Source: Pseudogymnoascus verrucosus (Eukaryota). From it: DNA of 64,000 bases. Position numbers and translations under genes: made by a program. Below are positions 1 to 64,000 of the stretch, one piece after another (within the stretch, counting starts at the first letter, position 1; every line of letters starts with the position of its first letter). The notes below the pieces were generated by a model. It was not told the origin of the DNA and searched no databases. It saw nothing but the letters and a program-made list of their open reading frames with translations. The DNA is taken from NCBI GenBank assembly GCA_001662655.1, contig KV460213.1; one strand, given 5' to 3'.

Positions 1-490
1 GTATTTGAGGTTGTAGTTGTTGAGTTTGAGGTTGTTGTTGTATGTGTTGTTGTTGAGGCTGAAAAACGCGACACTTATTTGACCGGACTTCATCTGCAAC
101 CTCACGTAATATCCGATGGCTAGGAGCGTAGCCGCTTGCAGTAAGCTCTTTAATCCACTTTAAAAGTATTTGTTCTTGGTTTTTTGAGAGGAGTTGTTGT
201 AGTAAATGTCCTTCTGTATGTGTATGATGTATTCCGCTTATACGCCTACGCACAGTATCTGGCCTTAGCCCTAAGGCAATAGCTGCTGCATTTGCAGACT
301 TATATTTTCTAGTCTGTATTCCTAAAATAGCTTTAGAAAGTCGAAAATCACGCTCCTAAGTCTTAATACTCTTGCGTTTGACCATGTTAAGTTGAGTAGT
401 AGAAGTAGTTTGGTGGTCTAGTCCTGGATTTTGGTGGGGTCGGCAAAATAGCCGGTATGGCCATGTAGCCGGTATAGCCACGACTTACGT
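1..490 (-). mobile_element. 5' end of a Fot1/pogo-type (Tc1/mariner superfamily) DNA transposon, continuing beyond the window start
   Basis: The minus strand begins ACGTAAGTCGTGGC (TIR, 490-477), flanked by TA at 491-492. ATG at 385 gives MVKRKSIKT*ERDFRLSKAILGIQTRKYKSANAAAIALGLRPDTVRRRISG...LLSKNQEQILLKWIKELTASGYAPSHRILREVADEVRS, the psq-HTH plus CENP-B-HTH N-terminus typical of Fot1-like transposases. One in-frame TAG (probable CAG>TAG). Confidence 0.88.
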
Positions 491-492
491 TA

Positions 493-1433
493 CAGCAACA
501 GCTCCTAATTTGCAATAGCTATGATAGCTATATAAGTAGAAGCTTTATATCACACTACATTTAAAATTGAATATCGCTCCTTATACTACCTCCTTATACA
601 TCTTATGTTCTATAGCTACTTAATATTTCAATTTTTAGGCCCTTAAAGCAACACCTTACAACTGCTCTCTTACACCTAAATGAGGTGCAACTCCTATATA
701 TATAGAAAGTAGAGTGGCTAGAAGCATATATAAAAGCAAAAGCAGCTGCTTTTTCAACTTCAAACATAACTTCTATATAGAGAGGGAGTAGCCTACAGCT
801 ATTTCAACTACAAACAGTCATTCGAGCAGCTACACTTCCTACTATAGACATAGTAGTATTAGAACGGCCACATACTCCTATAGAGCATAATATTTTTAAG
901 AAGGTATTCTTAAACAGTAGTCCACCTAATTTTAATACCCTTTAAAAAGCGAATTCTATGCTCTATATAGCCTTAAATCAAGGTGTTTTGAATACTCCTA
1001 CAAAGCGATATATTAATAAGTTAGTAGATAAGTTAGAACGCCTTAATACACATAATACCCTTTAAAAAAAGAGAGTGTAATAACTTACATTCAATTATTT
1101 AGAAGCGTAGGGCATAGAATAAGGGTAAAAGAGCTGTTTTGAAGGGTCAATTCTACATTTCTATAGAAGAACTCCAGTTGCAAGTTATAGAAGCAGAAGC
1201 AGCAACAGCAACAGCAACAGCTTTACAGAGGCCTAGAACAACGCCACAGCCTATAAACGAAGCTATAATTGAGGAAATAGATGAAGAGAGCGAAGAAGAG
1301 CCTTTAGAGGATGATATAGATGAATTAGGGCTGTAGTAATTGAATTATTTCGATTTTTTGAAGTTGTTGATGGGGTAGCTGCAACCCCACTACCGCCAGT
1401 ACGCCATTCCCGCCAGTACGCCACGACTTACGT
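493..1433 (+). mobile_element. 3' part of a heavily RIP-mutated Fot1/pogo-type transposon (DDE_1 remnant to 3' TIR)
   Basis: Translation from 493: QQQLLICNSYDSYISRSFISHYI*N*ISLLILPPYTSYVL*LLNISIFRPLK, a transition-mutated form of the DDE_1 motif LLIxDGHxSH...LPPHTSHxLQPLDV. It ends in GCCACGACTTACGT (1420-1433) plus TA. The ORF at 1139-1336 is the acidic transposase C-terminus. Confidence 0.9.
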
Positions 1434-1435
1434 TA

Positions 1436-1719
1436 GTTTTAAAGGGTTAATTCCATATTTCTACAGAAGAACTCTAGTCGCAAGTTGTAGAAGCAGAAGC
1501 AGTAACAGCAGTAGCTTCATAGAGGTCTAGAACTACACCACGACCTATAAACGAAGCTACAATTAAGGAAATAGATGAAGGGAGCGAAGAAGAGCCTTCA
1601 GAGGATGATATAGATGAATTAGGGTGGTAGTAATTGAATTATTTGCGATTTTTTAAAGTTGATGATATTTTTGATAGGGTGGCTTAACCCTACTATACCC
1701 ATTACGCCACGACTTACGT
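1436..1719 (+). mobile_element. 3' terminal fragment of a third, closely related Fot1/pogo-type element
   Basis: Near copy of 1136-1433 (shared GAAGAAGAGCCTT.AGAGGATGATATAGATGAATTAGGG). Ends in GCCACGACTTACGT (1706-1719) plus TA (1720-1721). Confidence 0.88.
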
Positions 1720-1939
1720 TAGGTAGAATAATAACACACGAGATGGATGTGACTATCCCTTAATCCAGCGCAATAGAGCTAGGATGATTGGCAGAATGGG
1801 ATCATCACATTGGCGCTAATGTAAGCATGTCTCTAGGATCAATAACGACCCTCTTAGAGGCCCTACATAGTAGGTAGGGTATGAAGCTTGGAATGCGAAA
1901 AACCAATAAAGTTATGCAGCTAAATAGGAGGGCACAAGG

Positions 1940-2434
1940 CTAATATCGCTTCACGACCCGTTTGTCATCGGCAAAGGTCAGAGTCTCGATCGCACTGTCT
2001 AGATCTACCCAGATGGGGTCAAAGTCTTCTCCTTCCTCTTGGGTTCCAACACCAGGCGCCGCGGTAGAGTCCCCCTGTGCAGAAAACCAAAATATAAGCT
2101 TTAGTGTGTCGTTGTCTGTGAGACGCTGGCTAAAGGCAATAGGCTCCGTGTTTAGCTCGTTGACTTGCTCGACAGTTGCTTTTGGTGTTGCAAGCGTGGG
2201 GATCCGCAGGGGAAGTATGGTAACTCGGAAGCCTGTTTCTTCATAGGTCTCTCGTACTGCAGCTTCCAGTAGACTTTCTCCAATATTCTTACGGCCTTTA
2301 GGGAGAAAAATCTCCTCGTTTTTCTTCCATTGAATAAGAAGTATCCTCTTCTCGACTGGATCCAGGGTGATTGTACCACAGCTGATAACGAAGGTTTCGG
2401 AAAGGCGGGTGAGTGTGCTCGAACTTTGCGCCAT
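1940..2434 (-). CDS. NUDIX hydrolase (intronless; C-terminus possibly frameshifted)
   Basis: Nudix box LPKGRKNIGESLLEAAVRETYEETG. First ATG at 2434. Confidence 0.85.
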   Translation of the reverse strand: MAQSSSTLTRLSETFVISCGTITLDPVEKRILLIQWKKNEEIFLPKGRKNIGESLLEAAVRETYEETGFRVTILPLRIPTLATPKATVEQVNELNTEPIAFSQRLTDNDTLKLIFWFSAQGDSTAAPGVGTQEEGEDFDPIWVDLDSAIETLTFADDKRVVKRY

Positions 2435-2879
2435 AACTGGAGCTCGGCGCAAGTTGACGCGAGTATATTTAGAGGCGAATGGGCAGGAGTTGGTCAAGGA
2501 GTTTGACTGAACAGGTTTCTTAAGGCTTTGGTGACTGAGGGTATTTAACCAAGGGTGTGGGACACCAGAGGTCAGGCCCTATAGCAAGACGTAAGTTACA
2601 CATTGGCGAAAGACGTTTTATTTCGCGCTTAGCTTAACTTACTTACTCCTCTCGGTCGTCCCCCTTACAGAAGTGTAAACAGTCTGAGTGGCTGGGATGA
2701 AAAAATCGACGTCAAGCTAGAAATCAAATTCGAAGGCTATTTATTATCTCATATAATGACGAATAACAGTTTTGGCACAGGCACATTTTTAACGGGCTAC
2801 ATACGTTAAATTAACTTGTGACCCCTCCTGGTGCCAAAATTATGCTAAATATCCTAACTTACCAAGGACAAAACTATAA

Positions 2880-4241
2880 CTACAAGTACCTGCTGCGGAA
2901 TGCATGACTGAAAGTGCTCATCTTGCTTGCCATGCCACCATGCTGCATATTACTGAGCAACGCCTCTTCGAGCGCGGATTGGGTCACGGAGGCATCTATT
3001 CAAGAATGTGTCAGTAACAGCCTCTAATAGCAGCATACATCGGGCAATCTCACCATCAAGGTCGCTGAAACTACTACCCATACTTGGTGTCCCATCGCTC
3101 TCTCTCCCCATCCCCTGTTCCTTACCTTTACTTACTGGACTCCTCCCTGCTAGCTCCGCGGTTCTGCGGCCGGGAATTGGACCTGCGCCAGCCAAGCCCC
3201 GGACCTGCTTCGGATCTCTATGGCTAGGCGGATGGTTCTGCGCGGTCGAGCTGGCTGAAGAATCAGATGTATGTGACCGAAGCACGGCATCGGATGCTTT
3301 CTTGCGATGTGAACCTCCAATCGTATCTTCGTGTGCAGCGGTTGCGCTTGGGTTATAGGCGGCAGGAGGCTTGGTTGTGGCGGTAAATGGGAGGAATGTA
3401 GGCGAATCTTCGTCATCGTCGCCATCTTCAGAGTGGTGGAGGCGACGGGGTGGACGACGTAGCATTCGACTCTGAACTGGGAGATCCGAGTCGGAGGAGG
3501 ACTCTTCTGAACTTGACTCGAGTACAGATGTTGGCGAAAACGGGGTTGGGCGTGAAGAAATGTGCGGGTGTGCGGTGTTGATTGTATTGGACGGCCTCCG
3601 TGCCCTTGACAAAGGCGACATGGACCGGCCATAAAGCTGGGCCTTCGCAGTATGGGGGCTGGAGGGGATGATGGTGTGTCGACTTTGGATCTGGGTTGCT
3701 GTGTTCGAGGATGATGTGCGGCTTATTTGGGGGGCACCAGCGCGCCCGGTGGGTTGTTGAACACTGCCGTCTGCATTTGGCGCGGGAGAATCTCTCCGAA
3801 TCGAGAGAGAGGATGGAGTTTGTTGTTGGCTACCACCAGATACCGTTCTTACCATGGCCTCACCACCAGTGCTTTCTGTACCCAGAATAGGCGATTGAAC
3901 CGTGTTCTTTGATGCTCCAACCTTTCGAAGCTGGGCCCTAACTTGGGAAAATTGACGGTCGTAGAGGTATGCTGCTTGCTGTAGTAGGAACGATAAAGAA
4001 ACATCATAACTCTCTGCCAATGTGTTCCAATTCATCTCATTGTTCTTGGGTGTCTTGGAAAGGATCTTCCACAGCGACCTATCCTTCGATGCATCCCAGG
4101 CAACCTTCACAAAGAGGTCAGACAGATGGTAGGAAAAGAGGTCGGGCAACATACCGGTGGAGGATCCACAAAGTTATCTCGTGGGAATGGTACCCTGACT
4201 ATAACAGTATATAGCGGTTCTGGATCTTCTGGAGTAGACAT
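2880..4241 (-). CDS. ATG29: Autophagy-related protein 29, 3 exons (4241-4155, 4104-3054, ~2996-2880)
   Basis: Spliced N-terminus MSTPEDPEPLYTVIVRVPFPRDNFVDPPPVAWDASKDRSLWKILS...NWNTLAESYDVSLSFLLQQAAYLY. C-terminus SMGSSFSDLDDASVTQSALEEALLSNMQHGGMASKMSTFSHAFRSRYL*. Both match the fungal Atg29 pattern. Canonical GT-AG introns. Confidence 0.92.
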
Positions 4242-4616
4242 ATTGATAGTATTCCTGCTTCCTAGATTGGCAAGCCAAGTGAGTGAGGGTAATGAGGAAA
4301 GAATGAGGAAAGAATATAGCCCTCAAGGCTACATTCATGGTCCGGCTGCGGGCGGTATGTCATGGCAGAAAGCCACCATCCCACCACCAATCTAAACCGC
4401 ACTGGTAGCAGATACTGTGTGTGAGTCAAATAGAACAACTACCGTTACAGGTCATTATTTGGTTACTATGCCCCGGTTTCACTCGATATAGGGCAGCTTT
4501 ATAGTTTGTTGTTGGGAGAAGGATAGGTTTGAAGCAGGTACTACACAGACGGTGTTACTCGTGTCCCTCGCATTCAGTATATATAGAGCAAATGGAGACA
4601 TCCAATCACTAAAACG

Positions 4617-4707
4617 GGTCTTGTGGTCTAGTGGTATGATTCTCGCTTAGGGTCCACCCTACAGCAATGTTTGCGAGAGGTCCCCGATTCGATCTCGGGC
4701 AAGACCC
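4617..4707 (+). tRNA. tRNA-Pro(AGG) with a 19-nt intron (4653-4671)
   Basis: Acceptor stem GGTCTTG/CAAGACC, A-box TGGTCTAGTGG, anticodon stem CTCGC/GCGAG with AGG at 4649-4651, T-arm CCCGA-TTCGATC-TCGGG. Oligo-T Pol III terminator at about 4717-4731. Confidence 0.93.
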
Positions 4708-5546
4708 ATCAGTACATTTTTTGCCTTTTTTCATACCTTTGTTGCTTCTTCATATATTGCTATATTTCTGTTATGCGGGGGAAGATTTAACTAAGCTACG
4801 AACCCGAATTTATTTCGAATTTGTTTTATTATTTGCAACTACAATGCATGCAAGTAAGACAGACACGCACACTTCTACTCATCGGTCCCTAATTCCCTCG
4901 AAATTACTGTATATTCTTTATTCTCGTTTTCAGGTCCCCTTTGTCTTATGTGACTTCAGCCTGTACACCCCCGCCCTCGTCCCTGACAGGTCAAGTTCCT
5001 GACCTTGCTTCCCCGCAAACAGGGGGTTAACTGCTCTAACTTCTCCGCTACAACAACAAACCAAACGACTTGCAATGTACGCACTCTTTCACTCTGCCAC
5101 TGGGAACATTGCCATTTGTAGTACAGTATATACTCCGAGTTTTGTATTAAGCTACCCCAGTCCAAGTTACCAAGTTGCTGTGAGAGTCGCCTTACATACT
5201 TACACGCTTACATTATTACATTAAGTGTGTACCCATGCAATATTACAAGCCGTGTACTGCTGTGATAATGGTAATGCATGTACCACTGTAGCCAGCCAGG
5301 CACCACGGCCCAACACTCCCCCCCAGCCCCCAAGCAACGTAAACAAACGTCAACGCCACCAATATATTACCCTTCTCCTCTTCCCTCTCCTCCTTTCCCT
5401 TCTCCCTTCCCTCCTTCCTTCTCCCCTCTCCTCCTCTCTTCAACCAACATCCCTCACTGCTCCTGCCGTTTTCAACTTCTACTGGCGTTTATAATTGAGT
5501 CACTTTCCATCTGACATTACAACCAACGAATCGCAATCCTGTCAAA

Positions 5547-6137
5547 ATGAAGCTTTCCGTGCTATCCGCTGTTCTCCTTCCCGTTCTCATCCACGCCCAG
5601 GCTATCCCCGACTGCGCAACCGCCTGTCTCTCCTCCGCCATCGTCGCCGCATCATGCACTCCTGGTGACAATGCTTGCGCCTGCACTCCCGCTAAGCAAG
5701 CTGAAATTGGCACCGCCGGCGCCCCTTGCCTGATTACCTCATGCTCCGCCGAAGAGATTCCTGCTGTCATTGCGGCCGGAAGCGCGGCATGCTCCTCCTA
5801 CTTTGCCACACAGTCTGGCTCTGCGACTGCAACGACGGGCAGCACAGCCAGTGACTCCAAGAACTCCGAGTCTACTGCTGCACCCACCATCACATCCGAC
5901 CGAAGCACCTCTGCCGAAACCACCTCTACCGAAACCACCTCTGTCCCAAGCACCTCAGGCGACTCCAGTGACACGACGACCTCAAGCGACGTCAGCACCA
6001 CCGATGGCCCTGCCGCGACGACAACCGGAGGTGGTGGGGCCCAGGCGCCCAGCTCCTCGACTGGCGGTGCGGCTGCCATGGCCACTGCATTTGGCGGGGT
6101 AGCAATGGCGCTCTTGGGCGTTGCTGTGGCCTTGTAA
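5547..6137 (+). CDS. CFEM-domain, S/T-rich, GPI-anchored cell-surface protein
   Basis: Signal peptide, 8-Cys CFEM pattern (PDCATAC...SC...DNACAC...PCLITSC...AC), S/T-rich stalk, hydrophobic C-terminal GPI signal. Confidence 0.92.
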   Translation: MKLSVLSAVLLPVLIHAQAIPDCATACLSSAIVAASCTPGDNACACTPAKQAEIGTAGAPCLITSCSAEEIPAVIAAGSAACSSYFATQSGSATATTGSTASDSKNSESTAAPTITSDRSTSAETTSTETTSVPSTSGDSSDTTTSSDVSTTDGPAATTTGGGGAQAPSSSTGGAAAMATAFGGVAMALLGVAVAL

Positions 6138-6903
6138 GGGCTCTAAGGCTTCGAACCGGCGAGGGACCAACATTTGAATGGACAATCCCCGCAATGTGTC
6201 GTACCTTGGTGGATAGATCGGATTGAGAGAAGATGAGGCGGACAGGGTAGGATCACAGAAGTGCCACAGGAACTCTCACGTTACATTCTTGCTGTAGCCA
6301 TGACCATTCATGACTTTAATAAAACACCATAACAGCTTTGATACTACTGTCTTCCATTCGTTCCGTGTGTATGAATTGCCTGCATCGGAATAACCTACCA
6401 CATCAGCACCTAAAAGCAAGCAACAGTAAACATAGGAATGTTCTCGGGATAATAATGGTATTTTATAATAGCATTTTATTGACCATGACGAAAGCCTTTC
6501 GTCGTCAGTTCATGAAGGTATTTATTTAGTGGAGACCCCGCAATTGCCCCGAAATCTGGGGAAAGCTCCACGCACATGAATGGAGTCCATAATCCTGACA
6601 CACGAACATCGATTATCAGGGATACAGTACTCGCTTCTTGGCCTACCGCAGCAAGAAACTGGAGATAGTAGGGTTTACTAGTTTATATAGCTCGATAGCT
6701 CAATTGCTTGATTGCTCGGTATCCCCATCTTTTTACTGACTCCACCACGCTCGTAACAAGCCGAGGCCCAAACACCTCGGTAAAGGCGCAACGGCTCCAT
6801 TGCAACTACGCGCTATCAACTTTATAACATATGAGGCGAATGATTGCCATTTCCGTAGTGACATGATTGTAGATTTGTGTATACCATCTAATCCTCCGCA
6901 ATA

Positions 6904-8405
6904 ATGGCAACATCTACAGAATTAAAGCCTTTTGGCTCGCCTACACCATTCGCAGAGCCTTTGTGGTACTCCCGGAACCTGACCCCGCATTATAACGAGT
7001 CCCATCGCAAACTAAGAGCTGCGATAAGAGCATATGTTGACGACGAGCTTCTCCCTTACGCGTTTGAATGGGAGTCTGCAGGGGAAGTGCCAGACTGGGT
7101 AAGCTGCGAACTGGAGTTGTGATAACGGAAACCACAACTTATAATCTGAATATAGGCCCTCAAGCGACACGCGGAACTGGGCTTTCACGCCTTGCACACA
7201 AAACTTGACAATGTGCGGCTTCCAGGCGATATTCTATTGAAGGACTGGGATAATTGGCATACTCTGATTATTACCGATGAGCTCGCACGAGTGGTTAGGC
7301 CTCCAACAAAATATTCGTTGGTTTCGATTTCTAATTTATGAAAAGGGATACACTGGAATCTTATGGGGACTTGGTGGTGGCAACGGCATTGGAGTTCCTC
7401 CGATTGCAAACTTTGGAACTCAGGAGCAGAAAGACCGCTTTTTACCTGGAGTGGCCGACGGTAGTATTCGCTTTTGCTTGGGTATTACGGAGCCAGATGG
7501 TAAGGAATCTTCTCCCTAGTTAGCTTTTGATAGCTGACATTCACAGCTGGATCCGACGTGGCCAACATCAAGACAACCGCCATCCGTCAAGGCGACCACT
7601 ACATTGTCAATGGTTCGAAGAAGTGGATTACCAACGGCATCTGGGCGGACTATGTCACAGCTGCTGTCCGCACTGGTGGCCCTGGCTCAAAGGGCATCTC
7701 GGTGCTCGTCATCCCCATGAAAGTTGAGGGTGTCACCACTCGCAAAATGTTCAACTCTGGAGTTGGTGCATCCGGATCTACATTCATTGAGTTCGACAAT
7801 GTCAAGGTGCCCGTGTCAAACTTACTCCACAAGGAAGGCCGAGGCTTTGAGGTTATCATGTCGAATTTCAATCCGGAGCGAAAGAGTATGATTACATCTG
7901 CGCTACGTATGTCGAGGGTGTGCTGTGAGGATGCATACATGCATGCCAGCACACGCGAGACATTTGGCAAGAAGCTGATCGAAAACCCTATTATTCGCGC
8001 GAAGTTCCTGAAGATGGGCAGGTTAATCGAGCCTGCCTTTGCTTTCTTGGAACAGCTAACTTGGATGATGGAGGAGAGCCGGAAGACCGGGAGGACTGAC
8101 ATCAGGATTGGGGGAATGACGGCTATGGGGAAAGTAATGGCGACGAGGTGCTTGGAGTCGTGCGTTAGAGAAGCGCAACAGGTTATGGGCGGGTTGGGAT
8201 ACTCCAAGGGCGGCAAAGGCGGGAGAATTGAGGCAATTTCGAGAGACGTGAGAGTTATGGCTGTTGGTAAGTTCCTCCCATCCGTTAATCACAGGAAGGG
8301 CTCTAATTCATACTTGCAGGTGGTGGAAGCGAGGAAATTCTCAGTGAGCTGGCGCTGAGGGAAGAGGCAAAGGATCTTTTCCTGTACCATAAAACGAAGC
8401 TATGA
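6904..8405 (+). CDS. Acyl-CoA dehydrogenase family protein, 5 exons
   Basis: Spliced motifs FCLGITEPDAGSDVANIKTTA, YIVNGSKKWITNG, RETFGKKLIE, QVMGGLGY, RDVRVMAVGGGSEEIL. Four GT-AG introns. Ends KTKL*. Confidence 0.92.
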
Positions 8406-8728
8406 TTTGTATTGTAAGTACTGGGCATATATAGCAGACAGATACCTTTATATATTTGGTTTCTTGTATGATATTGGCTTCAAACAAGAGGTTCGTGGGG
8501 GTGTGACTAAAGTTTTGTGAATATACTGTGCCCTACAAAGCGCTCATTCACTTGGTATACTATGTACGAGACCATCAATCCCTATGAATAGACTATACCA
8601 AAAACTATTTTGCGCCTGCTTTTATTACCCTCTTGCCTCCACTGCCATCTTCACTCAGCGAACCAGTTCCCAGTCCATGAAACCCGTGATATGAGAACAA
8701 GCTATTCACACACCCAACTTTCAACATC

Positions 8729-9185
8729 ATGTCCTCTTCAGCACATCGCTATCCCAGCGCCAGCCAACCATATAGATACCCCAATATGGAATATGAGAAG
8801 GATGTAGCCACTACTTCTCTCGGCCCTCCCCCACATCTCGATGGTGACTCTCTGCTATGGGAAGAAATAGACCTCCATAAAGAAGCAGTAGTAGCACGCC
8901 CCGACCTGACCAAAGAGCTAGATGACATACAGATGCGCGGAGGTTCAAGCTGGTGTAAGGCGTTATGCATTGCTTGTCGCTGGAATTGCTGGAATATGAA
9001 CAGGTGATAAGCTGTGGCTCGGTTTATTCACGCTGGAGGGCAAAATACAAAGGGTTGTTGGCCGTCTCGTGAAGGACCATATGGAGGGGGTGTATATGTC
9101 CCTGGAGTGCCCGGTTGGGAATGGGACGGCTGCTATCCTTTGTAGCGTTCATAATGGGGGGGTGCGCCGTCTGCGTTGCTCATAG
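8729..9185 (+). CDS. Small hypothetical protein (92 aa unspliced to 9007, or 135 aa using intron 8955-9003)
   Basis: ATG in a good context (CAACATCATG). A GTAAGG donor at 8955 and CAG acceptor at 9003 join in frame to an open frame ending at TAG 9185, but the branch point is non-canonical. No family recognised. Confidence 0.35.
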
Positions 9186-9447
9186 GGATGTCTCCATATT
9201 CGCTGGCACGCCTGGCTAAAGAGAAAGCTTCCCATCTTATTTGTATCATAGATTGACCGGCGTAAGCAAGCGTTGGTCTACAGAGCAGACTGTGCAAAGC
9301 AAAATAAACGAAATGAAAGATAGAATTAGTCCAATATTTCCAATGAAATTTCGACTATAGTGGCCCTATATACGTTCTTTGCCAACTAAATACAACCCAA
9401 ACCTACTCACTTGTCTCACCAAAGACATCAACCAAACGCTCCTCCAT

Positions 9448-10426
9448 TTACAAGCACTGCGAGTACCACTGGTTAGCAGCCTGGCAAGTGCTTCCGCTAG
9501 CGCAAACAGTTCCGCCAGTCCATCCCTGACCACCACACTGTCCGTACTTCGCAACGGTACCGCTACCCGATCCACCCGTGGGAGTAGTGGTCGGCGGGTT
9601 GGTGCCGGTGGCGCTGAGCTGGCTGTTGATGAAGGCCAGTGCCTGCTGTCCGTACACGTTTCCGTAGCTCTGGTGCGTGTTCGCGTCATTGCCGTTGCAG
9701 CAGTAGGGGTCAGCGGCGTCGCAGTAGCTCTTGATCTTGCTGGCGGATGGGCACTGGAAACCCGATGGGCGGGGGGCGAACTGGGGGTTTTATTAGCTAT
9801 GGTTAAGTCTGAATGGTGGGAGGAAGGCTTACTCCGCTTGCTTGGCAGGTTCCGACGTTGTAGGACAGGCCGGGGATGTGGCGTGGGTCACCCATGAAGA
9901 TAGCAGCCTTGATCATGTTGACGGCTGAAGCCTGGATGGGAATTGAGGTATCGCTGATCCCCTCATTGGTATCACCACCACCGCAGAACGCATCGTCAAA
10001 GATTTGACCACCCTATTAACTAGTTAGCTTCTCTCCTCTATAATTAACCATCAGCTCCAGCTGGTTGCTAACCTGAGAGTATCCGACAAGGACGAGCTGC
10101 GTGCTTGGGCATCTGGTGTTGAATGCGTTAACAGCGCTGGCGACAGCCTTGACTCCCTGCTGAACAGAGTTGGCGTAGCTAACTCCGCCACAGCTGGATT
10201 GTCCACCACAAGCTGGGTAGACAATGGCCTCAGCGGTGGATCCGGAGTGTGCGTTCAGAACCAAGTTAACAACAACCCCGGCGGTACCATAGCCTGGAGA
10301 CACCGTAGTCTCGCGAGCCCCAAAGATGTGAATACCAGGACAGCTGCTCTGGCGTTCTTCAAGTACGCCTGCTGGCGACGCGAGCGCGCCGCCGAGGAGA
10401 AGAAGGGAAGTAGCTGCCTTGAGCAT
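9448..10426 (-). CDS. Secreted acetylxylan esterase (CE5, cutinase fold) with C-terminal CBM1, 3 exons
   Basis: Signal peptide; [12 protein letters not shown]; nucleophile motif GYSQG across intron 1; [20 protein letters not shown] and catalytic His. T/G linker, then CBM1 [32 protein letters not shown]. Confidence 0.95.
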
Positions 10427-10906
10427 GTTGAGAAGCTGAATAGATAGATGAGTGCTGCTGTAGGAATTGGGACCTGGATATATTTGAGATGGGGAAGGGA
10501 AGAGCTGAAGAGAGAAAGGGAAATGCTGGCTTTATAGCCATATGAGAATGAGACGGCCCACCCATCATGAGGTGGTATTTCCTACCAAGCTTTTCTCGTC
10601 TTGATGACCTCTCGAGCCTTTCCCTTCCCCCGGAATGGAAGCTTTCCTTATTTACCCGCCAGGAACAACAGTCGAGTGCAGTTTCAATAATAAGGTCTCC
10701 ACCGGCTGCCCAGCGTGGCCGGGCCATATGCCGAACCATATCGCAATCAGTATCTGCCATCAAAACACTTTAACCAAAATAGCGTTCTAACACATGCAGT
10801 GAGATCCGCGGCATAGACGACGGTTGGCAGGCCACGAAGCACCAGGGATCGGAAATGCCCTATTGGATGAGGAAACATGCTAACGCATGGGGCTTTAAAT
10901 TGAGAT

Positions 10907-11134
10907 CCCCGCCTTATTGTCATTTAGTCGGCTGGATGGCATCCCGTCACGAGCATCGCCTTCTAGAATTTGCCGACATCCCGGTTGTTGATTTGACCCG
11001 GGGGTCAATGCGAGACAGATCTGGATGCTTTTAAGCGTTGCGGGGTTAATGTGGGGATTTAGGCACAATGCCGAACCTAGCACTTAGATTGATATAGACG
11101 CCTCAATAAAGCAAGCGGCTGGAGCAGACTGGAG
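10907..11134. promoter_or_regulatory. Cluster of CreA-type SYGGRG sites upstream of the acetylxylan esterase
   Basis: CCCCGC 10907-10912, GCGGGG 11040-11045, GTGGGG 11051-11056, CTGGAG 11119-11124 and 11129-11134. The motif is short and degenerate. Confidence 0.35.
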
Positions 11135-11454
11135 AAGAAGCCATATATATGGGGCATTTTTAATTTGGATCAATCAAATGCAAAATAACTGCAACCACGT
11201 GGCCTAGAAGAGGACAACGAGGACGATCTTGTCCAATAATACATCGTCAGATTCGTCGGATGCTAGGCCTAATTGCAGTCTTAAGATCGATGGTTGATAG
11301 CTGCAACTTAGCTAGCTAGTAACTTCACCAGCCGGTATCACAAATTGTATAACAGGCAGTCTGTCCATATTCCGTCCGTCCCTGCGCCCGTCCGAGGCGT
11401 CTTCAAGCCCACATGTGATGAAAAATAGATGGCAAGGGTCAACACCGTAGTTCA

Positions 11455-14151
11455 TTAAATCTCCAATGCCTCTGGACTCGCGGTATCCCTTGTCACCACC
11501 TCCACAGGAACACCCTTGGTCTTGGTGAGGATCCAGCATGACGCATACATATTGACGCTGTTTAGGAGTTAGCCATTTTCTTCCAGGGGATAAAAAGGTT
11601 AACATACCGATCAATACAACCGCCATTCTCTCTAACACCCTCCCTCTTAGCCACAAATCCCCACTTCTCAAATTCGTCGATATACCACGGCTTTTTGCCA
11701 GCACTCCTCAGCATAACCCTACCACCGAGCTTGAGCGCATTGTTCAACTTCGCAATCTGCGTGGCCGCCGCTTGGCTCCCTGGGTCAAACCAATCCATGC
11801 TGTCCATCACGACCGCCACAGTCAATGTGCCGGGTCGTATCCTGTTTACGACCTCTTCGATCTCATCGGTGTGAATGCGTAGGCCCTCGAACGCATCCTT
11901 GCGAGATAGCTTCTTGTGCGCCCTCTCGTCCAGATACTCTGGGTGACACTGTGGCGTGTATGTACCCGCCATACAGACCTGGTAGTAATGGTTATCCTGT
12001 CCGATGAGAGTATGCTCAACGACTGGGTCAAGCGTATCAACCATGTACTGCCAAACTGCCTTGCCTCTGTTTTGCTCCCTCACCTTCTTATCCAAGATTT
12101 TCCCATCAGAAGATTCGGTGCCCTGAGATATGCAAGGATAGTCGCTCTCAATAACCGCAAGTTGGTTCTTTGGCACGCCGAGTGCGGCCCACAAAAAGCG
12201 CGGCTGCGAGATTAAAACGCTTGAGAGGATGCGCGAGAGGATTACTGGTCGGATTGAGGAGCGGTAGATCTCTCGTTGCTCAATCAAAGTCTTTGCGCTG
12301 AGTACCTTTCGTACCTCGTTGGAGAGACCGAACACATTCGACATGTAACGGAATAACTTCACGGCGTATCGGCTTCCACCTGTCTCGTATAATCCGCGAC
12401 CCTTGGGCGAGAAAACAGATACATTATCGAGCCAGTACTGGAACGCGCGGCTCGACAAGTGTGGCGAAAGTTTCTCAATCAGCAGCTCGCGGAAGTTGGC
12501 ATGCTTTCCTTCGCCGAAGATCTTCCAGAAATCGGCGTAAGGGAGGCAGTGATATCCAGCGACCTTGAGTTCGAGGAGGTTGTTCTGAGAAGGGTTCAGG
12601 TCCACGGCGTGAATGCGAGCTGGAGAGCGTAGAGCGTACGAGAGGATGTTGTCGCCAGCGCTGGTGATGGCGAGTACGACGTCGGAGGGGGTGAGATTCA
12701 GAATACGGTCGTCCACACGGGTATCTTCCCAAGTAAAGGCGTAGATGTACTCGTTGTTAAACTGGGTGTGCTTCTGTAACTGATCATCGAAATGAATGCG
12801 GTAGTGGTGGTTTTGGTAGAAAAATGAAGGGAGAGGAAGGTTGGAGGTCAGGTTCAGGAGGGCGGCAGAGTAAGCCTTGGATCGGATTTCTGGGTTTGCC
12901 TTCTCAACTGCCTTCGACAGGTTGGCTGTGTAGTTCGCAGGGTGTAGGTAAGGAGATTCGGTGACGGCCGCATCTATGCGCTCGATAATGTCATGGCTGG
13001 ACGGGGACAGTGCTGTCGAGTGCTTCTTGGGGCATCCAAGCCACATGTAGTAAGGGATGGCGCCTAGGAGATAGTTGCGGCTGTCTGCAGAGAGAACCGT
13101 TCCAAATCGGTATTCAAGGTAATCACGGCGGCTGGCATCGAGACCAACGCGGTCGATGTCGAACCACGCACGCCAGAACAGTCGGCTAACCCAGTTGACG
13201 TGGCGTGTCAGGGCGCCACCGGTGTAGTTCCTGGAGCTCAAATCGACGACAGATTGCACGTAAAAGTCGACAACTCCAATAACTCCGGATGGAGCGAGGA
13301 GGTTGGTGAGAGAGTCGATCACTGAGTAGAAATCAGGCTACACAATTAGCTTAGTACTTTTAAACTGGAAGCGTCACTCACAATCATTGACAAGCTGTAT
13401 GACATTGTAACCAAGTCTGCTCCCACAGCTGATTTCGAGTCGGAAAAGTACTCATCAATGGCAGGTGGGGGGAGAATGAGGTCGCTGGAAGACTCGTCGC
13501 TCTCTCCCTCGTGATCTTCAAGTCGGAAAAGTCTCGCATCCTGGCAAACAACTTTCACATTGTTCCATCCAAGGCGAACAAATCTCTTACGCGCCACTTC
13601 GCACAGCGAGGGCGAGAAGTCGACAAGATAGACGCTGGAGAAGAACTCGGGGACATTTAGGTATTTGGACATAGCCTCGATATTGTAGCCTGTCCCGCCA
13701 CCAACCTGGGTATCTTGCGCATCAGTTGCCGCGACTGGCCGGGGGATACGGCTGTACTCACATCAACCCAAATACGTCTCTGGTTCTTCGACTGGTTGGC
13801 TGTTGTAGCCTTTTGCTTCAACTGCGCAGCCACCAACCCAAGCATGTCCTCTCGGCCACACAGGAGTCGTTTGCGGGTCGCGTCATAGACGCCAGCTTGC
13901 GCCTTGTAGAAGCTCTCGAGGGCATCTTGCTGGCCATTCTCGCCGCTCTTCTCGTGCGGCTTGAGAAAGCACGCGTAGAAGAAGCGGATGAACGAGGACC
14001 ACGTGCTCAGCTCTTCGTCATTTTTGGGGGTCTTCTTTCCCCCGAAGGTTGTGACAAACACAATACCGACAAGAATCGCAATAGATGCTCCGGCAGCAAT
14101 AATTTGAGTGTGGGAATCCTTGGGCAGGATGTTAGGGATAAGAGAAGCCAT
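11455..14151 (-). CDS. BTA1: Betaine lipid (DGTS) synthase: SAM methyltransferase plus BtaA/DUF3419-like domain, 4 exons
   Basis: QQDALESFYKAQAGVYDATRKRLLCGREDML, WVDVGGGTGYNIEAM, TMSYSLSMIPDFY, YIYAFTWED, LAITSAGDNILSY, VMDSMDWF, CIDRVNMYASCW. N-terminal TM helix. Confidence 0.92.
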
Positions 14152-15453
14152 GGTACTCTCTCATAGTGTGTGAGAAAAGCACCGCGGAGATTTGGATAGA
14201 AACAGCACAATGAAGCAAGCTGCTGGGCGGAGGTAATAGGTAGTTGCAAGAAATCAAAGGGAAGAGGAAAAAGGAAAGAGAGGAAGGGGACAGCAGCGGG
14301 GAGATATAAAGGCCCAATGGGCCGTGCTGGGGGTAGGCATAGCTGTGTGTGGGTGGCAGTAGGAGGGGTGGAGGCGGGGTGAGTGAGGGCGAGATGTGAG
14401 GTTTCAACGTCGAGCAATACACACACAACGTGGACTGATTCAGCAGGAGCAGGAGGACCAAGAGAAGGAGCAGGGGACGATCAAGACTCAGTTGATAACC
14501 CCTCGTGGTCCACAGTAACATCCCACTATCCCACTATCTGGCCGGTTATCGGTTCAGGGCGGCGGTGGAGTAGTGTAACAGACCACAGTGTGACTCCCAT
14601 CTGCAACATCTGCATACTGAATAGCTGCAGCATCGTCGTCTTGGGGGACAGGGGGAGCTTTCGTTGACAGGCCGTTGTGGTTCTGATGGAACGGGGCTGC
14701 ATCGACCTATCATCGCGGCACATGGCCTGGTTACACTGTGCTGGACGAGTAGTATATTGTACTGGCGCTGTACGGATCTGTAGGGGTGCTGCACTGCAAT
14801 TGTAGCCATTTAAAGTAAGTACAGTAGACAAGTCCCTGGCTCTCATCAGATTCGACGATCCTAAAGATCGTCTCCGTTGAATGTTGAGACCAGTCCGTCC
14901 GCAGTACTCTTGTACGTGTACTCTAGTATGAGTAGACTAGTATGAGTAGAGGAATGGTGATCTCTCATTGATCAGATTACTCGGATTGCCCAGAAACGTG
15001 CATGGTTTCTCGTGGACGAGAGGTGCCAAGACTGGCGATGGTCGAATGTCGTCGTTTCGGCCAATCATATGGTCAGGAGCAACCACGACCTAACGACCTT
15101 AACTGACTCTATTGTAGGTACAGAAACTCGCATACTCTGGGGTTACAGTACGGAAAGTAATCTATCACGACTCGTACCTTACCACTTTATCCACTTCACC
15201 CACTTCACCCACTTAATCCCATCCACCACAAGCCAAGACGTGCTACCGCGGTGTCCATGGATGGCCTATCCGTTTCTCTCAGCCTTGTCCGTAGCCTTCT
15301 TCCCCTTCCCTCTTACAATACACTCTCTACAGTAGAACTCCACACACCATGTAATCGAACCTACAGAACAAACTGTGGTAGTGGTATATATATATCCTAC
15401 ATTATACACAAGCCCAAAAACGCCTTTGCCTCGGCACCCACCAACCCTCAGCC

Positions 15454-16566
15454 TTAAGCCCGCCTCTCACGCTCCTGCCTCTCCATCTCACTCCTGAATA
15501 CATTACTTCCCCCTGCCCCTCCCCCCACGCCATTCCCGAACTCGGGTCTTGTCGGGGTGCTCACCAAGCTCCCCAGATCGCTATCCCTCCTCCTCGGCCT
15601 CTCCTGCTCAAAGTCAAACGTGTCATCCCTGAACGACGTCTGGGCATCGAGGGGAGCGCCAGCCTCTGCTTCCCGCTCCTGCAACTTAATCGCCCCCTTC
15701 CGCCCCATCCCCAACCGCTCGCCCCTGCTCTTCCCGATCCCATACCCCTTCCTCCGTCCCATCACGTTGCCCAGCCCAATGACCCTGGCGTGTCTGTTCC
15801 ACCAGAAGCCGCCGCACACGCAGAGGATGATGAACCCAAACACTGCCGGTAGCGCGATGTATAGTGCCGGTCCCTTGGGCACCTGCGTAGGCTTGAACTC
15901 GACTTCCTCTGGCGCAGTGCCAATTGCTATCCGTGGGCCCGGCAGGCGTTTCCCACCTGTTTCGGTGGCCAGGAACAAATCGATATAGTTCTCCTTAGAT
16001 CCCTGTTTCCATTCATCTATGACACTCATGGCGTACCACCCGCGAGAGCCCGACAGTGTTTTTGACTCAAACGCTTGCTCGCCGCCAACAGAGGCATTGA
16101 AGTAATTCCCAAGGACGAACACAGATGCGTTTCCGGGGAATGCGCTTGTATCCCAGGTTACATAGTATGTGGAGCCGGGTTCAAGGTGTGTGCCGTTGGT
16201 AGGTACGCAGAACGGCGCGTTGGGACCGTCTTTGTTGTGGCAGACGTCGAAGGATGAGCCGCCTGCTTGTGTCTGCTGGGCACCCGCACCAGTTGTAGTT
16301 GCGCTTGGGGAGGCATTTATGGTCGTTGCTACGCCACTGATGGTTGTGGCTACTGGCGTAACAGTTGACGCAGCACCATCCGGATTGATGGTTATGTACG
16401 GTTCGAGACCTGAGTTATCTGCTTAGGGAAACGATGTCAGCATGTGTAACAATTAGAGGAGCTGTTATAAAGCAATACCACGACGATAGCCCGGTACGGC
16501 GAGTGCAGAGGGCACAAAGGAGGCCAGGCCGAGGAGAGCAACGCTGAATCTGGTCAACGCGTGCAT
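15454..16566 (-). CDS. Psg1/Ykl077w-like single-pass membrane glycoprotein, 2 exons (16566-16479, 16421-15454)
   Basis: Signal peptide, LEPYITINPDG..TVTP, CHNKDGPNAPFCVP...TYYVTWD, TM helix ALYIALPAVFGFIILCVCGGFWW, then MGRRKGYGIGKSRGER. Confidence 0.75.
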
Positions 16567-17631
16567 TGTGGCGGCCGTTGGCGAGTTCAGATGTGGAGAG
16601 CGAGTAAACAAAAGCAACGGATGCAATTATGAGGACTAATTGGATTTCGCAGACATGGAAGACAAAACGAGCGATAAATCACAGGCAGTGAATTGGAAAA
16701 GGAAGACACTCTTCGGTCAAACCTTGCTACAATAATTAAACCTGCGGTTGCACGTCCAGCCAGGGGTATAACGCGTATTGCGTGCAAGGTACCGGTAGTC
16801 GCTCATAGCACCGAGGTTTAAGGGACCGTGCATGACTCCAGACCCAACCCATATCAGAGGCACAGGAACACCACACCAGGGAGGGAATCCATCATTGCTC
16901 CAAGTGATCACAGCAACTATAAATGAATTAGTGAATTAATTAATAGACCGTTCAAGTCTTCTCGGCCTGCTATTCCTACATCCAACAAGAAAATTACTAT
17001 AAAATCAAGCTAAATGGTTAATTTTTTGGGCTTCAATCGCGGGTCCAGCAATCTTCTCTACGCCACTAAAATACACTGATTCCAAAGATAATCTGATGAT
17101 AATATTCTTTGCTACGGATTATTCGCCCTAGCATCTCCCTATAACTATTTATGGCCTCCTTACATAGTGAATATCGAGACCTAGTAGAATATCAATACTA
17201 TGAGCCGAACCAACCCTAAAATATGCAACACATGGAGGTTATATATAAATAGTAGGGCTATAATAATTGAAATTGCGTGACTTGTGGGTATTGAACTGAT
17301 GGGACAATAGAAGGCTGTTGGACTCTTGAATTAAATTAGTTGGATTTATCAACCCCATCGAGTCTATCAAACTAAAAATGCCATCTGAAGTTATAAGGGG
17401 CGCTATATATATTAAATTAATTATAGTGTTTATCGAATATTCAGCTTAGAAACCAATCTGATTTCTAATCGACAGCATATAATCGACGTCATACTTCCAA
17501 TCACAAAGACAACTAACTGCCCTGGACTCTTTTAATATTCCCTATCATCTCCTTATATCTGCCTCAGCCCTGCAAAAACCCCGTCATATGTCACTAGTAA
17601 AGCTTACTTTTTTCAACAATAACAAACAAAC

Positions 17632-18683
17632 ATGTCGAACCTCGACGCTGCTCAGCTATTCTCTGTCAAGGGACTGGTTGCTGTAGTCACAGGCGCCAGC
17701 TCTGGTTTGGGCGAAGTTATGGCCCATGCTCTGGATGTTAACGGCGCAGCTAAAGTCTTCATTCTCGGCCGCCGAGAGTCCAAACTCAGGGAGGTTGCAT
17801 CAAAAGCAGTATGTGTTGACTTCTGATTCGCCCCACTAAGCTAATTGCTTTTTAGAAAAATGGCTCTCTCATCCCGCTCGTATGCGATGTGACATCCAAA
17901 GAATCCTTGGAGGCTGCAGTGTCGACAATCGAAAAGCAGACGCCATTTATTAATCTTCTTATTGCCAATTCAGGTTATCTCGGGGAGGTTAGCGGTATGG
18001 TCCCTAGGCCGGCAGAGCAGACTCTAGGTGAACTTTAAAAGGAGCTGTGGGACAAGTCAACCTACGAAGATGCAACTAAAGTTGTTACCACTAACATAGC
18101 CGGATCGTATTTTACCTTCCTCGCCTTCTTGGGCTTGTTAGGAGCTGGCAATACGCACTCTGACAGCATAGGAAAGAGTGGACTACTGCAGAGTCAGTTT
18201 ATTAGTACTACTAGTTTTGGTGGCTTGTGCCGAGCTGAAGCTCCTAGCTATGTCTACAATGCCAGCAAGGCTGCTCTGAGCCACTTGACGAAGACTTTGT
18301 CATCGGAGTATGCCAAACATAGCATCCGGGCCAATGCTATTGCCCCCGGGACTTTTGTTACAGAAATGACAGAGGAATGTGATACAACAAAAAAAAAAAG
18401 TCTTTTGACTGTTGAGTAGAAGCTTACATCCAAGTAGGCCTACACCCCAGAGGGAGATATCAGCGTCGTCGGCTCTTTGCCGTGGCAAGCTATCCCAGTT
18501 ACACGAGCAGGCACAGAAGAGGTATGCTAACACTCCAGTCTGAACTGATTGAATGCTAATATTCCTGCAAGGATATTGCCGGTGCTGTGCTTTATTTGGC
18601 ATCTAGAGCAGGTGCTTTTGTGAATGGGGTGCATCTTGCTACCTGACGGCGGAATGCTTTCTGTTCGCCCTGGTTCCTACTAG
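17632..18683 (+). pseudogene. Short-chain dehydrogenase/reductase pseudogene
   Basis: TGASSGLG, ANSG, YNASK and IAPG motifs are present. Lesions: in-frame TAA at 18036-18038, intron-2 donor GAATGT (18375-18380) instead of GTATGT, and an extra G in GGGG 18626-18629 that shifts the terminal DGGML segment. Confidence 0.85.
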
Positions 18684-19226
18684 ATGTGCAGCCGACGTCG
18701 AAGCAGGCACTTTGAAAGCTAGCGATGGTGCCTTTTTGGTGAGTGTGTACGTGTCAAAAGCGGTTAAGTGTAGGATACGGTACTGGCAGTAATGGATTTA
18801 CTGGTGGAATGGCCCACATAGTGAGGTGGCTGTCAGGGGTTGCAAGTGACTTGGTTCAATCAAAAGATCTGTCTTATTACAAAGAGGGAAGTGTAAAGAA
18901 GGAAGACTCCAGCTCCCCATGTTGATTGTAATTATGATATCAAAATACTTATTATACCCCCAATCAACGCGGCTCTCTCCTTATATCGTAACAGTACCGG
19001 GCCATCCAAAACAACCATAAAGACGCGAAGGAAAGCCATCATATATAAATAAAACGGGCTCGTGAGCCCACTTGTGAACGATGGAAGAAACTCATCCATC
19101 GGAATCGTGATCCTCCTGGGTATATTGAAAAGACAGAAACGCGACCAACTCCCTACTCCGCCCAACCCGAATCCCTCTGTAGTCATACGACACACAGCTC
19201 GCACACCTTACAACAGAGACAGGGGG

Positions 19227-21204
19227 TCAGTCAAAGACACCTCTGGGTTGCCCATCCATATCAATAGCTTCTTGCCCCACGATCTCGCCTTCCTTGCGAT
19301 AGGGGTTCCTACCCCTGCTCATCACCTTATCTCTCTCCTTCTGGCCTATCGCGATGAGGTCAAAATTCGAAGGGAGAGGTGACCCCGAACTATTTTCATT
19401 AGCTGCTTTCGATACTCACATCGATCCCTCAATGCTCTCGCTAATGGAAATACTAGCAATGGGAGAGGGGTGGTAGAGGCAACTCACATCAGGAAGTCAA
19501 CTTTCATATTCCTAGCCTTGTCCTTCAGTGATCCCTGGTTCCGACATTCGTCGAATATCCCCTCAGCCTGACCTCTCGCATGCAGTGCTGCCCAGCCAAC
19601 CCCAAACCGTCCTATCAGGTCTATGAACCCGGCCTCTTCGTCTTGTGTCCACTTCGTCCGCCTTTGGGTCGGTCTGTGGGCACCAATATTCAGCAGGCGC
19701 GCCTGCGCCTGTTGCGCCGCCATCTCTCGCGCTGCATCGTACTGCGTTGCTTGGTGCTGCGCTTCACGGTACGCCTTCATTCCATTGTTCAATTCCTCTT
19801 CGATGGGAGAAACGACAGAATTTCTACCCTGCACTCGGCTGGAACTGGGCTGCTGCGGCAATCTGGATGCTGTAGCCTCGATGCGCGGTTGCCTGGACTG
19901 TACTTCCCCTGCCAGGCCGTGCGAAACGACACGGCTGGGAATCCTTGCGCGTTTGCGCGCACCTCCTGTGACCTGTATGACCTCGGGTGGCGGTTCTCGG
20001 AAGCGACTAGGTAGTTGATTGCGGTCCTGCTCGAAGCCATCATCTTCCGAGATTTCGTCCTCATCCATAGCCGCTTCTACCTCGTGTTCAGACACTTCTT
20101 CGGGCTCTTCTCGTGCCCGCTTGGCGTGTTGCCTGGCCGTGGGTTCCGGCTGAGAATCAGCGTCGGAGTCACTGATTTGAGATACTCTATGGGCGCTGGG
20201 TTGGCGCTCAATGAAGGACTTGCGTTGAGGGTTTGCAGGAAGTGTGGCTGCTAACGTTTGAGGGATGGCCTCGGCAGGGAGAGGCCTGTTTTCTTTGTTC
20301 TTCTCTGCGTCATATTCTGTCATCTTATTTGCAAAATCCTCATTCGAGAAATGGAATGGCCTGTTGTCATCCGCCTCTGGGTGTTCTTCCTGTGATGTTT
20401 TCGCCGGGGCGGTCAAGGGTAGCTGGCGCGTCACATTATTCTGCGGCGTTTTAGGTGCTGAGGGACCGGCGGCGACTTGCTGCTGTAGTTGTTGCTGGTT
20501 CGAGGGCGGTGCCGCACTTGCCTGGGGCTTTTTGGACATGAGATAGCTGAGGCCGGTCAGTCGCTTGGGGTTACTAAAGTGACTGTCAGAATGGGTATTG
20601 TGGTCTAGTGGGTTACCTTCAACTGATCTGCCATATTTGAAATAAAATTAACAACCCGAGGTAGAGACGGATTCTACACACCTGTTTCCTCGCGAGGTAC
20701 TACGGATCTGAGCGGCAGGGAGAAGGGATTTCTTAGCCGCAGGCGCTGGATGTGGTATTTCAGAAAGGCCTGACATAGGCTCTGGATGTTGGTGAACGTT
20801 GGGAAATTCCCGAGCCTCTGCTTCATTTCGGAGCGATTCTTGCATTTCTTCATCCTCAGCTACCATTGATAAGTCTGATCGTATGTTAGATCGCAATCTT
20901 GCGCTTTTGCTTCGATAATCTTACCTGTTTGTATCGGCGCATTACCGCGCACCTTCTTTCCGCGACTATTGTTCGCCGTGCTAGCGTCGCTGCCTACACT
21001 ATTCACGCTGCCCTGCCTCTCATTGCGACCCCCGCCTTGTCTCAGGTCCGGCGCATAAGGTTCATCAAGATCTCGACTCTGGCTGCGGGTTGCGCGCGTT
21101 GAACGTTTCTGTGGGCTTCGAACAGTGCGCCTGGAAGCGTCGGGCTTGGGTGGCGATGAAGCTTGATCATGGCTGGCTGCTCGCGATGAGGTTCGACGGG
21201 CCAT
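19227..21204 (-). CDS. Myb/telobox (TRF/Tbf1-like) DNA-binding protein with long disordered N-terminus, about 4 exons
   Basis: C-terminal RRTKWTQDEEAGFIDLIGRFGVGWAAL...RNQGSLKDKARNMKVDFLI, spliced (intron 19487-19390) to SGSPLPSNFDLIAIGQKERDKVMSRGRNPYR...GVFD*. Internal exon joins near 20.6 kb are uncertain. Confidence 0.75.
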
Positions 21205-22289
21205 TGTGATTGTGGGCGGTTGGTGGCGGAGTTTGGATCTGCACTAGGTTTCGGAGTTGTTGTTTAAGCGTTGCCTTCGAGTATAAAAAATAGTAGAAAT
21301 ATAGAACTATGGTACACTCATAGCTTGCTCGTTTTGCTTAATGAAACTCCCTGTTGAAGTTGGGGAAGTTGGGGAAGCAAGCGAAGCGTGGGTAACAATG
21401 GCTGTTTTCGACTAGATTGTTTGTTATCGGGGCGCGTCATGGGAAGGCTAACGAGGACGAACTTAATCTTTACGCGACACACGCGGGGTCACGGGACTTT
21501 TAAGCTTGTCTATTTTTGTACCACACCACAGAAAGTAATCTAGAACTTTATGCCTGAGGATTGATGCCTGAGGATGAATTGTATCTGTGGCGAATGCGCA
21601 TGCGAATGTGTCCTCAGGCACCCCTTCACCTTCACATGAAGTACAATACTCCTCCTCCTTATTCATCCTCTCTTCATCCTCTCCTCTCTAAAGAGTCCGA
21701 ACCTTTCTTTGCAGGATTTCTTATATATCTGTTGTTTCTTACACCTTATATCTCTTATTTTCCTCACTTTTCTTACAAACTTCATTTCCGAATATCTGTC
21801 TCCTTGAACTGCCTTCTTTGGTAATTTCCCCCGGATAGATACTTGAGATCTATATAAAGTACGCGGACCAATACTTCCCCTCCATCCCGTGTCTCTGAGA
21901 TCCATATTAACTTATTCCGTGAACAGCCTAGCTCACTCTCCCCCATAAAAGTGTACCATAGATCTGTCAAAGGCCCTGTGGCACTACTCGACTTTACAGT
22001 ACACGCGACTTCATCCCTTCCTCCACCAAACTTCCTATCGCATCTACTCTACAAACGCGGACACAACAATAATTTTCATTATCGTCCGTTTGGGCAGAGA
22101 GTCAACCGGTTTTTTGCCGACACACATCATATAGCGCAGGCAAAAACTATTGGAATTGAGCCAATACCTGTTGGGCCACATCGCTCCTTTTAATCGATAT
22201 TTAGGACAGCCATTGCCTCCATCGCTGTATCTCGCCCAAATCGACGAGCCTAGCGACATTTTACTCGACATCAGCGTCACATTATAACC

Positions 22290-24029
22290 ATGAAGCTTCG
22301 ATTATGTCGTGCGTCGCCACTCCTCGTTCTGCTCGTTCCTTCGTTGGTAGCAGCTGCCGCCATTGCAGGTGATGCATCGGACACTCCAACTCCAACGAAC
22401 ATCGCCGTGGCAAGAGAAATCCCGCCTTCAGCCACCGAACTTGGTGCCCAGATCGCCGGCCAGAAGCCCACCTCCCTGGGCCTCCATGGAACGAAGGACG
22501 CGCCTGTCGACGGAAAGGACGGCAAACCGCACGCTGGCCCCTTTGTCGACTCGGATAGAAAGAAGCCTGAGCCAACAGGCGCTTCGGATGAGCTTGTCGA
22601 AGCAAAGAAGCAAACACCCCTGAAGGGGGCACCGGAGGATATCACCATGGTCGATGGCCAAAAAATACCCGATGTAAACGACGGCGTCATGAACGACCCG
22701 GAACGCCAGTTACCAAAAGATGGGACGACTGGGACAGAGGGAGGGGTTAGCCAGAAGGATAAAGATAGGAAGGCACAAGAGGGACAGACCGGAGAGCGAC
22801 TAGAAAAGAAACCAGACCCGCCGAAAGAAGCCCCTCCGTTGCCACACAGCGAACAAGAGCTGATTAACACTGGCAATGAAAAGGGAGACAAGGACACGAA
22901 GAAGCCAAAAGCTAAAGAAGCAGACCCCGATGATGATTACGAACTTGCGGGTCTTGAGGTATGTCTTGTTCTTGAGTGTTTTAGTGCAGCCAAATCTAAT
23001 ATACACAGAAACCCGATGAGCTACCAAAGAAACCGGTAGATTTACCACATCCAATCCCCGACTCTGCCCACAAGGACCACTTGGATTTCACAAAGCCCGC
23101 TAAGACTGGCCAATCCGACGTTGATGCTGAGGGGGTTGAAGGTCTCATCCAACCCCTGCATTCGTTTATCCTCTCCCTCACTATGATTCTCGTCTCTGAA
23201 ATTGGCGACAAGACCTTCCTCATCGCAGCCTTGATGGCCATGAAGCACGACAGAATCCTCGTCTTCTCTGCAGCTTTCTCTGCACTGATCACCATGACTG
23301 TCCTCTCCGCAGTTCTCGGCCACGCTGTTCCTAGCCTGCTTCCACAACGCTTTACCAACTTCATGGCTGCAATTCTATTTTTGATATTCGGCGTGAAGAT
23401 GTTGAGAGAGGGACAGGCTATGAGCCCAACCGAAGGTGTCGCGGCGGAAATGCAAGAAGTCGAAATGGAACTTGAGGAGAAAGAACTTGAATTGCGCCAA
23501 CAGGGTCGTCGCTCGTCGGCCTCTCCATATGCCTTAGAGATGGGCTTGGGCCATAACTCGAGGAAGTCTAGATCAAAGACGCGCTTGCCGTCTCCTCCAA
23601 GGAGCCCATCATCATCGCGAGGATCATCGCCAGTCCCGGGTTCCGCGTTGAAGAATGCAGCAGCTGGATTCGGTAATCTTGTATCTCTATTGTTGAGTCC
23701 TGCCTGGGTTCAAACCTTCGTTATGACGTTTTTGGGCGAATGGGGTGATAGGAGTCAGATTGCTACCATTGCTATGGCAGCAGGGCAGGATTACTGGTGG
23801 GTGACTGCAGGAGCCATTTGCGGGCACGCGGTTTGCACTGGTGTCGCTGTTATTGGAGGAAGGGCAATTGCCGGCAAAGTATCACTGAGAGTTGGTAAGT
23901 TTAATCCCACCCACTTTAACGTATATAGTTCCAATTTGCTAACCCTCGAATGCAGTAACTCTGGGTGGAGCTTTCGCATTCATCATTTTCGGTATCGTCT
24001 ACCTGCTTGGCTCTCTTCACTCGACATGA
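22290..24029 (+). CDS. GDT1: GDT1/TMEM165 (UPF0016) Ca2+/Mn2+ transporter with long luminal N-terminal extension, 3 exons
   Basis: Both family motifs, EIGDKT and EWGDRS. Signal peptide. Introns 22959-23008 and about 23895-23955. Confidence 0.93.
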
Positions 24030-24609
24030 GTGGCAGATGGATAACTTTTTAACGAAAATCGCCCTGAATGGGCCACTATGTATATACAATAGCACTGTCA
24101 ACGACTACGGCATTGTCTCCGGATTTCTTTGCTTCTAAGCGCACATGAAGGTGCTTTGTATAACAGGGTAAAAGCTCACGAGAGGTCCCCTAACTCGCAG
24201 GGGTACAGGAGGGAAGGATAACGGCATGGCCTACGGCGTTATTGATGTTCATTTTATTATTGAGAGAGTGGAAGCGTCGAGGTAATATAACGAGTACACA
24301 TAATTTATAGCTGAACAGCACGGGTCTTCCAGCCTATGTATGAGAATAAAGATGTTTAATCAATGGTAACTTCGTGTCCACTATTGTAACGTGCAAGCGG
24401 TTCGAGACCAAAATATATTGGGGATATGAGTGATAGGTCATACGGTATTATAAGCAATCGAATGAACAGTTCCGCGCTGTACAGAAGATGTAACGCCAAT
24501 GATGCAAACTCCCACCTGTTACACCAGCCTGTTGCAAACCCCGAAGAACACCTCCCAAGAAAAAATGCTGCCTCCTTTCAATATAAACCTATCCTGAACT
24601 TCAAACTAC

Positions 24610-27045
24610 TCAAAATCTCTCCATCAGATTCATCCGCACAGTCCACATCCTTGCTCTCTTTCCATAGATATACATGGGCACCGTCATCGCCAGCAGAGCG
24701 AGCTGGATCCCCCCCAACGCAAGGAACACATCCTTCAATCCCTTATCATCAATCCACTTATTGACAAACAGACTGAAGACCAGCCCATGAAAGACATTCT
24801 TCGAGAAGTTGAGAGTCACAAGGGCCTCACCAGCATACTGCCGATAGCTATCCACGCAGAACGTGATAGCCGTCGTGCTGCCCAACGTGCACCCAAACGA
24901 CATAAGACCAAAGAATATCGTCGGCACGATCCACGAATCACGGTTCTCAGCCGACCATCCGAACCCCATAAGCCCGATGACAGTAGTAAACGCAACGGGA
25001 ATCGCCATAACAAGACGAAACTCCGGCTCGTACAGCCCGCCATTGCGACGTGCGAGCGCACGTACAATGATGTCGCTCACCTTGCCCGCCACGACCGTTC
25101 CGAGAATGCCGCCGATGAAGGGGGAGAGATAGATGAGACCCGTGCCCAGAGCAGAGAAGTTGTATGTTTCGGGGTTACGGTAGACTACTGCCACAGTCTC
25201 AGAGAGAACGATGAGCCAGCCGACAGAGCATGCATAAACGACCGCGGACCACAAGACTGCTGGGTAGGCGAAGAGGATAAACGGCCTGATGGCAACACGG
25301 AACCAGTTATCTTGGTGCAGGCGGCCTTCGTACAGACGCAGCTGCTGGATAAAAGAGCGTTTGGGCGCAGTTCTCAGGACAGTTGTATACCTTTCGCCGG
25401 TCTTGGGGTTACGCCCAGGTGGCCTACCGATGGCAGCTTCCAAGTCAGAAGGAATATCAGAAAGGTCGGCGCCGGGAGCCAGCCCAGGGCTTTCAGCTCT
25501 TTCCCTCATCGGACTGCTGGAGAGATCGGCGACTGCACGGACCTGGCCCTGAGATTCGCTTTGCGAAGTTTGTGGGCGTGCTGTTGGAGCAGGAGTCTCT
25601 ATTGCTTCACCCTGATTAATAGATATAGTTGGGGTATCAACATTATCGCGATCCGCGATTGTAGACATCGGGAGTCCAAAGTAGTCCGCATCAGGTGGTC
25701 CGTCTTCATGCCCTGAGCTCGGTACAGAAAACCCAACATGAAGCGGTGTCTTCTTTCGGTTTAATCCTGGCCTTGGGTGAGGCCCTCTAGGCGCATCACC
25801 GACAGTCGGAGTGGGCGGGATTGAAGAGGTCACGTTCTTCCCATCATCCAAACCATCGGCATCACCCTTTGCTTTCTTCCTGTGTGTGCTAGCCACGCTG
25901 TGGTACATTTGGACGACGCTTGGGAGCCTCGACAACGTGCGACCTCGAGGGCGAGGCGTGCGGTCCCAGAAGGTCTCTGGGACGAAAAAGAAAACAAGTA
26001 CTCCGCAAAAGCCAACAATCATGGCGACAATCCTGAAGAAGTCAGCACCGAAATCAACTTCTGCAAAGATCGGATTACTTACCAAAAAACCCATCTCCAA
26101 TCTAGCCCCTCAATGATGGCAGCGCTAACCAAAGGCACCAAGTTCTTCCCACCAAGTAACAAAAGGGTATAAATGCCAATCCGGTACGCCCGCTCATGCA
26201 AAAAGAAAATCTCAGCAATAGTAGCTGAGGGAAGACACTCTACAGGGCTAACCGACATGCCCTGCAACACTCTCGCGGCTACCAATGATGGATAGCTAGG
26301 AGATGCCGCACACCACACTGAGGTTGCAACGAACAAGACGCAGCCGGCCAGGTATACAGGTCTCTTTCCGTACAGAATAGCCGTTGGGCTTGCAAATACT
26401 GAGCCTACTCCTAAGCCCATCATGTATAAACCTGTAGTCAGAGCGACCTGTGGCACCGACACATCGTACGTCTTGGCGACGTCGGTGAAGCCAGCCGCAA
26501 GGACAGATGTCATTCCTCCACCAACCATACAGTAGAGGCCTAACGACAGAAGCGCGCTATCTCGGCGCCATGCTGGCCAATTCAGGGGGTCATTATCTGA
26601 GTCTTCAGGTTGTGGTTCGAGAACGATGGTGCCGTCACTCGTCTTCTTCTTTGACGCAATATCGGACACGGCCCTCCTAACTTGTCTTCGTGATGGTGTT
26701 GGTGACGGCGATGGGTATTGCGAAGGGAGAGAAGAATGCGAAGTGCGCGCCGGCGCGTTTCGCAAGCCAAGAGGTTCATTTCGGAGGTTGGCAAGGAGGA
26801 GGACAGAGCCTATCGTTGTTATTAGTACGTTGGACGTAGACTCAAAGTGTAGGATACGCACCAGGCACTTCATGGGTTTCTCTATCGTTGAGAACGCCCA
26901 TGCTCCATTTCGAAGGTAAGTTCTCTCTGTCGCCGTCGGACTGGTCAGGCTGCGATCCTGGTGTGCCTGTGTTGCGCCCGAAGAACGAGCGCCATCGCGA
27001 GCGTGGAGGCTTCTCCCCGTCCTGGGAGTCTAAGGAGGATTCCAT
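24610..27045 (-). CDS. MFS transporter (HOL1-like/DHA1 type) with expanded central loop, 3 exons
   Basis: VLEPQPEDSDNDPLNWPAWRR, YGKRPVY, ATIAEIFFLHERAYRIG, WRWVFW, FFVPETFW, GLYEPEFRL, YGKRARMW. Confidence 0.9.
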
Positions 27046-27929
27046 GGTAAACAAAGGGCAAAGATCAACTCAGCACAAGTTATATCTGAAGATGAGAGCC
27101 GCCGAGGGGGTAAATATATCTAGTGATTTCGCAAAGCGGGGGGAAAAGTAGCCAAGAACTCGAGCTCCGGCAGAGTAGCTTGGTAGTGTTGTGAGCAACA
27201 ATAATGATATGAGCAAAGACGTCGACTCGAGGGCCTTATGCCATGTTATCTGTCTCTTGCTACCCTGGCATATGACACCTTGATAGTAGGTGGGGGTCGC
27301 TGGCCAAGAGCTATGTGTCTCAGGCTCCGCGGAAGGGGATAGGTGCAGGCTGCGGGCGGGAGGCGGTGTCGACGATCAGCTGGTGGAATAGGGAGGTCTA
27401 TGGCAAACGCGGGTACGGGGGTAGAGAACTAGAAGGCGGGGGGGACTGGGGTCGTTGATATCTCCTAGGAAGTCGTATTAATGGGACGAGAAGAAAACAC
27501 TCTTTGAGGTTGTTGAGGATAGTGAGCAGATGGATGGATGATGTCGACTGTCGGTGAGCGGTACGTGGGATTAGCGCTGGTATATGTCTCCTACGCTGAT
27601 GAGCTACACAACATGAACGGTAACTTAGGTATAGAAACGTTGTTTATGTTAATAACGGCCTCACCGTCTTCACCTATCAACCCTCCCACGGGCATATCTG
27701 ACTGATGCATCGCCTCAACACCGCGGCGGAGCGCCGAATTAAAGATATTCCGCTCCGTGAACTATGACGCACGAGGCGCATCTTAGGCACCGTATCCATG
27801 TCGACACCCTGTTTTGGGGTAAGACGAGCACACCTGCATGTGAGATGCCACTCGAATTGTGAAGCAGCCATATAAACCCTACCATTAATACCATCTTCAC
27901 CGAGGCGCCCCGGCACGCAAACGTCAATC

Positions 27930-28549
27930 ATGGCGATCAGACTCCCCTCTACCACCCCCACCGTGCGAGTGTGCATCCGCAGCATTCGCCAGTTCTCCTC
28001 GTCCGCACCCCACTCGTCCAAAAACCGCATCTACACGCCGTAAGTGGTCCCTTCCCCGCCGTTCACTCCCCACTTTCTGCTCTACACCGCTGACCCTCCA
28101 CCCCCTTCCCCAGGATCCGCCACCCCGCTGCCCTGCACGAGACTATCTTGCTGTCAACGTCGTCCCGGACGCCCCTCATCACATACTGGTCCGCAGGGTA
28201 CTGCCCGCCCTGCAAGGTCATCTCGCCAATCCTCCACCAGATCATATCCTCTGACTCGCCGCCCTGCCCGGCCGATCCTGGCAACAAGGTTGGCTTCGTC
28301 GAGGTTGAGTTCGACGCACCAGAGAATATGGGGAGCAGCCTTGGTATGGATTTTATAATCTCCTCTCTGCCGACGCTGGTCGTCTTTGATAGAGGGGAGG
28401 TGGTGGACAGGGAGACGGACGTGAAGAATATGAGTAATGAGCAGTGGCTGAGAGAGTGGATTGAGCGGCAAGCTCGGCGGCACGGAGAGGGGACCGGGGG
28501 AGGCGGCACAGGGACGGGGTTATTCGGGGGATTGTTTGGGAAGTTATGA
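27930..28549 (+). CDS. Thioredoxin-like protein with probable mitochondrial presequence, 2 exons
   Basis: R/S-rich, acid-free N-terminus (IRSIRQFSSSA). Intron at about 28040-28112. WSAGYCPPCK active-site motif and ISSLPTLVVF. Confidence 0.8.
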
Positions 28550-28825
28550 CTAGCCGACTGGTTGAAGAGCTGGTGGAAGGGTAGATAGGTGGGATATAGT
28601 AAGATAAATTGTAGAAGTATTGCTATGTTATAAAGCTCCTCGGCTGTATGCACAAGCAACGAACCTGTCCCGCTCATACATAAGAGCTCGGGCCCTCCCA
28701 ACCATGACAGCTATCTTAGATCAATCGTCAGACTCCAGGAGCGACCACTCAATCTGCGCTCCAACCTCTCGCTGCTGTGACCTTGCCCTTGGTACTTGAG
28801 TATGCATCATTTGAGAACATTCTTC

Positions 28826-29441
28826 TCATGCAGCGTAGAAAACGCTCTCGACCTCCCTCCACCACCCACCGTCGGCGCTAGAGACCGCCCCTTCAACGAG
28901 ACTCTCTTGCATCCCGTCGGTCAGCGCCCACCACTCCCTCACCTTCGGATTATCGCGCATGCGCTCCATGTCGTCAGCGAACCCATAGCCGACATACAGG
29001 AATGAAGCGAAGAGTATTCCAGTTCCGGGATCGTGGAATATCGAATCTGCATCTCATTAGCGTCTGTTCCGCCAACATGGATGGTGGAGGGGTCTCACAA
29101 TCACGGATCTGGCACTCCTTGATCTGCTTCAACACCTCGGGCCACACATTTGCGTGATACTCCTTGTACTGTTCCACAAACTCGGGCTTCAATTTAACGA
29201 TCTGCGCGATGCGGCGCCCGGTATTCTTGACGCGCGAGTCCCGTCGCTGCCGCTGCTGTGGTTCCCCGGATGTCGGGTCCGACGGGGACAACGGGGAGGG
29301 CTCGTCGTCGTTCTCAGTGTGCTCGGGGACTGATGGCTGTACCTGGGCACCGCTGGTGGGGGAGGTGGGAGACTCTATGGGAGAGGCGGTGGAAGCCCGT
29401 CGAGGGACCCAGAGGCTTTGCTTCGACAATTCAGAATCCAT
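28826..29441 (-). CDS. L-rhamnose mutarotase (RhaM/DUF718 family), 2 exons
   Basis: RRIAQIVKLKPEFVEQYKEYHANVWPEVLKQIKECQIRD|YSIFHD...DMERMRDNPKVREWWALTDGMQESL...WWREVESVFY. Confidence 0.88.
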
Positions 29442-30502
29442 TCTACGATTCGCGCAGACGGATACGAGGGCGTGGACGACGGGTAGAGTGAAGGAGAATG
29501 CGGCCGCGATGAGAAAATGTGAGGAGTTCGGTTCGGCGGGGTCTCAGCTGCTGAATCGGTTCTGTGGTGTTCGGTCGCACAGATGGCCTGCACGATTTGA
29601 TTACTTGTCTCTTATTTGGCTGTTAGTATCTCCGATACAGGCGGCCTGCAGGGTGTTGGGAGGGAGGATGTACTCACTCGCTATCGGTCTGTGATGTGGG
29701 GGCTCGGTGCATCTACGGACACGTACAATTTGCTTTTTCCTCTGGTCTTCGGGCGGCCGGGGGAATTCTGCCTGAATAGAGGAAAAGAGTACTAGAGAAA
29801 AGGAGGACAAGAGAAGACCGAAAAGAACCAAGACTGAAAGAGGTGGGTGCAGAGTAATATAGCAGCACTTACTAACTGGATTACTTAAGATGAACAAGAA
29901 AAAGAACAAGTAGCCAAGAGTATATCACACCATGCATGGCATTGTGTACACAAGTAGATGGAGAAAAGAACAAGACGGGATATTGAATATGTACCATTAC
30001 CGGAGTGCCGTGTGGTATGTTGTATGCTGTGATCCGTTGGAGATACAGCTGGAGATACACCGGATAAGTTGGTGTGAGGGGAATGATCTCCACTCTCCCC
30101 ATTGACACACACCATGGGTGAGCTGTTCTGTTGTTTCTGTTGTTTCCGTTGTGTTCTGCTGCGTGTTTTGCTGTGTGGCCGGACTTTGTTGCTCCACGGA
30201 CCCCGCTATAATGGCTGGCGACGGGGAATATTAACCCGCGGCATGTACTATTTATGGAAGGCGGTGTGTTATTCTGCCGATGTTGGTAAGCTCATGGTGG
30301 GAAATGTTGTGGTGGGTGGTGGTTGTAAATTGTAAATTATTTACCCCACTTCAACACACTGTGATATGTTGCAACTGTGAGTAACGCACACCGCTGCCAA
30401 CTACTTGATTACCGGCCAACAGCGCCTATTGCGCCACAGAAGCACCCTCTCACGCTACCATTCACGAAATTATTTTCTGGCTGTAGAACAAGCCGCCTCA
30501 CC

Positions 30503-31204
30503 ATGTTCCGCGACGACTCCTTCCATCCCTCCTCCTCTCAACCCCGCCAATCCCCGCCACCATCTCCAACGACGCGCCAGGACGAGGCAAACAACCTCGA
30601 CGACGTATTCGGGTCCGCCCCGTCATCTCCCACTCTCTCCTATGCCACGAGATCTACCCGCAATGATGAGCCCTCTGAGGTCCCCCGACTGCGGTCTGCG
30701 CATAGCACTGCTGGATACCGAGACGGCATAACGACTGCGAAAGGCACGACCATTCAAGAAGGATTTGACGAGGGGTTTGGCCTGGGCGCAACTATGGGCT
30801 TGAGGATAGGTTCCATTCTAGGGACATTGGAGGGGATCTATGCTGCAGTTGCGAAACCAGACACCAAGCGTGCCCCAGCTCTGGATGAAGGTGGAGTCCA
30901 AATTGGCACTGGAGCTCAACCAGAGACTGAGAGGCTGAAGGCTTTGGTCGTGAAGGCACGCAGTGATCTACGTACCGAAGGTGTCTTCAGCAGACAGTAC
31001 TGGGGCGAAGACGGCATCTGGGTATATGATGTAATAGAAAGTGGTGGTGGGTGGAAGGACGTCGTGGATGCACACCCTTTGATTCAGTCCTGGGAGGCTG
31101 TGGTTGCAGAAGAGGTGACCAAGGTCAACTTAGACACGAGTGTCATGGACAGAACGGAAGTGAAGAGGCTGGGCGAAGACGATGAGGCAGTTAACAGGAG
31201 CTGA
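30503..31204 (+). CDS. YAE1: Yae1 family protein (Fe-S assembly adaptor for Rli1)
   Basis: Repeated GX3 pattern HSTAGYRDGITTAKGTTIQEGFDEGFGLGATMGLRIGSILGTLEG. LDDVFGS N-terminal motif. Confidence 0.85.
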   Translation: MFRDDSFHPSSSQPRQSPPPSPTTRQDEANNLDDVFGSAPSSPTLSYATRSTRNDEPSEVPRLRSAHSTAGYRDGITTAKGTTIQEGFDEGFGLGATMGLRIGSILGTLEGIYAAVAKPDTKRAPALDEGGVQIGTGAQPETERLKALVVKARSDLRTEGVFSRQYWGEDGIWVYDVIESGGGWKDVVDAHPLIQSWEAVVAEEVTKVNLDTSVMDRTEVKRLGEDDEAVNRS

Positions 31205-32166
31205 AGGCACCTTCGACGGGAGCCATCACCAGACACACACCACTACCCTCACATGCTCAGCAGGACGGAGCCAAGAAACCCATTCTCCAGGGATATGCGC
31301 AGGCCATATTTCTGGCTGTAGCTTACTTGAGGTTTCAGTTCTCCGAGCTGACAGGCAAGACCGACTTGCCAGGCCGACGCTTCGGTATTTTACCAAGGTG
31401 TTATACCAAGGTGTTATACCAGTTGCCCAAAAGCCTCAGTGTTTGCAACATAGCTAATGAGGGAGGTCGCGCTACAACTCACGCGCCATACTTTAATGGG
31501 AAACTATAGTGTGGCAGTAATCTTACATAGAATAGAAATATTCTTGGGTGACGAATATGATTACGTATGGAGAAAGTGGGGAATGGTGCGTGCTTTGAAG
31601 TTTTCATACCCTGTGTGAAGATTCAACGGACAGCATCCTCTACTTCAAATAATGATAATACCAATTAACATTGATCCTTTTAAGCAACTTATAAGCTTTA
31701 ACAATATGCTTGTATTAATTAAGCAAACACAACACTCGTTGTCATACTCTTATTTTCCTCCCAGTAATCATTGCGTCGCGTGCCCTTTTGCTGCTAACTG
31801 CCAAGGTACAAGAGGGAAATATCAGGGTAGATAAGATAACGCGACAAGGGAAACGTCATCGTCTTAACCCTGAGAATGTTGAGACCTTCTTGCCTTCCAA
31901 GTGACACAATGTCTAACAACTGACGAGGACAGTTCATGCCGATCTATCCTACATGATGGCAAATTTTTTCTATCAGTATGTGAGCTGAACCTGAAGCCAA
32001 GAACGACCAATTGTACATTACAGTGCGCCCAAAAGTTTCTTGTCGGACTACTGTGAATGGCCTCGTGGTCTAGAGCGTGACACAGATACTAGGCTCACGT
32101 GGGCATGCTTTGCGACATACACAAATAAATAAAATCTGAGCCCAGTCGGCAGGACTCATCGCGATC

Positions 32167-33518
32167 ATGGATATAGAGAAGACCGGTATACAGAAGACCG
32201 GCATAGAGACGACCGATATAGAGAAGGTCGACATAGAGAAGGGAGAGTTCGAGGAACCCGTAGACTGGGCCACTGCGAGGTGGACGAAGGAGAGGATACA
32301 AAGCCGCCTCCTTTCATATACACTGGTGCGATTCCTTACCACCACTACAGATAACACGTTACTAACACAGTACCTTCAGGCTCTCTGCAGCATAGCAATC
32401 CTAGCCCTCATCTTCCAACCGCGCTACACGCCCTCAGACACCACGGACCAAACCCCCAATCCCCAAGGGACCATCCCCTCCTACGCAATCGACTACGGTT
32501 CGACCCCTCACTCCAGCCCTCACAACTCCCCGTTCTAACCTCCCCTCCAGCGCCCCTAATCTGGCTCGACGTCAACGAAGAATACTTCCCCTCCTCCCTC
32601 GCCACCCACATCCAAAACACGCACCCATCTCTCGACCACGACGCCCTAACCTTCAACACAACACTCGATCTCACCAACCTCTCCCTCCTCAACGCCCTCG
32701 GCGATGAAGGGCTTAACATCTTCCTCACATCCAACCTCGACGTAACCACTCTCCCGCCCTGGCTAACCGGCACAAAACCCTCCTCCACGGGCCTCACATC
32801 CTCCACCTCCGCCGCCATAATCGCCGTCCCCCGCTCCGCTGGTGTTGTGGACGTCTTCTACACCTACTTCTACTCCTTCAACCTCGGTCCCACAGTCCTA
32901 GGTCAGCAGCTAGGCAACCACGTCGGGGACTGGGAACACAACATGATCCGCTTCGTTGATGGGGTTCCCGAGGCGATGTGGTTCTCGCAGCACGGCGGCG
33001 GGCAAGCGTTCGCTTACTCCGCTGTTGAGAAGATCGGGAAGCGGCCCGTGGGGTACTCGGCGAAGGGGACGCATGCGAATTATGCCTCGCCGGGACGGCA
33101 TGATATGTTACTCCCCGGGACGCACCTACCCTTCGACCTCCTGCTGACGGATTACTCCTCTAACGGGACGTTATGGGATCCCACCCTAAACGCGTTCTGG
33201 TACACCTACGACGCCATCACCGCCTCATTCACAGGCGCGGCGGGTATAGGCGGAGAAGAAGGCAATCCAGTAGGCGCGATGGAGTTCAGGGGTCGCTGGG
33301 GGGATAAACAGTATAAAGATGGAGATGAGAGGCAGAGCTGGTGGTGGGGGTGGAGGAGGTGGGTTGATGGGCCGAGGGGCCCGTGGGATAAGAAACTTGT
33401 GAGGGAGGGGGTTTGTCCGGATGGTGGGTTTGGGGGGTGTGTGGTGAAGCAGGATTTGAGGGAGGAGGAGGGGAGGGGGGTGTGGGTTGGGAGTCAGGCT
33501 TGGGTGGGGAGGGATTGA
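32167..33518 (+). CDS. Vps62-like protein, about 3 exons
   Basis: DYAPLIWLDVNEEYFPSS after splicing, VDVFYTYFYSFNLGP, GNHVGDWEHNMIRF, YSAKGTHANY, FRGRWGD, GPRGP. Confidence 0.85.
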
Positions 33519-33628
33519 GGGAGAGCGATTGAGGGAGAGAGATTGAGGGAGAGGGATCGAGGGAGGGAGATTGAGGGAGAGGGATCGAGGGAGAGGGATT
33601 CAGGGAGAGAGATTGAGGGAGAGGGATT
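33517..33628 (+). repeat. 14-bp minisatellite, 8 copies (consensus GAGGGAGAGGGATT)
   Basis: Direct reading of eight tandem 14-mers starting within the Vps62-like stop codon. Confidence 0.95.
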
Positions 33629-34400
33629 GAAGGGGGGGAAAGTGGGCTGTAGAGATATAAATATACCAACAAGAGAGCGAGAGGGCATTTTAGAGTAGCT
33701 TGTCTGTTTCCCCATGTATTGTTTCTTTTTAGCAGCGAGAATGGCTAGGACAATAAATAGACTTTGAAAGTGATCGGCATTCTCGTATGGATCGTGTAAC
33801 CACAAGGCCCGATCCGATCCCCAGTCGATGTGATACGATACGAGAACCCGGATCAGGTAATGAGCAGCGTTGCCAAGGGGGAGGGATGATAACTCTAAAT
33901 TACGCTTGCATTAGCGCTAGTTGTCAAAGTAAGCCAGGCTCTGCCTTTAATTCGGATTCGTCGATGAAGATATGGATTGACTCTCTATTTAGCTTATTTG
34001 GCGGGTATACGTGGGGTTTGGAGGTGGATCGATGAGACTGAATAAAGGGGTTGGGGGTCTTATAACTTTCGACCACCACACACACTCGCACCAACAACAC
34101 TCAATCAAAAGACCATCCGATATCAAGCATAATACCTTCATTCAAGTTTTCTTCATAAAATTTTAAAACTAAAACAACCTTCCATAGCATCCTGCTGGAT
34201 CCATAAATGACATTAGGATACCTACCCAACTAAACGCTCGGAAACATGAACACAGTCCAATCCAATATGTTTCTTCACTCCCCTCTCCATCGCTAAACTC
34301 AGATTTCAACAAGCATTATCTCCAAAAAATAAATATTGTCACAATATTTCCTTAAAACATAGAAGCGAATATTTCAGATCCCATCCCCACACACACACAT

Positions 34401-36289
34401 TTACATCAGCAGTGCCAACACACCCACAACAGCCGCCGCAAAGACGCTACCACCGACGCGTCCACCACCTCCAACGAACGGAGTCTGGGGGATCGTCGGG
34501 CTTCCAGTGCCAACGGCCTTGATGCCGCCAGTCGGGATAGCGGTCTGGAGGGTAGTCTCCTCGTCACAGATAGTGGTGTAAATCGCCTTCGTTTCCGTAA
34601 CGACGCTGGTGGTCTTCTCGTTGGCGGGGCAGTTTGTCACACTAGGCGGGCAAGCGGTGATGGTGTGGATGATGGTGGTGTAGACGGTGCTGGGCTTCCC
34701 GGACTTGGTTGGCTTGGCGGCGCTGGTGGTGGTTGGGGCCGGGGTGATGGTGGGGTTGCCGGGGCACCAGGTGGTGTAGTCGGTGAGGGTGGCGGTGGTG
34801 ACGTGGCCGAGGGGGCAGTTGGTCACGGTGGGGGCACAGCTGGTCACGGTGTAGACGGTGGTGCGGAGGATGGTGGAGGTGAGGGTTGGGGAGTCACTGA
34901 TGGTGTTGTTGCCCCAGTGGCCGGTCGAGGTGGTCACGGCGGTGGTGGATGGGCCGGTGGTGAGTGGGCCAGGGGTGGAGGTGGTGACGGGAGCCTTGGT
35001 GCTCGAGCTGACAGTGGAAGTGGTGACGGGAGCCTTGGTGCTCGAGCTGACAGTGGAAGTGGGCGCTGCGCATCCCTTGGCCTCGCGGGCAACCAGGAGG
35101 TTCTTGATCTGAGCCAGGAAATTAACGCCGTTCTGGTCCTTGTTTTTGCCGGCAAAGACGGCGTCCCAGATCATGAACCCGCCAAAGTTATCGTGGCAGT
35201 AGTACTCGTCGATCAGCGGCTTAAGCTGATCCGCCGACAGGTAGTATTCAATAGGAATGGTTGGGTCCATGTTCGGCGCTCCCAAAACACCAATGGAAAG
35301 TTTGGCGTTCTTGCTCTTGGAGCCAGGGGCCTGGAGGCGCTTCAACCACGCATCGTAGGAGAAGCCGCCGTGGGGGTACTCTTTGGGGACAGTAGTCTCG
35401 ACACCAGTTGTCGCGTAGTCAGGGTTAAGTTTAACCCAGTCTCTAGCAGCGCAACCATCAGTGTTGTAGAATTGAACCCAGATGATGTCGAATTGGGCGC
35501 CCTGGATCATCAAATCCATGTTCGCATCGTTGACAACGCACTGAGGTGCACCGGTGATGAGGTAGCCGCCATCAGGGAAGTAGCTACGGAGCCTGTTGAT
35601 CATGGCGATATATCCAACGGAGTTGTCTAAAGAATTTAGCGACACACACTCTGCATTTAGAAACACGAATCTTACCGGTGTCTGGGTGCTCGATATCAAA
35701 GTCAAATCCATCGACGATTGTCGCGATGCCCTCGCCCTCAGTACCTGGGAGGGGATCGAAGGGGCGGGGGCCAACCCACTCCACGGTGGGGGGGCCGTAG
35801 GCTGCCCATAAGAAATCGGCGAAGGCCTCTCCGTCCTTCTTGCCAGTTAGGGAGTAGGTGTTAGGTCCGCCACCGAGGGACAGAAGAATCTTCTTTCCCT
35901 TAGACTGACAGTACTGGATGTCCTGTGCCATGCCCGTGCAGTGGTCAAGGAGGCGGTTGTGGAGAGGATCGTCAACGCCGTTGTAGCCGGGGGCGGTGTA
36001 TGTCGAGGCCCAGCATGAACTGCCATAGTTGGAACCTGGCCATCCGTTCCCCTGCGCCGGGAAATAGTCGATGAAGCCGACGGGAATGTAATCCGTATCA
36101 GCTGTGTCACAGTAGTCGCGAAGAGTTCCGCCAGTTTGGCCCTGTTCTATCATCAGCATCTCCGCTTCAGTGCCGTTCCGTCAATAAACCTACCCAGTAT
36201 GTGGCCACGGCGCTTCTTGCAGAGGAGCCGGCGGCGCTCGCCACGGCTGAGAGGGCGGCAACGGCCGCAAAGGTCTTGGAGATACCCAT
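34401..36289 (-). CDS. GH18 class III (subgroup B) chitinase, S/T-rich, probably GPI-anchored, 3 exons (36289-36194, 36141-35676, 35626-34401)
   Basis: Signal peptide, ATYWGQ, KILLSLGG, catalytic VDGFDFDIEH, ITGAPQC, WVQFYN, FGGFMIWDA. Two TVTSCAPTVTNCP-type repeats and a hydrophobic C-terminus. Confidence 0.95.
34983..35061. repeat. 36-bp perfect tandem duplication in the chitinase stalk (TSTVSSSTKAPV x2)
   Basis: GTGACGGGAGCCTTGGTGCTCGAGCTGACAGTGGAAGTG occurs twice with a period of 36. Confidence 0.9.
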
Positions 36290-37878
36290 TATAAATATAT
36301 GAAGCAGCGAGGGGGTTTAAAGATTGTGATATGGCCTAGGCCGGTGCAAAAGAGCGTGGTGTTGATTTGACTTTCAACGAAAGGACGCAAACAAAAGTCT
36401 GCAACGAGGTATATCGACGATACCGCGTGGGAATAGGGACGACGTGAAGGAAGTGGGTGAGGTGAGAAAAGAGAGAGAAAGAGGGAAGAAGGAGAGATAA
36501 AAGGAAAAGGCAACAAGATAAGATGAGATGAGGATCGTGACCAAACCTACATGGGGGGCCCCGCAGGCGAGGGTGACGAAACGGTGGAGGCATGGGGCTG
36601 GTTCATGGAGGCGCCGGTGATAGTGAACGGATGTTGGTTCCGGGAATAGTGGCGGGGTGTTGGATAGGTGGGTGATATGACCAAAGCGGTTACCTTTAAT
36701 GATGCAGGTACAAGTTTATAACAGCCGGTGGAGCTGAATGCAGGGCAGATGCAGGGCTGAAGTGGAAGGACGAGGGATTGAGAGGAAGAGGAAGAGGAAG
36801 AGGACGATGAAAAGAAAGGCAGAGTACATTTGCCAGAGTGAGAAGACTGAGCAACGATGAAGTACTCTTGGAGTCGTCGAGCACCAACATGCGCCTTGTG
36901 CAGTATAGTGGAGTGTAGTGGGGGATCAACAGGGACATCAAGCAGGGATCTGAGGGGGGGACAGATGGCATGAGCTTGGACATCTCTGGAAGTAGTAGAG
37001 CCGAAGACAATCTCCCGCAGGATTGACGGTGATGATGGAAGGAAAGTGGAAGGAGGGGTCGAGAGTACAGGTAGACGAGGGCAGGAACGGGCAAGAGAAG
37101 GCGAAGAAGAGTAAGAATAGGTAATATTAGAAGTATACAATACAGATGAGGATGAGGATGAGGATGGGGCCAAGGATGCCCAAGGCGGTAAAATGGGAAG
37201 AGGGAGGAAGGAGGAAGTGAGAAAAATGAGCATAGTGGGAGAGATGGGGTAGGTAGGGATAGAGAGGAAGGAGGAAGGGAAGATGGGGGGACAAGGGAAA
37301 GTAGGAAGGATGGATGAGTCCAGGATGAGGAAGAGGGGCAAGATCTAGACGAGGTGAGCACTAGACCCGTCATGGATTAGCCAAGAGCCCTGGCAGTGCC
37401 AATCACGGGGTAAAGAGAGCGAGGATGAGGGTCGATGAGGGATGATGAGGGTCAATCACAGCCATGGCACGTGGGTTGTGGTGAGGATTGGTGGGAATTG
37501 GTGGATATTCCTGGGAATACAAGTATCTTTAGCGCTTGATCCGTGCAGAACAAGACTTTTGCCATCCCGTTATCCCCATCCACCCTCATCCACCCCCCCA
37601 TCCTTCGCGTGGTTGTCCTGTCGTCGTCGTGCCTGGCTGTGCCTGACTGTGCCTGACTAGTCCTCTTAGGTGTCAAAATGGTGCCAGAACGATGACCGCG
37701 ACAGGGACCTATGACCACTACAGGGACTATGAGCCACGCTAATGCAGGTCGGCGGCGAGGTATTGATTTTCAATATTACCCACCAACCAACCACATGAGC
37801 CACTCGCATCTACCCATACACGACAACCCCCAAGAAGTGAAGGTATCGTCAAGTCAGTCCAGCCAAGTCAGACCCTAG

Positions 37879-37927
37879 AGGTGTGGTGTGTGGTGTGGTG
37901 TGTGGTGTGTGGTGTGGTGTGGTGTGG
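37879..37927 (+). repeat. (GTGTG)n-type microsatellite
   Basis: GGTGTGGTGTGTGGTGTGGTGTGTGGTGTGTGGTGTGGTGTGGTGTGG. Confidence 0.9.
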
Positions 37928-38539
37928 CCCGCACGCACACCACACAGACAACGGACGCGGGGGCGCCGGCTGGGCTGTGGAAGGAAGGCAACGTCGCACG
38001 CACTTTCCCAGTCAGGAGGCGGCACAGCAATGAAAGTACTCCACAGCAATTGGATGCGATGACGACGACATTGCGGTGTGTTAGAGAGTGGAGACCGAAG
38101 AAATCCTAATAGATGCGATGGGCCAATCAGGGGTGGTAGAGACGGTGACCCTGGGGGTTTGGGGAATGGACGGACGTGCAAGGGGAACACGTTCTGGGCG
38201 TGCTGGTGCCTGGGGACGATGATGGTTTGAGCCTCCGCGGAGGAGGCGAGTGCTGTGCCGCTGAACGGGTGGTGGGGATGGATGGCGCGTAGAAGGCTGG
38301 TGGTGTGGTGGGTGTTGACTTGTGTGGGCTGATGATCAAGCAGGTACAGGATATTTAATGAGCTGGTATGGTATGGTATGCTTTACTTCATCAGCCAAGA
38401 CAGTCGCAAGGTATTTTACTTATTTCATTCAGCATGAGGCTACCAAGGAATACAGGTGCGTATAGAACGGCTCAGTTGGGAGGATTCCAGGAGAGATGGC
38501 CAGGGGAAATACCCAGTAGTCTCAAGCATAGAAGACAGC

Positions 38540-39030
38540 CAGAAGAGAGCAAGAAGAGAATCTGAATAGATTTATGGACTATGTGACTTATAGATCCAGT
38601 GAGGGAAGAGATTGGCTACACAAAAGAAAACTTACAGGTCCAGCGAGAGAAGAAATCAGCTACACGGAAGAGGCTAAGCAGAGGATATGAGTAGGGCTGC
38701 ACAAAAGAGAAGAGTATGTGAGTAGACTTGCCATGGGCTATGTGACTTACAAATCAAACGAGAGAAGAAATTACCTACACAGAAAAGGCTAAGAAGATAT
38801 GAATAGGCTTGCTGTGAGCTATGTGACTTACAAATCCAAGTATCAGGAGAATTTAACCACAGAAGAGGCCAAGGAGAATATACGATTAGGCTTCCTGTGG
38901 GCAATGTCCAGCGAGAGAAGAAATTGGTTGCGTTGCACAAATAAAACAAGAAAGCGAAGTTAGTAGGCATGCTATGGGCTATTCACTGTAGCTCATAGGT
39001 CCAACGAGAAGAAATTGGCACACAAAATGC
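38540..39030 (+). repeat. Degenerate tandem array of about 81-bp units (about 6 copies)
   Basis: Recurring GGCTATGTGACTTACA.ATCCAGCGAGAGAAGAAATTGGCTACACAGAAGAGGCTAAG core near 38576, 38631 (partial), 38735, 38816, 38899 and 38975. Confidence 0.8.
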
Positions 39031-39454
39031 GCCGCGGCGAGACGCTTTGGGATACAACCGGTCAGAACAGTTGACGTACAGTACAATACTATGGGCAGAT
39101 ACTCAAGTTCGTATTGTCTGCGGATACACCACAATCCCTAATTTAAGCTACCATCATTGGGATACTATGGGCAATTGTTTAGGTAATTATTGCCTGCAAA
39201 CACACCACGATGCCCAATTTGAAAGCTGCCACAGTTCAAAGGATTTCCAGCCAAGCATCTCAGATGCAAGTTTATGTCTTCTTCGAGACTGGCTAACTTC
39301 AAATGTAAGTCCATGTCTTCTTCGAGATCGGCTAATTGTATGGCTGTATGGCAGACTTGACAATACCAAGTGCCCAGCATTCCTTCTCACCCATACACAA
39401 TTCCCATCTAACAGCCATCCCAACCCATCCACAATCTCCATCCAACAACCGCCC

Positions 39455-40906
39455 TCACCTATACACAATCTGAACATCCCCCGCCGACAACCTGCTCAGC
39501 CCCCGCATAATCTCAGCCTCCCCCAAATTAACCTCCGTAATAATCTGATCAAAATGATGCCTCCCGTCCGTATACTTCTCCAGCGCCTCTCCATCATCCA
39601 CCCCCACCCGTTGCCCCTTCTTCCCCTTTCCCTTCCCCTTCCCCTTCTCCACCCCCTTCCCCTCCGCCAACTCAGCCACATAAATCGCCGACACAGGAAA
39701 CTTATGCACGCGCCTCAGCAAGCTCTTGATAACCCCAAACTGCACGAGACGCCGCACATCAAGCCCATCCACCGCCACCTGCCCATCATCAATGTGCAGA
39801 CGCAGCCACTCCCTGATCGTGCGACCCTGCCCAAACGTCCCCAGTAGTCGGCAGAGTTGGTATCCCACCGCCTTGGGCCGCTGCGCAAGCACATACGCCG
39901 CGCACTCATCCTGCATATTGTCGACGTTATTCACGAAATCGCGAATCAGCGGCGTCACGGCGTAGATGTTGCTGAAGAAGAACATATCCACCAGCATGAT
40001 CGTCTTATAGTACAGCAGATGCCTCAGCGTCAATTTCGTCAGCTCAAGCGACACATCCGCCGCCGCTGCGATGCGTCGCACGTCTCGCACCCCGTCGATG
40101 AGCGGGATCACCTTCCGCATCGTCAAGTCCCATCTATCATCCACGATCTCGTCGAACCGGATCTTCGCGATAGGAACATGCCACGACTTCACCGGCGGCG
40201 GATCGCACTGCACCGGGAACAGCTTCATGTTAATCGTGTTCGACTTGTCGACCGGAATCATGCACTCATTGTAGTTATTCAGATCCTCCCTTATAATCTC
40301 CAACAACCCCCCAATACTCCTCTGCACATGATCCGCCACGCCCTCCTGGCTCAGAAACTGCGTCTGCACCTCCATCTCCGTGAACGTCGTCGCCAGCCGC
40401 CGGATCACCGGCTCGTAGCGCGCCGTGTCATGGTCGGTCGAGATGACGATGCCGAAGTTGAAGATGAATTCGTTGCGTGCGTACTTCTCGTTGTGGACGC
40501 ACACGGGGAAGCCGAGGATGCGGTACTGACCGCTTGGGTCGCGACCGGTGATGTAGCGGTTGCAGAAGGATTGGCGGGGGATCACAAAGTCGGTGATGGC
40601 GTCGAAGTGGAGGAGGGAGGCGGTCTCGTAGCCGGGTTCGGGGACGATGATGCCGGGGGGTTTTTGGTGGACGATTTTGATTCCTGCGCACGTGTTAGTG
40701 GTGGTTTCTGGTTTGATTGAGGGTGTCGGTGAGGTAGGTAATGGTAATCTTATCCCTTCCCCTCATATCCCGAATCAAAAACAAGGTGTAACTATACGAA
40801 ACATTCTTCTCTGTATGAAATATGCATATGATTGGAACCCGTGATGAAAGTGTGACGGCTTACCTTCCTGCGGAAGGAATCTAGCATAGAATATTCCAAG
40901 AATCAT
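39455..40906 (-). CDS. NPR2: Nitrogen permease regulator 2 (SEACIT/GATOR1 subunit), 2 exons
   Basis: MILGIFYARFLPQE|GIKIVHQKP...FDAITDFVIPRQSFCNR, KYARNEFIFNF, EDLNNYNECMIPVD, WDLTMRKVIPLIDG, DVRRLVQFGVIK. Confidence 0.95.
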
Positions 40907-41365
40907 CCTCAGGGAATATCGTTATCTACAAACGTATCAAATATAACAACTCCACTCATCCTGCATCCAACAAGCTATACAGCATTTAATAGTTGCTCGA
41001 TTTCTGGATGTCTGTCTTCGAATGAGCTGGGTGGTGCAACCGCCCTGTCGTCGCTCGGAACCTAATGTTGGGGTCGGATTAATTATAATCCGCGCCCTTT
41101 TAAGTCGAGCAGCAAATTTGATAAATTGGCAAGACTAATATTCGTACTGTACATCGACGTCTACGTATCGCGAATGGCTCTGCGATTTCTCAAACGATTA
41201 CTGCTCCTTTAGTGGTGGTAGTCTGCTTGTTTATGTCTGACTTTTATACCATTTATGCCTCTGGCCCTTCCTCATCGTGATCACCTGATTTATTGCCCTT
41301 TTTCTGCAAATATATAATAAATAAGACGAGGAAAAATATATTTGTGAGAAGCATAGGTGTCAAAA

Positions 41366-42553
41366 ATGCTTATCAGAGAGACAGAACATGCTCGCCAAAA
41401 TGGCGAGCCCATAAATGGTAGTATTATCTCCTTAGTCCGACAAAATTATACAAGATACGCACACTAACGCCACCAGTCTTTGACCTACCCCAGCTGTACA
41501 CCAAGCCATCCAGCCTAGTCCTCCTCTCGGCCCTCGTTTCCCTCAAGCCAAAGCCAATATCATGGGAAGAAAGCGATGTCGATCATGACCAGCCAAGAGA
41601 GGACAATAACGCCATTGCATCGTATCTCACCAAGATCGTATCGAGTCCCCTCACGTGGCTGACCGAAGGCGAGCAAGTCGAGGTCTGGGAGCAAGCCAGC
41701 ATCAGACTGAGCGAGCGATCCGGCCGCAATGGTAAGAATGCTCCCCATTTCAAGTGGCACAAGCTTTACAACAAAACCCGCAACATCAGCATCACGTGAA
41801 AACTCAGGGGAACCCCTCCCCCCTTTCCCAATCACATGCTGACCCCCACCAGGAATGCCCGCCCAAACCCGCACCTTCAACATCCCCACCACCCCTCCCA
41901 CCTCGCTGGCTATCCATGAGCCAACAATGACAAACGACAACATCGGGTTCAAAACCTGGGGCACAGCCCTCATCCTCGCCCAGAAAGTGCTCCCGCACAT
42001 CCCCACGTACCTCCCTCATCTCTTCCCCTCCAGCCTCGCTGCGCCCTCTGTCCTTGAGCTAGGTGCCGGGACGGGGTTGCTGGGGCTTGCGGCCGCGGCG
42101 CTGTGGGGGACGGAGGTGGTGATGACGGATTTACCGGCTATTGTACCGAATCTTGAGAGGAATGTTGTGGCTAATGAGGGAGCTATTGGTGAGCACGGGG
42201 GTAGTGCTAAGACCGACATACTGGACTGGTCGTGTATGGGTCCAGGTCAGAGGTATGATCTGGTAATTGCAGCGGATCCGTTGTATGATCCTGAACACCC
42301 GATGTGGCTTGCGGCGGCCATTGATGGGCGCTTGGGACAAGACGAGGGGGCGAGGGCGGTCATAGGGTTTCCTTTAAGGGATGAGACGACGAGGGGGTAC
42401 GGGGAGGTGTTGAGGACGGAGTTGGGGGGGAGGGGGTTTGAGATTGTAAAGGAGGGAGAGGAGATGGGATTTGATGACTGGGAGGTTAATGGGGAGAGGG
42501 TTAGGGTGCATTGTTGGTGGGGGATTTGGAAGAGGAAAGGAGCGGAAGCATAG
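41366..42553 (+). CDS. Family-16 protein-lysine methyltransferase (Rrg1/Efm2-like), 3 exons
   Basis: DLPQLYTKP, YLTKIVSSPLTW, ASIRLSERSGR|MPAQTRTF, IGFKTWG, VLELGAGTGLLG, MTDL, LDW, AADPLY. The start exon is inferred. Confidence 0.85.
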
Positions 42554-42779
42554 ACCATAGATCGTAGATTATAGACTTAGACGGCACAAGCATGGTTGGT
42601 TGCATATGAGAAATCTGCGCTTTATTTGCTAGTCTTCTTTCTATTATACATTTTTGTCATGGTGACTGAAAAAATTTAAACCATCGTAAAAGATCCCAGA
42701 AATCACCGAACTATCACAAACGCTACCGTAGCACAACCAAGACCCCCACTATACTACAACAACCCGTTCAGGTCTCCAA

Positions 42780-43568
42780 TCATCGATTTGGAGGCGCATC
42801 TGGTGGCAAGGGGATATTAGGCCTTGGAGTTGGAAGTGCGTCCTCCGGTTTGAAACCAGAGAGACCATGGTTTGGAGGCGCATCCGGTGGCAGTGGGATA
42901 CTGGGCCTTGGAGTTGGAATCGCATCTTCCGGGTTGAAACTTGAAAGGCCCTGGTTCGGAGGCGCGTCTGGAGGCAGAGGGATATTCGGCCTTGGATTTG
43001 GAAGCACATCCTCCTGGTTGAAGCCAGAAAGACGTTCATATGGCGGGGTCGGCACAAATGGTCTTGGAGGGGGAATGGCATCCTCCATTCCCAAACCAGA
43101 AAGACACTTCCTTGGAGGCCTACCAGGCACATTCGGTCTTGGAGGCGGAATAGCATCTACTATTTCCACACTAGAAAGGCACTTCCTCGGTGGCCTATCC
43201 GGCACATTCGGCCTTGGTGGTGGAATAGCATCCTCCTCCGGTGCCGAACCAGGAGGGAAGATATTGGCAACTAACTCTTTCACATACTCCATGTCAACAT
43301 CCTTCTTCACCACGACGTCGTACTCTGGCTTTATCCAACCCTTGTTCTGTGTGACCTCGACCTCTGGTTCAGGAGCGGTCATGAACTGAGTTTCTCCGAT
43401 CTGTCGCGCGTAGGGGTGGCTGTCTGTGCCGAAGGTTGGGGGGATGGGGTAGGGTTTGCCGGGGGAGCTGAGGTCGAGGTTCGAAGGGGTGCAGGCGTTT
43501 GCTCGGGTCCACTGGGCGGCGGTGGCTTTGCAAGCGGAACAGTGGGTTTGGGGGGTTAGTTGGGACAT
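42780..43568 (-). CDS. Orphan proline-rich repeat protein (262 aa) with six 24-28-aa repeats
   Basis: Open frame from ATG 43568 (CAAGATG context). Repeat core EDA(I/L)P(P/T)PRP; unit lengths are all whole codons. Confidence 0.65.
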   Translation of the reverse strand: MSQLTPQTHCSACKATAAQWTRANACTPSNLDLSSPGKPYPIPPTFGTDSHPYARQIGETQFMTAPEPEVEVTQNKGWIKPEYDVVVKKDVDMEYVKELVANIFPPGSAPEEDAIPPPRPNVPDRPPRKCLSSVEIVDAIPPPRPNVPGRPPRKCLSGLGMEDAIPPPRPFVPTPPYERLSGFNQEDVLPNPRPNIPLPPDAPPNQGLSSFNPEDAIPTPRPSIPLPPDAPPNHGLSGFKPEDALPTPRPNIPLPPDAPPNR

Positions 43569-44042
43569 CTTGGGCGGGGGTTTGTGTTGTAGTTTGTTGT
43601 GAGATGGTGGGTGTAAACGAAAGATGTAAAGCTCACAGAGGAGAAAAAGAGGCAGTTTATATGCTAGGTTTTGAGGGTGAATGAGCGAGGTGGTTGTGAG
43701 ACAGGCCATCCACTGGTTCCATTTGCAGTATCACTGTAGCTGAATCTCAGACAGCTATTGGATTCAGGGGTGTCTGCACGATAAATATTCACATTTCGCA
43801 ACAAGTAAATGAGAGAAAGGTTTATCCAAAATAGATTCATCACCTATTCTGGTCATATTTGAATACATATAAAGGTAAAAGGAACGCAGAATAACACCTA
43901 GCCCGTTTGGTTTTGAACCTTGAAAATCATCGCAGTAACTGGGTATAAAACACTTTCCTGGCTTCCCGTAATCCACTCACTTGTTCAAACTCCGTGCCCG
44001 ACCCGACCTCAACAGAAAGAAAGAGAGAAACCCACACCAGTA

Positions 44043-46634
44043 TCAATGTTTCTCAACAGTAGCACTCTCACCGTCCGAATCCGGAACCTCAAAGTAACAC
44101 TCGAAATTCTGATGATGGGCACAACAAGTCCCTTCCGGCGCCCAATCATCTTCAAACACTCCAGAGTCGCTACTCTGAATTCCACCAGAGACATCGTTAT
44201 CCTCAGACGAGTTTTGGGTAAGAAATGGGCCAGCCATCCTTGTTTCCAGACTCCTGCTCAAGGCATCCATGGCTTCCAAAGAAGATTTGTTATCACAAGG
44301 CCACTTCTGCGGTGGACCATGTTCCTCGAGACTATCGTTTGACAAGCCATTTTCGAAAGGGTCAATTGCACCACTTCCAATCATAGTCTCATCGTAATTG
44401 AAGTTATACCCCTGAATATTCTGATACTGAAGATCCGGGAACAATTCGAAAAGCTCCCCATATTCGGCCATCTCGTCAAGAATGTCCAATTCCATGGGCT
44501 GATCTTCCGAAAGCGGGTCTTGGTTCGCGATGGGGGTGCTCGCCACCTCTTCTTTAAGTGTGGTATGAAGAATGGACTTTGGATTTTGGAAGGAATTTTG
44601 GCCGCCCTGGTTAGCAATTGAACCTTCTCCATCCTTTTTATGACCGGCGTGTTGATCTGGGACATCCAACACGGAACGTATCGACTCACTTGAGTTTTCA
44701 TGCCCAGGGTTGGTATCAATAGCTTCATTTGCTAACGTGAGGGCTCGAACAAAAGCATCCTGATCAAAACCGTTCATCCCACTAGAATGACCCAAGTCAA
44801 TTCCCAACTTCGCTTGTTCCGTCAGCACTGATCCCCTCACAAAAGGGTCTGGTATGGTTGACTGTCCTCTGTGCACAACTCCATCATGCGCCGCTACCTC
44901 CGGTGTTGGTGGCAGAGTAACCGGAAACTGTGGATTTTCAATTGTCAGCGGGGATACGTCTTGACCGCTTTGCATACCTGAATAGGCAAAGGGATGTAGA
45001 AAATCCTGAGGAGCGATTCGTGGGGTCAGAGGAGGTTGAGAGAGGGTCATGATGCTGGAATCTGGAGGTGATGCTTGGTTTGTGTCCATTCCCAGTAGGG
45101 CTGGGTCAATATTCTCATAGCCCGCGACTGGAATAACAGACTGCGGGGGTTCTTGGGTAAGAATCTGAGGGTGCCCATAGAAGGCTTGTGTCATGTTATG
45201 GCCTGGCATAGCCTGATATGAGAACTGCCCTGCTTGTGACGAGCTGCCGTAGCTTCCCTGGACAGGGGGGCCGGGAGTTTGTTGGTAGCCCCCGAAACTA
45301 AATTGAGGTTGTTCCGATACCCTCCGTTGCCCCCCAAAGGTAAAATCATGGACCCAATTTTGCTGATTGAACTGACCAGGTATGTTCTGTTGAACGGTTG
45401 AACTTGGGTACTCTCCACCATATCCCTGTAAATTCTGTGGCTCAAAGCGCTGTTGTGCCATCGGGTTCTGCAGTTGACTATCTTGGGGCATGTGTGGATA
45501 CTGAAATCTCATATCATGCTGCTGTGATGGCTGTAAGAGTCCTGGTTGAGACCGGCGCTGGAGAGCATGCAGTTGTGTCTGGGATGGTGCCGCAGATGAT
45601 ATCCCCTGTGGGTATCCAGAATTCAACAACGACGATTCAAAATCCCCTTGCACTCCATGATATGCTACTTGAATTCCCGCCCGGTTGATATACTCATATT
45701 CGGGATCGTGACGAGGCAAGCGTGAATTTGTGTCGGATGAGGACTGATGGGCGTTGTGCTGAGACCCATGAGCTTTGGAGTCCGTTGGAGGCAGCTCGAA
45801 AATGAGTGACCCTGCCTTGACATTTCCTGGGGCAGCTTGGCTTGTGCTTGCGCCGGCTGTTGAAGGCCCGGAATGGCCGTAGTTTGAGTTGTCAAAGGCA
45901 GTGGGGCTATGTGACAGTCAGACACCACACTCAAACATATGGGGGGAGGGCTAACCGTTGATTAACTTCCATCCAAAACCTAGCCATGATGTAATAAATA
46001 TCATCCACCGTAATTCCATTCTCATTTGCAGTCTTGAAAATCTCTCCAGGTGATACCCCGTCCTTAATAAGACAGAGGACCGGTTCAACGAGGGGATTTT
46101 CTCGAGTATAGCCAGAGAATCTAGCATTCCCACATTAGTAAATGACCTGGTCGAAGAATAATAATCGCATCACTTGCCTGTTTTGAAGCTTCCTGTACTT
46201 CGTTATGACAAAATCGATGCACCGGGCCGTTGGCTTGATATGCGGGACCCAGATATGAGTTGGGAAATGGTGCATCACATCAGCCACGACCTGGCCGTTG
46301 TAGACGCCAGCATCATAGCGACCAAGGACGAATCCTATCTTCCCAGGGGTTTCCTCCCAGTACTTCTCCTGAGAGTACCTATCAAATAGACTGTCAGTAT
46401 CCATCAACTCAGGGATCAGAATAAGCATCGCCAAGAAACAGAAACCAGAACCTACTCTTCCTGCTTCATAAACCCCGTCCTGCAGTACTTGATACTGCTT
46501 GCCCCTCTAACATGCCTCGCATTCCTGAATATCCCACAGAATTTCTCATATATCTCATCGTCTTTCAGCCCTTGTTTGACCATCGTAATCACCCAAAGGA
46601 TCTCCTCCATCGACCACTTCTGAGTGCCAACCAT
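44043..46634 (-). CDS. Orphan 802-aa putative transcription regulator: three exon-encoded Myb/HTH-like modules plus Q/P-rich and acidic tail
   Basis: Exons 46634-46456, 46378-46178, 46120-45956 and 45906-44043 join in frame (2409 nt). Introns are 77 nt (GT-AG), 57 nt (GC-AG) and 49 nt (GT-AG). Confidence 0.75.
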
Positions 46635-47717
46635 CTTTGAATAACAGTACCGGAACTGCCCTGGTGGTTTGGCTCGCTTGGGTGATTCTTTCAATATCTT
46701 TCTCGGACAGAATAGAAGCAGACTGTGACGGTTTGAATGAAAAATGCGTTGAAGCAAGCGCTTTCGCGAAAATAATAATGAATGTGGTGAAGGATATCAC
46801 GACCCAGCGTGAATCTGCAATGATAATGAATGAATAAATATGTGACAGTCGAAATCCAAATGCGCCCGTGATAGTGGTCGTGATATGAATGATTTGCAAT
46901 ATCAGCTTGAATGATGGGACCAGCCCGGATGGATGAATACTCGGTGGAAGAATAGAAGCCGAATATAAGTTGAGGCAGAGTGTTGAAAGAAAGAAAAGAA
47001 GGAGAAGAAGCAAAGCCGAAATTTAGATCAATATAACGAGGCCGAGGGGTGAGTGAATCACCTGTGCCGGCGCGGCTTTGGCGACTCTGCCGCTTCACGG
47101 CGGATTGTAAGGGCTGTGGGAGTAACAACGGTGTTCAAGAAAGGGCCGTATTGAAAATAACGATGCGTGACCGAGAAACACGGAAATGAAGTTGATCGTA
47201 CCATATTGACAAAGTAGCAGAGAATACAAAGTGACGACGAGCATATCATAGCGACACAGGAAGGGGAACGTGAAATGTATGAAGCTATTCACGAAACGCA
47301 TCTTCACCCGCTCTGGCTCAAAAACATAAAATAGGGGTAATACAATTTTTTGCAGACAATAGCATCACACTACTGGCATCTGCAGGATCCAACGAGAAGG
47401 CAGATCATTAGCTCCAAATCCGCGTGACTCGAAGGTCTTGAGGAATATTCGATTTCGTTATTTTTATATATATACGATCATAATCTTATACCACAGGCGT
47501 TGATCATAAGGCAAAAACAAAAATAACCAACACCGCGCTTCCCACACAAATAATTCAAAAAAAAGAAGATGAATCGCGTCAACACACAAACACGCACGCC
47601 CGCTCGCCGAGAAAATGTAACCCCCACCCCCTTCTCCCAAGTCCTACAACCCCCATCTGCCTCCACCCCCAAAAGCAAAACTCCCATTTAAACCCCGCCC
47701 CTCCTTAAACATCCCCA

Positions 47718-50586
47718 TTACTCCACCGCCCCAAAGAACCGACTCGCCTCCTCAATCTTCGCATCCCCATTCGCAAAGTCCCACCCGATAATAATCGGCG
47801 TCTGGCTACAACAGATAATCCTCCTCGCATCAAACTGCAGCTTAAACACCCTCGCCATGTTCGCCCCCGGGGTTGCAGGAGCCGCAGCCGCGGCCTGCTG
47901 AGCATGGGCTTGGGCTTGCGTCTGCGCCTGCGCGTGGAGGAGTGCTTGGGCCTGGGCTCGTGCGGTGGCTTGGGCCTGTGCGACTGCCTGGATGGTGGCT
48001 TGCGTATCTAGTGGCGGTGCCGACGATGCTTGAGGCTGCGGGATTGGTGGTGGTGGTGGTGGTGCGGATTGTGTGTGCTGAATTGGGGATTCACTGTTTG
48101 TTTGCGGGATGCTAGTTGATTGTTGCTCAGCCATAATTTGCGACTGCGCTACCGACGATTGCGGCCGCGCCGAATCTTCAGGCGCGTCTTGTGCAGGTGC
48201 CATCCCACGAGTTGCAAGGCCGTGGTTATCCGATGAAGGTAAACCCGTATTCCGGTGCATCGCATGATCGACGACCGCACGTAACTGCTGTCGTCGGGCT
48301 TCGAGTGGCTCAGCCATGATGGCCGATCCTAGGCGGCTGTACCATATGATTTGCGGGTGTTCATGGATGACCAGGCGGAGCACATTGGCGCCGAGGGGAA
48401 CGACGAGGTCGATCAGCGAGTGGAAATACGCGGCGCTCTGTGCTGGAAGGCTTGGTGGTGGGGGACGGTTTCCCTCAAAATTGGTCAGGGCGGATCGGGC
48501 GGCGTCGACTTGGCGGAAGGTGTGCTTTGCTTTCCAAACACCTTCCTTGTCTCGGCGCCAAATGATGATGCTCTCGTCGTAAGATCCAGAAACTATGCGG
48601 CCGTATCTACCGCCCCCTCCGCCGGGAGGTAGCTTGGCTCCGTATGCCATGATATCTTCGGGCCTGCTCGATCCCGCGTTTCGATTTCGTGTCTTGGGTA
48701 GGTTACGGGGAATGACACCGCTATCGACAGCCTTGAAATAGTCATTGTCTACATTCTTGGCTGCAGCTTGGTCGTCTTCTTCACTCCCCGGCAAGTCTCC
48801 AAACCCGGCTTGCACAGTTCGAACAAGATGGGTGTGCCCCCTTAGGCTTGCAACCTCAAGGCCCGTCTGTTTGTCAAACACCTTGACTTCATGATCGCTG
48901 CTGCCGCTCACGATGCGACGGCCGTCGTATTGCACACAAGCAATGCCCTTTTGATGTCCAACTAGCGTACGAATGCAAGTCTGAAGCGGCCAATCCCAGA
49001 CCTTGACGTTGCGGTCACCAGATGCCGAGACTATCTCGTTCTTATATATTTGAATGGCGTTGACGGCAGCACCATGGCCTTCAAGACACCCAATCTGGGT
49101 AAAAGGAGGCAGTATAGGAAGGGTTTCACGCGGCGAAGGATTATAGCCGTAATTATTTAATACTATAACCGCAGGTTGAATACCCTCATTCGCGCCAGGG
49201 TATCCCAGCTCGCCAGGGTGCATCGGTCTGCGGTTAAATATTTTGATGGTCTTGTCCTTGGAGCATGTGGCGAGTATTCGACGGTCAAACCGGACGTTTA
49301 GAACTGGCTCTGGGTGTGCCTTCTCCAAAACTTGAAGCATTCTGCCCGTAGAGAATTGCCATACCCTCACTGTCGAATCGCTACTCCCTGAAACGATAAT
49401 ATCTTCAGATGGATCAGGATCGAATTGCAAGCAGAGGACCGAGCCTTGATGACCTTGGAGAGGAGGCATAACAAGTCTTTTCGTGTCTAAATTCCAAATC
49501 CGAAGGGTTCTGTCCCTGCTTCCGCTCACGAGATATTTGCCGCTGTGTTGGATGGTATAAATACACTCTTTGTGTGCCTCGTGAGGGTAGTCAGGGTGTG
49601 GCAGTTGAAAGTTGACATATTTTTCAGCTTCCCAATTGGCCTCTAGTCTTCTCCGTTGAGCGTAAAGATAGTGCCAGTTGAGTTTTCGTTTGTTCTCCCG
49701 TCGGTCTAACACCACCAGAGACGACATGCTTGGAAGATCCGAGGGTGCAGCCTTCGTCGACCGGTTTGACGGCCGCCGCATTATAGGTTGTGGTGCCAAA
49801 CTTTCCCGTGGAGGTGCCCTGCGTGCAGTAGCTGGATGTTCTGAGGCATAAGCCCCTTCTGGGGCCAAGTTTCGTGATACCTGTGGCGCTGGGCTCCCAA
49901 ATATCGACTTGTGCTCAGGAGGAGATCTTGGACTAACGTCGGCCATTTCTAAATCATCGTCCTGGTCCTTAACATAAAACTCTGGCCTGTTGTTATTCTC
50001 CGTAAGCTTTAATTGTTTCCGTGGCGGCACTCGGTCATGGGACGGAGACTGTTTGCGCACCACCCCTCCCTGTGATCGGAATCCCGATCGGGACTCGAGC
50101 GATTCGTTTATCAGCTCTTTCTCAAAGCTCTTAAGCTCGATTTGGTTGGTACGCCAGCCCTCCCTGTAGTATAGTTGTTGCCATAGAGTCCAGTCCATGG
50201 ACAGTGGCAAGGAACCACGCGACGTTAGAGCCATCTGCAGCACTGACAACGGATCGAGGAATCCCAGAATTTTCAAGCACACTTCGGGGGGGAGTCTGTC
50301 CAAAAAATTGACGTGTAACAAAGGGCCCATGGCATTAACTATATCGTATACGGCGGATGTTGGGAGGTCGCCCATAATGGTCATGGCAAGGCCTAGAGGG
50401 ACACGGGTCAGTGAGGCAGTGAATAACAGACGTGTGGGATCTCGTACTGATGCGGTCATCGACGTCCAACGAGGAATACCACGAGGCTACGGTTGGATCC
50501 ATGCGCCCCGAGCTTCTCGCCGCCACCTGCGTGCCCAGAGGAGCCTCGCTATAGCCCTCATCTTGAGGGGCATTGAATAGAGTCAT
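47718..50586 (-). CDS. fwd-1: F-box/WD40 SCF substrate receptor, FWD-1/Pof11/beta-TrCP-like, 2 exons
   Basis: F-box LPPEVCLKILGFLDP. WD40 repeats (HKECIY..VSGSRDRTLRIWN, GHQGSVLCLQF, GHGAAVNAIQ, GHQKGIACVQYDGRRIVSGSSD). C-terminal RVFKLQFDARRIICCSQ...GWDF. Intron at about 50447-50393. Confidence 0.88.
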
Positions 50587-51379
50587 TGTTGGGGTTATAG
50601 GGGCCCGAGTTGGGCGTTGGTTGGTTGACTGCGGTCTCAAGGGTGGTGGTCGTCTTATCGTCGACCAACAGCGTGAGGTGAACCTGGGTGTTGACTATCG
50701 TTGTTGTTCAATGCCATCTGGTGGCCAAGGAGCACGGTCCGTGTTGGAGTAGCAACGATGGCGATGGTCTGGCGATGGTCTGGCGATGCTCAGCCTTTCA
50801 TGGACGCGGGCGACAGTATATATGTACAGAGTCTGGTGAACTCGAGGGTGTATGCCTCGTTTGTTGTCTCTCTTCGGTGGTGGTGAGGATGGAATATTAT
50901 GGGGATGGTGGTACTGGATGACTGCCGTGGAGTACTTTTGGCTGGTGCAGCTGGTGTAGCTGGGTAGAGTAAGCCGGGGTTGATGTTATGCGGCTGGAAC
51001 GAAGCCTATTTACTGTGGGTGGTGGTATGGTGATAAGTACTGTATACTTTGTAGTGTGGGAGCATGTTGGTGGTAGTTGAAGTCTATAGTACCTCCTTCT
51101 ATCATTTTAGAGACGGGGGTTTGCCACAGCATAACAAATTGGGGACCAAGGACAACCAAGGGCCGATGTTTGGGGAAGTGCATCTCTGTGGTGGATGGAC
51201 AACCGTAAATCCCGTGACATTAATGGATAATATGCAGATTGCAGATAACAGATAACAGATAGGAGAGAAGTGTAGTATGGACACGGATCACACAGTGACG
51301 ACAAAGGGGCGAGGGAGGTAGTTGGGTAGAGGGGCTGCCTGCACGTCTGAGTCGTACAACCCACCGTACCGCCGTAACA

Positions 51380-51488
51380 CACCCATCACATATCACATAT
51401 CACCCATCACCCATCACCCATCACCCACATCACCTAATAACTGTTTCCCATCACTCTTATCACCCCCGTGACCCCGTGACCCCGTGAT
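51380..51488 (+). repeat. Heptamer and octamer microsatellites (CACCCAT)n and (CCCCGTGA)3 in the fwd-1/CDC24 divergent intergenic region
   Basis: Direct reading. Confidence 0.8.
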
Positions 51489-52058
51489 TAAAGGCTTTCT
51501 TTCTAAACACTATCTATACCTAAATGGCAAGGGGATTGAGGGGGAGGGTAGGTAGGGTGACTGCTCTGCATCTCTGTGTTGTACAAGCCACCTTAGACAT
51601 GAAATCCCTCCCTATACATGACCTATACATGACCTCTACATGAATCGCACATACTATAGTGGTTCTAGTGTTCTAGTGCTACTGTAGACTTCAAAATCCC
51701 GTGATATAGAAGCTATACCTCTTTAGTCGCACCCTGTTCAAGCATTTTGTAGCCAGGTAGCCAGGTAAGCCAGGGCGCCTACAGCCTCTCTACACACCCT
51801 ACAGTCTACAGGCTATATCAGGCAAGCGGCAAGCGCCCGTTCTTAGTGGGTCTCACAGTTGCCGCAGTACGAATCATACATCCCATACAAACCCCCCTCC
51901 TTAAAGACTCTTTGACGCTGACGACCCTCTCTCTGCTACCTTGACTCTCTCTGACGCCTTTGCATGACCTCTACTGCCTCTATTGCCTCTACCGTATACC
52001 ATTTTGCGATGTTCTAGCTGCGTATTCTTGATCCTCTTCAACCCATATCTCCTCTTTG

Positions 52059-55000
52059 ATGTCGTCTGGCACAATGGCCATGGCGCACGGACCGGGCCTA
52101 ACGCGCATTCACACCGCGCCAACTCTATCGACATCGACCAGAACTTCGAGAGACCCTTTCCCGAATAAAATGATTGGACATGGGCCTCGATCCTCCAAAA
52201 TGTCCTCCTCTACACTCACGTCGGCATCCTCAGCATCCTTAAACACTCTATCGACTACTACGACCCTATCGCAGAACGGGAGCAATGTGGTGGCGACCAA
52301 CAATATCATTAATCAGCGGGCAGATGCCTCCCGATCCCTATACCAGATATGCGTCAGTCTGCGACAGCGCCTCCTCCTGGTCCCTGGCTTCGAACAGCAC
52401 TTGCAAGAGTTGGACGACGACGAGATCTACGACGACGACCCCGTCACCTCGTTGTGGCGATGCCTGCGCAAGGGATACCCCCTAATGACGATATATAACG
52501 CACTTCAACCACCCGAACCCCTACAAGTCGATGATAAGGTCTCGGAGGCGAAAAAACCGAAGAGCGCAGCGTCAAAGTTCGTGCTGGCATGCCTAAAAGA
52601 CTTGAAGCTACCCCCTGAGGAGGTTTTTGTGCTCAACGATTTGTTCGGCGACGATACAACTGGTTTTGTTAAGGTCACCCAGGTCCTGAATGTGGTGCTG
52701 GATGTGGCAGAGCAGCGGGGTCTGCTCCTAACTCCGGAGGCCGAGGCCGAGACTCCAAATGCTGCCGTGGGGGGGAAGATGAGCTATAGGGACCATGTTG
52801 TGCGAGAACTTGTCGATACCGAGCGCAAATATGTGCAGGACCTGGAGAATTTGCACGAGCTGAAGAAACAAATCGAGCAGAAAGGCGTTATACCCGGAGA
52901 TGTTGTGCATGCTATATTCTTAAACATCAATGCGATTCTCGACTTCCAGCGAAGGTTTTTGATCCGGATCGAAACCACGAATTCGCAACCGGACGCAAGG
53001 CAGGAGTGGGGCGCGCCTTTTGTAGTTCATGAAGAATCCTTTGGAATTTATCAACCATTTATAGCCAACCAGCGAAGAGCAGCCGATATTGCCAAACGAG
53101 AGTTCGACAAGATCTCGTTGGCAGACCACCCGGTTGTTGTTGATTTCAACACACTGGATGGCTTCCTGCTAAAACCTATGCAAAGATTGGTCAAATATCC
53201 GCTATTATTGAAGGTGAGGCTCCGAAACCAACTACCATTTGGCTTCTGTGCATTAGCTAATACCCGTTAGGATTTGCGCGATAAAACGAATGCGGATGAC
53301 CAGACGAAAGCAGAACTTACCGCAGGGATGGAAGCTTCCAATCGTGTTCTGCACCAAGCCAATGCTGCAGTCGATAGGGAGCTGAGGAACGAGGCTTTGG
53401 TAGACCTTTGCACACGCGTTGATGATTGGAAGAACCACGATATTAATCAGTTTGGCGACCTACTCCTTCACGGTGTCTTCACTGTAATCACTGGTAAAAG
53501 TGATTTGGAGAAAGAGGTAAATACTTTCATCTCGTTCACAAACGTATCTTCTAGCCTGTCAAGTGAACAGTGGCCTATTACCCCTATCCATGCTCTGGTT
53601 GGTGTAAATTAATGGCTCTGCCAATAACTGTCCCAGTGGACATACACATCAGCCTCTAAGCCTGTAATTTGGTTTGAACCGCAAAAACTGTAGCTAACAT
53701 GAGGGGCTCGTCTGCCCTTTGACCAAGCAGTATACCATATATCTTTTCGAGCGCATATTGCTTTGCTGTAAAGAGGTGAACCCTAATAAGGCCACCAAAG
53801 ACAAGCTTATGGGAGGAGGCCAAAAGGACAAAAAGGCTGCGAAAGATAAGAAGGATAAATCCGGAAAAACTATTAAGCTTCAGCTGAAAGGCCGCATATT
53901 TATGACCAACGTCACAGACGTTGTGTCGATGGTTAAGCCTGGTTTGTTTCCCGCTTCCACCCCCAAATATTTATGCTGACGTGATTTAGGGTCCTACACG
54001 GTGCAGATTTGGTGGAAAGGAGATCCTGGAATCGAGAACTTTATGATTCGATTCTCCCACGAAGAGGTCATGAAAAAGTGGTCCGCAGCGGTTGATAAAC
54101 AGCGTAAAGATTGCCTCGACCGAGAAAAAGGACCTGAAGTTGGAACACCGGAATTTGCATGGATGCAAGCACAGAATGCGCCCATCCAAAATCCTTATGC
54201 TCAACCTGAGGACGACGACGACGATGATGACGATTATCCGCAATTAGCCAACAGCGGGGTGTTTGCCGAACAAGCTATACCCCCTGAACAAAGTTCCTTT
54301 GGGATGAACAGAAATACTTCAAGCACTAGCTTGCGCTCGAGGTCGACGACAGGCGAGAGCATTCAATCCATCGCTGGAGTGGTTAGACAAGCCCCTCCCC
54401 GGTTTCCTATGGGACCCCAGCCGCCATTGAGCTTACAGACGCAGATGCCTCTACAAACCCCGCCTGCCGGGGCGAGAGGTGGTGATTCCTACTTCTCGCC
54501 TGTCGCCGAATCTCCCGCGTCCTCGAGAACGAGCCAGAACTCCATGTTCCCCTTCCCACGACAAGGGTCCATAACAGGAAACTGGGAGGACCACAACCGC
54601 TACACCGCCCCAGCCATCGGCCGTACCCCGTCGCGCGAGTCGCAACAGTCTATTAACTACCGGAACAACCCCCAGCGTCCCTCCCTCCCTGTCATGTCAT
54701 CCCAGCAAGCACAGATGGTTAACGCCCAGAACCGCAGTCGATCATACAGTACTCCTGACATCAATGCGCAGGTAAACGCAGCTCGTCGCCGCAACGACAG
54801 CCAGCCAGTACCAGCTGTGCCTGGTATCCCGCCGCATCTCCACCCGGCTTATGACAACAGCATTCCGCGCTCTAGCAACGTTTCTCCGATCAATGGCATC
54901 CCCGTTCGCTCCGCCACGCAGAGCCCGGGCACCCAACGTGAAAGGTCCCAGCCGCCGCAAGCAGGCTACCCGGCAGTACCACCGGCTTATCTGCGTAGCA

Positions 55001-55404
55001 ACACGACGCCCGTTCTTGCGACAGTTCAAGGCGGCGAGGACCGCACCCAGACCATGTCGCCGCCGCTAAACAACTCGCTACCTGGAATGGACATGCCGCT
55101 CCCGACTCAACTCAAGGTGAAGGTCAACTGTGACGGCAACTACGTCACGCTGGTAGTGGCGTTCAACATTACGTACCAAAGCCTCATTGACCGCATCGAC
55201 GCCAAGGTCGGCCGCTTCAGCAATAACGCGATCGCGAGGGGCACGATGAGATTGAGATACCAAGACGAGGATGGAGATTACGTGACCATCGAATCAGATG
55301 ATGACATCCATATCGCATTCCAGGAGTGGCGAGAGCAGCAGATTGAAGGTCTCAAGAATGGCATGCTGGGAGAGATTGAGCTCTTCTGTGCCAGCATCGA
55401 GTAA
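52059..55404 (+). CDS. CDC24: Cdc42 guanine-nucleotide exchange factor (CH-DH-PH-PB1), 4 exons
   Basis: SLYQIC/DPVTSLW CH region; ELVDTERKYVQDLE and KPMQRLVKYPLLLK DH; YLFERILLCCKE and LQLKGRI PH; LKVKV...LRYQDEDGDYVTIESDDD PB1. Confidence 0.96.
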
Positions 55405-56299
55405 GCACTTGAACAACCACAACAACAGGCGGAGTGAAGCGCCGGGAGCGCTGGGGTGCTAGGAATGTTTTTCCTGGTCAGCTAGAAAGGGCCATCACTG
55501 GCAATATGGGCTTTTAGCTTCACAACAAGCAAGAGTCGGACGACGAAGTAGTAGTATTGGAGAGAGAGAGAGAGAGAGCAGCGCGATCCCAGCTAGACGA
55601 CTGGGCAGGTATCGATGATATCCCATAACGAAACCGAGAGAGCGAAGGGGGACGGAGGAGGACGAACCAACCATATTTTTGACGCATATTTAAGGATTGC
55701 ATTTATGAAACGGATGAGGATCGACATTATGAACGCGACGTTTGAGATGATATGGGAAACTTGAGGGATCAGTCAGGGAGGAGAGGGGGGAAACACGCTC
55801 TATTTCACCCCTCCCTTGATTGATATCGGAGTCATTTTTGGGATTTATTTTTGGAATTCGTTTTTTATGGGGGCTTATGGCCCCCTATATATTTTTGTGT
55901 GTGTGTGTGTGGGAGAGCTGGGCATCTAGAGATGCGCCAGGGTCTTTACGATTTTTTGGGGGCGGGGCGGTGGGGGTGGAGGGCGTAGATGGGGCTATTT
56001 TTCTACTTTTTATATGGGAGATTCGCTGAGCTTTTTTGAGGCATTTCACCTTGGGGACCTTTGAGGGCGGAAGAGGAGGAGGAGCGAGATAGCGTGCATT
56101 TGTTTGAACTTTGCCGATAGACGGGGAAGGAGCATATGATACACCCGATCACTCGTTTTAAGGGAATAGAAAACATTGCATATCACACAAATTGAGCGTC
56201 CTTGAACTTTCTTCCATATCTTCCATATTATAGTGTCTTACATTTCCAATTTCCCAGTCTCACCACACACTGGCTGAGAAAATACACTCGCCACCCACC

Positions 56300-59059
56300 C
56301 TACCGATGCGCCAACTCAAACAACGCATCCATCTCCTTCCCCAGCGGCGTCCACGTCCCCCTCTTAATCTGCGCATAAATCGAATCCCCCCTCAAATAGA
56401 TAAGCACGCCCCCCTTCCCAATCGCCGCCGCCGTAACACGATACACCGGCCCATTCGCCTCCAACGTGCTCTTCTCCGGGATAAACTGCAGATCCCTCGC
56501 CATACACCAATCCTCCAACTGGTGTCTGAACGTCACCTCCTCCAGCTCGGGCTTCTCCATCTTCGGCGCCGCTGGTTCGGGTGCTGGTTGCGCGGCGGGA
56601 CTGACGCGACTTGGGCGTGTTGGGGCGGGTAAGTCTGTCTTAGCGCGCGCGCCGAGGTCCAGGGCGGTGTTGATGAGGGAGTTTCCTTTTTGCCATTCTT
56701 GCTGGACTGCGGGGACGGAGGAGAGGGAGGCGGGGATGATGGAGCGCCAGAAGTCGAACCAGTCCCTTATCTCGAGGTAGTTCACGTCGTCTAGTGTGAG
56801 CCATTGGTGGAGGACGTCGTGCCACATTGGGAAGAGCTCGTCGACGAGGAGCTGGCCGGTGATGCGGTTGCCGAGGATGGGTTGCCAGGCGAGGACGTTG
56901 GTGAGGGTTTTTAGGTAAGGTTCTTGGTCTTGGGGGGTTACCTGGAAGTTGTTGCGGAGGTAGGAGGCGAGGTTCGGGAGGACGTGGTTGAGGAGGAGGG
57001 GGGTCCAGGAGTCGACTTTGCTGGAGGTGGAGGGGCGGAGGAGGTCCTTCCATTGGGTGAGGCCGGGGATGACGCCGCGGCGGAAATCCCAGCTGTCGAT
57101 GAGCACTCTGAATTTTCGCTTGACATCGGCGACTAATCCAGATGAGGAGCGAGGATCCAAATGATGAGCGGGTAGGTGTTGTAGCCAGGGGAAGAGCCAC
57201 ATGTGCGGCAGGCTGTTCGTTCTGGACCGCTTTTTGGGGTTCCAATCGGCGATGGCCTCGTCGAGTTTGCGGAAAATAAGATGTTCAAAGATTTGAGATT
57301 TGATGAAAGCCGGAAGTAGCGGAGTCCACAGGTCTAGAAGTGTGAGAAGCGGCGTGGGATTTTGCACGTCCCAGGTGTTGGTTATGGCAGACCGGACTTT
57401 GGGAAACCAGACGGTGTAAATAAGGGATTCGTAGGGAGTTGTTTTATGAACGCGATTGCTGTGAGGTTTTGTAGTATGAGCAGAGCTTCCGTTGGGTTCG
57501 GGGATCATTCCAAGGAGTTTGCTGATTCCGGAGATGGCAGAGACGAATCCGTCGGATGCGACACCACTGAGTTTTGGGTCTTCCAGCGGCTGCCAGCCTT
57601 CAATGGCCTGGCGGAGGAAGGGGTGGACAGCAGCAACGGCGATACTTGCCAGTTCGTCGTTGCCAGCTACATCAAGTTTTTCCACTTCCGTCAATGCACC
57701 GATGACTGGGTCCCACTGCCCGTCTCGCACTGCTACTGATAACCCCTCGACAATCTCCGCGGCTTTCCTCAATTGATCCGAAGAGCCATTTTGTTCGTCC
57801 ACCGCTTGTTGCTGTTGGAGTATTTCCATTTCAACCCAAGCCTTTCGTTCCTCCAAGTTTTTCCACTCCTCAACGAAAGAAGATAGGTCATTCTGTGCCC
57901 TCCGTGCTAGCTTTCTAGCCTCCACCACCTCAGTAGACTCGACGACACCAGAAGTAGGCGTTGCAAGTCCAGAACTGGCTGTCAGGAATTTCTGACCAGA
58001 ACCAGTCATGTCCAGGATAGGAGTGAAGGCATCTGGGATCTTCAACCCTGGAGCAGCTTTTTGAAGTTCCGGCAGACTTTGGAATTTCGGTTTCGGTCGT
58101 CGCTTTGGCGTGCTCACTCCACTATCCGTCCCGCTCGTCTTCGCCTTTCGGCGACGTCTCTTCCTCTCCTCTTCCTCTGAATCCTCCAACACCTCGCCCC
58201 TCTTAGCAGCTTGTCGCTTCTCTTCCTCCTTCTCCTGTTTAGATTTCTCCTTCACAGCTCCCAATCCAGCACCTTGAGGCCGTAATTGAACCTCGATGAC
58301 CCCGCTGCGCCCTTGTCCCTCCTTTCCTAGACCTTCGCCTTCTTTGTATCCCATCTTTGCCATCATCCTGGCAGCGAACGACCCCGCGTTTATAGGTGCT
58401 GACTTTTGCGCACCAGGTCGCCCGCCTTTGGCAGCTGTGGGTGTCGAGAATGCGCTGGGCATAGCAACTCGTTTGACTGGCTTCTCGTCGCTGAAGTCCT
58501 TGAGGACAGGTATCGCCGCAGAGGATGGCATAAAACCACGACCTAAAGGTGATGCTGTAGAATCGCCATTCCCCAACCCCATGCTTCGCGCCGCAGGGCT
58601 TTGCCATCCCAGTCCGCCACCAAGGCCCGGTTTCCGCTGTCCAAGTCCGGGTGCGCTTTGGGCCCCGAGGCCAGCTCGTGGTACTTCATCAGTGTCGTCG
58701 GCAGCGTCGTCCATATCCACATCTTCGGCGTCTTCCAGGTATTGCCCCCCAACTCTCGCTGTCGTATGGTCCCCTTCCTCGTTGTCCTCCTCGTCCTTAA
58801 GTAAGTTGTCGCCCGACGACACAAATGCCATCCCCTTCCCCCTCAGCGTCTTGGTCTTCCACCTCCTCCCAGGCCCCTCATCTTCACTCTCGCTGCCAAA
58901 TACACCCAGCGCCGCGCTCTCCTTCGCATCACGCCCTGTCCGCCTCCGCTTTCGTGGGTTGTAGTCGGCGAACTCGTCGGCATTTGGGTCGGCGGATGGG
59001 TGTAGGAAATCATCCTCTGACTCGGATTCCGAGGACGATCCTCCACCGAAGGTATTCAT
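56300..59059 (-). CDS. SPP382: G-patch spliceosome disassembly factor (Spp382/Ntr1/TFIP11)
   Basis: KESAALGVFGSESEDE (TIP-N-like), G-patch SFAARMMAKMGYKEGEGLGKEGQG...RPQGAGLG, GCFC-like helical region with HMWLFPWL. Intronless. Confidence 0.92.
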   Translation of the reverse strand: MNTFGGGSSSESESEDDFLHPSADPNADEFADYNPRKRRRTGRDAKESAALGVFGSESEDEGPGRRWKTKTLRGKGMAFVSSGDNLLKDEEDNEEGDHTTARVGGQYLEDAEDVDMDDAADDTDEVPRAGLGAQSAPGLGQRKPGLGGGLGWQSPAARSMGLGNGDSTASPLGRGFMPSSAAIPVLKDFSDEKPVKRVAMPSAFSTPTAAKGGRPGAQKSAPINAGSFAARMMAKMGYKEGEGLGKEGQGRSGVIEVQLRPQGAGLGAVKEKSKQEKEEEKRQAAKRGEVLEDSEEEERKRRRRKAKTSGTDSGVSTPKRRPKPKFQSLPELQKAAPGLKIPDAFTPILDMTGSGQKFLTASSGLATPTSGVVESTEVVEARKLARRAQNDLSSFVEEWKNLEERKAWVEMEILQQQQAVDEQNGSSDQLRKAAEIVEGLSVAVRDGQWDPVIGALTEVEKLDVAGNDELASIAVAAVHPFLRQAIEGWQPLEDPKLSGVASDGFVSAISGISKLLGMIPEPNGSSAHTTKPHSNRVHKTTPYESLIYTVWFPKVRSAITNTWDVQNPTPLLTLLDLWTPLLPAFIKSQIFEHLIFRKLDEAIADWNPKKRSRTNSLPHMWLFPWLQHLPAHHLDPRSSSGLVADVKRKFRVLIDSWDFRRGVIPGLTQWKDLLRPSTSSKVDSWTPLLLNHVLPNLASYLRNNFQVTPQDQEPYLKTLTNVLAWQPILGNRITGQLLVDELFPMWHDVLHQWLTLDDVNYLEIRDWFDFWRSIIPASLSSVPAVQQEWQKGNSLINTALDLGARAKTDLPAPTRPSRVSPAAQPAPEPAAPKMEKPELEEVTFRHQLEDWCMARDLQFIPEKSTLEANGPVYRVTAAAIGKGGVLIYLRGDSIYAQIKRGTWTPLGKEMDALFELAHR

Positions 59060-59860
59060 GCTGTGCGATTCGGATCCCAGGTTGACGTGCTGCGCATGAG
59101 CGACACGTTGTGTTGGGAGACCCTTGAAATTGGCTGCGAAAGTAATTATGGGAGGCAAGGCAGAAGTTCGGCCTTGTCCAAAACTATGGGTTCGCGCGTC
59201 AGGTCACGTGCAGCTTGTTTTAGCTGGCCAAGGAGGTGGGGTCTTTGGGCAGCTGCTTTCACATTTGGTAGGGGTTTCAAGGGATATTAAGATGGTGATG
59301 GCGTCTGATATGATATAATATGGTGTATTTTGTCTTTTTTGGCCTGTTCTGGCTCTTATGACTTTTATTTACTTAATTCCCGTTTTGTTTATCGTTGGGC
59401 TGAGAGCTTCTATCCTTATCATGTGGCTCCCGAAATATTGGCGATCACCGTAGCGACTGAGCCCAACATTCACGTCAACAACACAATCGAAATCAACCCA
59501 ATACTCACCGCCGCCAACTTCAACGACGAGGTTACATATACAGCTTGCGGAAGTGGCACAGCATACCCAGGTCGCCTCTATCCCGCCATACCACACGCGC
59601 TTAATCCGATACCGGCTTGGCCCAGGAACCCCTCAGTGCGCCCACGACGAACAACCATAAATACTCTAGGAGCCCAAACGTACGCAGCCAATTATTCCCA
59701 GCAGAGCACTCTATGGCGATAGCTCCGTATGCGCTGTAACCGCGTATTGAATTACCCAGAGAGCTTTTGCCATACCCTGTGTTGCTCGTGTGAATGCGCC
59801 GACTAACACGCGTGCTAGACCCCTATTGGGACTCGATTTCAACCTCCAACTTAGCACACC

Positions 59861-62698
59861 ATGGCGGAAGCCGAAGAGGATTTCAGTGCCCTCCCCCTAC
59901 CCGATAGATTTCAGCACAAGGTATGACGAACCACAGATTCTGGAGCCAAGGCGAGCCCTGAGCTAACCCCTCCACAGAACTGGAAAGTACGAAAGGGTGG
60001 ATATGAAGACGCGGTCAAGCAATTCGAAGTCACACCAGATGAACATGATCCCGCGTTCAAGCCGTTCATCCAAGACTCGGGGAGTTTATGGAAGGGAGCC
60101 GCGGCGGACTCGAACGTTGCGGCACAGCAGGATGGTGTTGCTGCGCTTTGCGCATTTCTCAAATTTGGTGGGCGCGAATGCAGTACAAGGTAAGATGGGC
60201 TCTAATAGTTTGTCTGAGATTTATAATAACAATAGTAGAACACGAGGAAATGTCGTCTCATCTCTAGCTGAAAAGGGTCTCTCATCGACAAGGGCAGCAA
60301 CGAAAGCGTCGTCGCTCGAAGGGATATTGCTATATGTCGAACTTGATACAGCAGGCCCTGTGATCGAGGAGCTTCTCCCATCACTAGGCAACAAACAGCC
60401 CAAAGTTGTCGCTGCGACATTAGCTGCGCTGACGGCGATCTTCCACAACTTTGGATGCAAGACGGCCGACCCGAAACCTGTCTTGAAAATCCTCCCGAAG
60501 GCTTTTGGCCATGCAGACAAGAACGTCAGAGCAGAGGCCACCAACCTAACCCTCGAATTCTACCGCTGGCTGAGAGATGCTATGAAACCCATGTTCTGGG
60601 GAGAGCTGAAGCCTACGCAACAGACTGATTTGGAGGCACAGTTCGAGAAGCTCAAGGCGGAACCGGCACCGAAACAAGAACGCTTCCTACGATCCCAGCA
60701 AGCAGCAATGGCGCGTGCTCCACCGCCAGGCGCAGACGCAGGACCAGAAGAGGAGGAAGAGGAAGAGGAGGTCGTCGAAGTTGATGTTTTCGATTTGGCG
60801 GAACCACAAGACGTCCTATCGAAAGTGTCGCCAGATTTCAGCGACCAGTTAGCATCTTCCAAATGGAAGGAGCGAAAGGAAGCGTGTGAGGCTCTATTCA
60901 AGATTTTGGACGTCCCGAGAATCAAAGACGGTGATTACGGGGAGGTTACGAGGGGACTTGCGAAGTGCATGAAGGATGCTAACGTGGCGGTCGTTACAAC
61001 TGCTGCTAATTGTATCGAGGTTCTCGCCAAGGGCCTCCGGAAACCTTTCGGCAAATACCGCTCTACAATCATGGGACCCGTACTAGAGAGGCTCAAGGAG
61101 AAGAAGGTCGCCGTTTCCGACGCCCTAGGCGCCGCTCTCGACCAAGTCTTCATGGCCACAAGTCTCGGCGACTGCCTAGAGGAGATCCTAGAGTGCTTGA
61201 AACACAAGAACCCCCAAGTCAAAGAAGGCACAATGAAATTCCTCATCCGCTCCCTGAAAACCACGCGCGAAGCCCCCGCCAAGCCAGAAGTCGCATCCAT
61301 CGCCGAAGCCGGCAAGAAGCTCCTCTCCGAGTCGAGCGAGGGTCTCCGCTCCGGCGGCGCCGAGGTTCTAGGCACGCTCATGAAGATCATGGGCGAGCGC
61401 GCCATGGGGCCTCACCTCGAGGGCCTCGATGAGATCCGCAAAACCAAGATTAAGGAATTCTTCGACGCCGCAGAGGTCAAGGCGAAGGACAAGCCCAAGC
61501 CAGTCCCCCAAGCCGCCCCCCCCAAAGCCGCAGCCGCCCCAGCTGCTGCTAGAAAGGTCGTAGCTAAGAAGCCAGCCGCGGCGAAGAAGGCGCCAGCCCC
61601 GCCGAGCATCTACGCGCAGCAACCACAGGCCGCATTAGAGCCACAGCCCACAGCGCGCGGGGTCTCTAAACTCGGCCCGAAGCCTGGGCTTAAAGCGCCG
61701 ATCAAGCGGACACTCGCTGGCCCAGGCGGCGCACCAGCACCGAACTTGGCGTCACCCCGCCGACCGCTCAGTCAGGCGCCTGCACCGATGGAAGAGGAAG
61801 TCATACCCGCCCCGCGCATCGGCCTCGGTGGCCGCGGACTCGCCGGTCGCCCACTCGGCAAGCCCGCCCCAGCACCCCGCATGGACTCCCCCTCCCCACC
61901 TCCCTCCTCAGGCTTCTCCGCTCTCGAGAAAGCGGAACTCGATGAGTTGCGTCTCGATAAAGACAGGTTACTGCGTAACTGCGATGATCTGCGCCAAGAG
62001 CGATCGAGGCTCAATTCCGAGGTGCAGGAACTCCGCAACCAGAACGCGCAGTTGATTGAGGATCATACGAGGGATATGCTGAGTATAAAGGCGAAGGAGA
62101 CGCAGCTTGTCCGCGCGAGGAGCGAGGCCGAGGCCGCGGATGCGATGTGTGCCCAGCTCCGCCGCGAGATGGAGAGGTTGAAGCGCGCGTTGACTGCTGC
62201 TGAGCGCGCTGGGTCCGGGCCGGTGAGTCCTGGCGGCATGGGAGAGAGGAGCGTGAGCGGTGGGAGCGACGAGGCGGGTATCTATCGCGATACCGGTATG
62301 TATGGCCAAGAAAGCCGCCGGACGCCTGGGTTTGGCGGCAGAGGCGGTTACGGCGAGGAGAAGGAGAATGGGAATGGATATGAGAGTCCGGGGGCGGGGA
62401 TGAGGAAGCTGAGGAGTCCGGATTTGTTGAGCAGGGGGTTGTCGAGGACGGGGAGCACGAGTAGTGGGAGGAGTCCGGCGAGAGAGGCGTATAGGGGGGG
62501 GAGGGAGGCGAGTAATCCCAGCCCGGCGCCGGGGGATGGACAGCCGGTGGAGAGTTGGAAGAGGGCGGCGGAGGTGACGAGTGCGTTGAAGGCGAAGATT
62601 GAGCAGATGAAGGTTAGTCATGTTCGTGGGGGTGTAGTGATGAGTGATTGCTGACTGACTTTTGTGTTTAGGCGAGACAGGGGATTTCGAGGCCGTAG
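59861..62698 (+). CDS. STU2: XMAP215/Dis1 family microtubule polymerase (two TOG domains plus coiled coil), 4 exons
   Basis: MAEAEEDFSALPLPDRFQHK|NWKVRK, ADSNVAAQQ, FGHADKNVRAEA, SSKWKERKE, C-terminal ESWKRAAEVTSALKAKIEQMK|ARQG. Confidence 0.95.
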
Positions 62699-63063
62699 GT
62701 TTGACTGAGATACCACGAGGGGAAGGGGGGGGAACTATGTTGAAATAGGGGTTTGGGTTGGGTGTATGTACTGACAAGGGGGTCGACAACGGTTGACGCC
62801 AGGGCTGTAATGAGATGAAATGTGATGGCAGGACGGGCATTGGAGGCGTTTTGGGATGAACCGTCGGTGTGCGTGGCATGACCTTGTTGAATGAGTACGA
62901 GCACGAGACGAGATGAACCAAGAATAATTTTGGTGTGACTATGAATGGCATATATCATATATTTGAATGATTCCCCTACAGTACTCATATAGACAGGACG
63001 GTGTGGTCTAACATGGACCATTGTGGCATAGACGTCCCTAACAATGATATATCTAGCGACTAG

Positions 63064-63106
63064 CAAGTCACAGCACCGGCGGGCTGCTGACCGGTGCTGT
63101 GACTTG
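63064..63106. repeat. Perfect 16-bp inverted repeat with an 11-nt loop
   Basis: CAAGTCACAGCACCGG (63064-63079) / CCGGTGCTGTGACTTG (63091-63106). Confidence 0.95.
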
Positions 63107-64000
63107 GTGCCGGCTGCTGGCCGTTACATTTTCCGCTTTTGCGCATCGGTGAGTATATTTCACTGCTGTTGCGCATTTTCAGTTGAGATCGTGCGCAGCA
63201 GTATTGTGTGAATAGATTAAAGAGATGATTACATAACATGGCCCACCTATCCCATGTTCCTGTCTGTCGAGCTGTGTTGCCAGTTGTCGGCCCACGTGAT
63301 CTGTAGCAGCAAGTTGGTGCCTAGCCGGCTGGCGCTACACACCGGTTTCGCGGATTAGCAAACAGTTCTAGCCAATTCTGCGCACTTTCAATTATGGACC
63401 GTGTGCAGGGCTGTCACCTGTCTATAGCATTCTATGGAAGACGAATCCTTTGTATTACTAATAAAGAGATCACTCTATATCATCGCCATATGCAGCATGT
63501 TTGATTCTATAAGTCAGTGCACGTGATTCATAGGGGCAGGATTCCTGCCAGCTATCATTTCTCTGGCTTTGCGCACACTGAACTATAGTGCGCATATTCA
63601 AATTAAACATGCACTAGCTGGCATAACCTTCTGCCGATTTTGCCCACCACTAGACTTTTCTAGTGGTGTTTACGCGCTTCCCTGTCGAGGACCACAACGG
63701 GGTGGTCGCTCGGTGTGCAAGCGGCAGGAACGCGGCAGTCGGTAGCCAGCATCACGTTCCTCCACTCTTGCGCATTCACTACTAGATTTTAGTCACTGCT
63801 GCGCATTTTCAGATTGCCGGCCGTACACCGGCCAGAAAATTACAGGGATATAGTTAGTAAGGGACTCTTAGGGTTGGAGCTGCTGGATTTAGCAGAGTGC
63901 AGTTGCTGCTTTACGCACCCTCCACGCTACACCCAAATGCACGTGATCACAGATTGCATCACAGACCTGTTGGGGATAAATGGAGATGGTGCCGCAGCCA

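Follow-up and report, generated by a model that had tools for sequence, protein, structure and literature searches.

A four-exon Pseudogymnoascus gene with one predicted helix-turn-helix-like module in each of its first three exons and a low-complexity tail

Introduction

The described systems closest to the protein considered here are of three kinds. Myb/SANT repeats (c-Myb R1-R3, TRF1/TRF2, Zeste, Reb1) are tandem three-helix units of about 50 aa, and a Myb repeat carries three regularly spaced aromatic core residues. Simple tri-helical helix-turn-helix (HTH) domains include the phage G20c small terminase N-domain, the GcrA DNA-binding domain, resolvase, Tc3/Mos1 and the LuxR/GerE type. The Clr5 domain (PF14420) is a small helical N-terminal unit of fungal regulators. 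Fungi have many lineage-specific hypothetical proteins that combine a small folded head with a disordered tail. Pseudogymnoascus is a cold-adapted genus that includes the bat white-nose pathogen, and to our knowledge few of its regulators have been studied.

The window analysed here, a 64-kb stretch of Pseudogymnoascus DNA, carries on its minus strand a gene whose first three exons are each predicted to encode one tri-helical unit. Our leading explanation, to which we give an even chance, is that the product is a lineage-specific nuclear regulator with an HTH-array head and a disordered tail; DNA binding, nuclear location and activation are the properties that we infer for it. Residues 1-182 would form a conserved helical domain of three tri-helical HTH units (Myb/SANT/homeodomain-like), in which modules 1 and 2 would contact DNA via basic third helices and module 3, with its acidic third helix, would pack on modules 1/2 as a cap, while recruitment of the transcription machinery would fall to two parts of the tail, the Q-rich and the acidic-hydrophobic one. 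If this is true, the gene represents a family of HTH-array regulators that is confined to the genus and so far undescribed, and the layout of one module per exon with a single intron phase provides a small testable example of exon-built domain arrays. No long-standing open question is affected.

Gene structure

The preliminary description proposed that separate reading-frame fragments splice into one hidden gene. The spliced model holds. Four minus-strand ORFs (46452..46796, 46135..46506, 45931..46134 and 44043..45917) underlie the segments 46634-46456, 46378-46178, 46120-45956 and 45906-44043, which join over 46634..44043 into one 2409-nt frame of 802 aa whose sole stop is terminal, and the peptides quoted in that description are found in the translated frames. 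Exon 1 (46456..46634, 179 nt, with the ATG at 46634) encodes module 1 and residues 1-60, exon 2 (46178..46378, 201 nt) module 2 and residues 61-127, exon 3 (45956..46120, 165 nt) module 3 and residues 128-182, and exon 4 (44043..45906, 1864 nt, of which 44043-44045 are the TGA stop) the low-complexity tail, residues 183-802. Because of these exon lengths all three introns are in phase 2, as had been read by eye. Intron 1 (46379..46455, 77 nt, GTAGGT...CTGAC...GATAG) and intron 3 (45907..45955, 49 nt, GTTAGC...CTGAC...CATAG), like the 57-nt intron 2 discussed below, each contain a branch-like sequence (CTGAC or TACTAAT) and end in YAG, and a TAG within the intron-1 donor closes the exon-1 reading frame.

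The exon-4 ORF runs for 624 codons, an openness far beyond random, with a chance of (61/64)^624, or about 1e-13. The gene is not hidden: an ortholog labelled "hypothetical protein" is annotated in 17 named Pseudogymnoascus genomes, one per differently named strain or species, and none of these 17 carries a functional annotation. Sixteen of the 17 deposited models start with MVGTQKW, junction 1 is common to 16 and junction 3 to 15, and a distant relative (P0030, 34% identity) is collinear over junction 1 without an insert and appears to lack intron 1. Among a relative's DNA contigs, all seven indels (7/7) in the exon-4 region preserve the frame. By sequence and comparison, this is a real single-copy four-exon protein-coding gene of Pseudogymnoascus. 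The same relative's genomic DNA contigs continue through introns 2 and 3 and show no joints.

Predicted fold of the N-terminal domain

AF2 models of the N-terminus consist of three three-helix units, one per exon, at residues 9-55 (helices 9-20, 25-35, 45-55), 73-124 (73-82, 87-97, 112-124) and 138-176 (138-146, 151-161, 165-176), which bears out the suggestion that exons 1-3 encode one helical unit each. The introns fall at codons 60, 127 and 182, each 3-6 residues past a third helix. Both folds were made on shallow alignments (20 and 18 rows, largely close orthologs) and scored pLDDT 87.5 with pTM 0.83 (model 1) and pLDDT 87.2 with pTM 0.84 (model 2); over the five models of the model-1 job, pLDDT ranged from 60.0 to 87.5. 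A pTM as high as 0.83 hints at the packing of all three modules into a single domain, and this would argue against the skipping of exon 2 or 3 that had been envisaged, which is possible only arithmetically, both lengths being divisible by three. Conservation along the protein is highest at the N-terminus (0.94-0.96, versus 0.5-0.86 for the tail).

By structure alignment of the AF2 models, module 1 matches HTH/Myb/SANT DNA-binding domains at Z 5-7.3 and modules 2 and 3 match such domains at only 3.1-4.5, VIA Z values that fall in the tool's own "common arrangement" range, none being at least 8 with model 1 or at least 5 with model 2. The chains are partly the same: of those matching module 1, 18 also align with module 2 and 2 with module 3. 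These modest Z values point to an HTH/Myb-like fold for the modules. The structural check proposed earlier for residues 1-182 therefore came out in part, with three predicted tri-helical units from AlphaFold and nothing at E<=0.001 from Foldseek against the PDB for either model.

The best structural matches are the simple tri-helical HTH domains named above. Chain 4xvn_A gives Z 7.3 with module 1 and 4.5 with module 2, and GcrA 6.0 and 3.4; other examples for module 1 are Zeste (5.8) and c-Myb R1, TRF1, TRF2 and Tc3 (5.5 each). The modules share with the simple HTH domains a glycine-containing turn joining helices 1 and 2, whose sequence in each of the three is x-G-[LV]-x; unlike them, they are encoded by several exons of a eukaryotic gene whose product has a disordered tail of 620 aa, and there is no sequence relation. 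The likeness to Myb/SANT repeats lies in the tandem units of about 50 aa and in an aromatic just ahead of helix 1 (W7, W67, Y131), with more aromatics in helices 2 and 3. Read module by module, these are W7/Y29/Y50, W67/.../F116 or Y121, and Y131/F155/Y169-170, a spacing that is only roughly Myb-like. Module 1 aligns with Myb/SANT chains at Z 5.0-5.8 and rmsd 2.4-3.2 A over 48-59 residues, modules 2 and 3 with Myb/TRF/Zeste chains at Z 3.1-3.4. Unlike Myb/SANT repeats, the modules have helix 2-3 loops of 9, 14 and 3 residues and a near-neutral charge, and the three units are predicted to be packed as one body. With the Clr5 domain they share the character of a small helical N-terminal unit, and we take their residue pattern to resemble it, although there is no profile match.

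The preliminary description allowed for an ordinary member of a described family; no Pfam match at threshold was obtained in 14 sequences (the 4 window exons, 4 full orthologs and 6 distant or fragment relatives). At E<=10 the same 14 sequences matched neither the Clr5 profile PF14420 nor any Myb-type or other DNA-binding family, PF00249 included. DUF7270 (PF23934) was dismissed, since exon 1 alone gave 11.8 bits (E 0.19) against a 27-bit cut-off and the match was absent from orthologs and distant relatives; His_Me_b4a2 (E 0.0024, 18.3 bits, with the cut-off at 25) and the sub-threshold Cdc13_OB2 (E 0.15) were taken as chance. Such sub-threshold matches vary from sequence to sequence. The best PDB hits by sequence (a TRAPP subunit, E 0.034) and by profile (a designed repeat, E 0.091) were dismissed as well. 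In the ESM Atlas the top feature score for the N-terminus was 0.80, below the 0.9 bar, and the Myb-like and HTH_TIMELESS clusters at 0.76-0.78 are leads only, with a structure TM of at most 0.39 by query.

The domain is barely basic, with net charges of +2, +3 and -3 for modules 1, 2 and 3. An unlikely reading makes the modules SANT-like protein or histone binders, in place of DNA readers, and the protein an adaptor for chromatin or co-regulators, with a tail that scaffolds its partners. It draws on the low net charge, the acidic third helix of module 3, the lack of a basic cluster, the compact domain suggested by the high pTM, and matches to the TRRAP-lobe 9caf_A (Z 5.8), DMAP1 4iej_A (5.5), ISWI 1ofc_X and 2y9z_A (5.5) and MTA1 7ao8_D (5.3) and 4bkx_A (5.0). 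However, equally high scores come from HTH domains of DNA-bound Myb, TRF, Zeste and transposase chains, and the third helices of modules 1 (+2) and 2 (+3) are basic, the very helices through which the proposed nuclear regulator would contact DNA.

The tail

Exon 4 had been called Q/P/G/F-rich and then acidic-hydrophobic, and its composition agrees. Residues 183-420 (45192..45905, minus strand) form a Q/S/G/P-rich stretch with aromatics (Q 15%, S 13%, G 11%, P 9%), residues 641-802 have a net charge of -31, and an acidic-hydrophobic, activation-domain-like motif of putative function lies at residues 655-674 (44430..44489, minus strand). The core of that motif, ELFELFPDL, is partly conserved, with L671, F672 and D674 (P0004 numbering) nearly invariant. 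Near the C-terminus is a conserved Cys/His cluster, CC-x-HH-x4-C (residues 776-785; 44097..44126, minus strand). Residues 183-802 are probably a poorly conserved, disordered tail with a few conserved short motifs, and the composition resembles that typical of activation regions. An ESM Atlas search with the tail gave nothing usable. No 7-aa window holds at least four K/R, and therefore a classical nuclear localisation signal is not apparent.

A rather improbable alternative is a scaffold of low complexity unconnected with chromatin, such as a protein that forms condensates and has a small folded head. About 620 of the 802 residues are low-complexity, the ESM Atlas model of a whole ortholog has a mean pLDDT of 0.40, every fold match has a middling Z, and family matches are nil, all of which fit it. 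Set against these, the fold matches listed are mainly to nucleic-acid-binding tri-helical domains and not to mixed helical bundles, and the folded head is the most constrained part of the protein.

A GC-AG intron and its annotation

Intron 2 (46121..46177, minus strand, phase 2) is predicted to be of the GC-AG type, CAG/GCAAGT...TACTAAT...GCTAG, and shows the sequence features of a U2-type GC-AG intron in its AG/GCAAGT context, branch site and YAG acceptor. The GC start is a feature absent from the preliminary description. CAG/GCAAGT is, on what we take to be the usual fungal consensus, the nearest of the in-phase donors, the poorer alternatives being GTGCAT and GTACAG. The junction of our 802-aa model occurs in 5 of the 17 deposited models; the other 12 avoid the GC site, and the set splits into about six different solutions at intron 2, which is the pattern expected from gene finders limited to GT donors. 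The nearest named relative is strain VKM F-103. The closest deposited protein, V499_02110 (787 aa), differs from the 802-aa model by 3 substitutions and by the lack of 15 residues (112-126), because its annotators took an upstream GT donor for intron 2. For VF21_09242 (803 aa) the four-exon reading is that of the 802-aa model; both entries are the same gene as that of the window, annotated "hypothetical protein".

The true mRNA might instead be of the 787-aa type, with intron 2 starting from the GT at 46222 (or 46198), or isoforms might coexist; module 2 would then be left without its third helix. We consider this highly unlikely. In its favour, the GC site is unused in 12 of the 17 deposited models, and GT-AG accounts for 98.7% of fungal introns in a published survey that also gives GC-AG as the main non-canonical class, processed by the U2 spliceosome (PMC7072748). 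Against it, the 15 omitted residues, which are confidently predicted as helix 3 of module 2, are conserved in the 5 concordant deposited models and down to the relatives P0027 and P0028 at about 50% identity, both of which retain the sequence as far as the intron-2 site, continue with an unconserved 17-aa in-frame insert and then enter module 3. The alternative donors are the weaker ones by the usual fungal consensus, and the mutual disagreement of the deposited models fits GT-restricted gene finders. In relatives too, read-through ORFs and models, with NRQVM in P0024 and NRQVK in P0015, imply that C is the intron nucleotide at +2. A conserved GC-AG intron would lead automatic annotation to truncate the domain at the junction where those 12 models deviate.

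Distribution and origin

Scanned exhaustively with phmmer, 1.84 billion proteins yielded just 10 matches, which together with the 17 Pseudogymnoascus orthologs is in line with the lineage-specific distribution suggested at the outset. One match, P0031 (E 2.9e-4), is a repetitive protein aligned in 5 stretches and was dismissed. These sequence comparisons support a family restricted to Pseudogymnoascus and its closest kin, and we judge it to be an undescribed small family. Literature searches on locus tag GMDG_05010 and on DUF7270 returned nothing, and, going by titles and abstract openings, the papers listed on Pseudogymnoascus lineage-specific transcription factors hold nothing on this gene. 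The search for paralogues with different module counts that had been recommended found none, and neither the tail nor any module recurs elsewhere in the window (best other tblastn E 0.22).

The symmetric exon duplication proposed earlier fared unevenly. Modules 1 and 3 show a weak but real sequence likeness (BLASTP E 0.011 across 15 aa; hhalign E 0.002, probability 13.7%; structure-anchored comparison 8/35 identities, p<5e-5), and we infer that they arose by duplication. Module 2 gives no BLASTP or hhalign signal with the other modules, and its structure-anchored p is 0.01-0.14. A bolder version, unlikely as a whole, holds that this is a young architecture confined to Pseudogymnoascus and its nearest kin, in which phase-2 symmetric exon duplication produced a triple HTH, module 2 diverged beyond recognition, and the modules, packed into one compact domain that is fused to a fast-evolving activation tail, read DNA in a manner foreign to Myb repeats and bipartite transposase domains; if true, the gene would be a traceable birth of a transcription-factor family.

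There is a very slim chance that the array stems from a captured Tc1/mariner- or IS-type transposase bipartite HTH whose catalytic part was lost, given matches to Mos1 3hos_A (Z 5.7), Tc3 1u78_A (5.1) and 1tc3_C (5.5), IstA 8b4h_A (5.2) and SETMAR 7s03_A (5.3), three transposase matches covering two modules, but the two-module alignments have an rmsd of 11-13 A, no Pfam transposase family matches the modules or the 620-aa tail, the window holds no other copies, and the gene is single copy per named strain or species among housekeeping neighbours. Such an origin would be compatible with the nuclear-regulator explanation, as it concerns origin. Two metagenome loci from the module 2 scan, L001 and L002, were rejected because they fit the pattern GKIGFVLG by chance; one sits in prokaryote-like ORFs on an AT-rich contig, and the second is on a contig of very high GC content.

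Gene model and family

The four-exon gene on the minus strand at 46634..44043 belongs to an undescribed family that is restricted to Pseudogymnoascus, is made of a known module type, and is already deposited as hypothetical protein. What the preliminary description observed here is confirmed; its interpretation is partly supported. The window is fungal DNA of about 50% GC, whose short introns have CTGAC or TACTAAT as branch sites, and between 46796 and 44043 its minus strand holds a run of four successive stop-to-stop frames. When that strand is read and 46634-46456, 46378-46178, 46120-45956 and 45906-44043 are joined, the product is 2409 nt with a single terminal stop and encodes 802 aa, exactly the proposed gene to the base. 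The introns, all on the minus strand, are 77 nt (GTAGGT ... CTGAC ... GATAG), 57 nt (GCAAGT ... TACTAAT ... GCTAG) and 49 nt (GTTAGC ... CTGAC ... CATAG). Since exons 1, 2 and 3 measure 179, 201 and 165 nt, all three introns are in phase 2, as claimed, and exons 2 and 3 are symmetric; we put the chance of three introns sharing one phase at roughly 0.1, and the coincidence is no evidence on its own. A DNA contig from a relative, spanning 43816-46380, differs from the window by 192 substitutions, and its seven indels, all within exon 4, leave the reading frame intact (+3, +6, -3, +3, +12, and a -1 paired with a +1 at a distance of four bases).

The gene had been called hidden, but it is already annotated in Pseudogymnoascus. 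With the exon-4 product as query, 23 proteins were recovered at E≤0.001, comprising 6 fragments and 17 NCBI proteins, every one of the latter labelled "hypothetical protein" and each from a differently named Pseudogymnoascus strain or species. The closest, V499_02110 (Pseudogymnoascus sp. VKM F-103, 787 aa), has 3 substitutions relative to the window's model and lacks its residues 112-126, a 15-residue gap; the source of the window is accordingly a very close relative of that strain. Residues 1-185 of the ortholog P0004 matched the same 17 alone among proteins of similar length, as did a profile of 8 sequences searched among longer proteins. An exhaustive phmmer scan of residues 1-189 against 1.84 billion representatives gave 10 matches at E≤0.001: 2 orthologs, 3 ORF fragments from close relatives, 4 relatives (P0027, P0028, P0029 and P0030, from Logan, JGI and ENA) and P0031, a repetitive protein ruled out as a family member. 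The proposal of a lineage-specific gene holds for Pseudogymnoascus and a few relatives. Neither a second copy nor the anticipated paralogues with different module counts appeared in the protein searches, and there was no other copy elsewhere in the 64-kb window.

Splice junctions and the donor of intron 2

Of the 17 deposited models, 16 have the proposed junction 1 and 15 the proposed junction 3, but only 5 (P0004, P0005, P0012, P0014 and P0022) have the proposed junction 2, where the other 12 adopt about five different solutions. Around this junction in exon 2, the in-phase donor candidates are GTGCAT (46222), GTACAG (46198) and CAG|GCAAGT (46177). We prefer the last as the probable true donor, which makes intron 2 a GC-AG intron, a feature absent from the preliminary description. 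It is the candidate nearest to what we take to be the usual fungal donor consensus. Moreover, use of this donor keeps 15 residues that are conserved in the 5 orthologs with a concordant model and in P0027 and P0028, two relatives of about 50% identity, and that make up helix 3 of module 2 in the structure prediction. In P0027 and P0028 an unconserved in-frame insert of 17 residues, with FDR as its last three, stands between the homologous ...QR and module 3; this insert looks like intron 2 read through. The read-through products NRQVM (P0024) and NRQVK (P0015) of two relatives can be encoded only if intron position +2 is a C, and back-translation therefore points to a GC donor conserved within Pseudogymnoascus, a further argument for this site. 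According to PMC7072748, GC-AG is the major non-canonical intron class, removed by the U2 spliceosome, at less than 1% of introns, with GT-AG at 98.7% in fungi. The corrected GC-AG model of intron 2 is the most useful concrete result of this work.

Junction 1 (46379-46455) is supported by P0030, the most distant relative (133 aa, 34% identity), which is collinear with the gene across this junction and reads modules 1 and 2 through a single open frame free of any insert. This suggests that P0030 is without intron 1, in which case intron presence would vary within the family.

The deposited model of P0006 (P. destructans GMDG_05010, from the bat pathogen; 740 aa) leaps from mid-module 2 to exon 4 over what corresponds to window 45956-46230, and so omits helix 3 of module 2 and the whole of module 3; this may be an error of annotation or a genuine loss.

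Predicted fold and possible module duplication

No Pfam family scored above its cut-off in the 14 sequences scanned, and no PDB chain matched by sequence or by profile. AlphaFold2 on P0004 residues 1-189 (20 aligned rows; five models, pLDDT 60.0 to 87.5) reached a mean pLDDT of 87.5 and a pTM of 0.83, and predicts three three-helix units: helices 9-20, 25-35 and 45-55 in module 1; (64-67), 73-82, 87-97 and 112-124 in module 2; and 138-146, 151-161 and 165-176 in module 3. In each unit a 4-residue turn joins helices 1 and 2, and the introns, at codons 60, 127 and 182, fall 5, 3 and 6 residues past the third helices in this model. Modules 2-3 folded separately (P0005 residues 61-189) gave the same units (pLDDT 87.2, pTM 0.84).

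Foldseek found no match at E≤0.001 for either model. With VIA-align, 41 of 48,161 chains matched the first model at Z≥5 and none at Z≥8, values of a size that may reflect just a common helical arrangement. By their titles, nearly all the chains listed are tri-helical HTH/Myb/SANT/homeodomain-like and align to module 1, among them the small terminase N-domain 4xvn_A (Z 7.3, rmsd 2.3 Å over 51 residues), GcrA (Z 6.0) and Zeste (Z 5.8). TRF1, TRF2, c-Myb R1 and Tc3 each scored Z 5.5. With the second model all chains stayed below Z 5; 18 of the chains matching module 1 recur on module 2 (4xvn_A 4.5; Zeste and GcrA 3.4), and module 3 drew 5 rows, two of them shared with the first list: c-Myb R1 (Z 3.1), which had matched module 1, and Tc3 (Z 3.2), which had covered residues 2-177 of the first model. 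The claim that exons 1-3 each encode a similar helical unit is upheld as to a predicted three-helix unit apiece and an HTH-like module 1; at Z values of this order, a fold shared by all three is supported rather than proven.

For the exon duplication proposed for this array, sequence support is confined to modules 1 and 3. These resemble each other by BLASTP (15 residues, E 0.011), by hhalign (E 0.002, probability 13.7%) and by a helix-anchored ungapped comparison (8/35 identities, a score about 5 sd higher than in 20,000 shuffles), and it is plausible from these alignments that they are duplicates of each other. Neither BLASTP nor hhalign linked module 2 to module 1 or 3, and its anchored p values are 0.10-0.14 against module 1 and 0.012-0.035 against module 3. 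All the anchored comparisons, that of modules 1 and 3 included, are generous, since the shuffle null ignores the periodicity common to any two helices. The turns between helices 1 and 2 all read x-G-[LV]-x (QGLK, AGVY and DGVS). By length alone, either exon 2 or exon 3 could be skipped in frame. Such skipping has no support here, and if the high pTM reflects compact packing of the three modules, it would be unlikely to leave a folded head.

Possible function

The head (residues 1-182) is the best conserved part of the protein, with a majority fraction of 0.94-0.96 against 0.5-0.86 in the tail (183-802). The tail had been described as Q/P/G/F-rich and then acidic, and its composition bears this out: residues 183-420 are rich in Q/S/G/P with aromatics, an acidic part follows, and residues 641-802 carry a net charge of -31. 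Its conserved short motifs are GYENIDPALL (444-453), an acidic-hydrophobic stretch (655-674) and a C-terminal CC-x-HH-x4-C cluster (776-785; 44097-44126, minus strand). Upstream of this cluster lies a conserved Cys719, amid disordered acidic tail, and together they could form a small metal-binding knuckle.

This layout of head and tail would fit a DNA-binding activator. That reading is weakened by the low net charges of the modules (+2, +3 and -3 for modules 1, 2 and 3), by the acidic third helix of module 3, and by the protein sequence having no basic cluster that could act as a classical nuclear signal. We give a DNA-binding regulator about an even chance. A SANT-like adaptor, for which the tri-helical matches and the low charges can also be read, is improbable, and a scaffold with no link to chromatin is more doubtful still.

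Genomic neighbourhood

The neighbours are housekeeping genes and not a metabolite cluster: NPR2, a lysine methyltransferase, a WD40 protein, CDC24/RhoGEF and a G-patch/GCFC protein. Directly downstream, at 42780-43730 (minus), a 316-codon frame that encodes proline-rich repeat units in tandem (of the type EDAIPPPRPNVP...) had no Pfam match; the deposited ortholog model P0013 (1003 aa) joins this neighbour to the gene. Upstream, the WD40-repeat protein (47718-50486, minus) has long Ala/Gln/Pro-rich runs in its C-terminal part; the intergenic gap between its stop and the ATG at 46634 is about 1.08 kb. Farther off, GC content is 0.39 at 1-2000 against about 0.5 elsewhere, and 36001-38000 shows a GC skew of 0.29 and an AT skew of 0.21.
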